The notes under the pieces are model-generated. The model was not told the origin of the DNA, did not search any database, and was given only the letters and a program-made list of their open reading frames with translations. From IMG/VR virus record IMGVR_UViG_3300045988_001638, positions 1-5,446 of that record: a stretch of 5,446 nucleotides of DNA; one strand, 5' to 3'. The translations under genes and the position numbers were made by a program. Below, in pieces: positions 1-5,446 of the stretch. Each line of letters opens with the position of its first letter. Within the stretch, counting starts at the first letter, position 1. The stretch comes from a virus.

Positions 1-55
1 AGAGTTTATTACAGACAAAGGAAAAGAATATCGTGATTACAACTATTTAAACGCA
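1..55. repeat. Terminal redundancy, copy 1. Identical to 5392-5446, marking a closed circular genome of 5,391 nt.
   Basis: Base-by-base comparison shows agagtttattacagacaaaggaaaagaatatcgtgattacaactatttaaacgca at both 1-55 and 5392-5446 (offset 5391). The reading frame is continuous across the junction. A 55-nt overlap is typical of a k-mer overlap in a circular assembly. Confidence 0.95.
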
Positions 56-1204
56 CACTTCGATATAACAGCAGCCAATAAAGGCTTAAAATACACCTAC
101 AAAACAAGCACACAACAAATACAAGGAAAACTAAGCGGATTCGCAAAATTGAATGAGCCTAATTCATTACATGAAGTTCCATTAACACAATTCGATACAC
201 TAAGAGAAAATATCCTAAAGGCAGGTAAAGAAATATATTCACTAGAGGCATCAACAAATGATTTAACACTAGCAACCTTAGACAGAAATACGGAAACAGG
301 GCAACTCTATGCAGCAACAGCAGGAAATGGATTATTATTAAAAACATATCAATCTGATAAATTTAACAACTGGATTTCAACAGAATGGATAGATGGAGAA
401 AATGGAATCAGTGCAGTAACAGCAATTAGTACAGCGGGGGATAAATTCACAATAGACCAGTTAAATCTGTCGAAAAAAGTATACGACATGTTGAACCGAA
501 TAGCAATAAGTGGTGGGACATATCAAGATTGGGTAGAAACCGTGTATACATCAGGCTGGGAAATGCACACAGAAACACCCGTATATGAGGGTGGAATGTC
601 AGCGGAAATAGAATTCCAAGAAGTAGTAAGTACAGCAGCAACAACAGAGGAAGCACTAGGATCACTAGCAGGAAGAGGTAAAGATACAAATAAGAAAGGC
701 GGACAATTACACATAAAAATAAAAGAGCCATGTTATATCATGGGAATAGTAAGTATAACACCACGAGTAGATTACTGCCAAGGGAATGACTGGGATATAT
801 TCCAGCTAAAGACAATGGACGATCTACACAAGCCAGCACTAGATGGAATAGGCTATCAAGACTTACTTACTTACGAAATGGCAAGTTGGGGAGGCACTGA
901 AAATGCGAAATCGGTGGGAAAACAACCAGCATGGATAAATTACATGACAAACTGGAATAAGACTTACGGAACTTTCGCAGAACAAGGGAATGAGGCATTT
1001 ATGGTACTAAATAGATACTATGAACCAATTAACGGAACTTTTGATTCAGGAAAAGAAATAGACGCAAGTACATACATAGACCCAAGTAAGTATAACTATA
1101 TATTCGCTGAAACAAATGCAGAAAGCCAAAATTTTTGGGTACAACTAGGATTCGCAATCGAAGCAAGGAGAATGATGTCAGCAAAACAAATACCAAACTT
1201 ATAA
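1..1204 (+). CDS. VP1: Microviridae major capsid protein (VP1 / F-like), C-terminal part. Continues 4700-5446 across the circular junction.
   Basis: Frame 2 is open from position 2, with no stop before the TTG at 149 that the track used as a start. It is in phase with 4700-5446 because 5391 is divisible by 3. Position 1 is the third base of a Val codon. Stop TAA at 1202-1204. The joined ORF is 692+1204 = 1896 nt, or 631 aa. That size and the sequence character fit the large VP1 of non-phiX microviruses. Confidence 0.92.
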   Translation, partial: EFITDKGKEYRDYNYLNAHFDITAANKGLKYTYKTSTQQIQGKLSGFAKLNEPNSLHEVPLTQFDTLRENILKAGKEIYSLEASTNDLTLATLDRNTETGQLYAATAGNGLLLKTYQSDKFNNWISTEWIDGENGISAVTAISTAGDKFTIDQLNLSKKVYDMLNRIAISGGTYQDWVETVYTSGWEMHTETPVYEGGMSAEIEFQEVVSTAATTEEALGSLAGRGKDTNKKGGQLHIKIKEPCYIMGIVSITPRVDYCQGNDWDIFQLKTMDDLHKPALDGIGYQDLLTYEMASWGGTENAKSVGKQPAWINYMTNWNKTYGTFAEQGNEAFMVLNRYYEPINGTFDSGKEIDASTYIDPSKYNYIFAETNAESQNFWVQLGFAIEARRMMSAKQIPNL

Positions 1205-1206
1205 CT

Positions 1207-1524
1207 ATGAAAAGAAAAATACTAACAATAAAACCAACAACAGGATTCATACCAGTGTATGACGGTGAAAGCATTGAAACAAAAGTCGAAAGAGTCGTCC
1301 AGAACAAAGAACCAATCGAAGACGGTGCTGAAATAATATACACTGAAAAAAAACAAGGAGTGCAACCACAATACGACATAAGAACCGACAAATGGGAAAT
1401 AGCACAAAAAGCAATGGGTCTAGCACACGCAAACAGAATAGCCAAATCAGACGGAAGTTTAGACAAATGGCAACAAGAACAAGAACAACAGCAGCAACAG
1501 CAGCAACAACAAAAAAATGAATGA
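1207..1524 (+). CDS. Small microvirus protein of 105 aa with a C-terminal poly-Q tail. Function unknown; a VP3-like internal scaffolding role is possible from its position but unproven.
   Basis: The first ATG in this frame is at 1207, 2 nt after the VP1 stop, in the junction TAACTATG. The same junction precedes VP1 at 4700. The track start at 1135 is a TTG that overlaps VP1 by 70 nt and is less likely. The product MKRKILTIKPTTGFIPVYDGE...DIRTDKWEIAQKAM...QQEQEQQQQQQQQQKNE is hydrophilic, with codon usage like its neighbours. Stop TGA at 1522-1524. Confidence 0.7.
   Translation: MKRKILTIKPTTGFIPVYDGESIETKVERVVQNKEPIEDGAEIIYTEKKQGVQPQYDIRTDKWEIAQKAMGLAHANRIAKSDGSLDKWQQEQEQQQQQQQQQKNE
1471..1512 (+). 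repeat. In-frame CAR/GAA trinucleotide tract encoding QQEQEQQQQQQQQQ; nine uninterrupted Gln codons at 1486-1512.
   Basis: Codons read directly: caa caa gaa caa gaa caa cag cag caa cag cag caa caa caa. The tract sits at the 3' end of ORF 1207-1524. Confidence 0.9.
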
Positions 1525-1552
1525 TAATTAACACCGAAATATCGGTATGTGC

Positions 1553-1579
1553 ATAAGGGGTTTTTATACCCCTTATTTA
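1553..1579 (+). terminator. Hairpin followed by a short T run. Possible weak, attenuating intrinsic terminator after the capsid and small-protein genes.
   Basis: 9-bp stem ATAAGGGGT (1553-1561) / ACCCCTTAT (1568-1576) with loop TTTTAT, followed by only TT. A smaller hairpin ACCGA/TCGGT lies at 1533-1546 just upstream. Confidence 0.4.
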
Positions 1580-1582
1580 ACA

Positions 1583-1607
1583 AGTAGCGAGTTAATATTA
1601 CGCTACT
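1583..1607 (+). promoter_or_regulatory. Stem-loop carrying TAATATTAC in the loop. Candidate rolling-circle (+)-strand origin and nick site.
   Basis: Perfect 7-bp stem AGTAGCG (1583-1589) / CGCTACT (1601-1607) with 11-nt loop AGTTAATATTA. TAATATTAC occupies 1593-1601, and its last C is the first base of the 3' arm. It lies on the + strand, which is both the coding strand and the presumed virion strand, in an intergenic region. Confidence 0.5.
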
Positions 1608-1634
1608 GCACATTATTATCTAGTTACTAACAAT

Positions 1635-1651
1635 CGCTTTTCAAAAAAGCG
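1635..1651 (+). other. Short hairpin immediately upstream of VP2.
   Basis: Stem CGCTTTT (1635-1641) / AAAAGCG (1645-1651) with a 3-nt loop, 15 nt before the VP2 ATG. Confidence 0.5.
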
Positions 1652-1666
1652 CGAAAATCAATCACT

Positions 1667-2713
1667 ATGGGATTAAATGCAGGTAAAATGCTAGGAAGTG
1701 CAGCGCTAGACGGACTGACGGGAGGCGTCGGAGGACTAGTCTCAGGAGCAGTAGGAGGAATAGGCTCACTATTAGGCTTAGGCTCAAGAAAGGAAAAGAA
1801 AGCACGAGAAGCCGAAGAAAGAGAACATCAAAGGCAACTTGAATACATGGCTCTACAAGCAAAATATAACAAAGAACAGGCAGAATATTCCACAGAACTC
1901 GGCAAGGAAATGTGGGATTATACCAACTTTGAGAATCAAAAAAAACATTTGGAAGCAGCAGGACTGAATCCAGCACTACTATACGGAAACAGTGGCGGTG
2001 GCGGTGGAAGTGCAGCAGGCAGCGGAAGTGCAGCAGGCGTAGGGTTGCCATCATCAACAGGGGTAGGAATGGGCATCCAGTGGGAACAAATGGAAGCTCA
2101 AAAAGAGCTGGCTAAGGCAGAAGCCGCGAAAACAAACGCGGAGGCAGCTAAATTAATGACAACAGACACTGAAAAAGTTAAGTCAGAAACTGAAAAAAAT
2201 AAACAAGATATCAAAGAATCAGAAAAGAGAATAGAATCACTTACAAGTCAAACTCACAAAATAAACGAAGAAAGCAAAGGTATAGAATTTAACAATTATC
2301 TGAACGAACTAAGAAAAAACATCAAGCTGAGTGGAGAAGTAAATGGCAAGACAGTATGGACTAAGGGATTTGACGAGATTTTCAAGGAAAATGAACTACA
2401 AAGAATGTTAGCAGACTACGGAATATCACAGAAAGAATACCAAGAGGCAAAAAATGACAAGGAAGTAGCTATGAGGCTATCTGATGCTCTCAATGAGATT
2501 GCTAACGGAAAAATAGCGGTATTCGGCAAAATGGTAGAAGAGGCCCAACAGGCAAAAAATGAAACAGCTATACAAAAATGGCAGTTCGAACAGGACAAAG
2601 CACTCAGTGATTTAATCAACGATATAGGTGGAGAAGGAAAATACGGAAAACTACTAACAAAGATAATCAGCGCAATATTTAGCAAATGGCGCGGATATGG
2701 AGGAAAAAAATAA
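1667..2713 (+). CDS. VP2: Microviridae VP2 (minor capsid / DNA pilot protein, functional analogue of phiX174 H).
   Basis: 348 aa. N-terminal Gly/small-residue hydrophobic segment GSAALDGLTGGVGGLVSGAVGGIGSLLGLG (nt 1694-1783). The block WDYTNFENQKKHLEAAGLNPALLYG (GLNPALLYG at 1961-1987) is characteristic of gokusho/alpa-type VP2. This is followed by a poly-Gly/Ser/Ala linker and then a long K/E/Q-rich region that looks coiled-coil. It sits between the capsid module and Rep. Stop TAA at 2711-2713. Confidence 0.85.
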   Translation: MGLNAGKMLGSAALDGLTGGVGGLVSGAVGGIGSLLGLGSRKEKKAREAEEREHQRQLEYMALQAKYNKEQAEYSTELGKEMWDYTNFENQKKHLEAAGLNPALLYGNSGGGGGSAAGSGSAAGVGLPSSTGVGMGIQWEQMEAQKELAKAEAAKTNAEAAKLMTTDTEKVKSETEKNKQDIKESEKRIESLTSQTHKINEESKGIEFNNYLNELRKNIKLSGEVNGKTVWTKGFDEIFKENELQRMLADYGISQKEYQEAKNDKEVAMRLSDALNEIANGKIAVFGKMVEEAQQAKNETAIQKWQFEQDKALSDLINDIGGEGKYGKLLTKIISAIFSKWRGYGGKK

Positions 2714-3633
2714 TGTGCCTTTATACAAAATACATAACAAACCCAAAATACTTGCCAAATAAGAAAAATAATTACAGTCCGCCTGCCTGCAAAGACAGGC
2801 GGTTGTTATATGTGCCAGTGAAATGCGGAAAATGTATGGAGTGCAGAAAACAAAATCAAAGTCAGTGGGTAGTAAGGCTCTCGGAAGAAATCAGGAAAGA
2901 ACCTGAAGCACTATTTGTAACACTAACATTCAACGAAGAAAGTTACAAGGAGTTAGCGACCATCACGAAAAATGAAAATGAAATGTGTAGAATAGCACTA
3001 AGAAGAATGCTTGAAAACTACAGAGTACAGAATAAACGCACGATAAAACACTGGGTAGCAACAGAACTAGGCGATGACGGTAGGATACATATGCACGGAA
3101 TATTCTGGACTAACAAGGAAGTAATAGAAAAATATTGGAAATACGGCTTTATATTTATTGGAACATGGGTAAATGAACAGACAATATTTTACATCACAAA
3201 ATACATTATGAAAGTATCAACAGTAGACAAGAATTTCACACCAAAAATACTATGCAGCAAAGGAATAGGAAGTAGCTATCTCAAAAGAGGTGATGTAAGG
3301 AACAACAGATACAAAAAAAATGACACAGACGAATCATACAGGCTAAGGGACGGCAGAAAAATATCACTACCTGATTATTACAAGAGAAAAATATACTCAG
3401 AAGAAGAACGGGAAAAACTTTGGATCGAAAAACAAGAAAGAGGTTACCGCTATATTATGGGCGAAAAAGTAGACGTAGACAACGAACAAGAATATTTCAG
3501 TATACTCAATTTCTATCGTGAGAAAGCAAAACGAATCCTGAACGAAAAACCGCAAGATTGGGACAAAGAAAAGCACAAAAAACAACTTAAAAAACTTAAA
3601 GAATACAGAAAAAGATTTAAAAGCGGTTGTTAA
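2713..3633 (+). CDS. VP4: Microviridae VP4 replication initiator (HUH rolling-circle endonuclease, phiX174 A-like).
   Basis: Start chosen at ATG 2713, which overlaps the VP2 stop (TAATG) and has GGAGG at 2699-2703, 9 nt upstream. The track start at 2686 lies inside VP2. Motifs: CGKCMECR (2824-2847), RCR motif I LFVTLTF (2911-2931), HUH motif HMHGIFW (His codons 3088-3090 and 3094-3096), and two-tyrosine motif III YITKYIMK (3190-3213; compare phiX174 A YVAKYVNK). Stop TAA at 3631-3633. Confidence 0.92.
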   Translation: MCLYTKYITNPKYLPNKKNNYSPPACKDRRLLYVPVKCGKCMECRKQNQSQWVVRLSEEIRKEPEALFVTLTFNEESYKELATITKNENEMCRIALRRMLENYRVQNKRTIKHWVATELGDDGRIHMHGIFWTNKEVIEKYWKYGFIFIGTWVNEQTIFYITKYIMKVSTVDKNFTPKILCSKGIGSSYLKRGDVRNNRYKKNDTDESYRLRDGRKISLPDYYKRKIYSEEEREKLWIEKQERGYRYIMGEKVDVDNEQEYFSILNFYREKAKRILNEKPQDWDKEKHKKQLKKLKEYRKRFKSGC

Positions 3634-3647
3634 TAACCGCTTTTTTT
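3619..3647 (+). terminator. Rho-independent terminator closing the single + strand transcription unit.
   Basis: 10-bp stem AAAAGCGGTT (3619-3628) / AACCGCTTTT (3635-3644) with loop GTTAAT, which contains the VP4 stop codon. The stem runs into a T7 tract (3641-3647). Confidence 0.8.
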
Positions 3648-3648
3648 G

Positions 3649-3722
3649 TGTTGATAAGTGTGTAAAATCGGTTGATAAGTATGCAAAATCGGTTAATAAA
3701 CATGTTGATAACTTGTTGATAA
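3649..3722 (-). repeat. Left iteron cluster: five phased copies of TGTTGATAA-like 9-mers (TTATCAACA on the minus strand).
   Basis: TGTTGATAA at 3649-3657, 3703-3711 and 3714-3722. GGTTGATAA at 3670-3678. GGTTAATAA at 3691-3699. Start spacing is 21, 21, 12 and 11 nt. The middle copies sit in a 21-nt tandem duplication (3661-3681 vs 3682-3702, 17/21 identical). Confidence 0.85.
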
Positions 3723-3815
3723 AAAAATAACTTTTTAACACTTTATTAAGATTTGATTTATATATAGAAAAAAGATTTATATTTCAAAATTTAAAGATAT
3801 GAAGTTATAAAAAAG

Positions 3816-3879
3816 TTATGAACAGAGTTATTAACAAGATAAGTGGCTATATTTCAGGCTATTAACATAGTTATGAACA
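3816..3879 (+). repeat. Right iteron cluster: four copies of TTAT(G/T)AACA in the opposite orientation to the left cluster.
   Basis: TTATGAACA at 3816-3824 and 3871-3879, each inside the exact 12-mer AGTTATGAACAG (3814-3825 and 3869-3880). TTATTAACA at 3828-3836. cTATTAACA at 3859-3867. Start spacing is 12, 31 and 12 nt. Confidence 0.8.
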
Positions 3880-3901
3880 GTTTCAACAGCCTATTATTAT
3901 C

Positions 3902-3915
3902 ATATATATATATAT
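3902..3915. repeat. (AT)7 dinucleotide repeat within an extremely AT-rich stretch.
   Basis: atatatatatatat read directly. The flanking 12-mer TATATAGAAAAA occurs at both 3761-3772 and 3919-3930. Confidence 0.9.
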
Positions 3916-4007
3916 GTTTATATAGAAAAATATAAATATTATAATGATAGTACGGTTTCCATGCAACATCCATGTATCAGGAAGTGAGAGCCAAATAATA
4001 ATTTTTA

Positions 4008-4172
4008 CGCGGGCAAGGTGTCAACATCCGAGGGAAGCTCGCACTCTGTGCGCCGGAATCAGGCTACATGTCACACGGCAGCACTAAGTTATCTAAGGTG
4101 CTAACGCTATCGGGGCTACGCGCCCCTATACCCCTCGTACGCAACATAGTTGCGATTATCTATGCCTACGGC
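4008..4172 (+). other. GC-rich, hairpin-dense non-coding island. Candidate complementary-strand (ssDNA) origin or structured ncRNA; class unknown.
   Basis: By hand count, 93 of 165 nt are G/C (about 56%), against a very AT-rich context. Local hairpins: CGCAC/GTGCG (4040-4052), AGCAC/GTGCT (4080-4102), GGGGC/GCCCC (4112-4126) and CGCAAC/GTTGCG (4140-4154). A possible enclosing helix CGAGGG (4029-4034) / CCCTCG (4132-4137) would give a four-way junction. There is no convincing ORF. Confidence 0.45.
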
Positions 4173-4185
4173 AATTTTAACTAAA

Positions 4186-4222
4186 TATATTTGGTACTTT
4201 CGGAAAAAATACAGTACATTTG
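4186..4222 (+). promoter_or_regulatory. Bacteroidetes-type promoter (-33 TTTG / -7 TAnnTTTG) driving the whole gene set.
   Basis: TACATTTG at 4215-4222 matches the -7 consensus TAnnTTTG. TTTG at 4190-4193 lies 21 nt upstream of it, within the reported 19-21 nt spacing. A second TAnnTTTG match (TATATTTG, 4186-4193) overlaps the -33 element. The first ORF starts 30 nt downstream at 4252. Confidence 0.55.
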
Positions 4223-4251
4223 TGCAAAACAAATAAATATATAGGGAAAAA

Positions 4252-4464
4252 ATGAAAATTGATGAAAAGTACAAAAAACTGATTCGTGAAATCACAATTG
4301 CAGTATTATCAGCTATCCTGACATGGTTAGGAGTAAGTTGCACCAACATGTTGAGTATTCAGAAAAATGTGAAAGAAAGCAACATGAAAACAGAGAATAA
4401 GACAGACGGGAAAGTAAGTGCTGACAGCACAAGTATTAATTTATTTAACAAGGAGGACAAATAA
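4252..4464 (+). CDS. Small membrane or lipoprotein-like protein (70 aa), function unknown.
   Basis: ATG at 4252 is the first start after the promoter. The product has a charged N-terminus MKIDEKYKKLIRE, a hydrophobic segment ITIAVLSAILTWLGVS (nt 4291-4338), then Cys30 (4339-4341) and a hydrophilic 40-aa tail. Stop TAA at 4462-4464 overlaps the next ATG. Confidence 0.6.
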   Translation: MKIDEKYKKLIREITIAVLSAILTWLGVSCTNMLSIQKNVKESNMKTENKTDGKVSADSTSINLFNKEDK

Positions 4465-4697
4465 TGAATTTAAATGAATTATTTAAAATCAGACCAACAA
4501 GTGAAGAACAAAATGATTTTATAACAACAGTAGGGGAACATCTGGCTACAGAGAAACATTTCAAAACACGTGAAGAAGCAGAAAAATACATAGAGACACC
4601 GCAATGGGATATGATTCTAGCTGTGATGGCAGAAATGTTAACCATTCACGAAGAAGTAAAGCACAAAGAAGATATTGAAAATACTAAAAATAAATAA
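4464..4697 (+). CDS. Small acidic, predicted helical protein (77 aa), function unknown.
   Basis: ATG at 4464 overlaps the upstream stop (TAATG). AGGAGG at 4451-4456 lies 7 nt upstream. The product MNLNELFKIRPTSEEQNDFITTVGEHLATEKHFKTREEAEKYIETPQWDMILAVMAEM... resembles small conserved ORFs I recall seeing next to capsid genes in gut microviruses; this is unverified memory. Stop TAA at 4695-4697. Confidence 0.65.
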   Translation: MNLNELFKIRPTSEEQNDFITTVGEHLATEKHFKTREEAEKYIETPQWDMILAVMAEMLTIHEEVKHKEDIENTKNK

Positions 4698-4699
4698 CT

Positions 4700-5446
4700 A
4701 TGACAATAAAAAAATCAATAGGGAAAAATACAATAGGAGGCGGAAGTAAAATGACCGTCGACCTACACACGTACAACAGAAGTACACACAATCTATCATA
4801 CGCGTGGAGAAGTAGCATGGGGGTAGGAACACTAGTTCCATGCATGAAAATAGTGGGATTACCAGGAGATACATTTGATATTGCAATAGATACAAGAGTA
4901 AATACACATCCAACAGTAGGCCCACTATTCGGTAGTTACAAATTACAAGTAGACATATTCACGGCGCCATTCCGATTATATAACGCGATGCTGCATAACA
5001 ACGCATTAAATGTTGGTATGGATATGAGCAAGGTAAAATTGCCTCAAATAAAAATAAAAATAAATGAAAAGGACAATCCTATCGACTCAACACATTTAAC
5101 ATTCTCATCATCAAGTATATTAGCATACTTGGGAATAAGAGGATTTTCAAACCAAATCAAAGAGACAGAAGTGACAATACCAAACGCAGTACCATTACTG
5201 ACATATTGGGATATTTTCAAAAACTATTACGCAAACAAACAGGAAGAAAAATGCAAGATACTAATGAAAGGCAATAAGGCCTACACAGTTGAAGATAAAT
5301 TGACTTATAACCACGTCGGCGAAACAATAGTTACGGGAGGTTATTTCATAATTCCAGGAGCAAATATAAACAGCAAAATAAAAATAGAAGTAGAGTTTAT
5401 TACAGACAAAGGAAAAGAATATCGTGATTACAACTATTTAAACGCA
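4700..5446 (+). CDS. VP1: Microviridae major capsid protein VP1, N-terminal 249 codons. Runs off the window end and continues at position 1. Absent from the supplied ORF track.
   Basis: I translated frame 2 from ATG 4700 by hand and found no stop through 5446. The product begins MTIKKSIGKNTIGGGSKMTVDLHTYNRSTHNLSYAWRSSMGVGTLVPCMKIVGLPGDTFDIAIDTRVNTHPTVGPLFGSYKLQVDIFTAPFRLYN...LLTYWDIFKNYYANKQEE. The blocks STHNLS...GTLVP...LPGDTFDI, GPLFGSYK.Q.D.F..P.RLY and YWDIF.NYY.N are hallmark N-terminal VP1/F-family blocks. An alternative in-frame start is ATG 4751, preceded by AGGAGG at 4735-4740. Confidence 0.9.
   Translation, partial: MTIKKSIGKNTIGGGSKMTVDLHTYNRSTHNLSYAWRSSMGVGTLVPCMKIVGLPGDTFDIAIDTRVNTHPTVGPLFGSYKLQVDIFTAPFRLYNAMLHNNALNVGMDMSKVKLPQIKIKINEKDNPIDSTHLTFSSSSILAYLGIRGFSNQIKETEVTIPNAVPLLTYWDIFKNYYANKQEEKCKILMKGNKAYTVEDKLTYNHVGETIVTGGYFIIPGANINSKIKIEVEFITDKGKEYRDYNYLNA
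5392..5446. repeat. Terminal redundancy, copy 2 (identical to 1-55).
   Basis: Exact 55/55 identity with the window start. Confidence 0.95.

Follow-up and report, generated by a model that had tools for sequence, protein, structure and literature searches.

A fixed-length intergenic block, rather than a geminivirus-like nonanucleotide, as a candidate replication origin of Alpavirinae-like microviruses

A stem-loop in an intergenic region of a microvirus genome displays the exact origin nonanucleotide of geminiviruses and nanoviruses, which raises the question of whether the initiator protein of this phage uses a CRESS-type origin or whether the locus serves another function. The window, that is, the whole stretch of DNA analysed (5,446 nucleotides; IMG/VR record IMGVR_UViG_3300045988_001638), represents a single circular microvirus genome, 5391 nt in length, whose ends overlap by 55 nt (1–55 = 5392–5446), and all of its genes lie on the plus strand. 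The major capsid protein VP1 (631 aa) is encoded from 4700 through the junction to 1204. It is followed by a small ORF (1207–1524; 105 aa) that is conserved in relatives, a 142-nt non-coding region (1525–1666), the DNA pilot protein VP2 (1667–2713), the replication initiator VP4 (2713–3633, with an alternative ATG at 2686), a second non-coding region (3634–4251), and two small ORFs (4252–4464 and 4464–4697). These boundaries agree with the preliminary description, which had placed the stem-loop in one of only two sizeable non-coding regions. Its assignment of VP4 to the HUH enzymes of the two-tyrosine phiX A type also held: VP4 (306–315 aa) matched only the REP_ORF2-G2P domain of Pfam (PF23343, E = 1.6e-12) and contains the HUH motif HMH and the two-tyrosine motif YITKY, and no helicase domain was detectable in the Pfam comparison. 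The window contained no tRNA or tmRNA genes, and an Rfam comparison of the whole window at a permissive threshold gave no relevant match.

The reported stem-loop, hereafter hairpin C, was found exactly as described. On the plus strand at 1583–1607, AGTAGCG (1583–1589) and CGCTACT (1601–1607) form a perfect 7-bp stem enclosing the 11-nt loop AGTTAATATTA (1590–1600), and the nonanucleotide TAATATTAC occupies 1593–1601, its last base being the first stem base of the 3' arm. DNA folding of the 25-mer returned this structure with an energy of −5.5 kcal/mol (z = −3.0), which was matched by 3 of 200 shuffles. The fold of the entire 142-nt region reached −26.5 kcal/mol (z = −6.2), a stability attained by none of 200 shuffles. 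In this plus-strand fold, hairpin A (1533–1546) precedes a forked structure (1547–1613), whose outer stem, formed by ATGTGC (1547–1552) and GCACAT (1608–1613), holds hairpin C together with hairpin B (1553–1576), which has a 9-bp GC-rich stem. The same fork layout was present in type-2 relatives with other sequences (GAGTA/TACTC; GAGCA/TGCTC in L009). Hairpin C is followed by GCACATTATTAT, and the scan listed no plus-strand intrinsic terminator within 1525–1666. Reading hairpin C as a terminator was ruled out because no T tract follows its stem.

The nonanucleotide itself was weighed against chance. Its core TAATATTA is its own reverse complement and is therefore displayed on both strands. With both strands counted, the window contained one copy of TAATATTAC; shuffled sequences contained 0.12 copies on average, and since 19 of 200 had at least one, the presence of the motif is not significant by itself, in keeping with the earlier remark that an exact 9-mer is not very rare in such a genome. 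Across 127 related genomes (666 kb), 28 occurrences were found at scattered positions. At the homologous site, the exact motif was present only in the window and in L006 and L047, which differ from the window by one base over 1583–1666. The next closest relatives, L012 and L013 (VP4 ~70% identity), carry TATTTATAC and TATCTATAC there, and the other homologous 9-mers are mostly of the form nnnnGGTAC. Since five of the nine positions (TA....TAC) are already fixed in this lineage on other grounds, a full match requires agreement at just four AT-rich positions.

Relatives were drawn from GenBank (MG945660), IMG/VR, metagenome contigs, and a DNA-pattern scan of IMG/VR. Conserved gene order allowed the interval from the small ORF to VP2 to be taken as homologous, which yielded 68 regions, 56 of them distinct, with VP4 identities of 37–100%. 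A perfect 6-bp stem was present at the hairpin C site in 82% of 55 distinct regions versus 1% of shuffles, and it occurred in four mutually compensating versions (GTAGCG/CGCTAC, GTTGCG/CGCAAC, TGTGCG/CGCACA, and CACACG/CGTGTG). Stem covariation, which the preliminary description had singled out as informative, was thus evident, and conservation of the loop nonamer, which it had named alongside, was not. Loop lengths among the homologous regions ranged from 4 to 11 nt. Measured on the 6-bp stem, the loop is AGTTAATATTA in the window, L006, and L047; AGTTATTTATA and AGTTATCTATA in L012 and L013 (VP4 ~70% identity); GGTA in the type-2 genomes (VP2 85–89% and VP4 ~55% identical); TACTTCGGTA in one large clade, in which further pairing leaves TTCG; and of TAA-T3-5-TA forms in another clade, in which further pairing leaves ~3–5 nt. 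No real hairpin C is present in the most distant members or in most environmental contigs. The exact nonamer is thus restricted to a single terminal lineage. Judging from these comparisons, hairpin C is a real structure that is maintained by selection and elaborated in a lineage-specific manner.

Two pattern searches of IMG/VR bear on the spread of this hairpin. The pattern GCGNNTTAATATTACGC recovered L006 and 19 contigs, most of which are far larger than microvirus genomes, and a looser, clade-specific pattern matched L006, L012, and L013 only. The window and L012/L013 have in common the 11-nt-loop hairpin and the VP4 clade, yet their VP2 proteins are only 47% identical. This co-inheritance of hairpin type and VP4 is explicable by a single exchange of a VP2 cassette and was therefore not counted as evidence. 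We also inspected by eye the G·T versus A·C stem mismatches as a sign of the folding strand, for which there were too few events.

Origins of geminiviruses, nanoviruses, and other CRESS-DNA viruses consist of a stem-loop with TAATATT^AC or NANTATTAC, and the window resembles them in its identical 9-mer, 11-nt loop, GC-containing stem, and HUH-type initiator. The differences extend to both the site and the protein. The nonamer is unconserved even in the closest VP4 relatives, and its C is the first base of the stem; most relatives have loops of 4–10 nt or no hairpin, and a 4-nt loop is a poor substrate of the CRESS type. CRESS Reps are single-tyrosine enzymes with an SF3 helicase domain and iterated binding sites, whereas VP4 is a two-tyrosine protein in which a helicase domain was not detectable, and inspection of the window sequence by eye showed neither iterons nor repeats flanking hairpin C. 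On this comparison, we judged the TAATATTAC loop to be a coincidence found in one lineage only. The CRESS-type origin architecture that had been proposed for this locus is thus not supported by the comparative evidence, with which the VP4 architecture and the absence of iterons agree.

The most widely conserved non-coding sequence found in the group was a linear block that begins at the last bases of the nonamer. In the window it reads ATTACGCTACT/GCACAT/TATTATCTAGT at 1597–1624 (about 28–30 nt, extending to 1626), and ACTAGATAATAATGTGCAGTAGCGTAAT on the minus strand; the 3' arm of hairpin C forms its start. The pattern TACG-N14-TAT(C/G)nA(G/C)T (1599–1624 in the window) occurred with invariant spacing in 55 of the 56 distinct regions, across VP4 identities of 37–100%. 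Invariant positions are TACG (1599–1602), TAT (1617–1619), A1622, and T1624, and the stretch from TACG through TAT(C/G) always spans 22 nt. The block was evident both when regions were aligned on their 3' ends and in a MAFFT alignment of eleven representatives.

About ten bases past the block lies a second conserved hairpin, hairpin D (1635–1651, plus strand; CGCTTTT-CAA-AAAAGCG). Its sequence is conserved, with the compensatory variants CGATTTT/AAAATCG, CTCTTTCTT/AAGAAAGAG, and TGCTTTCTC/GAGAAAGCA. Hairpin D is followed by an invariant CGAAA (1652–1656, plus strand), and VP2, with its start codon at 1667, lies directly 3' of this module. When IMG/VR was scanned with a pattern covering just the right-hand end of the block plus the right half of hairpin D, at least 42 additional contigs of microvirus size were recovered, some marine and others from different environments; their common form is GGTACGCATGTGTTCTTATATATCAAGTA-N8-12-CGCTTTT-AAA-AAAAGCG-CGAAAA-ATG. 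The module was also present upstream of the pilot gene in GenBank microviruses from animal faeces. Gut and environmental samples together contained more than 100 microvirus genomes with the module; we found no description of it in the searchable literature. Most block-bearing genomes outside the gut clades have the linear block and hairpin D and no sizeable hairpin C. The conserved part is therefore a sequence of fixed length and not a structure, and the comparisons thus indicate that the reported hairpin is a gut-clade elaboration of the outer end of an old, widespread module. In L233, it is the VP1 cluster and not VP2 that the module precedes, with unchanged orientation; the module therefore moves as a unit.

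Proviruses of Bacteroidetes microviruses are flanked by dif-like sites (PMC3091885; Krupovic and Forterre 2011), and the block could be read as such a XerC/XerD integration site in the same group of viruses and hosts. Its 28 nt can be divided into two arms as 11, 6, and 11 nt, and block-bearing relatives do integrate into Bacteroidales genomes. The left arm GGTACGCAT recalls GGTGCGCAT, the XerC arm of Escherichia coli dif. A search of bacterial genomes with a VP1 profile identified four integrated relatives, all in Bacteroidales, namely two Dysgonomonas genomes, one Phocaeicola bin, and one Paludibacteraceae bin. In all four (L227, L228, L231, and L233), the block was intact, internal to the prophage, and at no junction, and other direct repeats bounded the prophages (8679/14736 in L228, 2669/8671 in L227, 3041/9113 in L231, and 9342/14356 in L233). 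In the two Dysgonomonas prophages (L228 and L227), these attachment repeats carry a canonical dif-like motif, ...CATAAT(A/G)GTAATTAT(A/G)TAAC, located directly 3' of VP4. The junctions of the four prophages exclude the block as the attachment site of these relatives, which makes this function very improbable for the block in general. The prophages also identify the host group: the block-bearing viruses are Alpavirinae-like and infect Bacteroidales, and hosts of the lineage probably include other Bacteroidota as well.

The reverse complement of the block resembles the core of the phiX174 viral-strand origin, CAACTTG^ATATTAAT (= CAACTTG^ATATTAATAAC). In the RefSeq record, this origin is CCCCCAACTTG^ATATTAATAACACTATAGACCAC, annotated at 4306 with the nick at 4305/4306. 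The common block form ACTTGATATATAAGAACAC was compared with phiX ACTTGATAT-TAATAACAC, and with both strands allowed only 0.06% of shuffles scored as well (p = 0.0006). The window sequence AACTAGATAATAAT matched phiX AACTTGATATTAAT at 12 of 14 positions (p = 0.04). Several clade variants were not significant (type 2, p = 0.23; L011, 0.12; L012, 0.13), and the variants are not mutually independent. The candidate nick core also differs between clades (CTTG, CTAG, CTCG, and GTTC). An nhmmer profile was built from 85 block instances, and both strands of phiX174, Chp2, SpV4, and phiMH2K were scanned with it. Its best match, although weak (E = 1.1), was phiX174 4312–4301 on the minus strand, spanning the nick; the chance of a random best match landing on the phiX174 origin is ~0.2–0.8%. 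No phiX-like core was conserved on the coding strand, in VP4 or elsewhere.

The likeness extends to layout and enzyme. The phiX174 origin, which is cut by gpA and has ATATTAATAACACTATAGACCAC 3' of the nick, is 30 nt long and tripartite, its nick end and distal end being conserved around a variable, AT-rich middle; the block is likewise linear, of about the same length, and composed of conserved ends and an AT-rich middle. In reverse complement, the block also has the core ACT(T)GATA(T) with the nick dinucleotide. The catalytic motifs of gpA are HUH and YxxKY, and VP4 is a homologous HUH initiator with the YxxKY motif. CTTG^ATA is also the nick core of pC194/pUB110-type rolling-circle plasmids, whose Rep belongs to the same HUH superfamily; compared by heptamer alone, their double-strand origins have the nick heptamer in common with the common block form. 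By homology with phiX174 CTTG^ATA, the candidate nick would fall on the minus strand at ACTAG^ATAAT, between the complements of 1620 and 1619.

The differences from these systems are also clear. The phiX174 origin lies inside the Rep gene and on the coding strand, whereas the phiX-like reading of the block (1597–1626) is intergenic, ~1 kb upstream of VP4 with VP2 between, and on the strand opposite the genes. The pC194/pUB110-type origins adjoin the rep gene in its orientation, which the block does not. The window has CTAG where phiX174 has CTTG, and the distal end is GCGTA(C/A)C versus ACTATAGACC, with the block end folded into a hairpin in gut clades. Unlike the phiX174 origin, the block has an attached second conserved hairpin and CGAAA. 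Separately, the sequences of the window and L012/L013 agree as far as ...CTGCAC(A/G)TTATTAT and diverge exactly at the predicted nick, after which the window continues with CTAGTTA like L010, and L012/L013 with GAACTA like type 2. Rolling-circle nick sites are recombination junctions, and such a mosaic pattern is expected at one; as a single observation, it carries little weight.

Strand composition set the block-bearing viruses apart from several other microviruses and independently agrees with a phiX-like reading on the strand opposite the genes. At four-fold sites of the coding strand, the AT skew was +0.66 in the window (A 65%, T 13%) and ranged from +0.26 to +0.96 in all 42 block-bearing contigs examined, compared with −0.75 in phiX174, −0.35 in Chp2, and −0.40 in SpV4. 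On the contigs of the four prophages, prophage genes had skews of +0.27 to +0.70 and the host genes beside them −0.26 to +0.07. phiHBP1, a Bacteroides fragilis microvirus from another lineage and the only isolate infecting Bacteroides (PMC13064476), does not have the block, and its skew was −0.67. As phiHBP1 is T-rich despite a Bacteroides host, the skew takes its sign from the viral lineage and not from the host. A general preference of ssDNA phages for NNT codons has been ascribed to deamination of cytosines in the packaged strand (PMC3278643). The simplest mutational reading of the A-rich coding strand is suggestive only, namely that its complement spends time single-stranded. Many marine members have a coding strand poor in both C and T, which simple C-to-T deamination of the complement explains only in part; this pyrimidine depletion could reflect selection for an unstructured, purine-rich strand. 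The A-rich coding strand of phiMH2K (+0.31) is an unexplained exception to the skew rule. phiHBP1 has a weak block-like match inside its Rep gene (E = 0.16), in the same orientation despite its T-rich coding strand; this match is probably due to chance.

As the best explanation of the locus, we tentatively favour, at somewhat less than even confidence, a VP4 origin of the phiX/pC194 type on the non-coding strand, to which the hairpin would contribute an accessory fold. Viral-strand synthesis would depend on VP4 and start at the block, read on the complement of the coding strand; the module as a whole comprises the 28–30-nt block (1597–1626), a short spacer, hairpin D (1635–1651), and CGAAA. 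VP4 would bind the block and cut the minus strand within the putative nick core (A)ACT(T/A/C)G^ATA(T/A) (1624–1614), which is followed by an AT-rich variable spacer, and the phiX 'key' binding sequence would have its counterpart in the distal conserved GCGTA. Gut lineages would have this end folded into hairpin C, either in ssDNA or on cruciform extrusion from the duplex. The conservation of the block, its ~28–30-nt two-end layout, the phiX likeness, the VP4 layout, strand composition, and the divergence at the predicted nick all argue for this model. Against it, the phiX similarity lies in AT-rich sequence, and the module is always just upstream of a gene and in gene orientation, which equally fits an expression signal. 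The earlier proposal of a VP4 origin in this intergenic region may therefore hold as to location; the motif, the strand, and the likely nick position would be different ones.

A nick on the strand opposite the genes entails a negative-sense virion if the cut strand is also the packaged one. To our knowledge, every characterised microvirus packages the coding-sense strand, and a negative-sense virion would be unprecedented in the family. That this lineage has an intergenic inverted phiX-type origin at which VP4 nicks, displaces, and packages the mRNA-complementary strand, making its members negative-sense ssDNA phages, is a bolder proposal that we regard as rather doubtful. If it were true, the A-richness of the coding strand would mirror the T-richness of the packaged strand in other ssDNA phages.

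The main rival to the inverted origin, to which we give roughly one chance in a handful, is that the region is a complementary-strand origin, a single-strand initiation site at which the hairpins and the block would fold in the incoming ssDNA and recruit host priming. Such recruitment is the role of the phage G4 origin and the phiX174 primosome assembly site, which are hairpin clusters of covarying structure located 3' of the capsid gene. Here too, the position 3' of the capsid gene and small ORF is parallel, the region is exceptionally structured (z = −6.2), and hairpins B, C, and D are kept by compensatory changes as their sequences change; a host-recognised signal could also persist across divergent phages if all hosts are Bacteroidota. 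Conserved, covarying intergenic hairpins of other small microviruses have been read in the same way by Olo Ndela et al. (PMC9865509). However, the most conserved element here is a fixed linear sequence that persists without large hairpins, as in most block-bearing genomes outside the gut clades, which have no sizeable hairpin C, whereas the known complementary-strand sites are usually longer and quick to diverge in sequence. A role of this kind also leaves the resemblance to the phiX viral-strand origin unexplained. The same resemblance, along with the fixed 28-nt two-arm layout, would be unaccounted for by a promoter, and we consider it unlikely that the module is an expression signal for the VP2–VP4 operon, with the block as promoter or operator and hairpin D and CGAAA as a 5' leader for translation or mRNA stability. 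Its location is the main argument for such a signal, as it always lies 0–40 nt before a start codon in gene orientation, even in L233 with its different gene cluster. Most of these start codons have no Shine-Dalgarno sequence, as is typical of Bacteroidota. A sigma-70-like TTAATA-16-TATTAT overlaps the hairpin loop, but it is one of 22 such matches in the window versus 17.6 expected by chance, and the Bacteroidota promoter consensus (TTTG at −33 and TAnnTTTG at −7) was not recognisable by eye in the block.

It is more doubtful still that VP4 nicks the coding strand at T1599^A1600, the position put forward in the preliminary description, within the invariant TACG, as CRESS-DNA Reps cut TAATATT^AC. 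Such a nick would retain the usual polarity, with the coding strand packaged, and would place the cut at the first base of TACG, which in hairpin-bearing clades is always at the junction of loop and 3' arm. Yet the nonamer around it is unconserved, the base before TAC is usually G (GGTAC), and the loop is often only 4 nt or the hairpin absent. The phiX-type two-tyrosine VP4 without a detectable helicase domain and the absence of iterons also argue against this cut, and nothing links TACG to known HUH nick sequences.

Returning to the inverted-origin model, its interest lies partly in how little is defined for these phages. The preliminary description had stated that the viral-strand origin of non-phiX microviruses was undefined, and in the searchable literature we likewise found none defined for microviruses outside the phiX174 group. 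The comparison replaces a coincidental motif with a directly testable candidate of ~60 nt that is common to more than 100 genomes of viruses that are among the most abundant ssDNA phages of gut and marine viromes. If VP4 cuts the block, origin recognition of the phiX/pC194 superfamily would span the family, and minimal replicons for uncultured microviruses could be designed. A cut on the non-coding strand would also call for a revision of the polarity assumed for a major phage group and would give the mirrored codon bias a straightforward explanation.

Two further features lie in the second non-coding region. A GC-rich element of 270 nt (3944–4215), considered as a rival origin, is nearly identical across three clades but missing from L012 and the more distant clades, and therefore is no essential origin. 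Directly after VP4, the region 3650–3880 contains GTTGATAA / GTTATGAACA repeats, which are iteron- or DnaA-box-like and conserved in several clades; this repeat region is possibly an origin or a regulatory region.

The genome was compared with two sets of relatives. Against the type-2 genomes (relatives including L001-L009), VP2 and the ORF at 4252-4464 were 85-95% identical, whereas VP4 was only ~55% identical. Against L012/L013, which are relatives in VP4, VP4 was ~70% identical, whereas VP2 reached only 47%. As judged from these comparisons, the window genome is modular and mosaic, and the discordant identities of VP2 and VP4 suggest that the pilot-protein gene has been swapped between lineages as a cassette.

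The window shares a GC-rich non-coding element of ~270 nt (3944-4215), at 92-95% identity, with genomes that match it at only ~55-65% in VP4 and VP1. The element was missing in L012 and in more distant clades. In this pattern, the element behaves like a putative mobile or recently swapped cassette. Small hairpins occur within it, among them GGGGC..GCCCC and GCAAC..GTTGC; the former reads GGGAC..GTCCC in the type-2 genome L009. Neither Rfam nor tRNA matches were obtained for the element, which may be a non-coding RNA gene.

Directly 3' of the terminator-like hairpin of VP4 (3619-3644), a region of repeated motifs was observed at 3648-3725 and 3808-3880. GTTGATAA occurs there four times and GTTAATAA once, with two of the GTTGATAA copies lying within a 21-nt tandem repeat. 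The DnaA-box consensus is TTATCCACA, and the opposite-strand reading of GTTGATAA, TTATCAAC, differs from its first eight bases by one mismatch. In the same region, two copies of GTTATGAACAG, with the related GTTATTAACA in between, adjoin an (AT)n tract. These repeat motifs were found again in relatives of several VP4 clades. In layout, the array looks like iterons adjoining an unwinding element.

Two relatives, integrated in the genomes of Dysgonomonas macrotermitis DSM 27370 and Dysgonomonas sp. 521, had imperfect direct repeats at both ends (8679-8709 and 14736-14766 in contig L228; 2669 and 8671 in contig L227), which lay ~6.0 kb apart and directly after VP4. These boundary repeats contained a dif-like (XerC/XerD-type) motif of the form ...CATAAT(A/G)GTAATTAT(A/G)TAAC. 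No copy of this motif was detected in the window when up to four mismatches were allowed.

Toward its 3' end (1471-1515), the small ORF carries CAA/CAG repeats that encode a glutamine-rich run, QQEQEQQQQQQQQQK. At the same position, the type-2 relatives L001-L009 carry units of 18-21 nt in two to four tandem copies, for example GAACCACAACAGAATGGA, so the predicted C-terminus of the small ORF is a hypervariable repeat.

In phiHBP1, a Bacteroides fragilis microvirus isolate of another lineage, a sequence weakly resembling the conserved block of the candidate origin, GTACGAACTGCAACAATTATATCAAGAT, occurs on the coding strand within the Rep gene (record ~1240-1280). The CTTGATA heptamer is found six times in the phiHBP1 genome, each time on the non-coding strand. 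The block-like match is probably due to chance (E = 0.16). The pattern scan also surfaced a nearly identical ~120-nt stretch (GAGAATCTGTACCGGACACACACTCGATGACTGCC...GGCAGGGGAGAAGCGCGAAAC) in L121, L122, L133, and ~30 other large IMG/VR contigs. The carriers are large phage contigs, mostly from one gut dataset, and the stretch appears unrelated to the microvirus module.

Coding-strand four-fold degenerate sites were extremely A-rich in the window and in all block-bearing relatives. A makes up 65% of these sites in the window, and among marine relatives its share reaches 87%. Flanking host genes do not match this A-richness. A preference for NNT has been reported for ssDNA phages (PMC3278643), whereas the window and its block-bearing relatives show the opposite, favoring A at four-fold sites.

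Follow-up and report, generated by a model that had tools for sequence, protein, structure and literature searches.

In the textbook account of microvirus replication, that of phiX174, a phage nickase acts together with the host helicase and polymerase and a primosome site only, and DnaA is not needed. To our knowledge, no role of the chromosomal initiator in microvirus replication has been described. A literature search returned no report pairing the Microviridae with a DnaA box, and the best-ranked matches of a broader search did not link microviruses with iterons or with DnaA. Among elements that carry an HUH Rep, RepB of pMV158 binds three 11-bp repeats and the geminivirus Rep binds iterons; in rolling-circle replicons, 2-5 iterons surround the hairpin with the nick site, and their sequence co-varies with that of the Rep. 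DnaA boxes are also encountered outside oriC, in the ABC-primosome A site and in datA and DARS, which are plasmid or chromosomal boxes used for ssDNA priming or DnaA modulation. The A site consists of one box held in a stable hairpin; datA and DARS possess no adjacent unwinding element.

Chromosomal origins place such boxes in arrays. The sequence used for the E. coli oriC was verified, as 5425 of 5426 genomes carry it with 100% identity between mnmG and mioC; it runs from AT-rich 13-mers through 13 nt, TGTGGATAA (R1), further sites and TTATACACA (R2) to TTATCCACA (R4). In Thermoanaerobacter tengcongensis, the DnaA-box consensus is TTATCNACA, including TTATCAACA, and a pair composed of TGTTGATAA and TGTGGATAA, 3 bp apart, was among the EMSA substrates for TtDnaA binding (PMC1888806). 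The oriC of this species holds two box groups with an 89-bp AT-rich spacing between them (PMC1888806), and its oligonucleotides are also found in PMC2887958. In Cyanothece, TTATCAACA is listed as a DnaA box.

We characterized a 5,446-nt stretch of viral DNA (the window, meaning the whole stretch that was analysed) in which two opposed arrays of a DnaA-box-like 9-mer, TTATNAACA, lie behind the replication gene of a microvirus. The arrays are real, non-random and strongly conserved. What appears to be new here, and is the best-supported reading of the locus, is a putative DnaA-box origin-type module in an unexpected replicon.

Genome context and box arrays of the window

The window carries a 55-nt terminal redundancy and therefore represents a complete circular genome of 5391 nt. 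It was found to possess the features of the Microviridae, namely a circular genome of ~5 kb with its genes on one strand that encodes an F-type major capsid protein, a pilot protein and an HUH Rep (Table 1). The + strand is the coding strand for every gene, and several small ORFs are also present on this strand. Homologues suggest that the real start of VP4 is at 2713, as opposed to the annotated 2686, and in their alignment the cysteines C38, C41 and C44, which form an N-terminal CxxCxxC motif, are invariant. VP4 is the only replication protein, and no plasmid-type initiator was identified in the window; a PLSDB search with the window also returned no meaningful plasmid similarity. An iteron-controlled theta replicon (RepA type), which would combine 17-22-bp iterons with a plasmid-type initiator gene, is not supported on these two grounds.

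An Rfam scan recorded no family, and its sub-threshold matches to STnc50 and the L20 leader corresponded to the VP4 terminator hairpin. This hairpin holds within its loop and stem the outermost left box, TGTTAATAA (3628-3636), a tenth copy beyond the nine originally reported. For the conserved GC-rich element further downstream, RNAalifold produced two short helices only, from an input alignment that was too gappy. It was noted that group B genomes, such as L014, carry the box module and lack the GC-rich element of the box-negative relatives.

Table 1. Coordinates of genes, arrays and flanking elements in the window
Feature	Position	Strand	Remarks
F-type major capsid protein	4700..1204, spanning the ends	+	PF02305
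Pilot protein	1667-2713	+	
VP4, HUH replication initiator	2686-3633	+	PF23343 / phrog_942
VP4 terminator hairpin, then T-run	3619-3644	+	Terminator scan; kept in group A relatives
Sole large non-coding region	3634-4251		Directly 3' of VP4; box module in its first half
Left array, six boxes (starts 3628, 3649, 3670, 3691, 3703, 3714)	3628-3722	-	TTAT-N-AAC(A/C); spacing 21/21/21/12/11
21-nt tandem repeat GTTGATAAGTATGCAAAATCG, 2.4 copies	3650-3699	+	Tandem Repeats Finder; bears the outer (first three) left boxes
Central AT-rich spacer, 87% A+T	3723-3815		Includes 3756-3795, the genome's second least stable duplex window
Right array, boxes at 3816, 3828, 3859 (one mismatch) and 3871	3816-3879	+	TTAT-N-AACA; spacing 12/31/12
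Linker GTTTCAACAGC between last box and AT tract	3880-3890	+	Alignment columns 90-100% conserved
AT tract, 90% A+T, including (AT)n; candidate DNA-unwinding element	3891-3950		Least stable 40-bp duplex, 3904-3943
Conserved GC-rich structured element	3950-4170	+	Distinct from box module; common to box-negative relatives; no Rfam match
Bacteroidota-type promoter TTTG-N21-TACATTTG	4190-4222	+	Upstream of first ORF (4252) after the non-coding region

Upon re-reading of the sequence, all coordinates of the nine 9-mers in the original prediction were found to be correct. On the + strand, the left copies read TGTTGATAA at 3649, 3703 and 3714, GGTTGATAA at 3670 and GGTTAATAA at 3691 (spacing 21/21/12/11), and the right copies read TTATGAACA at 3816 and 3871, TTATTAACA at 3828 and cTATTAACA at 3859 (spacing 12/31/12). 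The TTATNAAC(A/C) sense is found on the minus strand in the left array and on the plus strand in the right array. A degenerate box, TTATAAAAA, at 3804 in the central spacer prolongs the right array. The boxes cluster in non-coding DNA with gaps of 2-3 bp or on the same helical face, and form two opposed arrays, which is the arrangement of oriC-type arrays. The 9-mer GTTTCAACA (3880-3888) was considered as an extra phased box; it is conserved, but it abuts the box at 3871 at a 9-nt offset and was rejected for this reason. A candidate phiX174-type origin was also discarded, as CAACAGCCTATTATTATCAT (3884-3903) matches CAACTTGATATTAATAACAC at 13 of 20 positions and shuffles give 13-14.

We then compared the motif with shuffled sequence, a check that had been proposed along with the nine sites, and found it to be strongly enriched. 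Across both strands TTATNAACA has 7 exact matches, all within 3628-3879, compared to a shuffle mean of 0.54, and none of the 200 shuffles reached 7. The form TTATNAAC[A/C] has 9 matches compared to 0.97 expected (0/200 shuffles with as many). As had been claimed, there is one constant deviation from the classical DnaA box (C6 to A); all copies possess A at position 6, and the strict E. coli consensus TTATNCACA is not matched by any box of the window.

The AT-rich surroundings were likewise as first described, with 12 G/C in 3721-3815 (12 counted in 3723-3815, the two extra bases being A) and a second AT-rich block with (AT)n to the right of the arrays, at 3902-3943. The stability of the 40-bp duplex was -33.5 kcal/mol at 3904-3943 and -37.0 kcal/mol at 3756-3795, compared to a genome mean of -49.1 (sd 4.3). 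Among the box-positive genomes, 25 of 26 had the least stable duplex of their whole genome at most 100 nt beyond the last box of the right array, on its right side; the central spacer was the second least stable in group A only. The original prediction had placed the easily melted DNA in the spacer between the clusters. This spacer is indeed AT-rich and melt-prone, but melt-prone DNA is most conserved in the right flank. The AT-rich element flanks the array on the side to which the proximal box points, as is the case for DnaA-box origins with an unwinding element. DnaA-trios are 3'-[G/A]AT-5' repeats between the proximal box and the AT tract, and a trio-like run, CTA TTA TTA, follows the linker in group A; it is not conserved in group B, where CTA TCA TAT is found in its place. 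Because 'bilateral' origins, in which box clusters flank the unwinding element on either side, have been documented (PMC13643167), the central spacer may be regarded as a second candidate for opening.

Conservation among related microviruses

Relatives were recruited through an alignment of VP4 homologues, which provided 80 IMG/VR microvirus loci, and their sources were all animal gut samples. GenBank held two relatives, MT135366 and MG945660. The boxes were retained in MT135366, with a non-coding region only ~72% identical to that of the window; this genome does not possess one of the 21-nt units, and the copy number of the tandem repeat differs among relatives.

The box pattern was found directly 3' of VP4 in 31 of the 80 related genomes, with motif, phasing and orientation kept; the original prediction thus survives the two sequence checks set for it, enrichment and conservation in relatives. 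In the VP4 tree the 31 box-positive genomes group as a single clade that excludes the 49 box-negative genomes. Within this clade VP4 identity to the window goes down to ~47%, and the sequence and orientation of the boxes are unchanged. Box spacing is nearly fixed (left 21/21/12/11, right (31)/12/43), and the most frequent same-orientation spacings were 11 (36x), 12 (30x), 43 (29x), 33 (20x) and 31 (18x), with 21 also recorded. These spacings (11, 12, 21, 31-33 and 43 nt) are whole helical turns.

In an alignment of 27 genomes, three stretches were invariant or nearly so: AAAATCGGTTAATAAAC.TGTTGATAAcTTGTTGATAA in the left array, AAAAGTTATGAACA.AGTTAT.AACA.GATAA in the right array, and ATTAACATAGTTATGAACAGTTTCAACAG. 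In the right array this also applies to ATTAACATAGTTATGAACAG. The spacer between the arrays is variable among the relatives, at 20-136 nt (commonly ~50 or ~93-104) and 70-90% A+T. Across the 31 genomes, the non-coding regions contain 217 copies of TTATNAACA and 4 of TTATNCACA, and the remaining 127 kb contain 14 and 6. Position 5 of the box is free (C 0.34, G 0.38, T 0.23, with A rare), and the phage box possesses an A-G flank on its 5' side, similar to E. coli R4 AGTTATCCACAGT.

The box-negative sister clades have equally large non-coding regions after VP4, and no repeated motif that could represent alternative iterons was found there; all enriched words in these regions came from the conserved GC-rich element. 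Because the sister clades have no repeated motif, iteron binding would not be a general property of these VP4 proteins. We also assessed whether any ORF family follows the boxes. No family was present in all box-positive genomes and absent from the box-negative ones, the ORF clusters being either common to box-negative genomes or found in only part of the box-positive clade. This leaves as binders of the boxes only the core proteins of the phage and the proteins of the host.

The 9-mer in bacterial genomes, other phages and the inferred host

We scanned 185,579 species genomes for the pattern TTATNAACA-N(2-32)-TTATNAACA-N(2-32)-TTATNAAC, which occurs at no fewer than 120 loci. Among the matches listed, dnaA, usually with dnaN, directly adjoins the array in 26 of 120 loci. 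These neighbours were called by tblastn, and DnaA was confirmed by Pfam in 4 loci (Bac_DnaA and Bac_DnaA_C, with DnaA_N in three). An origin-type GC-skew switch was observed in 14 of the 15 dnaA-linked loci with enough flank, and the commonest box spacing in the dnaA-linked loci is 11 nt, as in the phage. Many of the dnaA-linked A6 origins wholly lack the canonical TTATNCACA. In a Bacilli MAG (L143), AGTTATGAACA occurs seven times upstream of dnaA, and in a Bdellovibrionales MAG (L117), TGTTGATAACTTGTTGATAAC lies beside canonical TTATCCACA boxes and has 20 of 21 bases as in window 3703-3723. Up to 250 nt from A6 arrays, TTATNCACA is 7-13x enriched, in dnaA-linked loci as well as in Bacteroidota (7-fold) and other loci. 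The other 94 of the 120 loci among the matches listed have no adjoining dnaA, some of them being plain tandem repeats, and an array of the 9-mer is therefore not diagnostic by itself.

Arrays of TTATNAACA are thus widespread, being encountered in chromosomal origins and also in large phages. When viral contigs were scanned with the same pattern, unrelated large phages (L209, L210, L240, L295 and L317) were found in which A6 boxes are interleaved with TTATCCACA, TTATACACA or TTATTCACA. Large phages also carry DnaA-box arrays within their structural genes, where the array lies between those for minor capsid protein 2 and the scaffold. The claim that the A6 variant is DnaA-box-like gained support from the 26 dnaA-adjoining loci and from the published T. 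tengcongensis consensus. Judged by its sequence, the phage 9-mer is a natural DnaA-box variant used in chromosomal origins. The constant C6-to-A deviation is no argument against DnaA, because the same 9-mer occurs in dnaA-linked origins and in a published consensus.

The pattern TTTG-N17-23-TAnnTTTG, which we take to be the Bacteroides promoter consensus, was found in the first 900 nt behind VP4 in 41 of 83 sequences (82 loci and the window), compared to 2 matches in 282 kb elsewhere. A sigma-70 promoter scan was at chance, and the sigma-70 model is not applicable to Bacteroidota. Judged from the promoter type only, the host is probably a member of the Bacteroidota. No VP1, VP2 or VP4, and hence no prophage of the clade that would point directly to a host, was found in the 120 genome loci listed.

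The 120 listed loci include 37 Bacteroidota arrays, none beside dnaA, and the GC-skew switch, present in 10 of 18, does not mark them clearly as origins. Intergenic arrays that share box variants and spacing with the phage were found in several Bacteroidales chromosomes, including a Muribaculaceae genome (L089) with spacing 21/11/12/12 and a Bacteroides sp. (L193) with GGTTAATAA, TGTTGATAAC and GGTTGATAAG. One array (L133) lies upstream of parA-parB, and two Bacteroidales arrays (L083 and L089) adjoin tRNA genes without an obvious AT tract. No flanking genes were shared among the Bacteroidota arrays, and these genes are mutually unrelated. In Bacteroidota, oriC has been reported far from dnaA (PMC4755523), and a literature search found no usable DnaA-box consensus for the phylum. 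Whether the Bacteroidota arrays represent host oriC is the weakest link in the argument for DnaA.

A putative DnaA-assembly module and its comparison with known systems

The arrays suggest that this clade recruits the host chromosomal initiator DnaA. We propose that 3628-3950 may constitute an oriC-like module for host-DnaA assembly and unwinding on the double-stranded replicative form, a reading advanced tentatively, as a substantial possibility that falls somewhat short of being probable. The two opposed A6-box arrays (TTATNAACA) would nucleate oligomers of host DnaA, and the right array, oriented like R1 of the E. coli oriC, would direct opening of the AT tract at 3891-3950. The opened DNA could then serve phage replication, either through helicase loading and priming or as ssDNA exposed to the VP4 nickase. 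DnaA binding, unwinding and use in replication are each what we infer from the arrangement of the sequence. Against DnaA stand the A6 of the phage boxes (217 compared to 4 canonical) and the lack of a canonical high-affinity anchor box. A bolder reading, that the clade acquired a working DnaA-dependent oriC-like origin and that its replicative form is replicated by the host initiation machinery, with the VP4 pathway or independently of it, appears doubtful.

If the proposed DnaA module is real, it would add to the replication or persistence of ssDNA phages a second step that depends on the host initiator, and it might explain the long-term gut carriage of microviruses without integrases. It would also offer a handle for host prediction, as the phage box variant should match the DnaA boxes of the host, and a compact candidate origin for Bacteroidota genetic tools. 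Were the bolder reading true, a lytic-type ssDNA phage may persist as a plasmid-like episome in gut Bacteroidota, and phage host range would be tied to DnaA-box specificity.

Other binders of the boxes were also considered. VP4, as an HUH nickase, could bind them as Rep iterons and thereby position itself at a nearby nick site. The arrays start where the VP4 gene ends and follow one VP4 clade strictly in their inheritance, VP4 carries the invariant cysteines C38, C41 and C44, and 11-12-nt phased direct repeats beside AT-rich DNA are typical of rolling-circle double-strand origins. However, the boxes do not drift as VP4 diverges to ~47% identity, with no co-variation, and sister clades with a homologous VP4 possess no iterons of any sequence in the equivalent region, both of which count against Rep iterons. 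At least 10 sites in two opposed arrays over 260 bp also exceed what known rolling-circle Reps use, the same 9-mers are arrayed in dnaA-linked cellular origins and unrelated phages, and a phiX-type nick sequence was not detectable above chance. VP4 binding, one of three options in the original prediction, is weakened by the constancy of the boxes and by the sister clades and is now unlikely, although it stays a live rival. Alternatively, the arrays might bind host DnaA without being an origin, acting as a sink or modulator like datA or DARS that would titrate or recycle DnaA against host initiation, or would couple phage expression and replication to the DnaA-ATP level. All of the evidence for DnaA-box-type 9-mers applies equally to this distinctly unlikely case; the large-phage arrays lie in a structural module, where an origin is not expected, and the tRNA-adjoining Bacteroidales arrays (L083, L089) have no obvious AT tract. 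A simple sink, however, needs neither the coupling to the least stable duplex observed in 25 of 26 genomes nor an oriC-like layout of two arrays.

A different DNA-binding protein, be it a transcription factor of the Bacteroidota, a nucleoid protein or one of the core proteins of the phage, for which the boxes would serve as operators or architectural sites of the downstream promoter, is quite improbable. The module does lie upstream of the sole recognisable promoter, and the 37 Bacteroidota arrays among the 120 listed loci are intergenic and not assigned to oriC. Yet that promoter (4190-4222) is the nearest one and in the window is separated from the right array by over 300 nt, and the Bacteroidota -7 motif, TAnnTTTG, is absent from 3620-3960 on either strand, which leaves the operator option of the original prediction weak. 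The mutually unrelated genes flanking the Bacteroidota arrays and the lack of a clade-specific phage protein also speak against another binder. The inverted arrays could instead pair in the packaged ssDNA, forming a long hairpin that would act as a complementary-strand origin primed via DnaA, RNA polymerase or primase. The arms 3692-3734 and 3793-3835 show 74% complementarity, the predicted centroid includes this long-range pairing, and the group B genomes with boxes and no GC-rich element (e.g., L014) hint at functional substitution. This is nevertheless very improbable, as the DNA fold of 3645-3900 has z = -1.37 and 20 of 200 shuffles fold equally well. On the + strand the fifth base is mostly G, or A/T, in both arrays, which places G.G or A.G mismatches in most pairs; no compensatory changes were found among the genomes, and the 11-nt and 12-nt spacings of the two arms would force bulges. 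The idea of an ABC-primosome DnaA-box hairpin fares poorly for the same reasons, the fold being no better than shuffles and the fifth-base mismatches uncompensated.

Compared to known systems, the phage module resembles the pMV158 bind locus and the iterons of geminiviruses and circoviruses in having short phased direct repeats in the non-coding DNA of an HUH-Rep element. Unlike rolling-circle iterons, the phage boxes are invariant across divergent Reps, number at least 10, form opposed arrays and are accompanied by no nick-site hairpin. Similar to the ABC-primosome A site, datA and DARS, they are DnaA-box-type sites outside oriC; unlike the stable hairpin of the A site, the phage fold is no better than shuffles (z = -1.37).

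Greater similarity in detail was noted with cellular origins. The dnaA-linked TTATNAACA origins L143, L122, L126 and L117 possess the same 9-mer, the AGTTATGAACA flank and the 11-nt phasing, and identical two-box stretches of 20-23 nt are common to the phage and the dnaA-linked origins. Unlike the phage arrays, origins of the L143 type are cellular, lie beside dnaA and dnaN and belong to phyla other than the inferred host phylum. The T. tengcongensis oriC is similar in its consensus TTATCNACA, in neighbouring boxes 3 bp apart and in two groups with AT-rich spacing (PMC1888806), but contains both C6 and A6 boxes and is located upstream of dnaA (PMC1888806), whereas the phage boxes are A6 only.

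From the E. coli oriC, the phage module differs in having A6 in place of C6, no canonical high-affinity anchor box and no GATC sites; its context is a 5.4-kb rolling-circle ssDNA phage, and its DnaA binding is a prediction. On the minus strand, the phage order is AT tract, 11-12 nt, an array in the TGTT.ATAA sense, spacer and an array in the TTAT.AACA sense. The oriC-like layout of the original prediction thus holds, with the order of unwinding element, array and oppositely oriented array being that of the E. coli oriC. Both possess two opposed 9-mer arrays with 2-3 bp gaps and an AT-rich element past the end of one array, and in both the AT-proximal box is oriented as R1 and lies 11-13 nt away, within a total of ~260-320 bp.

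Genome ends and the VP4 start

The window carries an exact 55-nt terminal redundancy (1-55 = 5392-5446), and the genome is circular with a length of 5391 nt, the major capsid gene spanning the window ends (4700..1204). It was noted that a microvirus relative deposited in GenBank as a 'partial genome' (MG945660.1) is broken within the AT-rich box module, as its sequence stops at the window equivalent of ~3766 and resumes at ~4031. This break suggests that the box module is difficult to assemble or amplify, and the module may be under-represented among deposited microvirus genomes. An IMG/VR contig (IMGVR_UViG_3300045988_002237, 7670 nt) possesses two copies of VP4, at 912-1793 and 6747-7622; it exceeds one genome unit and was therefore regarded as a concatemeric assembly, not a larger genome.

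Close homologues of VP4, the HUH replication initiator, are 306 aa long and begin at the residue matching the second Met of the window ORF (MCLYTKY...). Because of this, the true start is probably the downstream one, in which case VP4 would no longer overlap the pilot gene (end 2713).

GC-rich elements and promoter near the box module

The GC-rich element downstream of the box module displays apparent compensatory changes (GGGGC/GCCCC vs GGGAC/GTCCC, and CGCAAC/GTTGCG vs CGCATC/GATGCG). Its core, ..GTGCGCC..ATC(A/T)AAGGTGCTA(G)ACGCT.., also occurs in relatives lacking the boxes and forms the most prominent feature of their non-coding DNA. The element gave no match in Rfam. It could serve as a complementary-strand origin on ssDNA or as a non-coding RNA. 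Among group B box-positive genomes, we found that some (L017 and L022) possess a different GC-rich element 0-150 nt after VP4, ..GGGAGCCTGCGGCTCC..GCCCG.GAC..C.CGGGC.., which lies 5' of the box module and replaces the downstream one of the window type, while L014 carries the box module only.

The promoter pattern was encountered after VP4 in 41 of 83 sequences (82 loci and the window), compared to 2 matches in 282 kb elsewhere. This pattern is the sole basis on which we infer Bacteroidota as the host phylum.

Coordinates of the features in the window and in the compared loci
Feature	Position	Remark
VP4 start, ORF vs probable	window 2686 vs 2713	homologue length
GC-rich conserved element	window 3950-4170	~49% G+C
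Bacteroidota-type promoter, TTTG-N21-TACATTTG	window 4190-4222 (and 4186-4193)	upstream of ORF 4252
Mixed box array	L209:1029-1175	IMG/VR gut phage contig, 50 kb
Mixed box array	L210:6460-6628	IMG/VR gut phage contig, 56 kb
Mixed box array	L317:6982-7090	IMG/VR gut phage contig
Intergenic 9-mer array	L089:4730-4795	Bacteroidales chromosome
Intergenic 9-mer array	L133:2789-2845	Bacteroidales chromosome
Intergenic 9-mer array	L193:6474-6700	Bacteroidales chromosome
Intergenic 9-mer array	L083:2507-2590	Bacteroidales chromosome
Intergenic 9-mer array	L142:1112-1155	Bacteroidales chromosome

Box arrays in large phages and Bacteroidales chromosomes

The mixed arrays of three large phages contain TTATCAACA interspersed with canonical TTATCCACA, TTATACACA or TTATTCACA boxes and are positioned between the minor-capsid-protein-2 and scaffold genes; judged by sequence, they are a predicted DnaA-box cluster within the structural module. 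Two further large phage contigs were characterized by TGTT(G/C)ATAA alternating with TTATCCACA (L240) and by five TTATCAACAgg units with a period of 11 nt (L295). Among the matches listed, the five Bacteroidales arrays possess the same 9-mers as the microvirus boxes with a phasing of 11-12 nt, several adjoining tRNA genes and one lying upstream of parA-parB. These intergenic arrays may represent oriC, datA-like clusters or something else.

Follow-up and report, generated by a model that had tools for sequence, protein, structure and literature searches.

What is the function of a compact, GC-rich and hairpin-dense island in the AT-rich non-coding DNA of a small single-stranded DNA (ssDNA) phage? 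The window analysed here (the whole stretch of 5,446 nucleotides) covers an entire circular microvirus genome, 5,390 nt in length, with bases 1–56 recurring at 5391–5446. Its genes all lie on the + strand and encode a capsid protein (Phage_F), a pilot protein, a Rep protein (REP_ORF2-G2P) and the products of small ORFs; no relaxase gene is found in the window. The island sits in a 618-nt non-coding region that extends from the Rep terminator (3619–3644) to a Bacteroidota-type promoter. We show that it is a real, conserved, strand-specific DNA element. Judged from sequence comparison, its nearest relatives are putative plasmid origins of transfer (oriTs), and we tentatively read the island itself as an orphaned element of oriT type that is active in single-stranded form.

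Composition and single-sequence folding

The GC content of positions 4008–4172 is 56.4% (93/165), compared with 23.4% (3650–4000) and 21.5% (4173–4251) in the flanks, which agrees with the description of a GC-rich island in AT-rich non-coding DNA given by a first-pass annotation of the same sequence. The four hairpins that it had drawn (4040–4052, 4080–4102, 4112–4126 and 4140–4154) were all found where it had placed them, and the positions of the repeated words that it had listed are correct. It had also matched the island to no known RNA family, and the searches concur: Rfam 15, queried with the window and two relatives, matched nothing within the island at E values as high as 10, and ARAGORN predicted no tRNA or tmRNA there.

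Folding that is more stable than that of shuffled sequences, which the same annotation had put forward as a test, was not reached by the window's island. On neither strand, folded as RNA or as DNA, does the single sequence beat its shuffles (RNA, z = −1.56 for the + strand and +0.12 for the − strand; DNA, z = −0.72 for the + strand and −0.46 for the − strand, the last over 4003–4142). It is conservation among relatives, and not single-sequence folding energy, that makes the island more than a product of chance.

Architecture and conservation in the window clade

Close relatives were collected by BLAST and pattern scans and form a clade with genomes of 5.4–5.8 kb. In this clade the island is present in GenBank records MG945660 and MT135366, in eight IMG/VR contigs and in several metagenome contigs. 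It is kept in 14 distinct relatives at a mean column identity of 92%, in genomes that are otherwise 70–91% identical. The features of the window copy, together with the adjoining promoter, are as follows.

4006..4139, − strand: full extent of the conserved element, bounded on both sides by the closing helix; the minus strand is the predicted folded and functional strand
4006..4013, unstranded: first arm of closing helix P1, TACGCGGG; pairs with 4131–4139, with 92.9% of cells paired in 14 clade members
4040..4052, unstranded: small hairpin CGCAC-TCT-GTGCG; 100% paired and invariant; competes with hpB for 4048–4052
4048..4084, − strand: counterpart of hairpin hpB; 4048–4055 (GTGCGCCG) pairs with 4076–4084 (CGGCAGCAC), with one bulge
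4080..4102: hairpin AGCACT..GGTGCT; broken in two relatives, L002 and L010
4097..4111, − strand: unpaired stretch, GGTGCTAACGCTATC when read on the + strand and GATAGCGTTAGCACC on the minus strand; invariant in the clade
4112..4126, unstranded: core G/C hairpin hpA, GGGGC-TACGC-GCCCC; the universal hairpin of the family, with a variable loop and a covarying stem
4127..4134, unstranded: TATACCCC box, on the opposite side of the core hairpin; conserved family-wide
4131..4139, unstranded: second arm of P1, CCCCTCGTA; also the partner of an alternative helix arm at 4029–4034
4140..4154, unstranded: accessory hairpin CGCAAC-ATA-GTTGCG, just outside the closing helix
4190..4222, + strand: promoter of the gene block adjoining the element, Bacteroidota-type, with TTTG at 4190–4193 and TACATTTG at 4215–4222; outside the element

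The closing helix originally proposed, 4029–4034/4132–4137 (CGAGGG/CCCTCG), exists at its assigned position but pairs in only 78.6% of cells, against 92.9% for P1. P1 also corresponds to the closing helix of distant relatives, at their TTTATGGGG / CCCCATAAA end. Covariation within the clade is similarly divided: hairpins 4112–4126 and 4140–4154 each show one compensatory double change (CGCATC/GATGCG in L002 for the latter), but hairpin 4080–4102 is interrupted in the two relatives listed above. Some distant relatives carry a different hairpin in place of 4140–4154. The hairpin at 4040–4052 is neither supported nor refuted because it never varies. hpB pairs in 86.6% of clade cells, its outer part being lost in L002 and L010. 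Two pseudoknots that had been suggested (4018–4027/4068–4076 and 4052–4064/4164–4172) have no counterpart in the relatives. As a guide to which strand folds, wobble counts inside the clade are equivocal (5 versus 5 for hpB, 2 versus 1 for P1).

The choice of strand comes from more distant relatives. A covariance model built from them (R1) matches the minus strand of the window at 4139..4049 (28.3 bits, E = 2e-5) and in close relatives the match reaches the CCCGCGTAAAA end; the same model found no match in phiX174, Chp2 or phiMH2K. In the model-fitted alignment, read by eye, the entire element beyond the core aligns between the window minus strand and the relatives, with GTGCTGCCG..CGGCGCAC-AGAG of the window (−) opposite GTGCGCCC..GCGCAC-GAG of the relatives. 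The + strand had initially been taken as the relevant one; the folded strand of the family is the minus strand in the window.

A family of elements that fold on one strand

The island belongs to a family of ~130-nt elements found at 66 loci. The parts that members have in common are a short closing helix, TATA, a covarying G/C hairpin, the invariant sequence ATAGCG(A/T)TAGCACC and further hairpins. A 40-nt core, GGTGCTA(A/T)CGCTAT-[G/C hairpin]-TATACCCCC, is 85–97% identical in many Alpavirinae-like microviruses of 6–7 kb, the capsid and Rep proteins of which are only ~20–30% identical to one another and to those of the window. Carriers of this core come from human, pig, rodent and lemur samples and include proviruses in Prevotella genomes; gut and oral microviruses carry an orphan copy in their main non-coding region. 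Around the core, the Alpavirinae-like members have a 5′ TTTATGGGG motif and a two-part hairpin, GTGCGC..GCGCAC. The folded strand reads GGGGGTATA-[hairpin]-ATAGCG(A/T)TAGCACC, and all 26 distinct Alpavirinae-like microvirus copies (26/26) carry GGGGGTATA-hairpin-ATAGCG. The hpA stem occurs as GGGGC/GCCCC, GGGAC/GTCCC, GGGGGC/GCCCCC and GGGGAC/GTCCCC, with loops of 3–8 nt. The window's invariant stretch at 4097..4111 is the same sequence, conserved as ATAGCG(A/T)TAGCACC in microviruses and plasmids alike, and contains TAGCGT (minus strand, 4100–4105).

When 17 diverse members are read on the complementary strand, the closing helix, the core hairpin and the two-part hairpin are paired in 98.3% of cells, and double changes occur at 7 pairs (27 cells). 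None of 500 shuffles equalled this structure, and slid controls gave 34–61%. The standard pairs on the folded strand of these 17 members that are not Watson–Crick comprise 31 G·T and 0 A·C; G·T and A·C counts are 30 versus 0 for microvirus rows alone and 20 versus 3 for plasmid rows. In each of the 28 elements tested, folding is better for the T-rich strand than for its complement, and the element of the provirus L149, folded as ssDNA, reaches z = −4.0. Covariation and strand-specific G·T wobble together show that the element acts as one folded single strand. The view of the island as a conserved cis element rich in hairpins, and not as a gene, is supported.

A looser DNA pattern, GCTAACGCTA..CYRTRCCC, was also run against viral contigs and gave only chance matches beyond the known relatives. 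Literature searches for structured RNAs or origins in Alpavirinae returned nothing relevant.

Copies in plasmids and mobilizable elements

Many of the top-scoring family members have no capsid gene. Three of them (L194, L158 and L180) are small replicons whose initiators are of the Rep_3 (theta) type, and the element is present in eight small plasmids of cultured Prevotella. Seven of these, all from PLSDB, match the element of L194 (one each from P. scopos, P. nigrescens and P. denticola, and two each from P. corporis and P. melaninogenica); the eighth, from P. veroralis, matches the window's own island (78.8% over 66 nt). The element-bearing plasmids measure 4.1–5.3 kb, comparable to microvirus genomes. 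Mean identity is 0.70 between plasmid and phage copies and 0.685 among phage copies.

In L194, L158, L150 and the P. scopos plasmid (NZ_CP072391), the element lies 45–180 nt upstream of a gene of ~410–483 aa in a constant orientation, such that its folded strand is antisense to this downstream gene, which RefSeq annotates as ‘mobilization protein’ in the P. scopos plasmid. In the P. veroralis plasmid (NZ_CP072332) it lies ~200 nt upstream of a 300-aa ORF annotated as hypothetical, which may represent a mobilization gene that has been split. Between the L194 protein and the mobilization protein of P. scopos, identity is 29% (E = 3e-18), and both contain, as read by eye, the motifs HN(K/R)R and H(E/K)DEG..N.HAH, which resemble relaxase motifs I and III. 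L150 belongs to a Prevotellaceae genome bin and has an NBU-like order of modules: integrase, DUF5906, DnaG-type primase, element and a 483-aa gene. A replicon that has genes for SSB and Rep_trans carries a diverged copy, and another copy adjoins an Xer-like recombinase.

The element is thus not peculiar to ssDNA phages, as it also adjoins a mobilization gene in theta Prevotella plasmids and in an integrative mobilizable element; these contexts likewise overturned a phage-specific single-strand origin, which we had entertained as a candidate.

The mobilization protein gave no match in searches of Pfam, NCBIfam and PDB sequences, and MOB-suite types the element-bearing Prevotella plasmids as non-mobilizable; both observations count against an oriT.

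The element as a putative origin of transfer

Position, anatomy and annotation together make it probable that the element family serves as oriT in the plasmids. We assign the family to the oriT type because it adjoins a mobilization gene, because its hairpin is followed by an invariant stretch and because folding is limited to the antisense strand. In oriT anatomy the hairpin lies 5′ of the conserved nick region, and this order is found here: on the strand defined by wobble, hpA is followed by ATAGCG(A/T)TAGCACC, the same order of hairpin and invariant stretch being present on the window minus strand. The window's stretch 4097..4111 is a candidate recognition or nick region. Mobilization genes usually enter the recipient last, so the strand antisense to the mobilization gene is the expected transferred strand. 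On the folded strand, many members of one subfamily also carry TAA-N(1-3)-GTGCGCCC, which is near the MOBQ oriT nick consensus NWACCNNTAAGTGCGCCCTYNN (PMC3832669). The GTGCGCCC box is confined to this one subfamily; it has been lost in L002 and L010, and in the window it has decayed to TTAGTGCTGCCG, the first arm of hpB on the minus strand, in which 8 of 12 positions match TAAGTGCGCCCT, the core of the consensus.

The closest known systems are the oriTs of MOBQ/MOBV plasmids (RSF1010 and pMV158) and of Bacteroides NBU1, Tn4555 and Tn5520. As in these, members in plasmids and in the integrative element lie immediately upstream of a mobilization gene, an inverted-repeat hairpin precedes a conserved single-stranded stretch, folding is limited to the strand antisense to the mobilization gene and, for MOBQ, the TAA..GTGCGCCC box resembles the nick consensus. 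Unlike the carriers of known oriTs, the phage is a lytic or temperate 5.4-kb ssDNA phage that has no relaxase, and the relaxase-like protein of the plasmid relatives fits no curated family. The element also differs from described oriTs in that its closing helix encloses the full 130 nt.

In the plasmids, a relaxase would bind the hairpin and nick the adjacent conserved stretch, and the nicked strand would be led into the recipient through the secretion system of a conjugative element. A phage that has no relaxase could use such a site only in trans. In this case, a co-resident plasmid or integrative element would supply the relaxase that nicks either the double-stranded replicative form or the excised provirus, and the phage genome would be mobilized as ssDNA, re-circularized and made duplex in the new cell. 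The functional strand in the window is predicted to be the minus (non-coding) strand. That the phage copy does work as an oriT in trans is possible but somewhat doubtful. Some plasmids and integrative elements are known to have an oriT alone and to rely on a borrowed relaxase (pOriT and iOriT; PMC11389934), and our literature search turned up no phage genome reported to contain an oriT. If the island is an oriT, the small ssDNA phages that infect gut and oral Prevotella have a handle by which plasmids and conjugative transposons could move phage genomes virion-free; receptor specificity would be bypassed, and two routes of gene transfer that are usually treated apart would become linked.

Several observations run counter to an oriT. 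An oriT used in trans needs no fixed orientation relative to the T-rich strand, yet such an orientation is kept in both phage clades. That the element is strongly conserved among phages whose Rep and capsid proteins are <30% identical suggests a function that is needed in every phage cycle. The window's own sequence, moreover, folds no better than its shuffles.

Orientation of the element and the packaged strand

In all Alpavirinae-like phages whose capsid gene could be detected, it is the coding strand that folds; in every member of the window clade it is the non-coding strand, the element being inverted there with respect to the genes. Four-fold degenerate sites on the coding strand have 44–62% T and 9–27% A in Alpavirinae-like phages and in phiX174 (T is 59% in phiX174, 50% in Chp2 and 69% in the cultured Bacteroides fragilis phage phiHBP1), and 53–70% A and 14–17% T in the window clade, the base composition of which mirrors that of phiX174 and other microviruses. 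Non-coding AT-rich DNA is skewed likewise in 10/10 window-clade and 11/11 Alpavirinae-like genomes. The folded strand of the element is thus the T-rich strand in both phage clades. Singleton substitutions on the coding strand of the window clade show an excess of C>A (0.076) over G>T (0.016), with C>T equal to G>A, and those of an Alpavirinae cluster an excess of C>T (0.126) over G>A (0.053); these spectra give partial support to a flip of the single-stranded strand.

All Microviridae have long been assumed to package the coding strand. We suggest, with considerable reservation, that the window clade may instead package the strand complementary to all its genes, as a ‘negative-sense’ microvirus in which the island marks the single-stranded strand and is inverted with respect to the gene block. 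The A-rich coding strand, the non-coding skew, the C>A excess and the position of the folded strand on the T-rich strand are consistent with this; the equality of C>T and G>A in the window clade and the dependence on a single inversion event speak against it. Composition alone is no proof, because the coding strand of phiMH2K is likewise A-rich, and the match between orientation and skew, resting as it does on one inversion event, could be a coincidence (1-in-2). Literature searches for negative-sense microviruses found nothing relevant.

Alternative functions

The first-pass annotation had favoured a complementary-strand origin. What stands of this proposal is a function on a folded single strand; what has changed is that the strand is the minus strand and that the element also occurs in plasmids. 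The folded element on the packaged strand would prime the conversion of incoming ssDNA into duplex through host RNA polymerase, primase or primosome, and plasmids would keep the signal beside oriT as the transferred strand has the same need in the recipient. This is the main rival to the oriT reading, with a lower probability, although it accounts better than an oriT for the tight conservation across very different phages and, placed on the folded strand, would explain why the orientation of the element tracks the T-rich strand. Only one strand folds, and in Alpavirinae-like phages this is the coding, T-rich strand expected in virions; in the window clade, element and compositional skew are inverted together, but this agreement again reflects the one inversion discussed above. 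The initiators of the carriers are unrelated (Rep_3 plasmids, REP_ORF2-G2P phages and a Rep_trans+SSB replicon), and in L150 a DnaG-type primase gene adjoins the element. Plasmid single-strand origin (sso) cassettes behave alike, being host-specific, orientation-dependent and ~160 nt long (PMC5703833), and the CS-6 hexamer of ssoA (TAGCGT; PMC4598088) is found within the invariant stretch. However, this match covers only 6 nt, and no RSB box was seen: the ssoA sequence TTATGCCGAGAAAATTT is absent by eye, the relatives having only GCCCGAGA. As with ssoA, ssoU and the origins of M13, G4 and phiX174, the element is a folded ssDNA of ~130–160 nt in non-coding DNA, confined to one strand, limited to one host group and exchanged among replicons with unrelated initiators; unlike them, it has no RSB box, has no similarity to the M13, G4 and phiX174 sites, and is found in theta plasmids beside a mobilization gene. 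In all non-phage contexts the element abuts a mobilization gene, as an oriT does, and theta plasmids have no need of an sso for vegetative replication; its placement in plasmids is less well explained. Fewer than 30 GenBank microvirus records carry the element, and the cultured phiHBP1 is without it; a complementary-strand origin does not account for its absence from most microviruses. Were the element a shared signal for single-strand replication, Bacteroidota microviruses would have in it their first candidate for a complementary-strand origin, and it would show that phages and plasmids exchange such cassettes. Whether it acts in transfer or in priming, the element marks the strand that becomes single-stranded and makes the coding-strand packaging rule for Microviridae directly testable.

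A viral-strand (rolling-circle) origin, at which the phage Rep (VP4, an HUH nuclease) would nick the conserved stretch beside the hairpin, is improbable. A hairpin adjoining an invariant single-stranded stretch is a typical HUH nuclease site, as in the stem-loop origins of CRESS-DNA viruses, the double-strand origins (dso) of pT181 and pMV158 and the ends of IS200/IS605, where a hairpin with a covarying stem likewise lies beside an invariant sequence read as single strand. Both phage clades have Reps of the REP_ORF2-G2P family, these genomes conserve no phiX174-like origin elsewhere (a search for the CAACTTGATATTAATAAC-like nick sequence with up to 4 mismatches gave no conserved match in either clade), and copies in plasmids of microvirus-like size (4.1–5.3 kb) would allow a phage to replicate or package them. 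In the element, however, the invariant sequence lies beside the hairpin and outside its loop, which varies, and replicons with unrelated nucleases have the element in common. The Reps of its carriers are <30% identical, yet the core is 85–97% identical; most microviruses with a Rep of the REP_ORF2-G2P family do not carry it; and its association in plasmids and in the integrative element is with a mobilization gene and with no phage gene. A small structured RNA gene or RNA cis-element, the second option of the first-pass annotation, is unsupported and less probable still. G·U-type wobble would fit an RNA, and in Alpavirinae-like phages the folded strand is in the mRNA sense, but there is no Rfam, tRNA or tmRNA match, the folded strand is antisense to all genes in the window clade and to the adjoining gene in plasmids, and the window's folded strand has, by eye, no exact Bacteroidota-type −7 box (the promoter consensus in this phylum being TTTG / TAnnTTTG). 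The element is found in both orientations relative to genes, opposite in the two phage clades. We give least credence to an Xer/dif-type attachment site or a host-derived insertion. Proviruses in Prevotella genomes are among the relatives, and Alpavirinae have been proposed to integrate at dif-like sites (PMC3091885). The comparison of provirus L149 with the circular genome L145 nevertheless places the crossover at GGTTAT, ~170–270 nt from the element; the provirus junctions lie outside the element, which stays whole, and this excludes an attachment site. In a genome scan the motif occurred solely in phage, provirus or mobile-element contexts.

The family also provides a ready marker that links uncultured microviruses to their Prevotella hosts and to the plasmids of these hosts. 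A 15/17 match to the phiX174-like origin in L145 was set aside as chance, as its close relative L149 is without it. The spot homologous to the window promoter (4190..4222) is the prophage crossover site in L145.

Base composition and the packaged strand

At four-fold degenerate sites, the coding strand carries A at 53–70% and T at 14–17% in the window (1–5390, the whole genome) and in loci L002, L006, L010, L017, L019, L020, L027, L030 and L031. This is the mirror image of phiX174, Chp2, phiHBP1 and the Alpavirinae-like phages, in which T accounts for 44–69% of the same sites. The skew of the window clade (the 5.4–5.8-kb relatives) has the same direction in non-coding DNA, and these phages may package the non-coding strand. 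In the Bdellovibrio phage phiMH2K (L208, AF306496), the four-fold sites contain A at 0.45, C at 0.25, G at 0.07 and T at 0.24, an A-rich, G-poor coding strand not shared with Chp2 or phiX174. Base composition may thus predict the packaged strand poorly; otherwise, phiMH2K merits the same strand test.

Terminator and repeats downstream of Rep

The Rep gene of the window is followed by these features:

3619–3644: terminator, a perfect 11-bp stem with A and T runs flanking both sides
3650–3657, 3671–3678, 3692–3699, 3704–3711, 3715–3722: five direct repeats GTTGATAA, one of which reads GTTAATAA, directly past the terminator

Both the terminator and the five-repeat array are kept in two of the compared loci, L001 and L002. 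Because A/T runs lie on both flanks of the stem, termination could occur from either direction. The repeats could be iterons, bound by Rep or by some protein of the host; together, the last two form AACTTGTTGATAAAAAAATAAC, which loosely resembles the phiX174 origin AACTTGATATTAATAAC.

Further copies of the element and a second motif

Copies of the conserved hairpin element, and features associated with them, were located as follows:

L165 (8.1-kb metagenome contig Ga0247610_10013476), 497–594: diverged copy, CCTAT-GGGGGGCAAGCCCCCC-TATACCCCCC, lacking the invariant 14-mer
L201 (2.1-kb contig), 1891–2019: copy separated by about 0.9 kb from the gene of a Xer-like tyrosine recombinase
L145 4093, L149 7738, L141 2834, L142 4816 and 8 further loci: second motif, AAAACTGACAGC
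L202 (metagenome contig OEAS01000643.1), around 10959–10987: CRISPR array with 47-nt repeat GTTGTGATTTGCTTAAAAAGTTGTATCTTTGTGGTGTCAATTACAAC

The replicon with the diverged copy encodes an SSB and a Rep_trans protein. Several contigs carry the element repeatedly (three times in L157, twice each in L167, L191 and the Rep_3 plasmid-type replicon L194) at a spacing of 4.0–5.3 kb, and look like small-plasmid circles that were concatenated or over-assembled. The second motif lies on the folded strand, 68–181 nt 3′ of the element, in 12 of the 66 element loci, and in none on the opposite strand. A 30-nt spacer of the CRISPR array, TATGGGGGCTGTGAGCCCCCTATACCCCCT, corresponds to the element's core hairpin, a match implying that this conserved site is targeted by hosts.

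The Prevotella provirus

Two features were mapped in L149 (Prevotella sp. SGI.027, JBNPOM010000016.1):

1328–7836: integrated microvirus of about 6.5 kb (compare 4185–4193 in the circular relative L145)
7094–6975, minus strand: 39-aa hydrophobic ORF MEKILKILGIIILAAIALYFVINLIVYIFLIYIAIEDLPM, opposite to all phage genes

The crossover core, GGTTAT, falls at the −33 region of the phage main promoter. Just beyond the left junction, the opposite strand carries a pair of small host ORFs, tentatively guessed to be rplU and rpmA. The 39-aa ORF is preceded by a TAtaTTTG box and may encode a membrane peptide that the provirus expresses.
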